Below, piece by piece: positions 1-64,000 of a stretch of DNA of 64,000 bases; within the stretch, counting starts at the first letter, position 1, and each line of letters starts with the position of its first letter. Made by a program: the position numbers and the translations under genes. The notes beneath the pieces are model-generated. The model ran no database searches. It saw only the letters and a list, made by a program, of their open reading frames with translations, and was not told where the DNA came from. The DNA is taken from contig CM102290.1 of NCBI GenBank assembly GCA_046563655.1, positions 12,896,001 through 12,960,000 of the forward strand, read 5' to 3'. The stretch is from Yuukianura sp. NJ FZ-2021 (Eukaryota).

Positions 1-1266
1 GCCTTCAAGCGAGAAACTATTTCAGAAAATATTTTGAACAGACTCGTCAAAACTACTGTCACGATTACGAAACCACCAAAATTTTTGGACAAGGATCTTC
101 AAAATCATGTTTACCTTTATGAAGCTGTAAGTCAATGAAGTCAATCTGTTTCGCCCTTATTTCTCTTAACTTTTAACACTTTACAAAATGTCTTTTGTTT
201 TTGTTCAGGGGAAGCCAAGTGATGTGTTCATTATGATCCTGGAAGGAAGAGTTCAAGTGGAAGTTGGCAAAGAAAACTTGACATTTCAGGCTGGGCCATT
301 TCAATGTTTCGGAGCTGAATTCCTCATGACAAAACCGACGGATGGTAATTCAATGAACAAATTTGTTATACATAGAAAAAAAAATATTACTATCATGAGT
401 CACAACGTTTAATTATGAATTGTTCGTTCTGTTTAGCTTCTCATGAAAATGATTCTGGTGCTGTGCCGTCTGACCCGGCAGTTACTCGGAAACATTGCTT
501 TGTCCCTGACTACACGTATGCAAAAAATGCTAACGAAGCGATACATTTTGTTCGAATCTGAATGCTTCATGTTGTTGAATTGACTTTTTACAGGGTTCGA
601 GTTCTTAGTGAAACATTTTACATGAAAGTCAGGTAAATTGAAATGTAGTTTACTTAACAATTTTATGTCTCCACTTTTCGGAAATTTTTTCTTAAGAATC
701 TTGAAAAGACTTGAAAAGAAAAAATCTTGCAAATTTTTTTCAATTGTGAAATTTTTTAGGTACGGAGCCTACTGTGCCGCCAAAGTAGCAACAGAAATGG
801 AAAAGAAGTATAGTGCAGACCCTAACGCAGCATTTTCTAACCAGAATTGGCGCAAGGAAGTGGAAGACGTGAGAATATTCACTCATGAAACCAATTGTTG
901 AACATTTTGAAAACAAATTAAATCGTTTTTTTTCTTAGATTTTGACTGTTGCGGATGAAGATTTGTTCAAACATCAACGACGAATGCTCTACGTGAGTCA
1001 CTTATTTTTTGAAATTTTTGAAGAAATAAAAAAAAAACGACTTTGTTATACAGAATGACTCTCAGGACGAGCACTCGAGTTCAGAAACTGACGAAGCAGC
1101 CAAATCGCTCATCCCGGAAGAAGACAAAGACGATGAGCCGGCAAAGGATGTCAATGCAAAACCTCAGAAAGACGTAGTCCTTCCTCCGGCGGGAAGCGGC
1201 GACATGAACGTCCGTTTCAAAAACATGGAATCAAACTCAAAAGGAGCTTCCTCACCTCACACTTGA
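1..1266 (+). CDS. CNNM: CNNM/unextended-family metal transporter, paralog A (3' part only; CNBH domain and tail)
   Basis: GT-AG exons join in frame, e.g. 1-126 and 209-343, ending at TGA 1264-1266. They encode GKPSDVFIMILEGRVQVEVGKENLTFQAGPF and FVPDYTVR, motifs typical of the CNNM cyclic-nucleotide-binding-homology domain. Confidence 0.88.
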
Positions 1267-1901
1267 ATTACTGTTTTGACACTGAAATGTTCTTTTTCGT
1301 TTCAAGTTTCTCAAAATCTGCACATCCAGAGCCGAATTTTCGTCTGTTTCCCTTCCCACGCCTCAAACAATCTCATCCTCACAGCATTTTAAGTTTTTAG
1401 TTCACGGGGTACTTATTTGAAGTAGGAATTTTTAAAACTCTTTCTGTACATAATAGATTTGGATTTGAGGGAAGACAGTACTATGGATATTATGATGAAC
1501 AAAATTCATATTTTGTTTGGCGCCGCATGAACCTCCCTCCATTGCCCGGTGCTTCATAGACGCATCACGACTAATACACGACGCATGTGCAAGGATTTGT
1601 TTTATGAGTAAGGTTTATGTAAACTTTGAAAGGTTGTGCCATTTTTTTGTTGTTTGTCGAAACCGTTTTGAACCATATTGAGGCTGAAACGTCCTCCCAA
1701 AGAAAAAGTTTTTTCTCAAAAGAAAGTTACCGAAAGTTTAAAATTTTTTGCTAGTTTTTAAAACTAAATAGTTCCTTTGCATGTTCCTAGTTAAAATATT
1801 TAAATCCAACACAGCAAAAAATATTGTATGACGGTGTTATTGATGTCTGCAAAAATTAATTTTTTTTGGACGGCCTGACACCATATAACATGTTTATGTA
1901 A

Positions 1902-2192
1902 TAGTGATCCCAGTTTCGGTCGTCCGCCCGAAAGGGTTTTCCGGACATCTCCGTCTTCCAACGGAAAACGTCTTTCGGAGATTTCCGTTGTCCGTCAGAG
2001 AATGGACCGGAATTCGGACATTTCTGTCTAACTCTGTACAGTTGTCCGAAATGACCAAAACTTATTTAAACTTGAAATTTGAAAATTTGGAACGCGTGGT
2101 TAAGTTTTGCAGTTGAAGTATGCGCATACTGTGTATGAATTTCAGAATTTTCAGACAAAAATTCTGAAAAGTGACCGAAATTGGGAACACTG
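1902..2192. mobile_element. MITE-like element with ~20-bp terminal inverted repeats
   Basis: Left end tagtgatcccagtttcggtc, right end gaccgaaattgggaacactg. A similar end occurs at ~14142. No matching TSD seen. Confidence 0.55.
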
Positions 2193-2565
2193 GTAAAGGC
2201 GAGTGTGATACTTTACGAATTTGTGAATGATGAGAGATAAATGTTGAAAATTTTGAACAATCCTGAACAAATAATTCTCCGAACGAACAAAACTAAAACG
2301 GATTTTTATGGAGTAGTGTTCGAAACTGTTAGAACCAAAATATATGTTGTTATCTAGTTATTTAAAGCAGAGTTAACTGTATTGTATTTGACGTTACTAG
2401 TGTATTAAAAGTATCTTTTCTTCCACTTGAACGTTTAGTACACAATTGTCCGATTGTTTATTTTCGAAATTTCGAAAACAAACATAAAAATACGAGAGCG
2501 ATACTTTAATTAATAATACATTATAATAAACAACACGAGTAAAATAAAGTTAACTGTTAACTGTT

Positions 2566-7694
<5,129 letters not shown>

Positions 7695-9515
7695 TTTCGT
7701 GTACTTGACCCTACCGTGTGCTGGGTAGAGACTTCTGCTATGATCAGAGGTGTAACAAAGTAGTTTTATAGATTTCTAATATGATTGAAGAAGCTTTCAC
7801 TGATTTTGATAAACTGCTCCATACCTGCGCGGAATTAATTGGCATAATCTTATCACATATGAAATAACAATTACTACGCCATCACCAGTACTTCTCTTCA
7901 ACATCATCATCAATCGCCTGCATATTCAAGGCGAGATGAAAAAGTGACATAGATCGTCTATTGTAAATGTTGAACTGGTTTTACAGCAATTGATCTTTCA
8001 GGAACAAAGGAAAACTGACATTTTGAAGGAAAGTGCTGTGAATTCTTGCTACTACGCAGACGTATAGTTTGACGCAAACGTTTCACTAACGTAACTCAAT
8101 TGAGGACTTAAATAAACATGTATTGAGGTTGCTAAAAGTTTTATTCATTGGCTATAATGCGGCGTCACCTGAAATCACGTGTTATTGGTTGAAATTAATG
8201 CAATCAGAGTTGCAGTTTCGAAATACCGCTGTGAGAAGTTGAAGCGCGTTTAAGCTAATGAGGCTCCGCCCCCAAAATCTTGATGATCAAGTTAGTTATC
8301 GAATTGACATCTATACGACAAAGCAAGGGTTGCATGTTAGATGTTCATGTTGCATGGATTTTGCATTTCGAATTTCTACAGTCGATACCCTCATGCTCTT
8401 ATTGCTCGGTTCCAACAAAAGTTTTCGCGGGCAAACCGGACGGATTCAAATCGCACACATATGAAACGTTGTTAACTTATAGCAGCATTTTTTTTGTTTA
8501 CAAGCGTAATCCCGCCAAAAACATAAGCTTTACGGTATCCTGCTATCAGGCGGAGCGGACCTAAAAGTTGCACAGTGAGGGGTTCTACTGTAACTGTAAA
8601 ATACTGTTAGACTAAAAATGCAATTTGCGAATTTATCACTGGAAATAATTTGCAAATGAGGTATTCATCCCACAGGTAGCTTCTGGAACGAACTTTAACT
8701 CGACAGAAGATATTGGGGGAAGATAAAACACGTAATTTACGTAATCTAGTTTTTCCATAAGTTTAGCATCTCAAATTCATATGCTGGAAATGAACTTTGG
8801 GATTGAGATTCTCATTCCCCAAAGTTCATTTTCTTACTGCTGCATCAGCAAAAACAAATAAACTTTTTCCTAGTTTGTTACACATAGTTTATGCATATTT
8901 TAGTTTAGAAAATTAAAAGTGTACACAAAATGTAAATGCTAAAACAAAATTAACTCACGTTGCAAAAACTTGGAAATACAAACTTCCAGTACGAAGCTTC
9001 ATTAGTTGAGTCACTCGTACAGATAAACTTTCACTACTCTGAGTTGTGCATTGCCTTTAAGTTGGAACAGGGCCAAAATTTACTAACAATACTTAAAAGA
9101 TGTCAAAAATCCATCGATGACAGCAGCCTTTATGACTGTTTATACATTCTAAATATGTTTATCAACCATCATAATCCAATTCCAAGTCCACTTTGGTCCA
9201 CAAAGTCACCACCTCCCGTCGTCCACAAAAGATAGACAGATAGTTTGTCTCAAACCTTGACAATACAAGTCCATACAACGACTGCCCGTGTCTTCCAGTT
9301 ATCACTACTACCACCTCGTTTCAGTATTCAGAACACCGTCTTTACAAAATATCTCTCAGGATTCGACTAAAACGCTCATAATTATCCCATTTACTTTACT
9401 AAGTCGTATCCTCACTTGTCAAATAGGAAAGTTTTGAGGCTGATTGAACCAATTGCTGCGTAGAAAGTCAATTTGAGTGACCGATTTTTGTCTGGAAACT
9501 TCCTCTGTGTTATTA

Positions 9516-12224
9516 ATGGGCCTGGAACCTCCTGGATTCAGCATCATCTGCCTCTTGTTGGCTGCACTGGATCCATCGCTTGGCGCTGCCACGCAAGACA
9601 GGTCAATTCCCCTCGGGGTCATTGTCACCGGACTCCGAGTCGAGGTAAATGTCCAAATCTTATTCAGTAACGAAGCTACTTTATGAATTGACCTTGTCCG
9701 TGTGTCTGTCTCTCTGCCGGCTACAATTATATCACTTAATCTATGGCAAGGTTGCTCTGGCGCCCATATATACAAATGCGGTAACAGGTTGTCACAACTC
9801 TATTTGTTTAAAATTGCGAAAAACAAATTTTTTGTACCAATCCCGTTTGCTTAACATAGCGCGTGGTCAACTTTTTCAGACGAAAAATCAAAATAAACAT
9901 TTATTAAAAAACAGGAGTTATGGCATAACCTGTTAAGAAAAAACAAACAAAATTTTGATTTGAACAACCTTGATCCATGGCACCCCATTACTCCAGGTGA
10001 CCTTATAGGGTCACCATTACCTGTGAAAATGAAAAATAAGAATGAATTTTCGCTTGATGTTTTATGGATCTCCTATTTTTTGAACAGGATGCGAACGTCT
10101 CTTATGAAAACGGAACATCAGTAATTGTTGCAAATTCTCCAATTCGGATTCGGCTCTTCGGTGAAGGATTTACCAATGATACACTTGTCCGGTTCACGTC
10201 AGAGAGTCAAGGCAGATCTGCCGTTTGCCATGACAACTCCATGTCCAACTTGACGTCAAGTCCCGCCTATCCGGTGAGAGTCGAGAATCACATTTAAAAT
10301 TGGGATGTTGAAAAAATTAATTAACAATTAGTTAATTCTTGGTTTTCAAATAAGGTGTCCGATGTTGGTCCGCTGTCAGACTCCGCCTGGCTAGAAATCA
10401 GCTTCCCCTCGCCCACAGTCGGCACTGAATATTTTTTCATTTGCACACTCCAACAAGCCAGCAGTACTTCCGCGTCTACTTGGATTCATCAAGGGAATGA
10501 CGACTGGCTACGAATCAAGGTCAAGGACAGACTCCTCCCCTTCTGGCTCCAATGTCTCTTCATTTCTATTCTGTTGCTGCTGTCAGGCCTCTTTGCAGGG
10601 CTGACCCTTGGTCTCCTAGCACTGGATCGCACTGACCTCAAGATACTGGCCAATACTGGTTCAGACAAAGAAAGAAAGTATGCCAAGACAATCATTCCTC
10701 TTCGGACGCGTGGGAATTATCTACTGTGTAGCCTTGTTCTTGGAAATGTCCTTGTCAACTCTACCCTAACAATTCTTCTGGATGATCTCACTACCGGGGT
10801 TATCGCCATCATTGCATCGACAACAGGGATTGTCATCGTAGGGGAAATCATACCACAGGCGATTTGTTCCAGAAATGGATTGGCCATTGGAGCTAAGACG
10901 GTGTGGCTAACAAAGTTTCTCATGCTCATTACGTTTCCGCTGTCCTACACGATCAGTTTCATCCTGGACAAAATCTTAGGAGAAGAAATTGGAATCGTTT
11001 ACAATCGAGAAAAACTCAAAGAACTTATTACGGTGAATCTTCAAATTTCAAATTTTATTAAAAAAAATTAATTGTTTCAGTTTTCAGTAATTTTCAGATT
11101 AATTTTAGTTCGTTGAAGGTTTTTAGAAGGAGGGGGCGGAGCCATCGCTGAGTTGGCGGGAAATGGCGTTGATCCACTACTTTAAACTATTATTGACTTA
11201 TTGCAGGTAACAATTGAGCACAATGATTTGGAGACAGATGAGGTCAACATCATTTCAGGGGCATTGACCTTAAAAAAGAAAACAGTTGAGGATGTCATGA
11301 CCCCTCTGGCCGAAGTTTTCATGCTTCCAGCCCAAACGTTGTTGGATGCGGAGCTCCTCGCTGAAATTCGAAAACAAGGTTACTCAACGCAAAGAAAATA
11401 TTTTTTTTTGTTTCTGAATTTTTTTTCCAAAAACAAGGTTTTGCACGTATTCCGATCTACGATGGAGAAAGGAGTCGAATATTGTCCGTTTTGAACACGA
11501 AGGACCTCGTGTGTGTAACTGGTGACAAAGTGCCACTACATACTTTGATTGAGCCGAACAATACTTGCTTCTTTGTCTTTTCCGATGCCACACTGGATGT
11601 AATGTTCAACGCATTTAAAACAGGTTTGACAAAAAAATTCATCAATCTTGATTAGGGGTGTAAATAAGTCACTTCTTTCTACAAATCCGGATTTCTGATT
11701 TTAATTTAAAAAATTCGGATTTTAATCCGGATTTCAGAATACAGACGAATTCCCATAAGAGTTTCTTTTAGTTCTCCTAAATTGTAAACAACGTTGGTTT
11801 TCAGCTTCAATTACTAAAAAAAAGTTGAAAATGGAATAGGAATGCTCTTTTTGATTAACTGAATTTAAGGAAGCACTTTAAACTCAAATTTTCGGTTGTT
11901 GAGGTCAATTTTCGAATTCTCCATACCCTAAAATGGGAGAAAAAATCCGTCACATCCGGATTCGATATTTTCGGAATAGGGATAGGGAAGAATCCGGATC
12001 CATCAAAAATCCGGATTTATATCCGGAACAAAAATCCGGATTTACACGCCTAATCTTGATGAAATTTGGCATTGACTTGTTTAATTTCAACAGGAAATCG
12101 GGGTCACATGGCGTTTGTCCAGAAATTGAATACTGGACAAGACGACAGAGACCCATATTGTGAAATCATTGGAATTGTAACACTGGAGGACATCCTGATT
12201 GATTGGTGGCCAGAACGATTTTGA
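9516..12224 (+). CDS. CNNM: CNNM-family paralog C, ending after the CBS pair (no CNBH domain)
   Basis: Exons approx. 9516-9644, 10088-10273, 10355-11032, 11207-11378, 11438-11623, 12093-12224. Contains a signal-like N-terminus, DUF21 motifs (SGLFAGLTLGLLALD, GEIIPQAICSRNGL) and CBS motifs (GFARIP, GHMAFV..DPYCE..TLEDIL), then IDWWPERF*. Confidence 0.88.
9747..9972. mobile_element. hAT-type MITE, CAAGGTT family subtype A
   Basis: Ends CAAGGTT...AACCTTG. 8-bp flanks atctatgg / atccatgg (7/8). Confidence 0.85.
11653..12052. mobile_element. hAT-type MITE with subterminal TCCGGA repeats, in last intron of CNNM-C
   Basis: TIR taggggtgtaaat / atttacacgccta. Perfect 8-bp TSD ATCTTGAT at 11645-11652 and 12053-12060. 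Confidence 0.9.
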
Positions 12225-12696
12225 AAATAATGGAAATAGCTGGGAGACATCAATTCCCCATGCAACATTTTAAGATGTAACTTCGTTGGTTTTTAACCGT
12301 CGTGACATCGACTGACTTGTGTAGAAAATTGTCACTGAACGAGACATTCACATGTATCGTCATTAGTTGGATGTTACCACCTCTATTATTAATCTCAGTC
12401 CGAAAACCATTCCCTTTTACTCGTGTAACGCAGAATTTTGTATTAATTTCAATATAGATTGATCCAGTATCCGTCCGTGCCAAAGTTGTCTCACCCTTCC
12501 ATGTTTTTAGATAGTGAGTTTGGTCCTTAGGATGAAATGGCGGGAGGTTATGATTTATGAGGTTTTGCAAAGATTAATTTGTGTAAAATAAAACAATTAC
12601 TAAATAAATTTAATTAACAACAGTCCCAAGTCTAAATTTTATTATGTGTCAAGTAGCGTTTCAATAAAAATTTACAGAGAAAAAAAAATAGTAGTA

Positions 12697-13031
12697 CAGT
12701 AGATCCTCTCAAATTGGAACTTCGGTGTGATTGGTTGGTTTAATTACCGTAAACTTTCTAATTTTTGGCATCGGAGGTACTGGACCACCCAAAGCGTCCA
12801 TACCAGGTCATTAGTACGAAAACAATAAGCGCGAAATCTGAAAGCTGGCAACAGTGTGTGTTAGGTTTCATTGGTAATAGAGATTCAGTGTTGCCAGCTT
12901 GTGGAATTCGCGGTTATTGTTTTCGCGCTGATGACCTTGAACTCAAAGCGCCAACTTGATTTGCTCCATCCAAAAACTTAGGTTATACGGGGTTCCGGGA
13001 AAACAATGTTGCAATTTGAGAGGATTTACTG
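12697..13031. mobile_element. pogo/Tc1-type MITE
   Basis: TA|cagtagatcctctcaaattggaac ... gttgcaatttgagaggatttactg|TA. Confidence 0.82.
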
Positions 13032-13179
13032 TAGTGTAACGTTAAAAATGTCGATGCGTCAGTTGCTTGCAGAAGATGACTGGAAAAGAATCACAACGTT
13101 GAGCAGAAGTAATGCTGATAATCACTCTTCGAAGCACATCATGCGAATAGCTTTAACATGCGTTTCGCACCAACAGGAT

Positions 13180-15785
13180 TTATCGTAGCAGAGACTTGAT
13201 CGTTTTGGAAATAATTTCAACACATTCCGCCAGTTGATTTTCAGTAATGGTGAGGGGTGGAGCAAAACGAATGATGTCTCCGTGCGTTGGTTTCGCCAAC
13301 AGTCCATTGTCCCGCAGTCGCAAACAAACATCCCAAGCATTGAATTCTAAAAAAAAACAAGTGCAATTTATCAAAAAATTGAAATCGTATTTAAATTAAA
13401 AAAAAGGCGGCAAAATTTGGAATACCTTTGCCAATGACGATGGCATTCAAAAGCCCCTTGCCTCGAACTGCCTTGACGACATTTGATGGAAGCAAAGCTA
13501 ATTCATTCCTAAGTATTTTCCCAAGTTTGTCTGAGTTTTCTGCCAAATTTTCCTCTTCCAGAACTTCCAGAGCGGCCATAGCAACTCTGCTTGCCAACGG
13601 ATTTCCACCGTATGTGGATCCATGTTCTCCGGGTTTGATGCACATCATAACTGGATCATCGGCCAAAACAGCAGAAACCTAAAAGCATAGACATGCCATT
13701 GGTAAAAAGTGGATAAAAAGGCACAGAGTCATAAATATCTCAGAAATATCGCGACTACTGAGATACTTTTTCGAGATATTTTTGATCGAAATATGATATT
13801 AATGACAGGTACACTTGAGTTTGTAGACTTACTGGAAGAATGCCACCGGACAAGGCTTTGCCCAGTATGACGATGTCCGGTCGTACGTTTTCGTGGTCCA
13901 CACATAGCCGTCGACCCGTTCGAGCCAAACCGGTCTGCACTTCATCAGCAATGAAGAGGACGTTATTGGCTGAACAAAGTTCTCGGACACCGCGGAGATA
14001 ACCTTGGTGCGGCACAACGACTCCGGCTTCACCTTGGATTGGTTCAACCATGAAAGCACAAACAGTTGGATCCTGGAGCGCAGCCTAAAAAATAACACAA
14101 TGGTACTGCCATTAATGTCATTTTATAGGTTTGGCTCCCCGCAATGTTCCCAGTTTCGGTCACTCTTCCAAATGGTCCGAAATGTCCGAATAAGGGTACT
14201 AAGGTGGCTAACTATGTGAACTACTAAAATTGAATGTATATAACTAGAACTTGTAAAATTGAATGTATTCCGTCTCTTTCCTTGTTTTTTTATGCTTCAA
14301 GCTTGGACCGTAGTAAATTAACTTTGAAATTTTGAAATAAAAAAAATGAGCCGATAAATTTAATCATACATGACATTGTGACTGTGAGCTGATCCTGGTA
14401 GATTAAATTATTATAATTAATTCAAAACTAAATTTCAAAAAAAATTGTACAAAGTCCTAGGCACGTGGTGGCATAAATCAAAACCGGTTTGTGAATTTGG
14501 AAATTTTTAAAACCGGTCCAGTGAGTAGTCTACACCTCCCTCACGGACCAATCAGAGAAGCGGATGCAAACTGGTCATTTTGAAATATGTTGTCCAATTG
14601 CGCATTACAACTTCTGATCATACGATAAAAATACCGTAAAGATCCTACTTCTGAGCTTCAATGTTCCAGTTGACCTTGGAAAATGAAACTTCCACCTCTT
14701 GGAGAAGCTAAAGTTCTCAGTTCAGTTTTGTATTTCCTAAATTGTTAATATGACCTTGACTGTTTGAGCAACATGTTAATGAAATGTAAAGTGATGCTTA
14801 TGGTTTCATGAAAAGCATTTTTAGCACTAGTGGATGAGAAAGGATGAGAAAGTTGTACTTTTGATGACTAAATTGCTCCAGTAACCTCGAAATGCTATAA
14901 CAATTGAAGTGTTTTCACTTACGTTGAGGGCATTGAGGTCATTGTAGGGAATCGTTTCAAAGCCAGGCATGAATGGTCCAAAGCCTTCGTACGACGTTGG
15001 ATCCGTCGAAGCCGAAATTGCCGCCAGTGTTCGTCCCCAAAAATTTCCTTCAGCAAAGACAATCTTGGCTTCGTTTTTCGGAATTCCTTTTTTCATATAG
15101 CCCCACTTCCTGGCCAACTTGCACGCCGTTTCACCTCCTTCCACGCCTGGTTAATTTTGGAGCCAAAATTTAAACAGAAAAGATTTTAAAATTTTCAAAA
15201 TTAAAAAAAAATTCAAATACATTTTGAGTTTTTTTTAAGACTTTTACCAGTGTTCATGGGCAAAACTTTGTCGTATCCGAACAACTTCGTGATGTACTCC
15301 TGGTACTCTCCGAGTGCTTCCGAGTAGAAGGCTCGGGACGTAAGTGTCAACACCTCAGCCTGGTCCTTAAGGGCATGAATGATCTTAGGGTGACAGTGAC
15401 CTTGGTTCACAGCGGAGTATGCGCTGAGAAAGTCATAGTACTTGCGATTCTCAACGTCCCAGACATAAACGCCTGAAATTAAACCAACGTTGAAATTTAA
15501 ACATTCTAAAAAAAGTGTACAAAATTTAGCCGTAAAATTGATTCAGTTTAGACAAGTTTAGGTAAAGTTTTATAAGTACTATGCATCACCTTTTCCTCTG
15601 CATAATGCTACAGGGATAGGATGGTAATTGTGAGCGCCAAATTTCGACTCGCGTTCGAAAATTTGTTGACTGTCTCCAATTACAGATTTGGACAGTGGTT
15701 GACCACTGGCTTTGGTGCGCTTGAGCAGTAAGTGTGTAGGGGCTGCGGAGTAGTTTGACGTGACTCGACTCAAATTTCGCAACAT
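13180..15785 (-). CDS. OAT: Ornithine aminotransferase, mitochondrial
   Basis: Motifs include [66 protein letters not shown] (PLP lysine), [10 protein letters not shown] and IRFAPPL. The N-terminus resembles a transit peptide. Confidence 0.97.
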
Positions 15786-16291
15786 GCTTAACGTTATGAA
15801 TTGACTTTTTGTAACTTCTAAATTGGGAATACTCTCCAGGAGGGACTGTTCCCAGTGATATCTGGAAGGCTAATGAGCAAGAAAAAAGAACTGATCTGTC
15901 CAGTAGTCCTGGGATTTAAAACCTACTTAAACAACTTTCTAACCCATTATCCAACTACTCAATACACTCCATGAGTGATAAATGAAAATTAATATGTTGG
16001 AGAGTGCATTAAGTGGGGTCACTTCACACTCCTATTCCTCCTTAAAATTAAACACAATAGACGCTGTGTTAGGGCACACGCGGTACGGGGGTGAAATGGC
16101 GCAGTTAAGGAGTTGATAGTGGAGGTTTTGTTTTCGCCACAATTTGGCATTGAAGTGCTAAATCCTAAAAATTTTCCATGAATTAATACTGCTACTCCAT
16201 CAAAGGAAAGATGTTAGACCAAAAAACAGCAATTTAAAGGCTATTTGAAGTGAACATTTTAGAGACTTTTGAATATTTTTAATAATCAGTA

Positions 16292-16635
16292 CAGTAAAAT
16301 CCCTCATTGTGCAACAGGAAAAAGTCTTCGGCTGATACTGTAAAGCTTCAGGTTAACTACATCGTTGATATTACATCTCAGTGCTAATTTTTTCGTCGAA
16401 ATTTGAGGGAGGGGTACTTAATTAATAGGGACAAGGGGCATTATTTGGGAGAGGTGTACTATTTGAAGATTTACGGTATAAGCTAAACTCAAATCACCGA
16501 ATCTCAGTTTCAGGGAATTTCAGGAGGTCTAGGTTTATTGTTTACAATAAAAATTCTCCAAGATTTTTGTGTTTTACGGTTTTCCGCTGGTACAAAGAAA
16601 GAGAAAGAAGTGTTGCGCAATGAGGGGCTTTACTG
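16292..16635. mobile_element. pogo/Tc1-type MITE
   Basis: TA|cagtaaaatccctcattgtgcaac ... gttgcgcaatgaggggctttactg|TA. Confidence 0.75.
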
Positions 16636-17798
16636 TAAGAACAACGTGAAATCTAGCATGTCATTTCTCTGTGTGTCCTAGTTTAGAAAGACTTGGGTTC
16701 ACTCTTTTATCAAAAAGTTATTCTAAAAACAGTTCCGTTCTTATGTTTCATGGTATTTCTGGGTTGGATAAGGCTGACGCAGCAGAGGTTTCATTGACCC
16801 CTTGGAGTTTTAGGAAAGTTTTTCTGTTCAGCTGTGGGTCAACGAAGAGGTCAACTGCTTATGTCCTATTGGGCAGTAGTTGGAAGGAGCCATAGAGCTG
16901 TAGAGCATTATGATAACAAGACGCCATCTCATGAATTGAGCAGCATGCTGTAATTCTAATCTGGTTTCAAATTTCACTTAAATTAAACAGTAGTTTTCGC
17001 CATTTGGAAAACTCAGATAAAGACAGCGCGATTCAGGGAAGATCTGTGAGCTATTTCTCATGCATGTATCTTGGGTTTGATTTATCTGAAATGTTATCCA
17101 GGATTAATTAAAAAAAAAGAAATGGATTTTGTTTGTTTTTTTTTCTTCTAAATTTAGAAGTTCCACAGAAATTGTTTTTTTTTAAACGAAAGCTGTTAAC
17201 ATGTCAAAACTGTAAAAACCTTTAATGATTAATGGCGTTAGCTAATGAGAATAAATTGCATTAAAAACGTATTGGCCAAATTTGGCCTTCAGGCACAGAT
17301 TGTTCAACTTTGTAGTGTGCCCGTGACTGGCCTACACGTGCACTTTCTGCTGAAAGCTGAAAACAGCTGACAAACCGTAACTCTCGTCGCTTGAAAATCA
17401 TTTTAATCACAGTATTTTGCTTTATTAATTAGCGAAACTACAAGTATATTGACGTTTGTGATAGAACACGGTGCAGAAATACGGGAATCTTCAGCCAACC
17501 TTTCCTAGGAATAAAGGAAGATTGTAACGGTAAGGTTGTAACTACTAAAACATTTGCCACAATCCACCCAGAAAATACAATTCAATCCGAACTTGGTCAT
17601 TCAAATTGGATGATCCAACATCAATAGTAGTAGTTACCGAATGTGATTGCGATTTAAGTATTTATGAGGTTATTGGAGATCATTTTTACCAATTGACACT
17701 TTTTCTTTTCTTTTTTTTACAGAGAAGGAAGTGACTTTAACTCCAGGTCCGTGGCGGGCGGGTGTAATAAATCAATCGTTTTGAACGTTGACTATGTA

Positions 17799-18197
17799 AT
17801 GGATAATCTTACACCGAACGAGGACGAATTTGACTCAATTATTCTTGGAGAAGAAGCAGTTACAACAGTTGGGTTTGAAGAGGGATTGCGGAAAGGGGAC
17901 CTGGAGTGTCAACTAACCGGACTGAATACGGCAATAAAAATACCAAGGACTTTGATCACTTCGCAGTCAGCGTTACTGTCTTACTTGAAAGCAGACATCA
18001 CGGCAAGATTTGGTGATACTTCAATTCCGGCCTCCCTTGTCCAATTGCAGAAGGAGCTTCAAGAAATTGAAACCAAGGAGAAGCTCCTCGACATACTGAA
18101 GACGCTTATCGACAGTGAACACTGCAGTTTACAAACGACTTCATTCACTTCACTGTACCTTACGACTAACCTTTCTGGCGCTAACACTGCTGGGTAG
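17799..18197 (+). CDS. Small LTO1/YAE1-like (Yae1_N, GX3-repeat) protein; first cistron upstream of METTL25
   Basis: 132-aa intronless ORF after a 5'UTR intron (~17530-17722). EFDSIILGEE...GFEEGLRKGDLECQLTG resembles the LTO1 N-terminus and the GxxxGxxxG pattern of LTO1/YAE1 (recalled, divergent). Confidence 0.55.
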   Translation: MDNLTPNEDEFDSIILGEEAVTTVGFEEGLRKGDLECQLTGLNTAIKIPRTLITSQSALLSYLKADITARFGDTSIPASLVQLQKELQEIETKEKLLDILKTLIDSEHCSLQTTSFTSLYLTTNLSGANTAG

Positions 18198-18206
18198 TCC
18201 ACCATC

Positions 18207-20408
18207 ATGAAAGGTTCTGCCCGGAAACTGGACAAACTGCATGACGTGGAAAAATGTTTGGAACGACTGACGTCCTTTCTGACTCCTGCACTTCCGTTCA
18301 TCAACGCCCACAACGTCGATTATTTCGTCAAATCTTATTGGGACCAATACTTGCCTCAAAGAATCCGAACCGATGCTGAACAAGGTCGTGATAATTGTAC
18401 AACATTGAAGTTGCATGTGGATAATCTTTGCAGTGGAGCCTGGAGGAAAAGTGACAATGTCTCAGGAAATGACATACCTTTTCAAAATTGTAATTTGGAG
18501 GATCTTGTACATACTCTAGGAGAATTTGGACTAAAGGCTATGAAAATGAGTGTAACATTGGAGGAAATCCCCCTTTTAACATCCGATACTCCCAGTATTC
18601 ATATTGATCTTGGCGTAGAAGAAGGAGACCTCAAGTTTGACCAAATCATGTCACCCAAGAAAATGCATGAAGTGGAGGCAATGAGTTACTTGATACATCG
18701 TGCAGCCAAAGTCGCTGATCGTTCGTCCATAACTGCAGAAGACGATGTCAACTCCTGCGTCGCTCAGAAACGCACCGTGAAAAACTTGATTGATTTCGGC
18801 AGTGGCAAGGGATATATGAGTTCATTCTTGGCGTTTCTGTACGATTACAAAGTGCTTGCTCTGGATGCTTCACCTGGAAACACTTCCGCTTCTCATGAAA
18901 GATCCGAAAAACTATCCGTAAGGCGGGTTTTCTTTTAAAAAAACGACGAAAACTAATTTTTTTTTGTATACAGAAATACTGGTATCACCTCTTGAGACGT
19001 GCAGCAGAACGAGCTAAGACTGGAGAATGTATCAGCAGCAGATCAAAGCTTTGGAAGGAAAACAAGCATAATGTAGTAGCAGAAGATGAATCTTCTGAAA
19101 ATAATAACTTCGTGGCAATACAACCGAGCAAGGAAAAGGCAGAGATTTACAAGAACTTGACCAATTTAAATCGGATTGTTCATAGTGCAATGGATTTGGA
19201 CGAGTTGTTTCGCCGTCGCGATGTTAATACGAATATGATAGACGACGCACACACTGAATTCGGTATTGTCGGGCTGCATACGTGTGGGTGAGTTTGATTA
19301 ACAAATTGATCTAACTACTGGTATAATGTCGTGTTTTTTAAGGAAGACAACAAGTTATAATTAACCGACATTTTTGTATATTTTACCAGGGACCTTGGTG
19401 TGGACTCAATTAATCTGTTCCTTCAGCATGACAATGCTCTCTTCTTGTGCAACGTTCCATGTTGTTACCATCATTTAGAAGAAATGATTTTCCCAACATC
19501 GGTTTCCGAAGTAAACAGTCCGTACTCTCGTTCACGGCAGAAACGCAGTACTAACAATTGGACAGTTGAGGAGCCAGTGGCTACACAAACTACATTCCCC
19601 CTCAGTTCTTTCTTGCAGCACAAACAGTTCAATCTAGGAAGAAATGCTCGGATGCTGTCTTCCTATTCTCATCAACGGATTCGCGAGGAACTTGATGAAG
19701 TTAGAATTTTTGACATTGATTTTTGCATTGTCATTCTTTTCTTTTTCATACGGTAACCTTATGCTTTTGTATTACAGAAACACGGGGTCGACCTCCATTT
19801 GATTTGGAGACTTCTGCTACAAGTTATCATCAATGAGAAGCTCGGACACACAGTATTGGAACACCAAGTGGGGAAAATTGCTAAACGCTGTTCTAACTTT
19901 GAGGAGTACGTCAGAGAAGCCATGAAAAAGCTTCAACTCGAACACATTCAGGTAAGACTGATAATGGAATAACGATAGACTATATAGTATAATTATTTAT
20001 TTTTGCAGGCCAATACTATTATATATTTTTGCAGGTCACCAACGAAGAAATCAACGACACGTTTCGACGGTATGAACCACAATTCCAGCACTTTCAATTC
20101 TATTACGGAATCAGAACGATGCTAGCGCCACTGCTGGAAGCTTGTATACTCCTAGACAGACTCGCCTATTTGCTGGAACAGGTAACAGTTTCTTTAGTTT
20201 TTAGTTTGAATTAAATATAATTAAAGTTTCAGATATATTAGTCAACTAGTCAAGTTAACTTTTTTTTTTCTAATTTTGGCAATTCTTATTTGTCTAGGAA
20301 GAGATTCGGGATGCTTATATTGTCGAAGTGTTCAACGAACTCATGTCTCCTCGTCGCCATGCTATCCTGGCCTTCAAGATCCCCAGCGACCGTCAACATT
20401 TAATTTGA
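18207..20408 (+). CDS. METTL25: Methyltransferase-like 25 family protein
   Basis: Six exons. Motifs SPKKMHEV, IDFGSGKGY (SAM motif I), GLHTCGDL, VPCCYH, ILLDRLAYL and MSPR. Confidence 0.88.
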
Positions 20409-20541
20409 TTTAAGGTCCAAGTTTAGTTTCCATGGCATTCTATACACGAAATTGTTTCCATGACAGCGAATAAAAATTCGTTAGAAAGGTGTTTTACTTC
20501 AAGAAAGAAAAGCAGTTTGGCGCGCTGCAGACTGCAAATTA

Positions 20542-20715
20542 CAGTAAATCCTCTCATGAGGAAACTTTTTGTTCGTTCACGTGGCTGTTTATATAACTTT
20601 TTAAGGGAATAGCAGGGTACTAATACCTCCACTCTACTCAAGAAAGTTTACTGTAGGCGCGAACAACTTTTCAACCGACCAATCAGAGCGAGTTTTCGAA
20701 TGAGAGGTTGTACTG
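20542..20715. mobile_element. pogo/Tc1-type MITE (degenerate)
   Basis: TA|cagtaaatcctctcat ... atgagaggttgtactg|TA. Confidence 0.65.
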
Positions 20716-22067
20716 TAGCACTTCTACATAAGAGGGTAGCTAAGGTCTCGCTTAACTATTGTGCCTCATTGTGGTGGCTGCCACGGAGGAGGATAGATCA
20801 ATAACAGCTCTGTGGAAGAGGACTTTTACTGTGAATTGTAACCTAATGTCACTAATGTCATCTTCAAGTTGTTCCTACTTCTTACAGTGAAACTAGTGAT
20901 AAACTAGTGATTTAGAATTAGTAATATTAAGCGTTGTAAAGCCAATTTTTATCGTTGGCTATTTATCGTTAACAAAAGTATTTTCAATTTTGGAATTTTC
21001 ATTTTGGAATTTTCATCCCCCCGAAATTCTGTGCCAGAACGCGTCGTTTTTTTAAACCGAACCATGCATGGGTCTACTTGATTTTCTAAAAAGTGTAACC
21101 TGCCAAAGTTCAAGTTCACAGTTGATTGCCTCTTTGTAGCAGTGTGCTGTGCCTCTACGCTGAAAACCGATTTCGTTTTAGTGCATTACTGCACTGATTA
21201 CACATTTTTTGGAACTGGAGTTAAAAATTGAACGCTAAAGAACAGCCGACGCCGACAAAGGTGAGTTTGTTTTATTTTTTGGCACAAATGACATTTACAT
21301 GGTTCAATGGCCTTGTAATATTGTCAAACACAATTTGGTCAAAAAGAGAACAGGTCAAAAAGTGAGAAGATCAAACAAAACCTTTACCCTCCCCAAACAT
21401 GTTGACATTTTCACTTTTTGATCAAATTATTTCGACCATTTCACCTCCTGTGCAAGTAATACACAAAAAATTCAAAAATGTTCACCCTCCCTTCATTTGG
21501 TTCAATCTTAGGTCATAAATTTTTGCTAAATTTTGTTTCATTTTTCCACTTTAGTTTTTCAATGTAAACGGCGCATCTGTCCAAGTGTAAATTAGCACCT
21601 AACTCTGCATCTAAAACATTCAAGTTCAAGAACGTAAAGACACTTGATATGGCCTTTAAATGTTTATTTTTAAGAAGAACGGCACTAGAACTTGATATTT
21701 CTAAAATCTATTTGCACTGTTTTAAAACTCAAGGTCTACGCAACACATTTCCTTTGATGTTCTCCGGCGTCATTATTTCACATCCTCACAAAAACGCGTT
21801 TTTGCCGCGATTTGTAAATGGAAAAAACACTTTGCCTTTTTCGTACACACCGGAAAGAGTTTAAAGCTGATGATTTGGTACCTCCTTCTGCCAAAGTGAT
21901 TCTCCGCAAGAATGATGCTGTCATGTCGTGTGTCAAGTTTCTTCTTAAACATATAGACATGATGCTGACTAATTTTCAGTTGTTGTCTTTCTGTTTTAGG
22001 AAATACATGAGGATTGGCAGTGATCCGGACGTCTTCAAGGAATTATGTTCTTGTGACTGTCAAAATC

Positions 22068-25000
22068 ATGTCATCAAGTTCCGATATGACGGAGACAGGA
22101 AGTTGTTCCAGGTCCAGCAGCAGTTGCAGTGTTGAGAACGTCACCACGACGCCTGACACTGACGACACACTTTCCATTTTTAGTTTCATTTCCCTTAGTC
22201 ACCATCATCATGAGCACTCTTGTCACAATTCCTCAGGAAATCTGAGTAGAAGTCCGAGTGATTTGAGCCTCAGGAATGGTCACTCCCCTGACATTCCCCA
22301 CTGCTGTGGTTGTAACCATAGTAACAGTAGCCATTGTGTCGGATTCCACAGTATGTCACCGTGTAATACTTTGGATCTCAAGCGATGTGGGGATGAGTCG
22401 CTGTTCTGGAAGTGCACCCTACTGCAGAAGTTAATTGGGGAGGAAGAGAGCCGGAAATGTAACTGTCAATTCCAGCATCCCTCTCAACCACATTCCCTCT
22501 GCAAAACCAATTACATTCAGTTGCTGTCAAAAGGCAGGGATGGTCTGCTACTCAAAAGTCTCGAAAAAGGAGGTAAAACATTCAGTTTTAGTCAAAAATT
22601 TTGGTCATTTGATCGCTCCGATTTTAGTTTTCGAAATTTCCTGTCCTCATTCAGTCGAAAATGTTGATAGAAAAGCATCTCAAAATCGGGCGCCAAATTA
22701 AACCACCCCAAATTTTTTGGTAGTATCAAAAAACGGATTTTCGAAAACTGTATAGTTTTTTCAAATTTTGTTTTTTTTTGTTTAGAAAAATTGGAAAAAA
22801 CTGGAGATTTTGCAGAGAAAAACATTTTTTACAAAACAGTGAACACTTTTAAGTAATTTTTTAGCACGTTTCTTCTAAGTTCCCGTCAAACGCAAAATTT
22901 AATGTTCTACAAAAACTAAAAAAAAATGCACGGAGAAGCGGTAACCCTATGATAATTTCTTTTTTGCCAGAATGCTAAACAGTTAAATGAAGCGCATCTT
23001 GGATTCTCGGGGGTTGTTTTTGTTTCACATCGTGCCGAGATTAAATCATTGACTTCTCTTTCTTTGGCATTGCATTAAGAAATCGACAAAACATCTCCAC
23101 AATTTTGAATTGTGTCTGTCAATGTCAAAATCAGGAAGAGATAATGTAGACATTTGAAGTTCTCATTGTGCAAAAAAGGAACTTTTTGTCCAAAGTGGTA
23201 TTGAAGGTATGAATGCGGCGATGGTGGGAAGAGGGTTGAAAAGAAACAAGAAGATAAGTATATAGTATGGTGAGAAATCCACTTAAGGCGTGTAGGAAGT
23301 GTGCAGTAACTTATCCTGATAAGTTTCAGTTTTAATTGACTCTAGAATCAGTAACTTCACCCTCTCTTTTTCTCTGTGGAACTGCTAACAAGTAGGAATT
23401 AGTGCTCCAAAGCGTTCATTGGCATTTATAGGGGATGATGGACAGTTCCCAGTTCTCACGTGATATGGGAACTCAATGTGAAGGAAAAGCAAAATCAAGG
23501 AAAAACAAATTAAACACGAGCGTCAAAAGTGGATGAATTTTTGATAAATATTTCACGAAAAACACAAATTTTTTTAAGCAAAAACGGTCCAAGTAGCTTG
23601 TCGCTTCGATCCAGACCGGAATTTTATTTCTCCTCATGCTAAATTTTTAAAACTTTTACTTTTTCCCATTTAACTTTTAACTTTTCACATTTGACTTTTA
23701 ACTTTTTGCATCTAGATTTTAACTTTTTGTAGCTAAATTTTTTTTACATTTAACTTTTTGCATCTAACTTTGAACTTTTACATTTCACTTTTAACTTTTT
23801 ACACGTAAGTTTTAACTTTTACATTTAACTTTTAACTTTTTACACGTAAGTTTTAACTTTTATATTTAACTTTTAACTTTTAACATATAAGTTTTAACTC
23901 TTCACATTTAACTGTTAACTTTTAACTGGACAAGGATGAGAGGATCTAGACAGGTTTTAATTAGCCAATGTGTCATGTTGTAAGATTCGGCCTTGAAACT
24001 GTGCTAAATAATTAATGAAGATGACAAGACAAAAGCATGCGCAGAAACCCATATGGCTTCGTGAACACTTAAGAAAGAGGCAGTTTATTTGGCGGAAGGT
24101 GTTGTTTATTTAATTAGTTTCGCCTTTGAACTTTCAGCATTACATTTCCTCTGAGAATAAAGTTTAGCATCTAATTCATGATGCTCTTGACGTGCCTTTT
24201 CCTTTTTCAATAAAGTTATAAACAGAAGATGCGTTGTTTGCATTGTAAGTCATCTTTCATCACTCGCGTAATTGACAAGCTCCGCCCCTTTATTAATTAT
24301 TTCCACTTAACGTTGGTCCATTGTTCTCCTGTGATCAGCTTAGTCATGTTCTTATTAATCAAATTGCAGATTGACGCTCTCTGGGAGGGAGGAAACTTTC
24401 AAAATTTCAAAATTGTTTCTTTCATTTCCTTTTGTCGTTTTGACTTTTGAACATGCTGAGATGAAACTTGAACTTAAAATTGGTGAGGTTAATATGAAAT
24501 TCGTGATGAGTAAATTGTCGAATGTTGTTGCAGTACAGTAATCCACATTCTCGTTGCCAGTACCACGCCTGAATTTTTTTAAAGCAGCATCAAGTTTGCA
24601 ATTTTTTTTTTGAAAATTTGAGTTTGCTGTTTACCTTGGATTGACCAACACCATGATCTTCTGGGAGGTTAAAAGTTTACACCTAACGAAGTTTTTTTGG
24701 GACAATTTTTATTACTTTGCCGGCACGGCAGAAATGGCGAGGAAAAAAATCGTGATTCAGAATATCATTTGGAAAGTACGGCTTTAATGAAATTGATTTG
24801 CTCATTGGCTAACATTGTATAAACTTAAAAATTTGCATACAATCAGTAATCAACTGGGCATCCGACTTTCACTTTAGTATTTCACAAAATTTCATGTTAG
24901 AGTTCATGGCGAATGTGGAATATCTTGTGTTCTTACAGGAAAATCCAAATCAGTTTACTAAAGTTTAAATAGAAAATTTTGCCCTAAAATTTGACTTCTG

Positions 25001-27570
25001 TAGAATCCAGAAATGAAATGAGTTTTTCAGAAATTTGAAGCGGTACGTTCAAACTCATTCTAAAATGTTGGGTTTAGTCTCATGCTGGTCGCTCATTGGT
25101 TAGGAGTTGAATTTTTGAAGTGGTCTGAATCCAACATGGCGAAAAGCGTGTCACTATACTCGGTTATTTAAAAAAAAAAGTTTAGGCAGGAGGAACTGAA
25201 TTTTTATGTGAACAACAAAAGTTGTTTTTAAGAAGAAGACCAATATTGCATGATCCACGCTTTGACCTTGGCCGAGGAGGTGCTGTAAATAATTGATCAC
25301 ATGGAAAAAGACATCTAATTTTTCCGATTCAACATTGGATACAAAGTTGACCTGGGTTTAGTATATGCTTCTGGATATGGAGGATCTTAAAGGTCACGAG
25401 AAATTGTTACAGTGCGGCTTATTTTAGAGATTTTGTTCAAAAATTGTTGTGAGAGCCCAACGACGCCGCTTAAAAGAAATAAAAATTTGAATGCCAACAC
25501 AACCTCTAATTTTATGTTGCAATACTCACCGTTCGGCTGTGATTAAGGCCTTGTTATGTAAAAAAGTAAAACAAAAGTTGGTGGTTTCAGGTCATAAAAC
25601 ATTATTTACAAACAAGTGGCAGAAGTAAATGCAAAGTATGAAAGGTGGCTTGAGAACGACATGTAAGATTAATTGTCTTAGGAGGAGGTTGACAACAAAG
25701 TTACTTCAAGGTGTTAATTGTGCACAGGAATAAAGGGGATGAGGTCATGTTAAATTAAAAACAAATTTTCAAGTCGAAAATGAAAAACAACGAAATGTTA
25801 TCGAAGGCACAAACATTTTCAGTTCCACTGTTGCCACCTTGCTCAATTCGCTCTTATCGTTTTCGCGCTAATGGCCAACTACAGGATACTTAATAAGCGA
25901 AATCATGACTTTTACAATTCCTCGGAATCAATTATCTCTCAGGTCATAAAGTTTGTACCTTAATGTACACCAACGTTGCTACAGCGCCAAGTTATACAAA
26001 TTCGCTACAAGGTTATGCCATAACTCACTTTTTTCAAAGTATCACGAAAAAAAAATGTATGCCAATTTTGTACGAATCTCAATTACTTTACATGGCGCGA
26101 TGCGCGAAGTCCACTTTGCAGACAAAAAATCAAAACAATTTTTTTAAACAGGAGTTATGGTATAACTTGTTTAGAAAAAACAAAATTTCAAATTAAGCAA
26201 CCTTGATGTACACGTACAAAGTACAGCTGGACATGGGTTACTCCCAAAGTCAAAGTTGTCACCGTGACCTGAAGCCACACACTGTACCTAAGCTTCCTGA
26301 ATTACTCATTCCGCCTTGCATAGTCACAACGATTAGTCACGCGCCTAGCCTGTTTAATTGTAAATTGTTAATTTAAAACTTTTGTTCCTTTGCAGTTCTA
26401 TTTCCGTTGATACATTGGTCCAGCAAAATGAACGAGAACTATCCGCTACCACTTCATCTCACTCCCATTCCCAATTTACACTTCAATCAAGGTACTTCAA
26501 TTGGAACTACAACTTCCATCTAATTAATTTAGGCTTAGATTAACTAAATTTTAACGTATTTCCAGGGATTTACAGAGAGCTGAAACGAGTAATCCCACCC
26601 GAAGCTTGGCTTCAACATGAGGCAGATCCATTTGACGACTTGGGATCATCCAAGGTTCGTAAACAAAAAACAAACTTTTCTGCACCAGGTTGTCCAATAA
26701 CTGGGAGTTTTAAAGTTTGTTTGAAAATAGCAAATTTGCCTTTCTATGGTATTTTTTTTTGCATGTAATTTAAATGGGATTGGTGCAGAATTGGTTCGGA
26801 AATTTGTTGGAAGTAACATTTTTTGGAAACCCTGAGTTATTGGACAACCTGTTGTAGGAATTACAATTCGGTTGTCAAGGAACCTTGAGATCATCCATGA
26901 GCCCACTATGTCCTGTTGGTTCATCACGGAAACCCACGACTTGGTTAGTCATTGGTTACAAGAGCCTGGAAAAGACGCTGGACAGCTCCCTGGAAGCGAC
27001 ATGGAAGGAATGGACGGGCGCTCGTCACGTGTACCTGCACCTACGAAGCGATTTTGAAATTCGCAGAATCTCGTTCTTTCATCGCGCATATCCAGCCGAC
27101 AACCTTGACCTGTAAAAAATCGATTTTTGCCCAACTTTTTGCCAAAATTTGATTGGTCAATTTGCTTTCCTAGGTTCATGTATGTCGTAGTCATGGAGAT
27201 TGGGAACGTCGATGACCGTAACCGTATCTGGCTGCTGGACTTTGTTCAGCGCATGCGTGCAGAAAGAATGAAGGGATTTGTCACAGTATATTCGGAAATT
27301 GATGAAGAAGTATCTTGCATTGAGAATGAATACCTCAAGTACAAGAATGCCACGAGTCCCACCGGAATCCACCCACCGCTGAGAACACATTTCCACCAAA
27401 CACCGCCTCCTCCCAAAACAGCGCCTGCGTCACTTGGACATGACACGAATCCACTAACGCTATCACAGCATCTACTAGAAAGTCAGTCGGCAGAAATTAA
27501 CGGCAACATCAAGTTTATGGAAAACCTGCTTGCAGAAATTAGAAAAGCACAGATCGGGGAGTACTTCTGA
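22068..27570 (+). CDS. Uncharacterised protein (Ser/His/Cys-rich N-terminus; globular C-terminal region with WKEWTGAR)
   Basis: Phase-compatible exons 22068-22572, 26396-26491, 26566-26654, 26858-27111 and 27174-27570. The 26655-26857 intron is inferred and lies within a MITE. Confidence 0.7.
23660..23926. repeat. AT-rich degenerate tandem repeat (TTTAACTTTT-based) in a long intron
   Basis: Many copies of tttaacttt(t), with higher-order units such as tacacgtaagttttaactttt. Confidence 0.85.
25971..26205. mobile_element. hAT-type MITE, CAAGGTT family subtype A
   Basis: caacgttgctacagcgcc ... aaccttg. Perfect 8-bp TSD ATGTACAC. Internal IR ttatgccataactc / gagttatggtataa. Confidence 0.88.
26651..26887. 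mobile_element. hAT-type MITE, CAAGGTT family subtype B, inserted in coding sequence
   Basis: caaggttc...gaaccttg. Internal IR caggttgtccaataact / agttattggacaacctg. TSD ggatcatc / agatcatc (7/8). Confidence 0.88.
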
Positions 27571-27704
27571 ACTTGACTAAAACGAAGTTAATCCCACATT
27601 AAAAGTTAAACTAATAAATATTCCTAATAATGTAACAATCCACATTAACTTCGCATGTAACAAAATGTCAGGAAAAACACGCCTCGCAAACACAGAAACG
27701 CAAA

Positions 27705-27930
27705 CAAGGTTCGTTAAACAAAAAAAAAACTTTTTCTACACCAGGTTGTCCAGTAACTAGAAGTTTCAGAATTTGTTTGAAGAAAAAATTCTGGCTTTCT
27801 ATGGTAATTTTTCGCATGTAATGTAAATGGGATTCATGCAGAAAGTTTGAAGTATAAGATTTTTGTAAACCCCGAGGTACTGAACAACCTCTTGTAGACT
27901 GGCTGTAGATTGGTTGCTATAGCAACCTTG
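27705..27930. mobile_element. CAAGGTT-family MITE, degenerate or chimeric
   Basis: Subtype-B-like left end and interior. Right end ttgctatagcaaccttg resembles subtype A. No TSD match. Confidence 0.65.
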
Positions 27931-28474
27931 GACATTACCCTTATCTTTGGCTTTAATTAATTTCCAGTCGCGTCTATTACGTTGAAATTTCAACTTTCAA
28001 CTTCGTTGTACCGTTGAATTAATTTGCAATTCCCGCACAATTTCAAATCTACATAACAAATTAATCTAAAATAAAAATCATTAACAATTAGAATTGTAGC
28101 GCCGTGTACGTTCATTTTGACAAAAAATTAATCACTCAAAGCGCGTGAATAATTTCAGTGGGAATTTTCTTTGGCCTATAAATAAGCTAACTGGTTAGTT
28201 ATTTCTTTAACAATCATTACAAATACTTGACTCTGTACCATCCAAACCACTAAACACACATACAAGTCTAACGATTAGACAATGCTAAAACACCGGTTGA
28301 CAAACAAGTTGCCATGGCCACCACTTTGGTAACTGAGAAACATTGTACATGCATGACTATAAAACTCTAAAATATGAGCTTCAAACCTAAACTACAAAAT
28401 TAAGGCCAATGATTTCTGAGCCGCGATGTACATTTTACATGGAAAGAGTCGTGAAGACTTGAGAGAAGCCGAAT

Positions 28475-35705
<7,231 letters not shown>

Positions 35706-36864
35706 GATTCTGACGATTAGTGTTGCTGGATTCGTTTTAATCCAACCCTGACGACGAACTGTTACACAGTGAATGGGGAAGATGCAGCGATGGAACAGCA
35801 CATGCAAATAAGAACAAAATATAAGCAGTAAAAATTAGATTCCGGCGCCACCGGTGAACTATAAATAGATTTTTCGGAACAGCCGCTCTGTTCACTTACT
35901 TTATTTCGGTTCAAACGAACATATATAATCATTGGCCGACTACTTCGAGTGTCGTCATCCTTTCTTCCCACTCAAAATGGAAATGGATTCGACATTTAGC
36001 CTTCCAATTCTGAAAGAATTTTGTTAAGAATTAGGAATTTCATGAAATCACGAAATAATTAGTTGATTTAACTTACAAATTCGCCAATCATTTCAACTTT
36101 GGCACCAGGATACGGCACTAAATTTTAGCTGTAAAGTTTACAAAGTCACAAGAGCGACGTATAAGTAGTCAAGCCAAGTTCTCCCATCGCGGTGCTTTGT
36201 AGGTTTTAATTAATATTTCGCAGAATTCTTCCTTTTCATCACGGAATAAAAATTTTAGATGACAAATGCGAAATGCCTGTTTCCATTAGCGATATTTTTA
36301 GAATTTGGCGCCCAACGCATACTATTAGAGAATAAATTCTAAAATTAACTTTGGGTACAATGACTTACGATAAACCTTACGTCAACCGTGCAACGTTAAC
36401 AGTTTCTGCCCATTATACCGAGTTTAGCACCCCGGAGGCTGAATTCGGTATCCGAGAAAAACACAAAGTTTAGTATGAAGTTGTAATCTCAATTAGGCTC
36501 CAAATTTCGTACGATTTTGATATGTACTTACCGCTTTTTATGATGCTAAACATTGCATTCGAAGATAACAATCAATGAATCCTTCGGGTACCGAATTTAG
36601 TATTGAGTCAATCCCGTCAATCAAAAAAAGTCAATCCCGTCAACCCAAGTCCGAGGAATCAGAGGATTAGTTGAATCCAATTCTTAGCAGCTGCGGAAGC
36701 GCGGGAAAAGAGACAAAATTTAGATGTTGTTTCGTTCTTTTCATTCTAAAAATATAAACAAAACACAAATTCTCATTCCGTTACGTATTTAGTTTAGTTA
36801 GATTTTAGTCAGTTAGCGGCAGCGGCACTAATCTAGCGTTAATCAAAAATTTGGTCAGGAAAAG

Positions 36865-37835
36865 ATGGACGGCTTTCTTCCAGCTTCTGAGTTGAATCGA
36901 GCACAAAGAAGGAAATCTGCTGCTACGTCCAGAGGCAAGAAGGTTATAGCCAAACGTTTTGAGGGTTTCGAGTTCGACAATTCCGCTTCCCCGGAAGTTT
37001 CAGTCGAAGAATTGAATAGGTACGTTGACTTACAGTTACAGTGACCGTCCTATAAAACCGATGATTTAACTCTAATGATCTGTTTCTCTATATCAGGCGG
37101 GTCAGTAATTCCGTGACTCATCTGCTCCAAAGTAGTTACTTCGAAACGTTTTGCAAGACCTTAGAAGAAGCCTTGCAAGAATCAACTCTCTGTATCAGCG
37201 AAATTGTTTGTTACGGGCTTGGTACATTTGGAAATAGCGCCACAGCTCGCTATCAACTCGCATTCTTAATTCTGCTACAACGGAAGTTACAAACGAAAGT
37301 GGACATTTTTGACCCAACATTTACAACGAATGAGATCCAACTTTTGAAAGCGCGGCTTGGATTCAATGTTTTACTGGAAAACGAGGAAGCACATCGACCC
37401 GTTCACACTACTTCCGAAGGAACACTGTTCTACATGCCACATGCCCCGCATCAACTAGTCAACAATCTGCTCTATACAAATTGGTGCCCCAGTGCTCTTA
37501 CCAGAGTGATTTGTATCTGCAATAGCTTCACCAACCTCAAAACCAACACAACCAAATCAATCCTTAGGGATGAACTGAAATACATTGACAGAGCCATGGA
37601 CCTTGTGTTGGAATACAGTATTAGCAACACTTTTACATACAACGATATCTTCAACGACTTGGCTCTTCACTTGTTCCCAGTACAACTGACAAAACATGAG
37701 AATCTACCACCATGTTTTTGGAAAACCTTTGCCAAACCGTCCTATCACCAATTAGAATTCGTTCCAGCCCGTGTATCCATACCAGACACTACGATGTTAG
37801 AGGAATTAACACTTTCCGGACTCCAGATAAGCTGA
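36865..37835 (+). CDS. SRRD: SRR1-like (sensitivity to red light reduced) domain protein
   Basis: Two exons (intron ~37020-37096). Motifs IVCYGLG, ARYQLA, FDP, TLFYMPH, NNLLYTNW, NSF and IFNDLALH. Confidence 0.9.
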
Positions 37836-38100
37836 TTTGACATGACGTATAGGGAAGTGAAGTTTTAGCTTAGCTCAAAGGGCCGAATTATTCGTTACAC
37901 ACCTAATAGACGTATAGGTAACCTTACACAAATTATTAACTTTAAGAGTATTCGAGAATATGTTGAGTAGTTTGTTCGATTTCGTTTGTCGATACTTTTT
38001 TCAATACACATTTTACAATGGAGGAGTCAGCGGTTTAAAAAAAAACAACAACTACATACTGCTTGTAATGGAAAAATATACTGCGTTTCGGATTTTTATT

Positions 38101-40167
38101 CTACTCTTTTCCTTCGTACTCTTGTTGAATGAATTTTGCAATGGTGTTTAGCTGGATATTTGTCGTTCCTTCGTAGATGCAACCAATTTTGCAATCTCTG
38201 AAATATTTTTCCATGGGATAGTCTTTGGTAAATCCTACTCCGCCCATCCATTCGATACACTTTGAAGTAGTTTCCGTTGCAACCTCTACGAAAGTAATTG
38301 GAACACATCAATTAGGATTTTATAGAGATGTGGGGCTGTAAGTTATCAAACTAGCAGAAGCTGTTGTTCGTACCTGCCGCGAAGTACTTTGCCATAGCTG
38401 CTTGCTTAACGTACGGTAGCCCGGCTTCCTTCAACCTCGTAGCGTTATAAACAAGAAGTCGTGCACATTCGATTTGGGTCGCAACGCGCGAAATTTGATG
38501 ATTGAGAGCCTGGAGAAATCAGATAATAATGTTATTGCAGCGTTCTTAGCCTGCAGTAACCTTCTTACAAACTTGTAAGAAAGTTTTTTAAGAGCGGGAA
38601 TAAGCTCTTACCTGAAAGTCAAAGATGCGCTTTCCGAATTGCTTTCTTTGAAGAGTATAAGGAACTGTTGCGTCGAAGCAGCCTTGTGCCAGTCCAAGCA
38701 TTTGAGCTCCAATTCCGATTCGCCCGCCATTTAGCATTCCAATAGCGTATTTGTAGCCATGACCGACGGTTCCGAGGACGTTTTCGGCGGGAACCTGTCG
38801 ATAGAAACGTTTTCTATGTAAGAACTCAAAACCATAAGCTTTTACAGGCTATTTTCGTCAAACAAACTGTATTTGATAAGTAGTAATTCAAGTACTAATA
38901 CTAATACGCAAGTACAAGTGTATTTACCTTCACGTTGTCGAAATGCACAGCACAAGTTCCCGATGACCGAATCCCCAGTTTATCCTCCTTCTTTCCTATT
39001 GAGACGCCAGGAGTGTCACGGTCAACCAGGAAGCATGTGATGCCTTTGTAACCCTAAAAGAACAAGATAGTGGTTCAAATCGTTCCGTTCGAAATGCACA
39101 AGTATTAGAATTCGTTTTCTGCGATACTTGAGGCCTGTTACAACCTTACCAAGGACAAATCTACGTTGGCCATGACAATAAAAACTCCTGCAATATCTGC
39201 ACTGGATATCCACATCTTAGATCCATTGATTATATACGTATCGCCGTCCTTCTTGGCTGTAGTTCTTAGGGCGAAAGCATCAGATCCTGAACTTACTTCG
39301 GAAAGACAAAAACTGCCAATCTGCCAAAAAGATGAGTGGAAATTATAAGCAGTTCCGATAGGAAATAGTAATAGAACATTTGAAATCAAATACTGGAAGG
39401 ACTAATTACCATGTCAGTTGCAAATCGTGGTAGGTATTTGTCCTTTTGTTTCTCAGTTCCCAAATTCATAAGCATAGTATTCATGAGAGTGTTTTGAATG
39501 TCGCAACAAACGCTGACGCCGGCATCCACTTTAGCCAGTTCCTCGATCACTACTACTGCTGACCCAAAACTGGCACCAACTCCTCCATATTTAGTCGGTA
39601 TCTCAATGCCCATTAACTAGTTGCAAATGGAAAAGTTGTTTTGAAATGGATTATAGTACTATTCAGCATAGTCTATCCTGACAATCCTTGTAAACAATGC
39701 TTACCCCATGACTAAAAAGAGATTCCACTACACCGGGGTCCATTTTCCCCTCCTTGTCCATCTTTTGTACTAGCGGTGATATTTTGTCCTTTGCCAGTTT
39801 AGAAACTAAAAATTTTGAAATCAATTAATTAGTAACCAGTGAAAATTCGTATTCTTCGAAACAACCCAAGCCCAACCCAGTCACCTGTTTCCTGCATCAC
39901 CTTTTCGTCCTCAGTCAAAACCGTTACTGGATTGTGTAAAACCGTAGGATTATCTTGTAACTCAGTTGCTGAAGTGGACATGAAAGATTTGCACAGTCTT
40001 GGCTGTTAAAAAGAGACAAATAAGGTTATAGTTACACAGTTTTGCTATATCAGAATTAAAAAATAGTAAGTTATGTTACTGACATTAGTGAGATTTCGCC
40101 TCGATAACCAATCAAATCTGATTCCGTTTACTAGCATACTTCTAAGAACCGCACTTCGGGACATCAT
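38101..40167 (-). CDS. ACADSB: Short/branched-chain acyl-CoA dehydrogenase, mitochondrial
   Basis: Multi-exon. Motifs [59 protein letters not shown] and [17 protein letters not shown]. Confidence 0.93.
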
Positions 40168-40284
40168 GGTGACGGTGACAGTTAGCAGTAGTTCTCTTCT
40201 TGGTTGAGAAGTGCAGCGTCGATGGAATACTGGAAACCTCCGTCAATGTCACCACGTAGAGTCCACGATCGACCGGCTGACTAA

Positions 40285-40294
40285 ATCAGCTGAT
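40285..40294. promoter_or_regulatory. E-box palindrome (Drosophila Ohler motif 5-like) upstream of ACADSB
   Basis: ATCAGCTGAT about 120 bp upstream of the ATG. Similar AACAGCTGAC at 17362 upstream of the LTO1-like/METTL25 unit. Confidence 0.35.
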
Positions 40295-40327
40295 CCGCCT
40301 TGAGTGAGATTAGATTAACTGAATGAG

Positions 40328-40783
40328 TAAGGATTACTTACCGTCCTTGTACTAGTCACAGCGTGTCGGCTCGGAATTATAGGTTCTGTTACTCCGACCA
40401 TCTTGTGTTGCCACAATAGGCAGCTACACATGAGCGGTAACTTATGCAGCAACTTTAACCTAAAACAAAGTGGCAACATGCCACAGAGCGTAGCCACCCG
40501 TTGTACTACAGAGAGCCCTCCAAGTTAGCAAAATTTTTTTCTCTCTTTTCTCATTTGTGGGTACCGTAACCGGTCAAAAATTTGGAGGGAATGGGTTGCC
40601 TTATAAACTTTTTGTTGACAAACTGATAAGAGTAAAGATAAGAATGAACCTCAGACTGGAATTTTACGATAACAGGGTGGAGCTTTCTTTGAATCCAACC
40701 AATAGGAGCGATTTGCTAACTTGGAGGGCTCTCTGTAGCTGCAACGCTAATCATTCGGCTACAATTAACCTCGATAAGCCATA
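40328..40783. mobile_element. IR element of the 46597 family, interrupted by a nested pogo-type MITE
   Basis: Left end taaggattacttaccgtccttgta, internal gtggcaacat/gtagccac motifs, degenerate right end ggctacaattaacctcgataagcc. Confidence 0.5.
40509..40735. mobile_element. pogo/Tc1-type MITE with perfect 24-bp TIR
   Basis: TA|CAGAGAGCCCTCCAAGTTAGCAAA ... TTTGCTAACTTGGAGGGCTCTCTG|TA. Confidence 0.9.
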
Positions 40784-41356
40784 CCCCAGCCGAAAGGAAG
40801 AGCGCGTAGACGTGTATTAGTCACACTAATCCCATGAATCCGATGGCTTTTTTTCGGAAACGTCGGATCCCGAATTTCGTAATTGGAAAAATACGCGAGT
40901 CATTTAATTATTCGTAGATGAGTATGTTGTGTAATTGTAAAGGAATCCGACTTTCGTGAAGTCGTGCTTACTATTAAGATTTATTATTAATCAAAATTTA
41001 TTTTATTAAGATTTATGTATAGTTGAAGAAATCAGCCCAGAAATGCCATTCTTTTCAGGTAAAAGCATTTCCTATAATTCCGCAGACTCGGAGGATTTCA
41101 GTGAGTCAGGGGATTAGTGGGGATGTTGGAGTCCACGCACTGGGTTTCTTGTGAGGACAACCTTATGTTGTGCCAGTTGGAGCGCCGTTTGTGCACGGCC
41201 TCGCCGCTTTTTGTGCACTCTGGTGGCGGTTGGGAGAACATAAGGCATACGGCACCACAATGCAAATCAAATGCACTGCTCTCTTTGCCTCTTCTAAACG
41301 TGTATTGAAACAGCGGCCCGTCTGTCTTCGAGGATAACACCGGAAAAGTAGTGGGA

Positions 41357-41408
41357 TTCTTTCTTCGTAGTTACTTGTCGTAAGGTCAGGCTTTAATTGT
41401 TCAAATAG
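41357..41408 (+). promoter_or_regulatory. TCT/5'TOP start and non-coding first exon of RPL26
   Basis: Polypyrimidine TTCTTTCTTC followed by a short exon and a GTAAGT donor at 41409. This layout is typical of ribosomal protein genes. Confidence 0.65.
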
Positions 41409-41672
41409 GTAAGTAATCGTTCTAAATCAGGTCGAGTCTGATATTTAATTGGTTTCTGAATTAGTGTAGGTAATTAAAGTGAGCAAACTTTCGTAAAAAA
41501 AAACACGTCCAAAATATTCTTCCCTCTTATGTCTCTCAACCTATCGTAGAAAGAACAAGCATCTTACAGGGTTTTGTCATTACTATATTAATTACATACA
41601 TTATTCGATCAATTAAATCATTACAGAAGTATTAATTGACATCATATTTTGTAGTTACATACACCCGGAACC

Positions 41673-42544
41673 ATGAAGCTCAACAAAGAAGTCACGATGT
41701 CGCGGAGGAAGAACCGCAAGCGCCACTTTAACGCTCCATCACACATCCGAAGGAGGCTCATGTCGTGCCCTTTGTCAAAAGAGCTTAGAGTTAAATACAA
41801 TGTTCGCTCTATGCCAGTTCGAAAGGATGATGAAGTGCAGGTAATTATGTTGCATGTTAATTGGAATAGGAGGCATTTTGTACACAATTTCTTGTGATCG
41901 TATGATGAGTCAAACCATTCACTGATGTCATATTGCCAAATGCGCGCCATCAAAATCAATACTAAGATGTACAGGTTCTCTGTACATTTTCGTGGTATTT
42001 TGGCGGCGCTTATGGGCAATTAAAATGTCGAGAATTTGGTCTGAATTAAAAACAAACTAGTTAAAAGTAACTTAACATAATACGTGTTCAAAAAGTTATG
42101 ACTATGAATTTTTTTTAAGGTCATGCGGGGGCACTTCAAGGGTCAACAGGTTGGCAAGGTCACTCAAGTGTACAGGAAGCGATTCTGCCTGTACATTGAG
42201 CGAGTGCAGCGGGAGAAAGCCAATGGCACCACCGTGCCCGTTGCGATTCATCCATCCAATGTAAGTTGCAACGTTATTCAGCATGACAGTACTAAAAATC
42301 GTCCGATCATTTCAATTAGTTTGAATTGAATTGATTTATTTTTAAATTTCAGGTTACAATCGTAAAACTAAAGATGGACAAGAACAGAAAGGCAACACTT
42401 GATCGAAGAGCCAAGGGAAGAGAACGCAGTTATGCCAAGAAGGGCAAATACACTCCAGAATCAGCAGTTGAGACCGCTGATGCCACCAAGAAAGCCTCTC
42501 CTATGGATACCAAATCAGCAGAAAGTTCACCTACTAAGGCATAA
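41673..42544 (+). CDS. RPL26: 60S ribosomal protein L26 (uL24)
   Basis: Exons 41673-41840, 42120-42260, 42353-42544. Motifs [25 protein letters not shown] and [12 protein letters not shown]. Confidence 0.98.
41902..42044 (+). ncRNA. Candidate intronic box C/D snoRNA
   Basis: Box C ATGATGA at 41902, D' CTGA at 41922, ~89-nt hairpin, degenerate C' ATGTCGA at 42025, and box D CTGA at 42041, 75 nt upstream of the 3' splice site. Host is a ribosomal-protein gene. Confidence 0.5.
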
Positions 42545-42667
42545 TCGGTTTCTAACAGTTTTATTTGCTACTCGTGTACTTCAAGGTTGATTTGCTCCAT
42601 GATATAATAAAAGCGAGGTTTGTTCTCAACTATTAGCTCCAAAAATACTCATACTGAATTTCTATTA

Positions 42668-42839
42668 CAGAAAACCCTCTCTTATGGCAACTCGCTCTGA
42701 TACCGTAAAGTGTCGAATTACATCGGATCGGAGGTATTTGGTCACCCAAATCCTCAAGAGAGCTAACTTCCGTCTAAAAACTTCGGTTTTACGGTGTCCC
42801 TCAGAGGAAACAAGAGTTGCTATAAGAGAGGTTCTGCTG
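42668..42839. mobile_element. pogo/Tc1-type MITE
   Basis: TA|cagaaaaccctctcttatggcaac ... gttgctataagagaggttctgctg|TA. Confidence 0.78.
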
Positions 42840-43479
42840 TAGGTTATTTTAAATAAGCTTATATTAGAAGCCTTAAAGGCTTGAACGTTCGGGGAGACCC
42901 TTAGTTGACCTTGACGTGCAGTGGTTTTAGTTGATTACGACAAATGAGTGATGTAGAGCGATAAGCATAACGTGTCTTCTCTTTTCATGTGTTTGTTTGT
43001 GTCCGAGAGTCCGAGGATTGGTGTAGCGCCCTTTGAGTTCGATGCTTCGTTGGTTTAATATGGATTCATGCGCGCGGCGGTCCCCAAGTATTGGACATCT
43101 CTTGTGTGTTTAGTTGTGCCAAAATCCTTGTGAGTATTTTGAGTAAGTGGGTATAGCTGAAGGCAGTGGGAGAGGACGGGAGAACAACAGGATTCCGAGT
43201 CCATTCTACTATGTCATCCACTCCCTTCCACTAAATTCTTTCGTGGGTCTTGTTTGGTGGGACACGGAAGGAGAATACCTTTCAACACAGGTTAGTTAGA
43301 TACTACTTTCAAAGTACAGTTCACTCTCACTCTAAAAACATCAGGATTTCAAGGGAGAACGGTCGATTCAGCGCCATATTTATTACTATATTTAGTTACT
43401 CGAGTCTGCAGTGGACCCTTGACCTAAATTCCTCTACCGTCCATAACAACATTACCTTCGACACGGACCGACCGTCGTC

Positions 43480-45928
43480 ATGGCTCATGTTCCTTCAGAC
43501 GACATGATGGAGGAGACCAGCCTAACTGCCAGAGAGCTCTCTTCAGAATACCTTGACGAAAAGGAACGTACCCTCCAACGATTTGAAGGATGGACTGAAG
43601 GGGATCAAATTGACTTCATTGAGAGCCTACTCCTTCGCGTATGTCACTACCAACACGGTCAGATCAACGAGTTCCTTACACCAATGCTCCAGAGAGATTT
43701 CATTACCCTGTTGCCCAAACAGGGCCTTGACCATGTCGCAGAGACAATTCTGTCATATCTGGATGCCAAGTCCCTCTGTGCTGCTGAACTCGTTTGTAAG
43801 GAGTGGACCCGTGTTATTTCCGACGCAATGCTCTGGAAAAAATTGATTGAACGTAAAGTTCGTACTGATACGCTCTGGAGAGGATTGGCAGAACGACGGG
43901 GCTGGATACGTCACTTGTTCAAACCGAGACATGGCGGAAGTCATCCTGACCACTCTTTCTACCGAATTTTATATCCTAAAATTATACAAGACATTGAAAG
44001 TATAGAAAACAATTGGCTCAAGGGTGAACCAAACATTCAACTCATCAACTGTAGATCTGAAAATTCCAAAGGAGTCTACTGTCTTCAGTACGACGACGGC
44101 AAAATTGTTTCTGGTCTTCGTGATAACACGATTAAAGTTTGGGACAGAGACAGTCTAAACAGCAAAAAGGTGCTTATGGGTCATACAGGGTCTGTTCTGT
44201 GCCTTCAGTATGATGAAAAAGTGATCATCAGTGGGTCAAGTGATTCGACCGTTCGTGTATGGGATGTCAGCTCTGGAGAGTTAGTCAACACGCTCATTCA
44301 TCACTGCGAAGCTGTACTTCACTTGCGATTTAACAATGGAATGATGGTCACGTGTTCCAAGGTAATTAATTACCAGTTACCCCTTGTCTATAACTCTTGT
44401 GTTATAATTTTTCAATTTCCAGTTTTCCTGTAGATATACACAACAATTTTGGCTAAATTGCAGTTTCATTCTGCAGTTCGAATCAACCCCCCACCATTCT
44501 GAAGTAATGGTGGTGGGTGGTTTATTGAAACTGCTGAATAGCTGAATGAAACTGCAATTTACCCACAGTTTACTGCAGTGTGAGGACAATGGACTTAGCC
44601 AAAATTTAATGTAGCGATGATAACAATCTTAGTAGGAAATTCCTTGTTGAAATGAAATTTATGACGTCACAGTGTCACTGACACTCCACCTCCTAAAAAC
44701 TACAACAATTTTTGTTTTATTTTTAATTTAAAGTACGGTATTTGCTCTCGATTAATGACTTTCTTTGAAAACTGAATATTCGAATTTTGATTTGAAATTC
44801 GAGTCGAAAAGACGTATTGAAATTTTCGATTCGTTTTTTTTCAAAGAGCAACTGAAAACTGCATGAGTATGAGTAAGTTACGTACTTTCAACTCAGAATG
44901 TCAATATGTGTTCCGTTCCACATGTCAATGATTATCGATTTCCTTAGGATAATCGATTGCCAACGAAACTGTGTTATGTCAATGCAAGACAAATCCTGCA
45001 GGAGTTACGGAATAGCTAATTCATTGTAACGGAATTCTAATGGATATGATTTTACTTGAATTCAGGATCGAAGCATTGCTGTGTGGGATATGGTTTCGGC
45101 GACTGATATCAACCTACATCGAGTCCTGGTCGGGCACCGTGCAGCCGTGAATGTCGTAGACTTTGATGAAAAGTATATCGTGTCAGCTTCTGGTGATAGA
45201 ACCATCAAGGTACGTTGTCAATGTCAATGTAAATCCAAAGATAGTCATTTAATAAGTCTCTTTTTAGGTGTGGAGTACAAGCTCTTGTGAATTTGTCCGT
45301 ACCCTGAATGGCCACAAGCGCGGAATAGCATGTCTCCAGTACCGGGACAGGCTTGTAGTCAGTGGAAGTTCTGACAACACGATCAGGTAGTGACAAAACA
45401 GGCACAACTTGTGATATAAATGTTGATATTATAACGTTAAATTTTCGTTTTGTAGATTGTGGGATATCGAATGCGGTGTCTGTTTGAAAGTCCTAGAAGG
45501 TCACGAAGAACTCGTACGGTGCATTCGCTTCGATAGCAAACGTATAGTTAGCGGAGCTTATGACGGGTAAGTCATAGTCATTGTCACATTATGGAATGCT
45601 GGAATTTCAATACTGTCTTATTTTCTGCAGCAAAATTAAAGTATGGGATCTCCAGGCTGCACTCGATCCTCGGGCACCATCTTCTTCCTTATGTCTCCGA
45701 ACCCTTAATGTAATTTGTACAGAATTGACGAAATAACTGAAAATTCTAACCAATTCACTCACTTGTTGAAATTTGTTATGACAGAAACATACCGGTCGCG
45801 TGTTTCGACTCCAGTTTGACGAGTTCCAAATTGTAAGTAGTTCCCATGATGACACTATATTGATCTGGGATTTTCTGAACTTTGATCAACCCGACTCTAA
45901 TGGAGGAACACCAAATATGATTGCATGA
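43480..45928 (+). CDS. slmb: beta-TrCP / slimb F-box WD40 protein
   Basis: D-domain ([14 protein letters not shown]), F-box ([27 protein letters not shown]) and WD40 repeats ([55 protein letters not shown]). Confidence 0.97.
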
Positions 45929-46596
45929 GGAAGATAAAAATTAGAACACGAGCGAATTCTAAATTGACAGCATCCGCACTCTACTCGTTGAATAAATGGA
46001 AAAATTCGTAGACAAGGACGCATCCGCATGGAACTAATAAACCGATAGTCGATTGAAAGTGGAACAGGACAGGTTTGGGTGTTGGAGCCGCAGTACGGCG
46101 GCTTCTGGACGGTTATTGTTTATGGACAAGTGACTACGGTAGGAACTGCTCAGGTCTCAACGTCAAGGTCTCTGTGTATTTCTTCTCACCCACTATATGT
46201 TCCACCACTCCACGCTCACAAAACAGTCGTGGATGGTGACATTTTACTCTTTTCGCCAGTTCAGCTCCGTCCTGAGACTGAAGTTGGCTTTCGTATGTTT
46301 TAGATGTAACGGACCCCAGACGAGTTCCTTAACAATTTTGCTTGTAAAACCATCACGCTAGTAATGTAAGAATGACTTCTATTTAAACGTCTTCTGTTGT
46401 AACGTAATTTAAGAACGTATTGATAATTTTTAGACCTAGCCCAGTTTAACTCCAGTCAACGTTTTGGACTCTACTCATTATGATTATAGCACGTGGTGTA
46501 ATCACTTGCTTCAAATAAAAGCGCGGGACGATTCATTCCAGTGAAATTTACGAGCTCTTGTTTATTTATTTTTTCAAAATCGTGTAGAAATTGTGA

Positions 46597-46753
46597 TAAG
46601 GCTTAACGACCGTCATTGTAGCCACACAGTGTAGCCACTACGGCCATCCGTAGTGGCTACATTGCGGCAACTTATGTTGCCACTTTGGAGTGGCTACTTA
46701 AGTTGCCACTGAAAATAGCTGAGTGCGGTTACAACGACGGTCGTTAATCCTTA
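46597..46753. mobile_element. Short IR element (possibly PIF/Harbinger-like MITE)
   Basis: taaggcttaacgaccgtcattgtagcc / ggttacaacgacggtcgttaatcctta (24/27 IR). Internal gtagccac/gtggctac repeats. Related copies at ~40328 and ~52950. Confidence 0.7.
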
Positions 46754-46811
46754 CGTTGCCCTTAAAAGTAATGGGGCTTAGAAGTTCTAATAATTATGAG
46801 TGTATTTTTAC

Positions 46812-47896
46812 TTAACATTTACGGATTCGGTGACTTCGCTTCACACAGCGTTCCATGAAGGCATCCACATAGTCAGTCAGGTCCCGTTCAGTTTGAGTAG
46901 TGGTGGCGATGAGTCGAGTTTCTTCGTCCCTTCCGTCCTTGGAACGATTGGGATTGATATAGCCAAGTGCACGATCAATTTCAAACAAAACGAAGGCAAA
47001 GAATCGCTCGTCTGCGGCTGTGAACGGCAAGTAATGAAGTAGTCCATAACTCTCGTTAGTTTCAGCTAACCGCTGCGTTAACATTCTAAACTTGCCCTCT
47101 ACTGGAAACGCAGGCCCGGCCTGACTCAGTTTCGTGCACAGCGTTGAGAAGTCTGGTGAAGCGTAATACTCAAATGGAAAGTCCAGCTTGTGTTTCTGAT
47201 CTGTTGAATTGTAGAGGATGTCCACTTTACTTAGCAAGTTGACAGTTGGAAGCCCCATGTGACACATCGTCATTGTGGCGTTTGTACTATAACCGATGAA
47301 CAAATCTGCAAAATAGTTTTACGGTTATCCAAAAGCAGGCAATTAGAATTATACATAGATTCTTACTGGCTTACCGGGAGTCAAGAGAATGTTGGCCTCA
47401 AACATGTAGATGTTGCAGACTGACAGTTTTGCATCCAGTAGTTTCTGATAGAAATTCTTGATTGGATTCCTAAGGGTGAATAACTCCACCTATGACAAAG
47501 TTAAGAATAAATGATACAGAAGAACCACGAGGAATGTTGTTGGAATTGGGAATAAGTTACCTGTCCTGGCATATCCAGAATAACAATTGTTCCTGGATCA
47601 TACGTCTGGATTTCGTTAATTAGTTCTGCGTGATGGTGCGTAAAGAAAGAAGTAATTGACTCCATCAAAGCTCCGTTCGGCCCGAGATCCATTGTCTTCA
47701 TGACCTCCGATACTCTCGTAAAGTCCAAAATATTCCAATCTGGCTGGTACACTAGATTGACTTCACAACCGGGGTCAATGTTGCAAATTTTGACGCATCG
47801 ATTTTTGTCTAATAAAAATTTTTGAAGTCCTTTGCAGAAGGTTGACTTTCCTGCTCCAGGAGTTCCAGTAACTCCAATAACATATTTTAACACCAT
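46812..47896 (-). CDS. GPN-loop GTPase (GPN2-like, divergent)
   Basis: Three exons. P-loop GTPGAGKST, NIDPG, LGPNGAL (GPN loop), DMPGQVELFT and NLLSKVD. Confidence 0.88.
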
Positions 47897-47911
47897 ATCG
47901 CCAGCGTTGTA

Positions 47912-48280
47912 TCACTGACCAAGGAACGCCTGTTCTATATGTTTAGAAACCGAAGATAGAAAGTCTTTAGAAATGTGGCCCTGGGACAACCGCAACGAGA
48001 GAACAACTGATTCGGCAGTGGAGTATTTGAATGCTGCTTCAGCAATGACTCGAGCGGCTAATACTAGTTCCGAATTCTCGAACCCAAATAAATTGGTGAT
48101 ATCGTAGGTAGACGATTCGAGATGGTCCGCCTTGTTCACGCGAAACCAAGTCCCGGGTTGCCCCGTTTCGCTCAAAATTACAAGACGGACGTTTGCGAAT
48201 TGTTGAACACACAACTGCACTTCAAAGGACCCAAACGAAACAACAGTGTTCGTACTCTTTACTGGGAACCTTTGTTCCAT
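47912..48280 (-). CDS. PSMG3: Proteasome assembly chaperone 3-like; first cistron upstream of the GPN gene
   Basis: 122-aa intronless ORF. Pattern FPVKS...F.NVRLVILSETGQPGTW...LFG...LAARVI...VVLSL resembles PAC3/PSMG3 in length and motif order (recalled). Confidence 0.7.
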   Translation of the reverse strand: MEQRFPVKSTNTVVSFGSFEVQLCVQQFANVRLVILSETGQPGTWFRVNKADHLESSTYDITNLFGFENSELVLAARVIAEAAFKYSTAESVVLSLRLSQGHISKDFLSSVSKHIEQAFLGQ

Positions 48281-49377
48281 ATTCCTGTATAACAAAAAAG
48301 TGATGTTATTAAGCCGATTCAGCCAAATTAATTTTTACCGAGCTATTAGCAACGTGTAACTTTCCTACCCATCGACAGCAGACGTACAAAGGACGACCAA
48401 GCTTGAAAGAAGTCAAGTACGAAATCCAACGTATTGTTAGTTACTTGAAAAACTGATCTTGAAACCGTCGTTTGAGTTTGATTTACTAGTGAGACAGGAG
48501 ACCACGGACAAACTTGGTTGACGTAACCACAATTTTGCATGTTATAACCATCCTTTCAAGTCTTATTTCAATGGGATCCCACAAGTGGGGAGGGTGAATG
48601 GGTTAAGTTATTGGCAAGGTCGGACGGTGAATGGGTTAAGTTATTGGAAAGATACAACGAATAGTAGTACACCGTAGTGCGACAATAAGAAAGGGAAAAC
48701 ACAATATCCGTACATGTGTCGTATCTGAGGAATAGGTGCCCCTCACATTAGAGCCGAATGCGACGTAAAATTTATGGTAACTCATTGTACCCCAGTTAGC
48801 ATTGTACTATGCCCCTGATACCAATCGTGCAGCGACACTCGAATACAATAAATTTACATTGTAGCCCCCCAAGTATTTTAGGCCACATGTATACCTAACC
48901 AAACGTGACCCGAAGGATACAGGATAACAACAATTGCAGCCCTCCGTTAACCATGCGTGGTTACAATGGATGCCTCTGCTGTACTTCATCAACGCGAAAT
49001 TGGTAAACAAAACTAGAAAATTTGCTGACCGGTTTTGATTACTCCGCTGCTCTTAAATATTCTGTATGTCGTTGTTTCCTCGACTATGTCAGGGACCCTG
49101 GGCCAAGGTCACGTTTGATTTTATCAGGTATTTTACAATTTACACAAAACGTTGCACGAATTGTTACAAAACCTTAGTTTGTGTACAGGGAAGGTCATAA
49201 ATAAACCTCTTGTTGTGTTTCAGTGCCTCTGCTGCCTTCGTTTGGCTTTGAATATCGACTGAATAACTTCCTAGCTTCGAGGCGCTCGAGTGTGAAGCCG
49301 GTACGGTAAAAATATTTAGAAATACAAAGAAATAGACTGACGATGTACTTTGTTTTTAGATAGACACCTCGAGGGGT

Positions 49378-50289
49378 ATGCATACGCAACGTCAGAGAAC
49401 ATCGGAGGAATACCGATTACGTTCCTGCGTTTCCTGCGGTCAGATCTCAGTGTTGGCAAGTCTCTTAAAATCTGTGGCTTTTACTAACAAAGTGAACGTT
49501 ACTGCCATTCCGAGAGGCCTTCGGTTTATAGTGGAAGAGGGAAAGTATGTCCAAGCATCAGTGACAGTCAACCGCGACATTTTTGAAGAGTACAAGATTG
49601 ATAATGATGGGGACGAAGCCGATACCTCATTCAAAGTTTCGTTCAAAGAACTCCTCGACTGCTTAAAATTCTTCTGTACAGATGGACATGGACGGGGTGG
49701 TGATACGTTTGCATCAGCAACGACTACTGCAATTCAGAGTAATAGTAACAGTTCATCGCTCAAGCTCTTGTACAGATCCTTTGGAAACCCCCTTCAGCTA
49801 CTACTGGATGAAAATGGGATTGTCACGGATTTTCAAATAATGACTGAACCATTTGACGATGACTTGATGGAGTTTGACGTAGGTGGAGCAACCATTGCGT
49901 GTAAATTAATTCTTGCATCGGAACAAATGAGTGATCTCCTGGCAGAATTTGAAAGTAACAACCCAGGCACAATTCGAGTCGGTATAATCCCCGACAAGGA
50001 GATGACCCTATCCTGTGACGGCATTGCCGGTGTCATGACTGCATCGATTCCATGCGACTCTGAAATGGTGCAACTCTTTGAAAGTGCTTCAGAGCTTCAC
50101 GTCACGTACAAATTTTCAGTGCTCCGCTATTCATTCCGGGCGATGAACATGAGCCAGACGATGTCCATTAAAATAGACTCCAACGGAGTATTGAGACTGA
50201 TCTTCTTGATGCCTACCAAATCGGATTCTTTTGTAGAATTTTTCTGTCTACCAAGCTCAATGGACGAAACGGATGTTCCAATTGGATAA
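49378..50289 (+). CDS. RAD1: Cell cycle checkpoint protein RAD1 (9-1-1 clamp subunit)
   Basis: Motifs LLKSVAF, GLRFIVEEGKYVQAS...IFEEY, LLDCLKFF, GNPLQLLLDE and C-terminal FVEFFCLP, all typical of Rad1. Confidence 0.88.
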   Translation: MHTQRQRTSEEYRLRSCVSCGQISVLASLLKSVAFTNKVNVTAIPRGLRFIVEEGKYVQASVTVNRDIFEEYKIDNDGDEADTSFKVSFKELLDCLKFFCTDGHGRGGDTFASATTTAIQSNSNSSSLKLLYRSFGNPLQLLLDENGIVTDFQIMTEPFDDDLMEFDVGGATIACKLILASEQMSDLLAEFESNNPGTIRVGIIPDKEMTLSCDGIAGVMTASIPCDSEMVQLFESASELHVTYKFSVLRYSFRAMNMSQTMSIKIDSNGVLRLIFLMPTKSDSFVEFFCLPSSMDETDVPIG

Positions 50290-50966
50290 GAATAAACACT
50301 TTAATACTTTGATATTCCAGACTAATAATCATAACAATAACAACAATAATAATAATAATCCTCGTGCTACGGATGGAATAACTTGGAGAAATTCCTTCTA
50401 TTTTTGTAACCGGAGAATTTGATTACTGCTGTTATGCTGTCATATTTATAATTAAATCACTCGAAGTGAAAATAAAACGATATTTAGAATTTTTTAGTCC
50501 GTTTTTGTGCCCAATTTATAATTGGTGCTTTAGAAATAGCGGTTGCAACGTGTGGTTACAATATGTGCAGTTCCGGCTTATGTCAACCAATACTGAGATC
50601 AGCTGGGAGTTTGAGTTTTAATTAGTATCTCTCTATCAAACAATAATTTTAAAATAATAACTAAACTAAAGTTAAGTTTGATTGAAACGAAACGGGATTT
50701 TGCTCTCAGACGGTTTTTCTCGAATTATCATCACAGTATCCAACATCACATCAATTCTGTGCATTATATTTGACTTCTGCTAAGGTGAGACTTTGATTTT
50801 GATTTTGTTTTAATTTTCTGGGGCTACCAAACCTAAAACACATTAAAAACAATAAATTTCTGTGGAAAATATAGGAGGTGTAACGAGGCGGCAGAGGATA
50901 CCAAGATAGAACGGAACGCCATGGAATTGCTACATGTGCTGTAAGAATGTAAACGAACTTGGAAAT

Positions 50967-52417
50967 ATGGCAGGACATGGAAATTTCACATCTACCAGGC
51001 CGTTTACCGAAGACTTAAAAATTTGTGAATGCACTGGTAAGACTTCAAAGTTTTTTCTTAGAGGCTAAGCAGTATTGCAGTTGCATAGTACTTCTTACCT
51101 CCACATTTGTTGACGATCGTTCTCTCGTTTCCCTTATTAGGAGTGGGGTTTCAGCCTAATCAACTGTATCAGCGTGACGGGCAACGGACGAACGAACATG
51201 ATCCGGAAGACAAGAGCTTTCATTATAAGCCAGACGAAAACATAGCACTGTACGGTGTTTTCGATGGGATGAATGGATGCGATGCAGCGGTTTACGTAAT
51301 GCAGGAAATGCCTGGACAAATTCTCCTGGGACAACTTTCGGATAATAGTACGGAAGTTGAAATTCGTGATGTGCTGAAACAAGCGTTCCTGTCTGTTGAA
51401 AGAGGATATTTCCAAACTGTCGTGGACCCACTTCTTGTTCAGCGAGTCAGGATGCTGTCTGAGGTTTCGGAGGCGGGAGACGGTACAACGTATTACGCAC
51501 CGGGAGCAGACCATCCGAGGTTGGATATTTCGGAGAAAGGGATAACTTCCAGTGCTTCCGCTCTAGTCGTACTCATGTTCAACGGGAAACTGTATATTGC
51601 AAATGCCGGTGACTGTCGAGCGCAAGTCTGTGTTACGGATCCATCAACAGGCGTGAAGGAAGTCATTGAACTCAATTCTACTCATGACTTGCGGAATGAA
51701 GATGAACTTCAGCGCCTTCGATCACTAAACCTAGACTTGGACGCTTTAGGCGGGAAAATAGGAAATCAAGAAATAACTAGATGTATTGGAAATTACCTCG
51801 TCAAAGGCGGGTACAAGGAAGACAGTGTTCTGAACCATGCAACAAGTGAACCCGTTATAGCAGAGCCAGAAATTACAAGTTACCCAATGACCGATACAAC
51901 ACACTTTCTCATTCTTCTTTCCAGCGGACTTTACAAAGCCTTGGAAGAGGTTACGGAACATGTCAACTCTTTTCTTGCCGAAACGATCATGGAGGAGTTC
52001 AGTATGCAGACGTCAATGAATGGAGTGGTCCAAGCTGTTATTGACAAAGTTGCTCGAATGCATCAAGAGGTTCCTCGTGTATGTAGGCGGGAGGACATGA
52101 CACTTCTTGTTCGTAATTTCAATTACCCGCTCAGAAGCCAGTCAAGGTCAAGTCCGTTGACGGACAGATACCGCTACCCATCCTCCAGTTTGACTCCATT
52201 TACGCCTACGTTTACCGGAACGTATGGAATTCATCTCGAAGAAGATCAGTTCTACGATCCAGACACAGTTTCAATTGATACGGCCAGTTCTGACTCTCTC
52301 CCGCCGACTAAAGTTAAATTTCCGGAGAAAATCAAACCCTATGTCGATTTTACAAGCTACTACAAAGCCCTTGAAACAAATCCTGACCTCAGTGAACAGT
52401 ATTTCTTCAATGAGTGA
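50967..52417 (+). CDS. TAB1: TAK1-binding protein 1 (PP2C-fold pseudophosphatase)
   Basis: Two exons (50967-51036, 51141-52417). Motifs FTEDLKIC..GVG, LYGVFDG, ILLGQL, LYIANAG, EDMTLLVRNF and C-terminal PYVDF (TAK1-binding). Confidence 0.9.
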
Positions 52418-52949
52418 TTTCAGCGCATGTATAACAGGGTATCACGCCTAACCGTGTGCGTCTCAAACCTATACCGTACGTTGATTTTTTATTTTTAAAT
52501 AGTCAACATATCAACAAGACTACGTTTTATTATTGACTAGGGTTTGGAGCCTGTCCACATTTGTCGTTCTAAACAACCGCACCCTAAAACGCTTTTGTGA
52601 AATAAAGTACCATGTAATTAGATAGCTAGAAATATTTAACTAGGAATTAGTGAGTAGTATGCCCCGTGATACTTCACAAATCACAAACGTCTTTGTTTTA
52701 GGTTAGTAAGAACGACACTCTGCTTTATCTGAGGTTTAGTGAGGGACGATGTTTTTTGCTAAATAAAAACGCAAGAAGAAAAGCTCATTTGGGTTTTCTT
52801 TTGTCGTGCTAATAGTTTTATTTTAATGCCTATGCTTTTTTCACTGCAAATTAAGAACCCTAATTAGTTATTGTGTAAATTAATTACGATAGAAATACTT
52901 TGCACGATTTCTAGTCCGATAAGATGCAAATGAGAAAAGTTGGTTGAGT

Positions 52950-53138
52950 GAAGGATGAACGATTGTCATTGTAGTCGTATGGTACCCACTTTGTGGCTAC
53001 AACGGGTGGCTATGCTCTACGGCAACTTATGTTGCCACCTTCGTTTAGGTTAGTTTACAGCGGTAACATTTATTGCCGTTCAAGTATAGGCCACAAAAGA
53101 TGGCCGAAGTTGGTACAACTATGATCGTTGATTTTTAC
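52950..53138. mobile_element. Degenerate copy of the 46597 IR family
   Basis: aaggatgaacgattgtcattgtag ... tacaactatgatcgttgattttta, with gtggctac and cttatgttgccac internal motifs. Confidence 0.55.
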
Positions 53139-53626
53139 GTCAACCGAAAGTGACAGTGTATAAGTCCTAGGGAAACAGCGGCGGGGCTGCGGTTTCTATA
53201 GACCTCCTAGCGCCGTTGTTGGGTGGGGCACAATCACATGGCCAGAGCTACGGAGTCACAGATGTAGTTTGGATTGACAAAAGAAAAGAGAGGCGGAACT
53301 TACTTTGAAGAGTAAATTAACAACAGAGATAGGGCATCAGCAGGGTGGATCTCACATAACCAGAAGGAACTGACACACTGTGTACATACCATCAATAGAA
53401 ATCAGATAAAACTACGAATCTATTCCTTAGCAGTGTGCTACAGTACAGTAGCCTAACAGATCAAGAGCATATGTGAATATTGGTAACTAACTTGTTGCCA
53501 CTCACAAGACTAGAAACCACCACTAACAGCGTTAATCAGCTCATCTGTTCGTCTCTTTCTCCCTAGTACTTCGTTTAGCTTTTTGAAAACCGAGGTTCCA
53601 GCGTTTCGTATCTGCAACGCACAACA

Positions 53627-56588
<2,962 letters not shown>

Positions 56589-56734
56589 AAAGTCATAGAC
56601 GAGACGACGTCTATCTCTCCGAGTCAGTCAGTCAAAATATTGTGGCATTCCTTATTAAGTACTCGTTCAAATCGCTAGCCTAGAGCCGTAGATGAAATAA
56701 ATATTTAGCATTGGTGAACGGTAACTGACATCTA

Positions 56735-56900
56735 AGTTTGATACTTTATGTTTTCGCCCGTGTCTGTCTGTCCGTCCGTCTGTCTAACTAGACCCAATAA
56801 CTCTGGAACCGCTGGACCTATTTTCAATTTGTCTGCACATATCGATCCCTCGTGCTCTGCAGTTGATGAATTGTTTCCAGCTTGACCGGAAGTGAACAAC
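56735..56900. mobile_element. Possible DINE-1/Helentron-like fragment
   Basis: (GTCY)n microsatellite gtctgtctgtccgtccgtctgtct followed by ataactctggaaccgctgg, reminiscent of arthropod DINE-like elements. Boundaries unclear. Confidence 0.35.
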
Positions 56901-58146
56901 TTTCGGTCACCCCAATTTCATTTCGCTACTTAAATACGGCGTTTACATCGGTTTATTTCATTTAGCTCCTCCCACAGTGCGAAGTCTATGTTGAGGGAAA
57001 TGTGAGAATATGTTTTCAAAATTGAAAATTCTTGAACATTTTGTCGATTTGTTTTCGTTTTTCCCTTTTCGGGCACTTTGCTTCCTCTCAATGTGATTGG
57101 TGCATAAAACAAGATCGAGACGGAACCTAATGTGGAATATACTTGCTTACTAGTGCGCATGCTCGCAGTTTTAAAAAATGCCTAGAAGCGTATGACCATC
57201 GAACACGACCGTATTGTTTTGACAGTACACTTGAATGAAACTGCAAGTATGTGCTGTTGTAATGTTAATTCTTAATGGCCTGTAATTGGACAGTGACGAA
57301 GAGTACAAAGTAAGGTAAGAGAGAAAAAACGAGGAAAAGTGTTGCTCCATTCAAGATTGACAATAACCCCTGTCTTCTTGGCGTCCAACGTCGTCAGTCT
57401 CATGTCAGTGTCGTCGAAATACGTTCTACTAAGCACATACAAAGTTAACTCTTCGTACTCCAGTCTATTAACGTGCTTCCATTTATATTTTAGTGCGTTT
57501 GTAGAATTGTAGTGCTTTGTAACATGCTATTTTAAGTTCCAGGAATTTTGAAAAACTTCGTTGTTCATAATTTTATGAAAATTGAAAGGAAAAACCCGGA
57601 GTGAAACGAGAAATTTTGAGTGACTTTTTTTGTAGATTCAGCATGTCTTCCTGGGAATGGGGCATTTGCCTCACATCCTTCATCTTGTGTTGGTGGAAAT
57701 ACGGGTATGTTGGGCATTACGCCGTTTTTTCGTTTTCAAGCATCCAAAATGTCTAATTTTAAAAGTACGCAAGATCAAAAATTTCAACGACGCAGGCGTT
57801 TTTGCCATTTTTTCAATGCCAGATTTTCGTTTCTTTCACCTACATTTTTTAAAATGTATCTGAAAAAATTCATTCAAATTTTTGAGGTTGAAATGTCGAA
57901 GATGCCTGAAAATTGTTGTAACAGTTGATGCTTCTTTAGTGCTATGACGCGAGTCAATCATTGTTTACATCTAGAGCGCAGCGACCATGAGTCGTTTAAA
58001 CGCTTTACTGCACTCGGGCTAATCCTAAACACAAAACACGGTCAATGCTAAATTTACTGCAAAAGAAATATTTACAAAACAAAAATAATTGAGCAGCAAA
58101 ATAAAAAAATATGAAAAATACGCGTCGTTTTTCACTCCCTCTAAAT

Positions 58147-58437
58147 CAAGGTTGCTATAGCGCCCATTTAAACAAATTCGCTAACAGGTTATGCCATAAC
58201 TCCAATTTTTGTAAAAACATGAAAAAACAACTTTTGTACCAATTTTGTTGATTTTCACAATAATATTTTGAAATTTTTTCAATTTTCACGTTGCTGAATC
58301 ATAGGTTTGATTTCGAATTGCTAACGCAACGGAGCCGGGTCAGATGTGCGGTTCAAAAAATGTGAAAATTTGAAAAATGGAGTTATGGTATAACCTGTTA
58401 AGAAAAAACAAACAGAAATTCGATTTAAACAACCTTG
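58147..58437. mobile_element. hAT-type MITE, CAAGGTT family subtype A
   Basis: CAAGGTTG...CAACCTTG. Perfect 8-bp TSD CTCTAAAT. Internal IR taacaggttatgccataactcca / tggagttatggtataacctgtta. Confidence 0.92.
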
Positions 58438-59143
58438 CTCTAAATTCTATACTAAATAGATAATAAATCAATAATAAATAAATAGAATACGAAAGTTGCA
58501 GAAATTTGAAACGTAACAAAACAAAATCAATGCTGCGGAATTTAGTTATGTAGATGTCGTAAAGCGTTGCGTAATGGTGACAGGAGAGCACTACTTTGTA
58601 ACAGATTAGCATTGCGGTTTTGATCTCCTGATTTTCGTGTACTTGTCCTTTAAAATTATGACAACATAACAAAATTGGGCATATAAGATGTTCTTTGCGC
58701 TTGCAAGACTCCTTCCTGTTATCTCCCCTCTTCATAATGACTAACATTGACTCGTTGTGCAAATCTGGTTTTGGGGTTATTGTCTATGTCTTGTGCGAAT
58801 TTTTTTTCACTTTTGATGAATCACGGCCTATTGTCTCTTACATAATCCCGAGGTGGAAATAATATAACGACTTTGCATCTTGAATTTTGATTTCGATGCA
58901 TCCCACTCCTCAACTTCATCTTTGCTTTTTTGAGACAGTAGGTCATGCAATGCTAAGGTAAATTTGCAATCAGGAGTTGTTGGGCCACCTCAATTTCCCT
59001 TTTCTTTGCCAATGTTAAAATGCTCTTTTGTTCCATTTAACACCTTGCAATGCGTGCGTATTTGTTAGGCAAAAGAACAAAATGCGGAGCCACACCTCTA
59101 TTTGTTTGCCCGCAATCTGCATGCAAAGGTCACCAAAAGTGAT

Positions 59144-59375
59144 CAAGGTTCCTTGACAACCGAATTGGAATTCCTGCAACAGGTTGTCCAATAACTCAGC
59201 ATTTTCAAAAATATTGCTCCAAATAACTTTTGGCACCAATTTAGCACCTATTCCAGTTGGATAACAAACAATTACCGTAGAACGGAAATTTTGTTATTTT
59301 CAAGGAACTTTAAAAACTTCGAGATATTAGACAACCTGATGTAGAAACAACATTTTTGTTTATTTCCGAACCTTG
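59144..59375. mobile_element. hAT-type MITE, CAAGGTT family subtype B
   Basis: caaggttccttgacaaccgaattg ... gaaccttg. Same internal IR as the 26651 copy, in opposite orientation. Confidence 0.82.
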
Positions 59376-59453
59376 AAAAGTTATGTTTTTCATAGTTGGA
59401 GTCTGAATGTGACAGCTCGGAGTCTGCGCCAAGGCTACAAGAGGTTAGAGGTC

Positions 59454-62400
59454 ATGCTGACTACAAATTCCATGGAACCGGTTCCAGCCCAAACAAGAAG
59501 AAAGCGATCCAGAACCAATTTCCTGTCTATTCCAGTTACTCGAACACAGTTTATGAAACGGAACTATGAAGAAAGTTATGAGGCTGAAACGACCTTGACA
59601 TCTCCAGAAGACATTTCATTCTACAAATCTATACCCGTTGTACATGGAGTTCCCGACGGATGTCGCTCTCCGGAATCGACTTGTTCGGATTCAACCTCAT
59701 CGTGCTCAGCATGTATATCACGGGATGCAGTAAGTGTTGGAACAATGAATTAAATGAACTTAAGAGTGACCTTGACCCTATGTTTTGTTCGCAGAAGGAA
59801 AGGTCGCGTGATTCGCAAGATATGCAGAACTGTCTTGAATACGATACGCAGGGAGAGCACAATCCTTGGTACATCCGCAAGTTTGCCAATTTTATATTTT
59901 TCTGGAGAAAGTGGTACATTGGGCCACAGTATCACATGGTCAGCCTAAAAGACGTAAGAAACTTTTTAGTACTTTTGTGAAGGTTTTACGTTTCATTGTG
60001 AAATTGAACAAAAACTTTTTTTCGTGGTTAGATGATGGATGACGAGCGTGTTAATCATGCAATTTTGGAATCTGCGAAAAACGAGATGCGTGAGAACCCC
60101 AGATCTGCAACATTGGATGTTTTAGTGGAGAAACATCGACTTCGAGCTGAGAAAATGATCATCGATATGCGTGCAAAACAACCAAAACATCCGTACTTTT
60201 CGCTATATGCTAGGTAAACAAGTTGAAATTTTTAAAAATTTTGAAAATGTTGCGAAAATTTTCAAATGAAGAAATAAGCGACTTTATTTCATTTTATTTG
60301 AAGATTTTTAACAGTAACAAATTGTTGCTATTGCTTTCACTTTGTGTCATTTTTGTAACTGAGATGTACTTTCGTCTAATTATCGCCGTTTACTGTCGAA
60401 TTACGACTCGAAATTTTTTATGGGTCAAAGTTCAACCAGCTTTTAATTTTTTTTGAACTTCTCTGGTTTAGATTTGCTTCATGGATTATCGGCAAAACTC
60501 TTCAACGAATTTATCCATCAATCTTCGTAAGCAAATGTCAATTAGAGGGAATACGCAGAGCCCGAGCAACAGGCCACCCAATCCTGTACTTGCCAATTCA
60601 CCGAAGCCATGTTGATTATGTATTGGTTTCCTGGGTACTCGTAGCATCTGATATCCGGTCTCCAGTTGTAGCTGCAGGCGACAACCTCAACATTCCAGTC
60701 TTCCAGTAAACTTTTAAAAAATTGCTTAAAAAAACTTAATGTTTAGCAGTATCAAGGTTCCTTGACAACCGAATTGTATTTCCTACAACAGGTTGTCCAA
60801 TAATTCGGGGTTTCCAACAAATTTGTTTCAAATAATTCTCCCCCTCCCCCCTCAACTCTAATTGCTTTACATAAAAATAATTCTCACAAGGAAAAAATTT
60901 TTCAAATTTTTAACAAAATGAAAAACATCGAGTTATTGGACAACCTGGTGTAAAAAAACAAACATTTTTTTTCCAAACCTTGACCAATATACTGGAATTC
61001 TTCTATTTCTAGCATGATGATGAGAAGTGTTGGTGGATTCTTCATCAAGCGGAGACTAGAAAAAGGCGGGATTCGGGATTCCCTCTACCGGGCAATTCTG
61101 CACTCATACATGGAACGATCTATTCTGAACGACAATGACTTGGAATTTTTCATCGAAGGCGGCCGGACACGTACTGGAAAACCATGCATCCCTAAAGGTT
61201 TTCCCCACAGCCATGCAATGACTCATGCAATCCTGCAAATTTCGCAAAATTTTAACAAATTTTACGAGTTTAGTTCAAATTCCGATTATTTATGCTTTTT
61301 TTTCTCAAAAATTTGATTAGGTGGTCTCCTCAGTATTGCCATGGACACTCTGCTGTCCAGGAAAGTCGAAGACATACTGATTGTCCCAGTCAATTTCAGC
61401 TACGACAAACTGCTAGAAGGAAGTTACGTTAGAGAGCAACTGGGGAAAACCAAGCCAAAAGAAAGCTTCTTATCGGCAGCTCTCGGACTTTGGAACTCAA
61501 TTCAAACCAAATTTGGAAATGCTAGGATTGATTTCGGACAGCCATTTTCAGTCAAGGTGAGAAATTCTGAAGCTACAAGTTGTGCAATGAGAGGTTCTAC
61601 TGTATTTGATATATTTTTTTTCAAAAACTGAAAAAATGAAAAATCTTTTAACATCGTGCAGGAATTCATTCACTCTTACAAGCAATGGAAGTCTCCGTCG
61701 CCGTTGATGCAGCTTTACAGTTGTGAAAGCTGTGTTTCTGACACTGATCAGAACAACAATGAAGAACAAAACGTTGGCAGCTCTGACGTTGCAATTGAGG
61801 ATAGACGAGACTTTATAAGCAATTTAGCACAGCACGTCATCTACGGTTGCTAATTTTAAATTTCCGTTTTTCAAAGAATGCATTTTGGATTCCATTTTTT
61901 CACACACGTTTTACGAATTGCTTAGATGGCGTTAAAAATTTGTCTATCATGTCCACAAACATTGTCGCCTTTCTTCTGCTGAACAAATTTCGTGAAGGCG
62001 TCAGTATGGACGTTCTAGTGGAGGAGCTGGAAGTTCTGCGTTTGGAGTTAAAAGGAAGGAACCACGACATCAGTGTGGACAGCGACATGAAAGAAGTCGT
62101 TAACCATGCGGTAAGGCAACTACGAGGCAATTTTGATGTGTATTTTTCGAATTTGAAGCTAAGCTTTTAAAATTTTAAATCAATCTGTGTTCAAGGTTCA
62201 TTGACAACCGAATTGTATTTCCTACATCAGGTTGTCCAATAACTCGAGGGTTTCAAAAGTCTAGTTTCAAACAATTTTTTCCCAATTTTGTTTAGGAATG
62301 GAGGTGAAATTTAAGGGTTTTCGCCTTGCAAAATTTTTTCACAAAATTGAAAAACCCGAATTATTGGACAACCTGTTGTAGAAAAAAAACCTTTTCCTTG

Positions 62401-64000
62401 TTCATGAACCTTAATTTGTGTAAATCTTGTGGAATTTAATCAGCTAACCATCCTGGGTCCTGGTCTTGTGCGTCGCGAGTTAATCCGAGTGGAATCTGCG
62501 GGAATGAAGTCTACGCAGATAATGCTTAAACCGGTATCCTCTCTGCCAAATGTGCTGGAACTAGCCTATTATTCTACTTGTCTATCTCCAATCTATGCCA
62601 TGGAGGCCGTCATTGGTATTCAATTTTCAAAATTTGGAAATTTCAGCAAATGCAACAACAAATTTCGTTTTTTGTAGTTTTTACACCACGTTTTTCAAAT
62701 ATTTTCAACATTGTTTTTAGCAACCAGTATACTCGTGCTCAAGGGTGGAGAGCTGGAGGACCTCAGAAATCAGGCAGGTTATGTTTGTCATGTGACCGAC
62801 ATTGAACTCGTTGCAACTTGCTTGGAACTGTGCGGAATTCTGCAAAACGAGTTCATCTTCCATCCACCTTGCCAAACACTGGAATTCTCCATTCGGAAAT
62901 CCCTAGATGACCTTAAAGCCCAAGGAATTCTCAATTGTGGTCGCGTAAGTGTAAATCAAAGCTACAATGATTTTTTTTCTATATTTTACGAGAATGCTCA
63001 CCATGTTCGCTGGGGCTCCGCCTCAAACTCGTTCAGCCGTCCCAAGGTTACTTTAGCACCCAATGATACAAATGCGCTAAGAAAAAACACAAAATTTTGA
63101 TTTAAACAACCTTGAGCCGCCCATAATTTCAATTCCGCAATATGGCAGTTTTTTTAAACATTTATTAAAGTACCTTTCAAAATTTCTTAATTTTGTCTCC
63201 AAATTAGCAGGTTTCATAAAAGTCTCACTCACACCCAAAAATGTTCATCGTACAGACAGACAAACAAATCCCACATTTCTTTAATGTTATAATCGATATA
63301 AAATTAATAGTATTATACTTTTAATTATTCCAGGCAAGAATAAATTCAGAGAGCAACGACAAGGACGATGGAAGGCTGAGTTTACGAAATGTAAATTTGG
63401 TTTACGTACACACGGACGAGGAATCGCTTCGGAGGCTCAAATTTTTACACCGTTTGATTACACCGATTTTGGACACTTATGCCGTTTCATCCCTTGTGCT
63501 GAAACGTATCGTAGGATGTGAAGCCATAGAGAAGCATTTGCAACTGGACATGCTGGCTGAAGTCAAATGTCACCTCCAACAAGATTTAATTAATTACGGT
63601 AAATTGGGTACAGAAAAGCCTCTCTTACAGCAACTACATGTTGCAGTAAATTTTGTGATTACATGGTACCAAAGGCATTTGGTCACTCGATCCCTCACGT
63701 AATTTACTAAAAGTTGAGTTCCCTCTCAAAACCTAGATTTGAATGTATTCCGCTGAAAAAAAAATGTTGCCATAAGAGAGGTTTTGCTGTATTTTTTGAA
63801 TTTTGTGTCTAACTTAGTTTTTGTGAAGATTCGGGCTGTGATGTCTAATTTTTGGTTTGAATTTTTTTTAAAGGTGAAAGCCTTGCTCTGGACCCTATTC
63901 GAAATTTCATCAAACTCCTAGTAGGATGGGAAGTTTTGGAAAGTTTCACTCAAAATTATTTGACAAAATATGTTCTGACAGAGGCGTTTGACCTGGACGA
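59454..64000 (+). CDS. GPAM: Glycerol-3-phosphate acyltransferase 1, mitochondrial-type (3' end outside window)
   Basis: Acyltransferase blocks LPIHRSHVDY, AAGDNL, GGFFIKRR, EFFIEGGRTRTGK, IVPVNFSYDKL and IDFGQPFS. Junctions checked by eye keep frame. Confidence 0.93.
60753..60982. mobile_element. hAT-type MITE, CAAGGTT family subtype B (GPAT intron)
   Basis: caaggttccttgacaacc...aaaccttg. Flanks agcagtat / accaatat (6/8). Confidence 0.82.
62192..62413. mobile_element. hAT-type MITE, CAAGGTT family subtype B (GPAT intron)
   Basis: caaggttcattgacaacc...gaacctta, with the same internal IR. Confidence 0.8.
63043..63114. mobile_element. Internally deleted 72-bp CAAGGTT subtype A MITE
   Basis: Both ends are retained and joined directly. 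Flanks agccgtcc / agccgccc (7/8). Confidence 0.8.
63611..63789. mobile_element. pogo/Tc1-type MITE (GPAT intron)
   Basis: TA|cagaaaagcctctcttacagcaac ... gttgccataagagaggttttgctg|TA. Confidence 0.78.

Follow-up and report, generated by a model that had tools for sequence, protein, structure and literature searches.

Two reading frames that lie almost end to end in a 64,000-nt stretch of DNA from Yuukianura sp. NJ FZ-2021 (the whole stretch is called the window here) raise the question of whether an animal nuclear gene pair is expressed from a single dicistronic mRNA, and of how ribosomes would reach the second cistron. The first frame (ORF1) encodes a small protein and the second a METTL25-type methyltransferase. 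The parts of this locus, termed unit 1, are listed below.

17799..18197, plus strand: cistron 1 (ORF1), from ATG 17799 to TAG 18195-18197, 132 aa, without internal ATG in any frame
17794..17799, plus strand: start-stop element ATGTAA, with A at -3; its final A is base 1 of the ORF1 ATG
18198..18206, plus strand: spacer TCCACCATC, 9 nt, in frame, supplying the A at -3 of the METTL25 ATG
18207..20408, plus strand: cistron 2, METTL25-type methyltransferase, 6 predicted exons, 588 codons, TGA at 20406
18207-18917, 18974-19287, 19390-19699, 19778-19951, 20035-20181 and 20298-20408, plus strand: predicted METTL25 exons (splice model with open frame)
17530..17722, plus strand: putative 5'-UTR intron, read from the sequence, with donor GTAAGG at 17530 and acceptor AG at 17721-17722
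20469..20474, plus strand: AATAAA, 61 nt past the METTL25 stop, the sole AATAAA of unit 1 beyond 17933

The layout given in the preliminary description, a 132-aa ORF closed by the TAG at 18195-18197 with the METTL25 ATG in frame 9 nt on, was borne out base for base, as was the overlap of a start-stop element with the first start (ATGTAA 17794-17799 has one A in common with the ORF1 ATG). The predicted METTL25 introns are 56-116 nt long. Pfam Methyltransf_32 was matched by METTL25 exon 1 (35.2 bits against a cut-off of 27; profile positions 1-78) and by exon 3 (22.6 bits; profile positions 114-142), while a word-index homology search at longer lengths returned no match for exon 1. The label METTL25-type covers both METTL25 and its paralogue METTL25B, and the reference protein length is about 600 aa. 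At the 5' side, the acceptor of the putative UTR intron has a 95% pyrimidine tract with 16/20 T; removal of this predicted intron would take out the upstream ATGs at 17610, 17641 and 17664, and the putative exon 1 preceding it is free of ATG back to 17245.

The distribution of ATGs around ORF1 is unusual. Between 17600 and 18300 the plus strand carries ATGs at 17610, 17641, 17664, 17794, 17799, 18207, 18241 and 18254, and no others. After its start codon, ORF1 together with the spacer contains 0 ATG in 405 nt, where base composition predicts 6.6, in agreement with the earlier estimate of none in about 405 nt and 6-7 expected. In 5000 mononucleotide shuffles the mean was 6.7 ATG with P(0) = 0.0012, and in 5000 first-order Markov simulations it was 4.7 with P(0) = 0.0094. 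Control coding exons of the window (8652 nt) carry 7.5 ATG per 405 nt, and none of the 197 control windows of 405 nt, taken from other coding sequence of the same window, has fewer than two. Immediately 3' of the purged region, METTL25 exon 1 has 17 ATG in 699 nt, and the whole METTL25 CDS has 37 (8.5 per 405 nt). When the purge is split, the probability that ORF1 lacks an internal Met is 0.044, and the probability that it lacks an out-of-frame ATG, given its protein and the codon usage of the window, is 0.081.

Long ATG-free runs alone are not unique: the plus strand has four of at least 380 nt (408, 409, 446 and 459 nt) and the minus strand two (384 and 397 nt), and 4 of these 6 lack such ORFs. 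Gaps were scanned for ATG-free ORFs of 80 aa or more whose end lies no more than 40 nt ahead of the next ATG of a long ORF. One gap flagged by this rule, 58612-58302, was rejected as a unit, since it holds a 90-aa ORF followed after 37 nt by an ORF of only 7 aa. The full cistron-spacer-cistron layout calls for a gap that opens with an ORF of 100 aa or more, whose end lies no further than 15 nt from the ATG that closes the gap and begins a long ORF; it was found in only 2 of the 71 ATG-free gaps of at least 200 nt on the two strands. One is unit 1, and the other, unit 2, consists of the following parts.

47912..48280, minus strand: cistron 1, PAC3 (proteasome assembly chaperone 3), 122 aa plus TGA, without internal ATG in any frame
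47897..47911, minus strand: spacer, 15 nt, in frame, as read from the sequence
47561..47896, minus strand: cistron 2, first exon of a GPN-loop GTPase (Pfam ATP_bind_1, 86.9 bits; P-loop at residues 10-17)
46812-47318, minus strand: later exon of the GPN-loop GTPase, from the domain scan

The PAC3 ORF scores 30.8 bits against Pfam PAC3 (cut-off 21.2), and a splice acceptor lies 4 nt 5' of its ATG, with the AG ending at 48285 on the minus strand. For GPN exon 1, the word-index search at longer lengths gave one match (P0002, 43% identical), and a metagenome locus scan matched 79 patterns and confirmed 0. This unit has 0 ATG in 380 nt (Markov P(0) = 0.014), which divides into a Met-free probability of 0.056 and a synonymous probability of 0.083. 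The PAC3/GPN pair is an independent replicate of the unit 1 design in the same window, and since it is built alike, the two pairs point to a recurrent gene architecture in this animal genome.

ORF1 is a real conserved protein-coding gene, to judge from its comparison with a homologue. A search of 1.84 billion representatives returned a single homologue, P0001 (131 aa; E 1.5e-24), whose source is one 529-nt contig. In BLASTP the two proteins are 44% identical over 129 positions (E 7e-38); the alignment runs from M1 with the start M-D-N common to both, and the C-termini lie about 5 alignment columns apart. The preliminary description had allowed that ORF1 might prove unconserved, which this full-length homologue contradicts. 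P0001 contains an internal Met, and thus the purge is not absolute in the relative. The special point of unit 1 is that the ATG-free run coincides exactly with a conserved ORF and its spacer.

The family of ORF1 is less firmly established. Yae1_N/LTO1 proteins are about 130 aa long and carry a G-x3-G repeat near the N-terminus; ORF1 has glycines at G25, G29 and G33, spaced by four residues and invariant in P0001, which is no more than three glycines in register. LTO1, of the Yae1_N family, is an Fe-S adaptor for ABCE1. The profile search proposed in the preliminary description, ORF1 against Pfam Yae1_N (PF09811), gave no match at E up to 1, nor did ORF1 residues 1-47 or P0001 match at E up to 10. 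Among protein-language-model neighbours in the Atlas, which serve as a lead in feature space and not as an alignment, 30/30 were Yae1_N clusters both for ORF1 (score 0.92, 196/256 features common) and for P0001 (score 0.94, 206 features common). A word-index search at near lengths found no match for ORF1; a PDB profile search with the two-sequence alignment gave as its best hit an unrelated DASH subunit (E 0.075); an AlphaFold2 model built from the same alignment was poor (mean pLDDT 58.5); and a metagenome locus scan with it matched 392 patterns, of which 0 were confirmed. The LTO1/YAE1 label proposed for ORF1 thus keeps the backing of the Atlas but not that of Pfam, and ORF1 is probably Yae1_N/LTO1-like, a label that comes solely from its language-model neighbours.

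Signals for 3'-end formation are placed as they would be for one message per unit. AATAAA occurs on the plus strand between 17700 and 20700 at 17766, 17933 and 20469 only; between 48400 and 46500, the minus strand has a single copy, at 46570. From 17934 to 20209 the plus strand has neither AATAAA nor ATTAAA, and the only ATTAAA copies between the ORF1 stop and the METTL25 signal are two inside a predicted intron. The suggestion that no poly(A) site separates the two ORFs is therefore upheld by motif, and the same holds for the two cistrons of unit 2. The AGs at the junctions (TAG in unit 1, CAG in unit 2) are poor splice acceptors, with 5/20 T and 50% pyrimidine, compared with 10-12/20 T at the five METTL25 intron acceptors and 10-16/20 at credible acceptors overall. 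We rejected an intron that would run from GTCCGT at 17749 to the junction AG, because its donor is unlike the five METTL25 donors and its acceptor is poor.

The start contexts complicate this picture. The ORF1 AUG (gtaATGg) has G at -3 and G at +4, and the PAC3 AUG (aatATGg) has A at -3 and G at +4; all 7 of the other starts inspected in the window have a purine at -3, although the consensus of the host itself may differ. The weak first start expected for leaky scanning was found in neither unit, and with a purine at -3 and G at +4 at both first AUGs, plain leakiness should be low.

We favour, with a probability of roughly 0.6, the reading that each unit gives a mature dicistronic mRNA on which scanning ribosomes pass over the first AUG and so arrive at the second cistron. 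It is the purge and the close spacing, found in two such pairs, that make a shared message probable for each pair. The earlier proposal that both proteins come from one mRNA gains from the purge, the replicate, the missing poly(A) signal, the poor acceptor and the conserved ORF1; it is only partly supported, because the ORF1 AUG stands in a strong context and Yae1_N has no Pfam match. From the ORFs, their spacing and their frame we infer that a single transcript is made and that both proteins are read from it. In unit 1, one transcription unit would comprise the LTO1-like ORF and the METTL25-type gene and be polyadenylated after METTL25. Cistron 1 would be initiated at AUG 17799, while for cistron 2 a 40S subunit would pass AUG 17799 and scan 405 nt to AUG 18207; selection would keep those 405 nt free of AUG in all three frames, so that AUG 18207 is the next start for a scanning 40S.

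Passage of AUG 17799 would probably take one of two routes, the first being plain leaky scanning. In unit 1, it could also depend on the one-codon AUGUAA at 17794: a ribosome terminating there would leave a 40S on the ORF1 AUG without ternary complex, which would then scan on and regain competence ahead of METTL25. The ATGTAA element may in this way help translation of the second cistron, and where the first starts of such a design are strong and an extra device is needed, it is a candidate for that device in unit 1. In a bolder form of the idea, the overlapping start-stop AUGUAAUG would be a gate that fixes what share of ribosomes passes the strong LTO1-like AUG and reinitiates at METTL25, 408 nt on, and this animal, possibly an arthropod from beyond the well-sampled insects, would routinely use fully AUG-purged first cistrons to make housekeeping assembly factors and enzymes in pairs from single mRNAs. 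This form is tentative, and the odds are clearly against it.

Some of the same observations can be accommodated otherwise. The strong ORF1 AUG, which would spare few scanning ribosomes for cistron 2, invites a model of two overlapping transcripts, with METTL25 made mainly from a start site of its own inside or just 5' of ORF1 and the longer mRNA, although it contains METTL25 in its 3' portion, yielding ORF1 only. According to portions of PMC4528330, 114 of 159 dicistronic fly loci also have monocistronic isoforms, and a monocistronic METTL25 isoform may accompany the dicistronic mRNA. An internal start site, however, needs only a short ATG-free leader, and the purge of the entire 405 nt (380 nt in unit 2) up to the first start codon would be left unexplained; we regard this model as unlikely, although it merits serious attention. 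The strong first AUGs also agree with termination-reinitiation, by which a 40S that has completed cistron 1 would restart 9 nt on (15 nt in unit 2), and so do these very short spacers. Parts of PMC11892635 note that 40S subunits can travel short distances past a stop and that reinitiation does not preclude leaky scanning; they also discuss the general inefficiency of reinitiation past a translated ORF, which here would have 122-132 codons. Since translating ribosomes ignore internal AUGs, this route predicts a purge near the stop alone, whereas the purge seen spans the full ORF, and we consider the route improbable.

Explanations that act on the RNA or on the stop codon fare worse than skipping of the first AUG on a shared mRNA. 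A spliced leader or an alternative 5' exon might be joined at the junction AG to give monocistronic METTL25 and GPN mRNAs: the AG lies 9 nt (unit 1) or 18 nt (unit 2) 5' of the second ATG, branch-like CTAAC motifs occur 15-30 nt upstream in unit 1, and an acceptor lies a little 5' of the ATG in several of the window's genes. Yet the junction AGs have half or less of the T content of credible acceptors (5/20 vs 10-16/20, with 50% pyrimidine), the upstream cistron has no poly(A) signal, and such processing does not require an ATG purge. In addition, Rfam and tRNA searches across the entire window found nothing, including no spliced-leader RNA family, which is weak evidence, and RNA processing appears very improbable. 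Programmed readthrough into LTO1-like/METTL25 and PAC3/GPN fusion proteins draws on the fact that both pairs are in frame with spacers of sense codons only, a coincidence that would arise by chance in 1 of 9 cases. The two stops differ, TAG-T and TGA-T, and neither matches the known leaky contexts UGA-C and UAG-CAR-YYA; TGA is also the stop of SRR1 and PP2C elsewhere in the window. Moreover, P0001 ends a few residues from the end of ORF1, and each second cistron has an ATG of its own, in good context, at an N-terminus typical of its family. The dismissal of readthrough in the preliminary description was reasonable but unproven, both units being in frame, and we find readthrough scarcely credible. 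That ORF1 is a chance ORF without protein product, lying in a long ATG-free METTL25 5' UTR, would fit the missing Pfam family and the poor structure model (mean pLDDT 58.5), but a relative that aligns over the full length at 44% identity (E 1.5e-24 among 1.84 billion proteins) and the 30/30 Yae1_N neighbours of each of the two proteins reduce this to a negligible prospect. An alternative genetic code was also considered and rejected: TGA ends SRR1 and PP2C, TAA ends Rad1, and long exons are open in the standard code.

If RNA evidence confirms skipping of the first AUG on one shared message, the two units would be clear cases of truly bicistronic mRNAs in an animal, with the leaky-scanning signature at its most extreme: zero AUG in any frame, spacers of 9-15 nt and no internal poly(A) signal. 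They would also indicate that strong first start codons are compatible with a bicistronic design. Gene finders that allow one ORF per transcript would drop small first cistrons such as the LTO1-like ORF and PAC3 or merge them with their neighbours, and a scan for ATG purges is a cheap genome-wide route to such units.

Among known systems, the closest in kind are the Drosophila dicistronic genes stoned and Snapin, reportedly treated by Wall et al. in 2005 in J Biol Chem. Passages of PMC11892635 describe stoned (stnA/stnB) and Snapin as having AUG-poor first cistrons read by leaky scanning, with start contexts off consensus. The units here resemble them as animal nuclear pairs whose first cistron has no internal AUG, with one mRNA and scanning as the probable mode of expression. 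They differ in their first AUGs, which carry a purine at -3 and G at +4 whereas the fly starts diverge from consensus, in a purge that covers all three frames, in spacers of 9 and 15 nt, and in the overlapping start-stop of unit 1. The gene pairs are also other ones, and the fly cases are proven by experiment, whereas the present units are known from sequence.

Minimal start-stop uORFs are known to cause ribosome stalling or reinitiation, as in the DENR/MCTS1-dependent one-codon uORFs and the AUGUAA of plant NIP5;1. Like these, the element of unit 1 is an AUG with an immediate stop in a leader, ahead of a regulated start; unlike these, its stop overlaps the AUG of a full cistron, and the cistron proposed to benefit is a second one, 408 nt further on. 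We did not find a start-stop-controlled bicistronic ratio switch described in the literature, and found no report on bicistronic expression of LTO1 or METTL25, or of PSMG3 and GPN3. In nematodes, tunicates and flatworms, transcripts of spliced-leader operons are split into monocistronic mRNAs, for which an upstream poly(A) signal and a good downstream acceptor are needed. Such operons share with the present units close, co-oriented genes and, probably, the use of one promoter, but the units have no poly(A) signal between their cistrons and their junction acceptors are poor.

Outside animals, the green algae Chlamydomonas, Auxenochlorella and Chromochloris have bicistrons with ORF1 medians of 291-357 nt, as given in parts of PMC7896298 and PMC11892635. 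In Auxenochlorella the median inter-ORF spacer is 40 nt and the median observed/expected ratio of AUG in ORF1 is 0; algal ORF1s have a weak Kozak-like sequence, and about 1/3 of the pairs are in frame (same portions of PMC7896298 and PMC11892635). The units described here have in common with them a small conserved ORF1 (399 and 369 nt), short spacers and AUG depletion before ORF2, and are set apart by strong start contexts, by 2/2 pairs in frame and by an animal host.

For Drosophila, the portions of PMC4528330 consulted list 159 annotated dicistronic pairs (2.5% of genes), of which 45 loci seem exclusively dicistronic, and state for FlyBase that most fly pairs fail the requirements of a scanning mechanism. 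Six of its supplementary files contain no mention of CG2656, Lto1, PSMG3, Mettl25 or Yae1. The two units would account for 4 of the roughly 17 genes in these 64 kb, though so short a stretch is a very small sample. Elsewhere in the window, a gene with a Beta-TrCP D domain and a TAB1-like PP2C gene mark the host as an animal. Like the dicistronic fly loci, each unit would bring two unrelated conserved proteins onto one transcript with one poly(A) site; unlike most fly pairs, both have what scanning requires. The arrangement is already known from fruit flies and green algae, and the two units described here would be further examples of it.

A dicistronic reading of unit 1, in which ORF1 and the METTL25-type methyltransferase ORF2 are expressed from one mRNA, is the best supported by its sequence, and we give it a probability of about 0.6. 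The features of this unit, of a second pair (unit 2) and of two CNNM-domain genes are as follows.

Features of units 1 and 2 and the CNNM-domain genes
17794-17799, plus strand: start-stop ATGTAA, one codon, whose final A is the first base of the ORF1 ATG
17799 (ATG) to 18195-18197 (TAG), plus strand: ORF1, 132 codons
Between TAG 18195-18197 and ATG 18207, plus strand: unit 1 spacer, 9 nt, TCCACCATC
18207 (ATG), plus strand: ORF2 start, in the same frame as ORF1
48280 (ATG) to 47914-47912 (TGA), minus strand: PAC3 ORF, 122 codons, Pfam PAC3 at 30.8 bits (cut-off 21.2)
Between the PAC3 TGA and ATG 47896, minus strand: unit 2 spacer, 15 nt, in frame
47896 (ATG), minus strand: GPN-loop GTPase, ATP_bind_1 at 86.9 bits; unit 2 spans 47561-48285
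5926-7775, minus strand: CNNM-domain gene, Pfam CNNM at 120 bits
10325-11655, plus strand: CNNM-domain gene, Pfam CNNM at 103 bits

Plus-strand ATGs around the unit 1 start are located at 17610, 17641, 17664, 17794, 17799, 18207, 18241 and 18254; therefore, the 405 nt downstream of the ORF1 start codon contain no ATG in any frame (the purge), compared with 6.6 predicted from base composition. The geometry of the unit, the lack of ATG between its starts, the expectation of 6-7 ATGs and the start-stop overlapping the ORF1 start, all claimed in the preliminary description, were recovered. The probability of zero ATGs is 0.0012 in mononucleotide shuffles (n = 5000, mean 6.7) and 0.0094 in first-order Markov simulations (n = 5000, mean 4.7). 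At the Met frequency of the window (2.4%), a 132-aa protein lacks an internal Met with a probability of 0.044, and that of no out-of-frame ATG, given the ORF1 protein and the window codon usage, is 0.081. The other confident coding exons of the window (8652 nt), which served as control, hold 7.5 ATG per 405 nt, and every one of their 197 sliding 405-nt windows contains at least two; METTL25 exon 1, adjoining ORF1 downstream, has 17 ATG in 699 nt, and the whole predicted METTL25 CDS has 37 in 1764 nt.

The layout of unit 1 is replicated inside the window by the PAC3/GPN-loop GTPase pair, wherein the 380 nt separating the two starts contain 0 ATG (Markov P(0) 0.014; Met-free P 0.056; synonymous-resampling P 0.083). 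A long ATG-free run by itself is not unique, and overlap with coding sequence is what matters: with those of units 1 and 2 included, the window has four such runs on the plus strand (408-459 nt) and two on the minus strand (384-397 nt). The runs at 16211-16620, 27836-28282 and 53997-54456 (plus) and 20344-19947 (minus) lack a long ORF; the ORFs from the first ATG of these four non-unit runs (397-459 nt) are 4-30 aa, and the runs themselves may represent leaders or promoters, or may simply reflect base composition. Among all 71 ATG-free gaps of at least 200 nt on both strands, three contain an ORF whose end lies no more than 40 nt from the ATG that closes the gap, and only in units 1 and 2 does an ORF of 100 aa or longer end within 15 nt of a long-ORF ATG. 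The third flagged gap, at 58612, was rejected as a unit, its 90-aa ORF being followed by a 7-aa ORF.

No Pfam family reached threshold against ORF1. When 1.84 billion representatives were searched exhaustively with phmmer, one relative emerged, P0001 (131 aa, E = 1.5e-24, from one 529-nt contig), which shows 44% identity from M-D-N at residue 1 to a few residues from both C-termini, with three glycines at 4-residue spacing invariant between the two. Because P0001 aligns end to end, ORF1 is, judged from this alignment, a genuine, complete, single-exon protein gene whose stop is its natural end; such full-length conservation, on which unit 1 had been made to depend, renders a chance ORF hardly credible. 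The LTO1/YAE1-like label drew mixed results. The nearest ESM Atlas clusters are Yae1_N in 30/30 cases for ORF1 and 30/30 for P0001 (120-170 aa, mostly arthropod), whereas the proposed HMM check did not find Yae1_N among the Pfam matches of ORF1 (E up to 1), nor among those of its first 47 residues and of P0001 (E up to 10). ORF1 is probably LTO1/Yae1_N-like.

ORF2 carries Pfam Methyltransf_32, and its predicted splice model has six exons, 588 open codons, introns of 56-116 nt and a TGA at 20406, with AATAAA 61 nt beyond it (20469). No AATAAA was found between the ORF1 stop and 20469, ATTAAA at 20210 and 20220 lies within a predicted METTL25 intron, and the sole AATAAA from 48400 to 46500 in unit 2 is at 46570; therefore, neither first cistron carries a 3'-end signal for itself. 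AATAAA is also present on the plus strand at 17766-17771, which falls in the putative leader and precedes the start-stop by 28 nt, and at 17933-17938 (mid-ORF1); if used, either would cut the unit 1 message short of the ORF1 end. Strong acceptors precede both units: that of unit 1, at 17722, has 16 T of 20, and that of unit 2, at 48285, lies 4 nt before the PAC3 ATG. Plausible donors lie farther upstream (GTAAGG 17530 and GTAACT 48444, respectively). The predicted 5'-UTR introns would take out all upstream ATGs (17610, 17641 and 17664; 48372), and the putative first exons would fall in ATG-free stretches (17245-17610, plus; between 48540 and 48372, minus), which is consistent with the dicistronic model. 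As for the earlier claim that both proteins come from one mRNA, the purge, the replicate and the missing internal 3'-end signal speak for it, while the single transcript itself we infer.

The host is an animal. The window also contains aminotransferase class III, SRR1, Beta-TrCP, Rad1, PP2C (TAB1-like), V-ATPase-type subunit and acyltransferase genes, and the two CNNM genes, head to head and ~2.5 kb apart, look like a divergent duplicate pair. Unit 1 is head to head with the aminotransferase gene (ATG 15785, minus; region 15785-17530) and unit 2 with Rad1 (ATG 49378, plus; region 48540-49378), and each may share a bidirectional promoter region with its partner. An ORF at 22068-22667 (plus; 200 aa, Ser/His/Cys-rich, acceptor-like tract upstream), 1.6 kb past the METTL25 poly(A) signal, matched no Pfam family.

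Among the alternatives, an internal start site for METTL25 beside a long ORF1 mRNA is possible but unlikely, since it would not require the full purge. Termination-reinitiation is less probable again, as the purge is not needed when cistron 1 is translated completely. At the cistron junctions, the AGs (that of TAG in unit 1 and of the last CAG codon in unit 2) are preceded by 5 T of 20 and 50% pyrimidine, versus 10-12 T of 20 at the five METTL25 intron acceptors; these figures speak against splicing at the junctions, whether in cis or in trans, and make junction splicing or spliced-leader processing very improbable. Slightly more remote still is a readthrough fusion protein, which agrees with both units being in frame (chance 1 in 9) but has no need of the purge.

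For the dicistronic reading, an all-frame purge reaching the cistron 1 start is the signature expected of 40S subunits scanning through cistron 1, which would traverse the entire first cistron and reach the second start. Mutational experiments have demonstrated such scanning in green-algal bicistrons and in the Drosophila genes stoned and Snapin (excerpts of PMC11892635). The first-cistron AUG contexts are strong (gtaATGg in unit 1, aatATGg in unit 2), a difficulty for a leaky-scanning model. Reinitiation can follow minimal uORFs, and on this basis we propose the start-stop as a bypass device in unit 1: a ribosome starting at 17794 (A at -3) would terminate at once, could not use the overlapping AUG 17799 for want of ternary complex, and would scan the AUG-free 405 nt and reinitiate at 18207 (A at -3). 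No start-stop lies between the acceptor and the PAC3 ATG; because of this, the bypass in unit 2 would have to come from leakiness alone, from a leader that is short, or from a uORF within the putative first exon.

Dicistronic mRNAs are known in animals, with 159 pairs (2.5% of genes) in FlyBase, only 45 of which appear exclusively dicistronic (PMC4528330, in excerpt), and AUG-poor first cistrons read via leaky scanning are known in flies and algae (PMC11892635, in excerpt); therefore, the architecture of the unit 1 locus is already known as a kind. Full-text searches, which covered papers but not the fly supplementary list that might contain such pairs, did not tie METTL25 or LTO1 to bicistronic or dicistronic expression, and gave nothing on PSMG3/GPN3 in this respect. 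Distinctive here are the complete purge, spacers of just 9 and 15 nt, the overlapping start-stop, the occurrence of two units within ~17 genes and 64 kb, and the strong first AUGs, in contrast to the weak first AUG contexts of the fly and algal leaky-scanning cases in the excerpts of PMC11892635.

Follow-up and report, generated by a model that had tools for sequence, protein, structure and literature searches.

The locus analyzed here raises the question of how a gene can stay readable after a transposable element has inserted into one of its coding exons. It is located in a window of 64,000 nucleotides from Yuukianura sp. NJ FZ-2021 (contig CM102290.1, positions 12,896,001 to 12,960,000), to which all coordinates refer unless another locus is named. 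Here, a MITE of a CAAGGTT-ended family, in the following referred to as F1, interrupts a DUF7153 gene within one of its coding exons.

Judged from the sequence, this is an old exonic MITE in a gene that is probably functional, and the element would most likely be removed from the message as a newly gained intron. The MITE is located in a length-variable linker of the conserved DUF7153 coding exon. According to the proposed mechanism, the spliceosome would join the donor in the left TIR (26655) to an internal AG (26857), thereby excising most of the element and leaving an insert of 14 residues in the DUF7153 protein. Splicing would probably be leaky, with competing acceptors giving rise to messages with premature stops.

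The interrupted DUF7153 gene

Position, length and TSDs of the MITE within the open reading frame were as originally described (Table 1), and the open frame was regained by removal of the element together with one TSD. Both ends of the element are formed by CAAGGTTC. It represents a dispersed repeat (42 matches from 40 scored out of 512 candidates), and exact matches to the ends of its family were found 89 and 82 times, compared to none for the reversed controls. Short, non-coding, flanked by TSDs, bordered by TIRs and present in many copies, it has the features of a MITE. The predicted fold reached -87.7 kcal/mol (z -7.5), and none of 200 shuffled sequences folded as well.

The interrupted frame was assigned to DUF7153 by a Pfam profile search in which PF23672 matched both exons downstream of the MITE. 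Elsewhere in the genome the profile matched one other locus only, which was divergent. These matches, together with orthologs that align free of gaps across the empty site, support the earlier proposal that the MITE is located in a coding exon. The upstream exons A and B were placed by means of P0072, the named ortholog of Folsomia candida; homology support for exon A was weak and did not include a Pfam match. All remaining splice sites of the gene were intact. The protein would comprise 426 residues with an empty site and 440 residues after the proposed splice, and retention of the MITE would lead to a stop 5' of the last intron. A protein with near 100% identity to the downstream exon was not found among 18 candidates or 63 representative matches.

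Table 1. Positions of the DUF7153 gene, its MITE and further exonic-looking MITE copies (window coordinates unless a locus is named)
Feature	Position	Strand	Remarks
Exon A, coding	22000..22572	+	open frame; tblastn match to Folsomia ortholog P0072 (E 0.003); in-frame ATGs at 22068 and 22086; C-terminal end LLKSLEKG; GT donor at 22573
Exon B, coding (LFPLIHWSS...FNQG)	26396..26491	+	matches P0072 and L035-L037
Exon C, part 5' of predicted intron	26566..26654	+	holds left TSD and 4 nt of the TIR; GIYRELKRVIPP conserved in orthologs
Left TSD	26643..26650	+	7/8 match to right TSD (26888-26895)
MITE, CAAGGTT-ended F1 family	26651..26887	+	237 bp; long hairpin fold
Predicted intron	26655..26857	+	203 nt; TIR donor 7.5 bits; internal acceptor 1.3 bits
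Subterminal inverted repeat	arms 26677-26710 and 26827-26860	.	34 nt, 82%; right arm spans predicted acceptor
TAA met on retention of the MITE	26766..26768	+	stop after residue 261
Competing AG	26787..26788	+	5.3 bits; in frame with TIR donor, then TAG at 26855
Alternative in-frame pairs (predicted)	26749^26879; 26715^26857; 26659^26879	+	+38; +34; +8 residues
Exon C, part 3' of predicted intron	26858..27111	+	30 nt of the element, right TSD, DUF7153 positions 70-127
Intron	27112..27173	+	62 nt; same position as an L035 intron
Last coding exon	27174..27570	+	DUF7153 positions 132-169; stop codon 27568-27570
F1 MITE, reverse orientation	L213:1501-1696 (G000:C4, about 14.967 Mb)		arginine-kinase-like exon, Pfam-confirmed; perfect TSD
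F1 MITE, reverse orientation	L271:4599-4800 (G000:C6, about 199.1 kb)		7.9% from consensus; Pfam-confirmed exon
Sister-family MITEs (three), one orientation	L129:6076-6387, 7134-7462, 8226-8496		perfect 9-bp TSDs; in one long coding region
F1 MITE, reverse copy	L278:350-647 (G000:C1, about 1.503 Mb)	-	between open frames of 83 and 116 codons

Additionally, several minor features were noted in and around the gene. The 62-nt intron 27112-27173 was present in the orthologous locus L035 and absent from L036 and L037, which marks it as an older gain or loss within the DUF7153 gene. A probable short non-coding first exon with a strong donor (AAG/GTGAGT) was located 5' of exon A at 21222-21260. The long intron of the gene (3.8 kb) contained a T-rich tandem-like repeat with TTTAAC-containing units (23670-23925) as well as a further CAAGGTT-ended element (25971-26205). 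CAAGGTT-ended elements with TSDs were also present in the window at 9747-9972, 58147-58437, 59144-59375 and 60753-60982. Just 3' of the DUF7153 stop, a second related element (27705-27930) carried an F1 left end, another right end and no clear TSD. A convergent multi-exon gene on the minus strand (28400-29950) presumably resembles a cytosolic 5'-nucleotidase.

Age of the insertion and state of the gene

The original prediction held that relatives should lack an intron at the insertion site. The site was continuous and intron-free in all three orthologous genomic loci (L035, L036 and L037), so that the absence of the intron position in the orthologs indicates a gain. The linker at this site comprised 28 residues both in the DUF7153 gene and in L035, and the alignment had no gap. 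Among the 9 of 12 sequences that were parsed the linker ranged from 12 to 49 residues in length, into which an addition of 14 residues fits. The three continuous orthologs rule out that the MITE landed in a pre-existing intron, and at a linker of such variable length extra residues should be tolerated.

The MITE differed by 7.0-7.1% from the consensus of its subfamily. Within the set of 105 copies its nearest sibling was 90.6% identical, and no F1 copy was less than 5% from the consensus. Likewise, none of its BLAST siblings exceeded 86% among the 40 scored genome-wide. With this divergence, no young sibling and 426 open codons, the insertion is old and, as had been supposed, tolerated.

Neutral decay of the coding sequence was simulated with rates measured on the MITE family. 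At d=0.045, the chance that 426 codons stay free of stops and frameshifts was <1e-5; it rose to 0.003 when indels were given one third of the measured rate. Taken singly, the two halves had a neutral chance of 0.001-0.05 of keeping an intact frame. With stops alone the chance was no lower than 0.02-0.08. The result thus depends largely on the indel rate, a value measured on AT-rich elements that might overstate the rate in exons. A test of invariant columns (P 0.10-0.40 downstream and 0.3-0.5 upstream) had no power and did not separate selection from drift.

These results bear on the possibility that the insertion broke the gene, leaving a not yet decayed pseudogene or null allele, for instance if the insertion were younger than its divergence suggests. 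The weak acceptor and the higher-scoring splice pairs leading to stops (see below) would fit such a history. The same applies to the indel rate, if it is indeed too high for exons, and to the differences at 3 of 39 downstream invariant columns, which are compatible with drift. However, the 105 copies include no young one and no closer sibling than the one mentioned above, the TSD has already diverged and every other splice site is intact. Furthermore, a neutrally decaying gene would have kept its frame intact with a joint chance of at most 0.003, and the gene differed at 2 of 43 invariant columns, much like the orthologs L035 (2/41) and L036 (2/43). A broken gene is considered unlikely.

Retention of the MITE with a split product, in which an N-terminal piece would end within the MITE and a C-terminal DUF7153 piece would start from ATG 26897, is regarded as very improbable. 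This ATG is located just past the right TSD, upstream of every residue matched by Pfam. However, both parts are found in one frame in the orthologs. Moreover, a stop 5' of an intron is expected to trigger decay of the message, and restart of translation after a frame of 261 codons is inefficient.

Selection has thus probably acted on the DUF7153 gene ever since the MITE inserted. If so, the RNA must be repaired, and on the present sequence data we consider repair of the message, by one route or another, to be quite likely.

Predicted removal of the MITE from the transcript

Splice sites were scored with a self-trained model, for which 250 predicted introns out of 924 kb served as training set and which gave normal signals. 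For seeding, 8 donors and 8 acceptors had been picked by visual inspection; one of these acceptors matched another site of the window. The donor AAG/GTTCGT at 26655 and the acceptor TGTAG/G ending at 26857 were found at the positions originally given, and on the sequence level the predicted intron of 203 nt, adding 14 residues and no stop, could be reproduced. The TIR had further been proposed to provide a usable donor, which its score supports. This donor was the best GT in the region 26567-26860. Among random GTs it fell within the top 1.5%, and compared to the donors of predicted introns it ranked at the 54th percentile. An identical donor 10-mer was present in a predicted intron outside of MITEs.

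The acceptor ranked at the 0.4th percentile of predicted introns only, and 22% of random AGs matched its score. All 25 predicted introns of 150-260 nt had acceptors of at least 5.5 bits, in a set selected for strong sites. With 8.8 bits, 26655^26857 was the best productive (open-frame) pair and the fifth overall. The four pairs that outrank it, headed by 26655^26788 with 12.8 bits, all lead to stops or frameshifts. Regarding the junction 26654^26858 the earlier claim therefore stands in part: the pair is the best productive one and has a good donor, but the acceptor is weak and three acceptors score higher, each of which again results in stops or frameshifts. Overall, there is about an even chance that this junction is the productive one, and splicing of the MITE is probably leaky.

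The in-frame pair +5/-30 is a property of the F1 consensus and was the best in-frame pair in 44 of 111 non-coding copies (40%). Being inherited from the consensus, its presence at 26651-26887 is not in itself evidence of splicing. There was no sign of an adaptation of acceptor 26857, as 61% of 83 copies had a better margin. Conservation in the splice regions of the MITE was no higher than in other copies, and the branch-point candidate GTAAC was not enriched in the genome (5 observed, 5.3 expected).

As other in-frame GT-AG pairs exist in the MITE as well, the element might be removed in frame at other sites, either by different spliceosomal pairs or by hairpin-triggered SOS or hybrid splicing with mixed products. 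In the predicted fold the acceptor 26857 was paired to 93% and the donor 26655 to 87%, so the strong hairpin would hide this acceptor, and the AG at 26879 was 61% unpaired. Sister families are predicted to use an AG located 8 nt from the end, and the length range of the linker would accommodate such products. SOS splicing excises exonic DNA transposons via repeat pairing and rescues genes where the insertion site is poorly conserved (PMC12779559). However, the remaining productive GT-AG pairs score lower (at most 7.2 bits). Removal at other sites is in our view a serious alternative, though the less likely one.

Substrates of SOS splicing typically give heterogeneous junctions other than GU-AG, in a process that requires AKAP17A. 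Like such substrates, MITE 26651-26887 is exonic, its ends pair as a hairpin and it affects a poorly conserved part of the protein. It differs from them by a true TIR of only 8 nt accompanied by a longer subterminal stem. SOS splicing itself is described as independent of the spliceosome, imprecise and rarely GU-AG (PMC12779559).

Spliceosomal removal at 26655/26857, which we favor, would rather resemble those introners of Aureococcus in which both splice sites are part of the element. These are described as likewise non-autonomous elements with TIR and TSD supplying both sites, with an in-frame scar composed of element bases and the 8-bp TSD (PMC9860276). However, the scar reported there measures 12 nt (4 residues) compared to the 42 nt (14 residues) predicted for MITE 26651-26887. 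Intron gain from transposons has also been divided into a precise type, with an AGGT target, and a near-precise type with sites near the element ends (PMC3443670). The MITE would fit the near-precise type.

Intron gain from DNA transposons is already established, and MITE 26651-26887 alone would add another plausible case, one in which the acceptor is weak. As an old case from an animal, it would show an imperfect transposon intron after millions of generations. A literature search that covered few subscription papers gave no result on the F1 MITE or on intron gain by MITEs in springtails.

The CAAGGTT-ended family in the genome

The MITE had initially been labelled as a hAT element. Elements of the hAT superfamily are known for a uniform TSD of 8 bp. 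F1 did not share this feature, as TSDs of 8 bp were found in 90 of 105 copies and TSDs of 9 bp in the other 15, several of the latter being perfect. The target sites had a palindromic G...C bias; a target bias of the type G-T...A-C also fits some hAT elements. A short TIR, mixed 8/9-bp TSDs and the G...C bias are features that F1 shares with the P superfamily (BuT5-like). A partner transposase with F1 ends was found at none of 14 loci (9 hAT, 2 P and 3 MULE). In detail, there was no CAAGG-ended, TSD-flanked element within 10 kb of the 9 hAT-domain loci, and the two P-domain loci had no F1-type ends; the family is old and its partner may have decayed. Since TSD length varies between 8 and 9 bp and the 14 loci yielded no partner transposase, hAT is at most a tentative label.

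BuT5, a P-element MITE of the Drosophila repleta group, is likewise described with a very short TIR, subterminal repeats and TSDs of 8 and 9 bp (PMC3698922). The likeness of F1 to BuT5 is one of features, and no matching P element was found in the genome. The genome also contains a single-copy P-transposase-like gene (L098, G000:C9:579509-581089), for which no element ends were detected within 10 kb and which is possibly domesticated.

In total, 219 CAAGGTT-ended elements were delimited in 1.98 Mb of genomic DNA, including 120 F1 copies. Coding-like flanks were present in 7 of 189 main-family elements and in 3 of the 120 F1 copies, compared to 11.5% of 600 random sites. The depletion from coding-frame sites had p about 1e-4 for the 189 elements and 3e-4 for the 120 F1 copies. 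The counts cover exonic sites and leave out insertions into existing introns, and the classifier of coding flanks was crude: L218 was ranked low and for L219 the wrong strand was probably picked.

The AG/GT within the TIR had been thought to turn the whole family into a potential intron generator. This was overstated, since only 1 of the 120 copies fits the GT route, F1 is depleted from coding sequence, and the other two Pfam-confirmed exonic copies fit a GC-AG route. True introners are enriched in genes and occur in many copies with consistent splice sites, whereas the few exonic F1 copies have two different predicted routes. F1 is not a true introner family.

Both of these other copies (L213 and L271) are inserted in reverse orientation. 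The MITE of L271 splits an otherwise intact FAD/cholesterol-oxidase-like gene and breaks its domain between profile positions 106 and 109. The TSDs of both copies end with CAGG, from which a GC donor at the edge of the element and an acceptor in the second TSD are predicted. Scarless GC-AG introns are thus predicted for both from their sequence. CAGG-type TSDs were found in 5 of 400 non-coding element-orientations. Within the types outlined in PMC3443670 these reverse copies would fit the precise one. They differ from it in that the target ends with CAG/G, the first C of the TIR completing a GC donor, and that there is no duplicated AGGT. Furthermore, the three sister-family copies of L129 share a +5/-8 pair predicted to add 7 residues each; their flanks had no Pfam match.

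An in-frame option of at least 8 bits was present in 6 of 8 exonic-looking copies and in 89 of 400 non-coding ones, a post hoc comparison. At 11 bits or more the proportions were 5/6 coding-like versus 26/400 non-coding copies (p 1e-5), again post hoc: GC donors were added and thresholds chosen after the cases had been seen, and MITE 26651-26887 and L219 were left out as pre-selected. For the GC-AG route a test was set beforehand, in which 36 of 41 pattern matches were examined (4 had already been seen and 1 was omitted). None of the 10 newly delimited AGG-preceded elements had coding flanks above the threshold, and only one of these 10 was F1 in reverse orientation. Inspection by hand of 13 of the 26 undelimited matches led, post hoc, to one further candidate (L278). 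It has CAG/G on both sides and 5 extra bases between TIR and TSD, with no Pfam match.

Tentatively, CAAGGTT-ended MITEs could be seen as facultative intron makers with multiple routes, of which selection kept only those exonic copies that solve the frame. The donor supplied by one and the same 7-nt end would be a GT located 4 nt within the element or, where the target ends in AG/G, a GC at the edge of the element. The frame would depend on orientation and TSD length, giving +14 residues for MITE 26651-26887 (8-bp TSD), +7 for the sister families (9-bp TSD) and scarless GC-AG introns for reversed F1. The three routes predicted from one element end would make spliceosomal and SOS removal comparable side by side.

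A survey of 3,325 genomes included 835 from animals and land plants, and in these it found introners in no more than two groups (PMC9860276); a later survey adds a sea urchin and plants (PMC12130899). If several routes are indeed used, the new introns of the family would form a dated series, in a lineage from which introners are only rarely reported.

Finally, a further F1 copy (L282, G000:C1, about 7.533 Mb) was located at an apparent native acceptor, which was duplicated. We take the exon downstream of this MITE to resemble the C-terminus of a serine protease.

Follow-up and report, generated by a model that had tools for sequence, protein, structure and literature searches.

On the minus strand of the window (the whole 64-kb stretch of DNA analysed here), a small ORF similar to the proteasome assembly chaperone PAC3 (PSMG3) is followed, a few codons after its stop, by the start codon of a GPN-loop GTPase gene. 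The question raised by this locus is whether both genes are expressed from one mRNA, as the first-pass annotation claimed, and if so, how ribosomes reach the second start codon.

The two genes and the layout of the locus

The upstream ORF (ORF1) starts with the ATG at 48280 and stops with the TGA at 47914-47912. The junction reads TGA TAC AAC GCT GGC GAT ATG, and the GPN ATG at 47896 is in frame with ORF1. The first-pass annotation had described this junction and had noted by eye that no ATG is present in any frame between the two starts. Both descriptions are exact in the sequence; there are 0 ATGs in 381 nt (48277 to 47897). Within 48560-47880, the only minus-strand ATGs are at 48551, 48540, 48372, 48280, 47896, and 47883. 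The features of the locus are listed in Table 1.

Table 1. Features of the PAC3-GPN locus, in window coordinates.
Feature	Position	Strand	Basis or remark
Possible 8-codon uORF, MGRKVTRC*	48346..48372	-	ATG at 48372; not conserved in L001 or L002
Candidate 54-nt 5'UTR intron, GTAAAA...TTTTTTGTTATACAG	48285..48338	-	GTAA donor, T-rich tract and AG
Cistron 1, PAC3/PSMG3-like proteasome assembly chaperone, 122 aa	47912..48280	-	PF10178; ATG-free after the start codon
Intercistronic spacer, 15 nt, ATG-free, in frame, TACAACGCTGGCGAT	47897..47911	-	Sequence
Cistron 2 exon 1, GPN-loop GTPase, P-loop GTPGAGKS and GPNG motif	47561..47896	-	PF03029
GPN intron 1, 71 nt, GTAACT...CATAG	47490..47560	-	Junction within an ungapped block in comparison with the uninterrupted L002 ORF
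GPN exon 2	47375..47489	-	Three-exon model
GPN intron 2, 69 nt, GTAAGC...TTTTGCAG	47306..47374	-	Splice-site sequence and three-exon model
GPN exon 3, TAA stop included	46812..47305	-	Translation, Pfam, three-exon model
Nested palindromic element	46597..46753	none	Starts 59 nt downstream of the GPN stop

Related loci were sought in one metagenome scan, with the alignment of the two closest sequences. There were 88 pattern matches, and two loci, on the environmental contigs L001 and L002, were confirmed. The PSMG3-like identity of ORF1, for which a search against the Pfam PAC3 profile had been proposed, is supported by a match to PF10178 above the gathering cut-off of 21.2 bits (30.8 bits, E 3.4e-7), in which residues 34-117 correspond to profile positions 1-86 of 87. 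The ORF1 of L001 matches the same profile with 41.3 bits (E 1.9e-10). In this family, PAC3 partners PAC4 at the alpha ring of the proteasome. The profile of alignment A3 matches the structure of human PAC3 (2z5e_A, E 1.2e-9, profile positions 9-112); searching with it returned six matches, three of which were already members of the profile. No homologue of the window PAC3 ORF was found by the word-based search at near lengths. The nucleotide identity of ORF1 between the window and L001 is 62/74/35% by codon position, which is the pattern of a translated frame.

GPN exon 1 matches PF03029 (ATP_bind_1) with 89.6 bits (cut-off 27, E 3.7e-25). The translation contains the P-loop GTPGAGKS and the sequence LGPNGAL with the Gly-Pro-Asn motif, and the assignment of the second ORF to the GPN GTPases therefore stands. 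Since the next in-frame Met is located behind the P-loop, 47896 must be the GPN start. The three-exon model has 945 nt and encodes 314 aa with no internal stop. The closest database relatives of exon 1 are three weak matches (word-based search, longer lengths), 35-43% identical. The best solved match of the L002 GPN ORF is GPN3 (9t5j_C, E 4.6e-26), followed by GPN1 (3.9e-15); no GPN2-named chain is present among the five structure matches listed for this query. The GPN GTPase family is tied to RNA-polymerase assembly. Of the earlier label "RNA-polymerase assembly GTPase", family membership is retained; the assembly role is carried over from the family, with GPN3 as the best solved match. Judged from their sequences, both ORFs are real genes.

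At the 5' end, two elements proposed earlier fared unequally. The uORF is present in the sequence, but it is conserved in neither relative. The 112 nt before the L002 PAC3 start are ATG-free, and the nearest ATGs upstream of the PAC3 start in L001 are 78-89 nt away. The 54-nt GT...AG segment with its T-rich tract is also present, and its interpretation as a 5'UTR intron is plausible. Its donor, GTAA, is like the donors of both GPN introns. The AG before the PAC3 ATG could equally be a trans-splice acceptor, that is, the 3' end of an outron. A T-rich tract and an AG 3-4 nt before the PAC3 ATG are observed in all three loci, and similar tracts precede the Rad1 ATG by 15-18 nt in the window and L001.

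The PAC3 start contexts are GAATATGG in the window, GGATATGG in L001, and GGATATGG in L002. All three have a purine at -3, G at +4, and T at -1. By the vertebrate rule, a purine at -3 together with G at +4 makes a good start context, although this consensus is from vertebrates and may not be that of the host. A good context at the PAC3 start would limit leakiness and to that extent would count against leaky scanning.

Downstream of the GPN stop, the palindrome in Table 1 consists of arms of 31 nt that are 87% complementary, with two further hairpins inside. L001 has a palindrome at 5539-5678, 45 nt after the GPN stop, whose sequence is unlike that in the window. No clear second copy of the window palindrome is present in the 64-kb window. 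It may be an element of the 3' end or a small inserted inverted repeat, and its membership of the unit is uncertain.

Conservation of the arrangement and depletion of ATG

The first-pass annotation had suggested that linkage and AUG depletion be checked in related genomes, and both are found there. PAC3 is directly followed by GPN in 2/2 related loci recovered, and each ORF1 of these loci contains a single out-of-frame ATG after its start codon. The spacer is 15 nt in the window, 3 nt in L001, and -4 nt in L002, where stop and start overlap as ATGA. It is thus 15 nt or shorter in all three loci, while its sequence is not conserved. The protein identity of the PAC3-GPN unit is about 50-64% among the environmental relatives. 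The third-position identity is 35% between the window and L001 and 26% between the window and L002. Because third codon positions are largely randomised, the ATG depletion is not simply inherited.

The window and L001 have the same neighbourhood, composed of PP2C, Rad1, PAC3, GPN, and beta-TrCP. With the whole neighbourhood in common, the adjacency of PAC3 and GPN alone could be plain synteny. The window carries animal-type genes, as indicated by the D domain of beta-TrCP. L002 contains PAC3 and 298 GPN codons without either of the GPN introns common to the window and L001. This is the form that a spliced dicistronic transcript would take; intron loss may also account for it.

Between the two start codons, 0 ATGs were counted in 381 nt of the window, 1 in 399 nt of L001, and 1 in 383 nt of L002. 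The three loci together contain 2 ATGs against 23.2 expected (Poisson 2.4e-8), the expectation being derived from 12,327 nt of control coding sequence. Not one of 6366 sliding windows of 381 nt, taken across 14 control coding stretches, has one ATG or fewer. The 15 other trinucleotides tested occur at about 0.4-1.5 times their expectation. The depletion is strong, specific to ATG, and conserved across the three loci.

At the protein level, the three PAC3 ORFs have no internal Met in 380 residues, against 2.8% Met in the controls (P about 2e-5). When synonymous codons were shuffled with the amino acids fixed, the shuffles contained 4.76 out-of-frame ATGs on average and the real sequences 2 (P = 0.08), which is only a weak depletion. 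A large part of the deficit is therefore due to the encoded protein itself, from which Met is absent and in which dipeptides prone to give ATG are few.

The length of the ATG-free run by itself is not rare, because, counting both strands of the window, 6 of the 2175 intervals from one ATG to the next have a length of at least 381 nt. The signal is the setting: the run is in sense-strand coding DNA and reaches exactly from the start of one gene to the start of the next gene. The stray ATGs in ORF1 of L001 and L002 are out of frame and open ORFs of 20 and 15 codons. Their stops are 167 and 157 nt short of the GPN ATG, so that scanning could resume.

Access to the GPN start codon

It is moderately likely that PAC3 and GPN are transcribed as one conserved dicistronic mRNA, in which the GPN start would be reached mainly by leaky scanning, with reinitiation possibly contributing. 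The earlier claim of one mRNA for the chaperone and the GTPase is strongly favoured by the comparative evidence, from which we infer that one transcript is made, how it is translated, and how much each route contributes. The capped mRNA would begin upstream of 48280, span both ORFs, and have its 3' end beyond 46812. Some 40S subunits would initiate at the PAC3 AUG and give the chaperone. Other 40S subunits would bypass the PAC3 AUG, scan about 380 nt, and initiate at the GPN AUG. Selection would exclude AUG completely or almost completely from all three frames of these ~380 nt. Since the distance between stop and restart is -4 to +15 nt, some ribosomes finishing PAC3 may also reinitiate. Such tight spacing is not needed for leaky scanning, and it fits reinitiation or plain compaction equally.

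The same dicistronic mRNA could instead be translated mainly by termination-reinitiation, in which PAC3 is translated and the 40S subunit restarts at the nearby GPN AUG. The position of stop and restart within -4 to +15 nt in 3/3 loci, with the ATGA overlap in L002, is a geometry like that of known coupled cases, such as the UAAUG described for influenza B segment 7 and the hypovirus CHV1. The strong-looking PAC3 start fits translation of ORF1 that feeds ORF2, and avoidance of AUG near the stop can arise under reinitiation too, as pointed out by the authors on green algae (PMC11892635). However, the same source describes reinitiation as normally inefficient after an ORF of 122-132 codons, and the depletion of ATG over the whole ORF1, from the first codons and far from the stop, is not required by it. 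The 3'-terminal 120 nt of ORF1 plus the spacer contain UGGGA (TGGGA in DNA) in 0/3 loci, and the junctions fold no better than shuffled sequences (z -0.89, 0.27, and 0.29 in the three loci). With neither a fold signal nor a motif, an IRES-like or TURBS-like signal was rejected. Termination-reinitiation as the main route is quite unlikely.

Two separate mature mRNAs, with GPN produced from an internal promoter or by spliced-leader trans-splicing at the AG before its ATG, would reduce the PAC3 region to a leader, outron, or precursor of GPN. The T-rich tracts ending in AG near the PAC3 and Rad1 ATGs are the pattern expected with trans-splicing. A CAG is present 18 nt (window, AG at 47915-47916), 13 nt (L001), and 1 nt (L002) before the GPN ATG, preceded in L002 by a C/T-rich tract. 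With an AG 1-18 nt before each GPN ATG, a processing site may be located there, and a leader overlapping ORF1 would likewise select against upstream AUGs. The junction itself argues against two mRNAs: neither a 3'UTR nor a poly(A) signal of PAC3 fits into the spacers, and with the stop of PAC3 overlapping the start of GPN in L002, both complete mRNAs cannot come from one precursor. Trans-splicing just before the GPN ATG would make a depletion throughout ORF1 unnecessary, but ATG is depleted from its first codon onward. The tracts before the GPN ATG are also far less T-rich than the real acceptors at these loci. AATAAA and ATTAAA are absent from the unit in the window, a scan that is uninformative, since both are also missing downstream of the GPN stop. 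Rfam gave 0 matches at the gathering score in the 64-kb window and thus no spliced-leader RNA gene, though none is expected in 64 kb. Taken together, two mature mRNAs are unlikely.

The remaining possibilities abandon the dicistronic arrangement or its significance. Readthrough of the stop codon, or a small intron removing it, could join PAC3 to GPN in a fusion protein, as the ORFs are in frame across the spacer in the window (TGA plus 15 nt) and L001 (TAA plus 3 nt). In L002, however, the ATGA overlap puts the two ORFs out of frame with each other (offset 2), and no intron is present there. There is no evident GT...AG that removes the stop, and readthrough leaves the ATG depletion unexplained. 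As the in-frame relation is not conserved, the readthrough fusion was rejected, and a fusion protein of either kind is very improbable. Chance, meaning close but unrelated neighbours and a small protein that happens to be Met-free, could draw on the 6 long ATG-free runs among the 2175 gaps in the window, on the Met-free small proteins expected for about 3% of ORFs at 2.8% Met, and on the wider synteny of the window and L001. It deserves hardly any weight, given the same design in 3/3 loci despite randomised third positions, the ATG-specific deficit to which no control coding window comes close, and spacers that never exceed 15 nt even though their sequence is not conserved.

Comparison with known systems and further units

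Spliced-leader operons are known in nematodes, tunicates, flatworms, and rotifers. In operons, the upstream gene keeps its 3'UTR and poly(A) signal, and an AUG-free upstream ORF is not needed. The PAC3-GPN loci are similar to them in having a same-strand gene pair that is probably transcribed together and in the acceptor-like AG near the start codons. They differ in the AUG-depleted ORF1 and in the junction: instead of a 3'UTR with a poly(A) signal and then a trans-splice acceptor, there are spacers of -4 to 15 nt, and the PAC3-GPN unit of the window lacks a poly(A) hexamer.

Viral termination-reinitiation includes the calicivirus TURBS, which has a UGGGA core complementary to 18S rRNA, and the UAAUG of influenza B M1/BM2 and hypovirus CHV1. 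The similarity is in the stop and restart, which overlap or are a few nt apart (ATGA in L002). PAC3-GPN is different in having no UGGGA and no unusual structure upstream, and the viral systems are not known to have AUG depletion over the whole ORF.

In Drosophila, 159 dicistronic pairs are annotated by FlyBase, and such units involve 2.5% of the genes (PMC4528330). For stoned and Snapin, the second ORF is translated less when the first cistron contains AUGs (Wall et al. 2005, J Biol Chem 280:27670, as cited in PMC3372440 and PMC4528330). PAC3-GPN shares several traits with these: two nuclear genes of animal type are closely spaced on the same strand, and the lack of AUGs in the first cistron would let scanning ribosomes reach the second start. 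The differences are the gene pair itself, the depletion in all three frames in PAC3-GPN, and the fact that PAC3-GPN is known from sequence alone. PAC3 or GPN terms are absent from the six supplementary files of PMC4528330 that were searched.

Green algae provide another parallel. Leaky scanning is supported there both by mutated reporters and by a scarcity of AUG ahead of ORF2 (PMC11892635), and the bicistronic loci include TOM22, OST4, and REX1S/REX1B (PMC7896298; PMC11892635). Shared with PAC3-GPN are a small upstream ORF, a short inter-ORF distance (14 nt for the REX1 spacer), AUG depletion before ORF2, colinear pairs kept across distant species, and unrelated ORF frames. The hosts in those reports are of the plant lineage, whereas the genes in this window are of animal type. 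The ORF1 starts of green algae are described as having a weak Kozak-like context, in contrast to the strong-looking PAC3 starts with a purine at -3 and G at +4. PAC3/PSMG3, GPN, PF10178, and ATP_bind_1 have 0 occurrences in six supplementary files of PMC7896298, and no link between PAC3/PSMG3 or GPN genes and dicistronic mRNA was found in the literature searched. The mechanism is already known from Drosophila and green algae; the PAC3-GPN pair would be a new case.

If the dicistronic reading is true, scanning-based dicistronic expression would be under long-term selection outside Drosophila and green algae, and the dosage of a proteasome-assembly factor would be coupled to that of a GPN GTPase. 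Eukaryotic annotation normally assumes one ORF per mRNA, so that such units are split, fused, or half-missed by gene finders. An ATG-free run reaching exactly from a gene start to the next gene start would be a signature for assembly-wide scans.

A second unit of the same design is present in the window at 17799-18207, where a Yae1-like ORF is followed by a Methyltransf_32 gene. This unit and PAC3-GPN account for two of the six longest ATG-free runs in the 64-kb window. A third candidate, the ATG-free run from 58612 to 58302, was dropped, as its translation is of low complexity and belongs to no family.

It is possible, as a tentative extension, that the animal-like lineage routinely expresses housekeeping pairs through AUG-free upstream cistrons, as green algae do, and that PAC3 is a recurrent Met-free first cistron beyond this clade. 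A4, a second group of Met-free PAC3 homologues, has no relative in the genome contigs or viral contigs scanned. The PAC3 sequences of the window, L001, and P0004 (the L002 ORF) are Met-free internally, and so are 5/5 environmental PAC3 homologues (P0005, P0007, P0012, P0013, and P0014). P0008 from Andalucia, the only homologue with an organism name, has two internal Met, and human PAC3 has at least two.

The tandem of PAC3 and GPN genes

On the minus strand of the window, an ORF for a PAC3/PSMG3-like proteasome assembly chaperone (ORF1) is directly followed by a gene for a GPN-loop GTPase (GPN). The stop codon of ORF1 and the in-frame GPN start codon 15 nt downstream, described in the first-pass annotation, were confirmed to the base. 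ORF1 is indeed PSMG3-like: it matches Pfam PAC3 (PF10178) with 30.8 bits (E 3.4e-7; curated cut-off 21.2 bits), and the match spans positions 1-86 out of 87 in the profile. A profile of ORF1 and its relatives matches human PAC3 (2z5e) at E 1.2e-9. GPN exon 1 scores E 3.7e-25 against PF03029, the family of GPN-loop GTPases, and carries a P-loop (GTPGAGKS) and a GPNG motif. The three-exon model encodes 314 aa without internal stop, and both exon junctions lie inside a gap-free alignment with the uninterrupted homologous ORF of L002, an environmental contig. Among the five solved-structure matches to GPN, the best is GPN3 (9t5j_C, E 4.6e-26), ahead of GPN1, and no chain is named GPN2. Other genes of the window are animal-like: beta-TrCP with D domain, Rad1, CNNM, SRR1, PP2C and GPAT.

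Coordinates of features in the window and in the environmental contigs L001 and L002
Feature	Position	Strand	Description
ORF1 (PAC3)	ATG 48280, TGA 47914-47912	minus	122 codons
Intercistronic spacer		minus	TAC AAC GCT GGC GAT; 15 nt, in frame with both ORFs
ORF2 (GPN) start ATG	47896	minus	
GPN exons	47896-47561, 47489-47375, 47305-46812	minus	three-exon model
GPN introns		minus	71 nt and 69 nt; three-exon model
Candidate 5'UTR intron	48338-48285	minus	GT...AG segment, GTAAAA...ACAG, 54 nt
uORF	48372-48346	minus	8 codons, from sequence
T-rich + AG tracts	48285-48300, 49345-49360; L001 ~3950-3967, ~3303-3320; L002 ~92-108		
Nested palindromic elements	46597-46753; L001 5539-5678		
Five-gene block	43447-52417; L001 225-10789		
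GPN ORF of L002	L002 499-1392		298 codons
Second unit	17794-18207, continuing to ~19756	plus	dicistron-like
Second-unit ORF1	17799-18197	plus	132 aa, TAG stop
CNNM fragments	5926-6483; 10325-11071	minus; plus	PF01595

An exhaustive phmmer search with ORF1 found five proteins at E <=0.001, the best of which, P0004, is 50% identical. Metagenome contigs were scanned once for the motifs ETGQPGTW and YDIT[NT]LFG, yielding 88 pattern matches, of which two encode relatives: L001 (13,886 nt) and L002 (1,394 nt, encoding P0004). The linkage, which was to be checked in related genomes, is found in both, as each carries the PAC3-GPN tandem. In L001, PAC3 (132 aa, TAA stop) is separated by 3 nt from an in-frame GPN ATG. 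In L002, the TGA stop of PAC3 (129 aa) overlaps the GPN ATG as ATGA, and the two frames thus differ.

L001 and the window share PP2C and Rad1 upstream and beta-TrCP downstream, all on the opposite strand. L001 is therefore the orthologous locus, and the adjacency there is partly plain synteny. The block of beta-TrCP, GPN, PAC3, Rad1 and PP2C keeps its order and orientation, with protein identity of 50-90% and third codon positions largely randomised. Protein identity to the window is 50-54% for PAC3, ~59% for GPN exon 1 and 69% for Rad1. Third codon positions of ORF1 are 35% (L001) and 26% (L002) identical to the window. By codon position, nucleotide identity of ORF1 between the window and L001 is 62/74/35%, the pattern expected of a translated frame. 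Sequence databases appear to cover this lineage poorly.

Both GPN introns, present at identical positions in the window and L001, are missing from L002, where PAC3 and GPN are each in one piece. This is the layout expected of a spliced dicistronic transcript; alternatively, L002 may be a genomic contig from a genome with double intron loss. Its 5' part still has the T-rich tract and AG just ahead of the ATG.

Depletion of ATG between the two start codons

The only minus-strand ATGs from 48560 to 47880 are at 48551, 48540, 48372, 48280, 47896 and 47883. The ATG-free stretch of ~380 nt noticed by eye is thus real: the 381 nt separating the start codons of ORF1 and GPN contain no ATG in any frame. 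Such a run alone is no more than chance; counting both strands of the window, 6 of 2175 gaps between successive ATGs are at least 381 nt. The significance comes from the setting. The run is sense-strand coding and is bounded exactly by the two start codons, a property seen in two of the six longest ATG-free runs of the window (PAC3-GPN and 17799-18207).

Control coding sequence (12,327 nt from the window, L001 and L002) has 2.0 ATGs per 100 nt, and none of 6366 sliding 381-nt windows from 14 control coding stretches has one ATG or fewer. The depletion is conserved in the relatives, with one ATG between the two starts in L001 (399 nt) and one in L002 (383 nt). Each of these two ATGs is out of frame. 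The ORFs that they open have 20 and 15 codons and terminate 167 nt and 157 nt ahead of the GPN start, respectively. Pooled, the three loci have 2 ATGs against 23.2 predicted from the control density (Poisson 2.4e-8, to be taken as indicative rather than exact, as the loci are homologous). The 15 other trinucleotides tested, including A/T/G permutations and near-cognate codons, are at ~0.4-1.5 times expectation. Pure chance is disfavoured by the randomised third positions and by the ATG counts compared with controls.

After the initiators, none of the 380 residues of the three ORF1s is Met, against 2.8% in controls (P ~2e-5). When codons are resampled from local usage for unchanged proteins, the out-of-frame ATGs observed are only weakly fewer than expected (2 versus a mean of 4.76, P = 0.08), indicating that much of the ATG avoidance is built into the protein sequence itself. 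Human PAC3 has at least two internal Met in a printed alignment and the Andalucia homologue has two; judging from these sequences, the PAC3 family is not intrinsically Met-free. Past the initiator, Met is also absent from five more environmental homologues of 134-154 aa (P0005; P0007, which clusters with P0009-P0011; P0012; P0013; and P0014). Other lineages may likewise have PAC3 as a first cistron.

Expression of the GPN ORF

Across the three loci the spacer is -4 to 15 nt, which leaves no room for a 3'UTR, poly(A) signal or promoter. Neither AATAAA nor ATTAAA is found in the whole PAC3-GPN unit of the window. Due to the stop/start overlap in L002, the PAC3 mRNA must reach into GPN, and the 5' end of a GPN mRNA has to lie inside PAC3 or upstream of it. 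A single mRNA with both ORFs would be the simplest explanation. The first-pass annotation had proposed such an mRNA for a chaperone and a GTPase; the tandem and the AUG depletion are kept in L001 and L002, while the single transcript itself we infer. Along it, 40S subunits coming from 5' of the PAC3 AUG would have to reach the GPN AUG uncaptured, that is, by leaky scanning, and selection for this would strip ATG from every frame of the whole ORF1. One dicistronic PAC3-GPN mRNA, with GPN reached mainly by leaky scanning, is held here with slightly better than even confidence.

The three PAC3 starts argue against leaky scanning, as all have a purine at -3 and G at +4, although the organism's own consensus may differ. 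By the vertebrate rule this is not a leaky context. T at -1 of these starts is unfavourable. Leaky scanning could do without so tight a stop-start spacing; this is the hallmark of termination-reinitiation, which may be a contributing or alternative route to the GPN AUG. As the main route, reinitiation appears unlikely: the junction has neither a UGGGA motif upstream nor an unusual fold that would support a dedicated signal, and ORF1 exceeds 120 codons, after which reinitiation is normally poor (a passage of PMC11892635). Alternatively, a separate mRNA could encode GPN, arising at an internal start or by spliced-leader trans-splicing. At all three loci an acceptor-like T-rich tract ends in AG 3-4 nt ahead of the PAC3 ATG, similar tracts lie 15-18 nt before the Rad1 ATG (2/2 loci), and CAG is found 1-18 nt before each GPN ATG. 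However, the upstream gene would be left without any 3'UTR, and both the ATGA overlap in L002 and the beginning of AUG depletion at the first codon of ORF1 make a separate GPN mRNA rather unlikely. A PAC3-GPN readthrough fusion is disfavoured, as the frame relation differs among loci (in frame in L001, offset in L002).

An AUG-poor first cistron is a recognised signature of scanning dicistrons in Drosophila and green algae, and the PAC3-GPN unit, which has it too, joins this already known class. In green-alga bicistrons, as passages of PMC11892635 describe, the stretch ahead of ORF2 is depleted of AUGs, output of ORF2 is inverse to ORF1 Kozak strength, an AUG put back into ORF1 cuts ORF2 output, and leaky scanning is demonstrated as the route. 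The same route is attributed to the Drosophila stoned and Snapin transcripts (Wall et al. 2005, cited in PMC3372440 and PMC4528330). Passages elsewhere count 159 dicistronic pairs, 2.5% of genes, in Drosophila (PMC4528330) and treat dicistronic nuclear genes as established in green algae (PMC7896298). In the searched literature no link of PAC3/PSMG3 or GPN genes to dicistronic mRNA was found, and PAC3/GPN terms are absent from the searchable supplements of PMC4528330 (one file lies outside these) and PMC7896298. Conservation across relatives with randomised synonymous sites raises the interest of the unit; the five further Met-free PAC3 homologues and a second unit of the same design in 64 kb add to it.

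The second unit and flanking features

The two units within the same 64 kb are identical in design. In the second, 405 nt from the start of ORF1 contain no ATG in any frame, and a 9-nt in-frame spacer is followed by the ATG of a Methyltransf_32 (PF13679) gene. This ORF1 has no Pfam match at the gathering score. Its 30 best Atlas matches are all in Yae1_N (PF09811) clusters (score 0.92), suggesting that it is Yae1-like. A minimal start-stop (ATGTAATGG) overlaps its start codon.

The 54-nt segment claimed as a 5'UTR intron of ORF1 is present and shares the GTAA donor type with both GPN introns. A cis-intron is plausible in the window as a candidate. The AG before the PAC3 ATG is conserved; in L001 the sole nearby upstream GT gives a 30-nt segment, and the candidate donor in L002 is GTACCC. 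What is conserved may be no more than an acceptor. The uORF, also reported at first reading, exists in the window but is not conserved: the nearest upstream ATGs of L001 are 78-89 nt from the PAC3 start, and the 112 nt ahead of it in L002 have none. The T-rich tracts with AG fit common 5'UTR introns or spliced-leader trans-splicing in the lineage.

Nested palindromic elements begin 59 nt (window) and 45 nt (L001) after the GPN stop. They are ~140-160 nt each and unrelated in sequence, with no clear second copy within the window. Either a small inverted-repeat insertion or an element of the 3' end could account for them. Elsewhere in the window, two CNNM gene fragments lie ~4 kb apart on opposite strands, and are possibly a divergent pair of paralogues.
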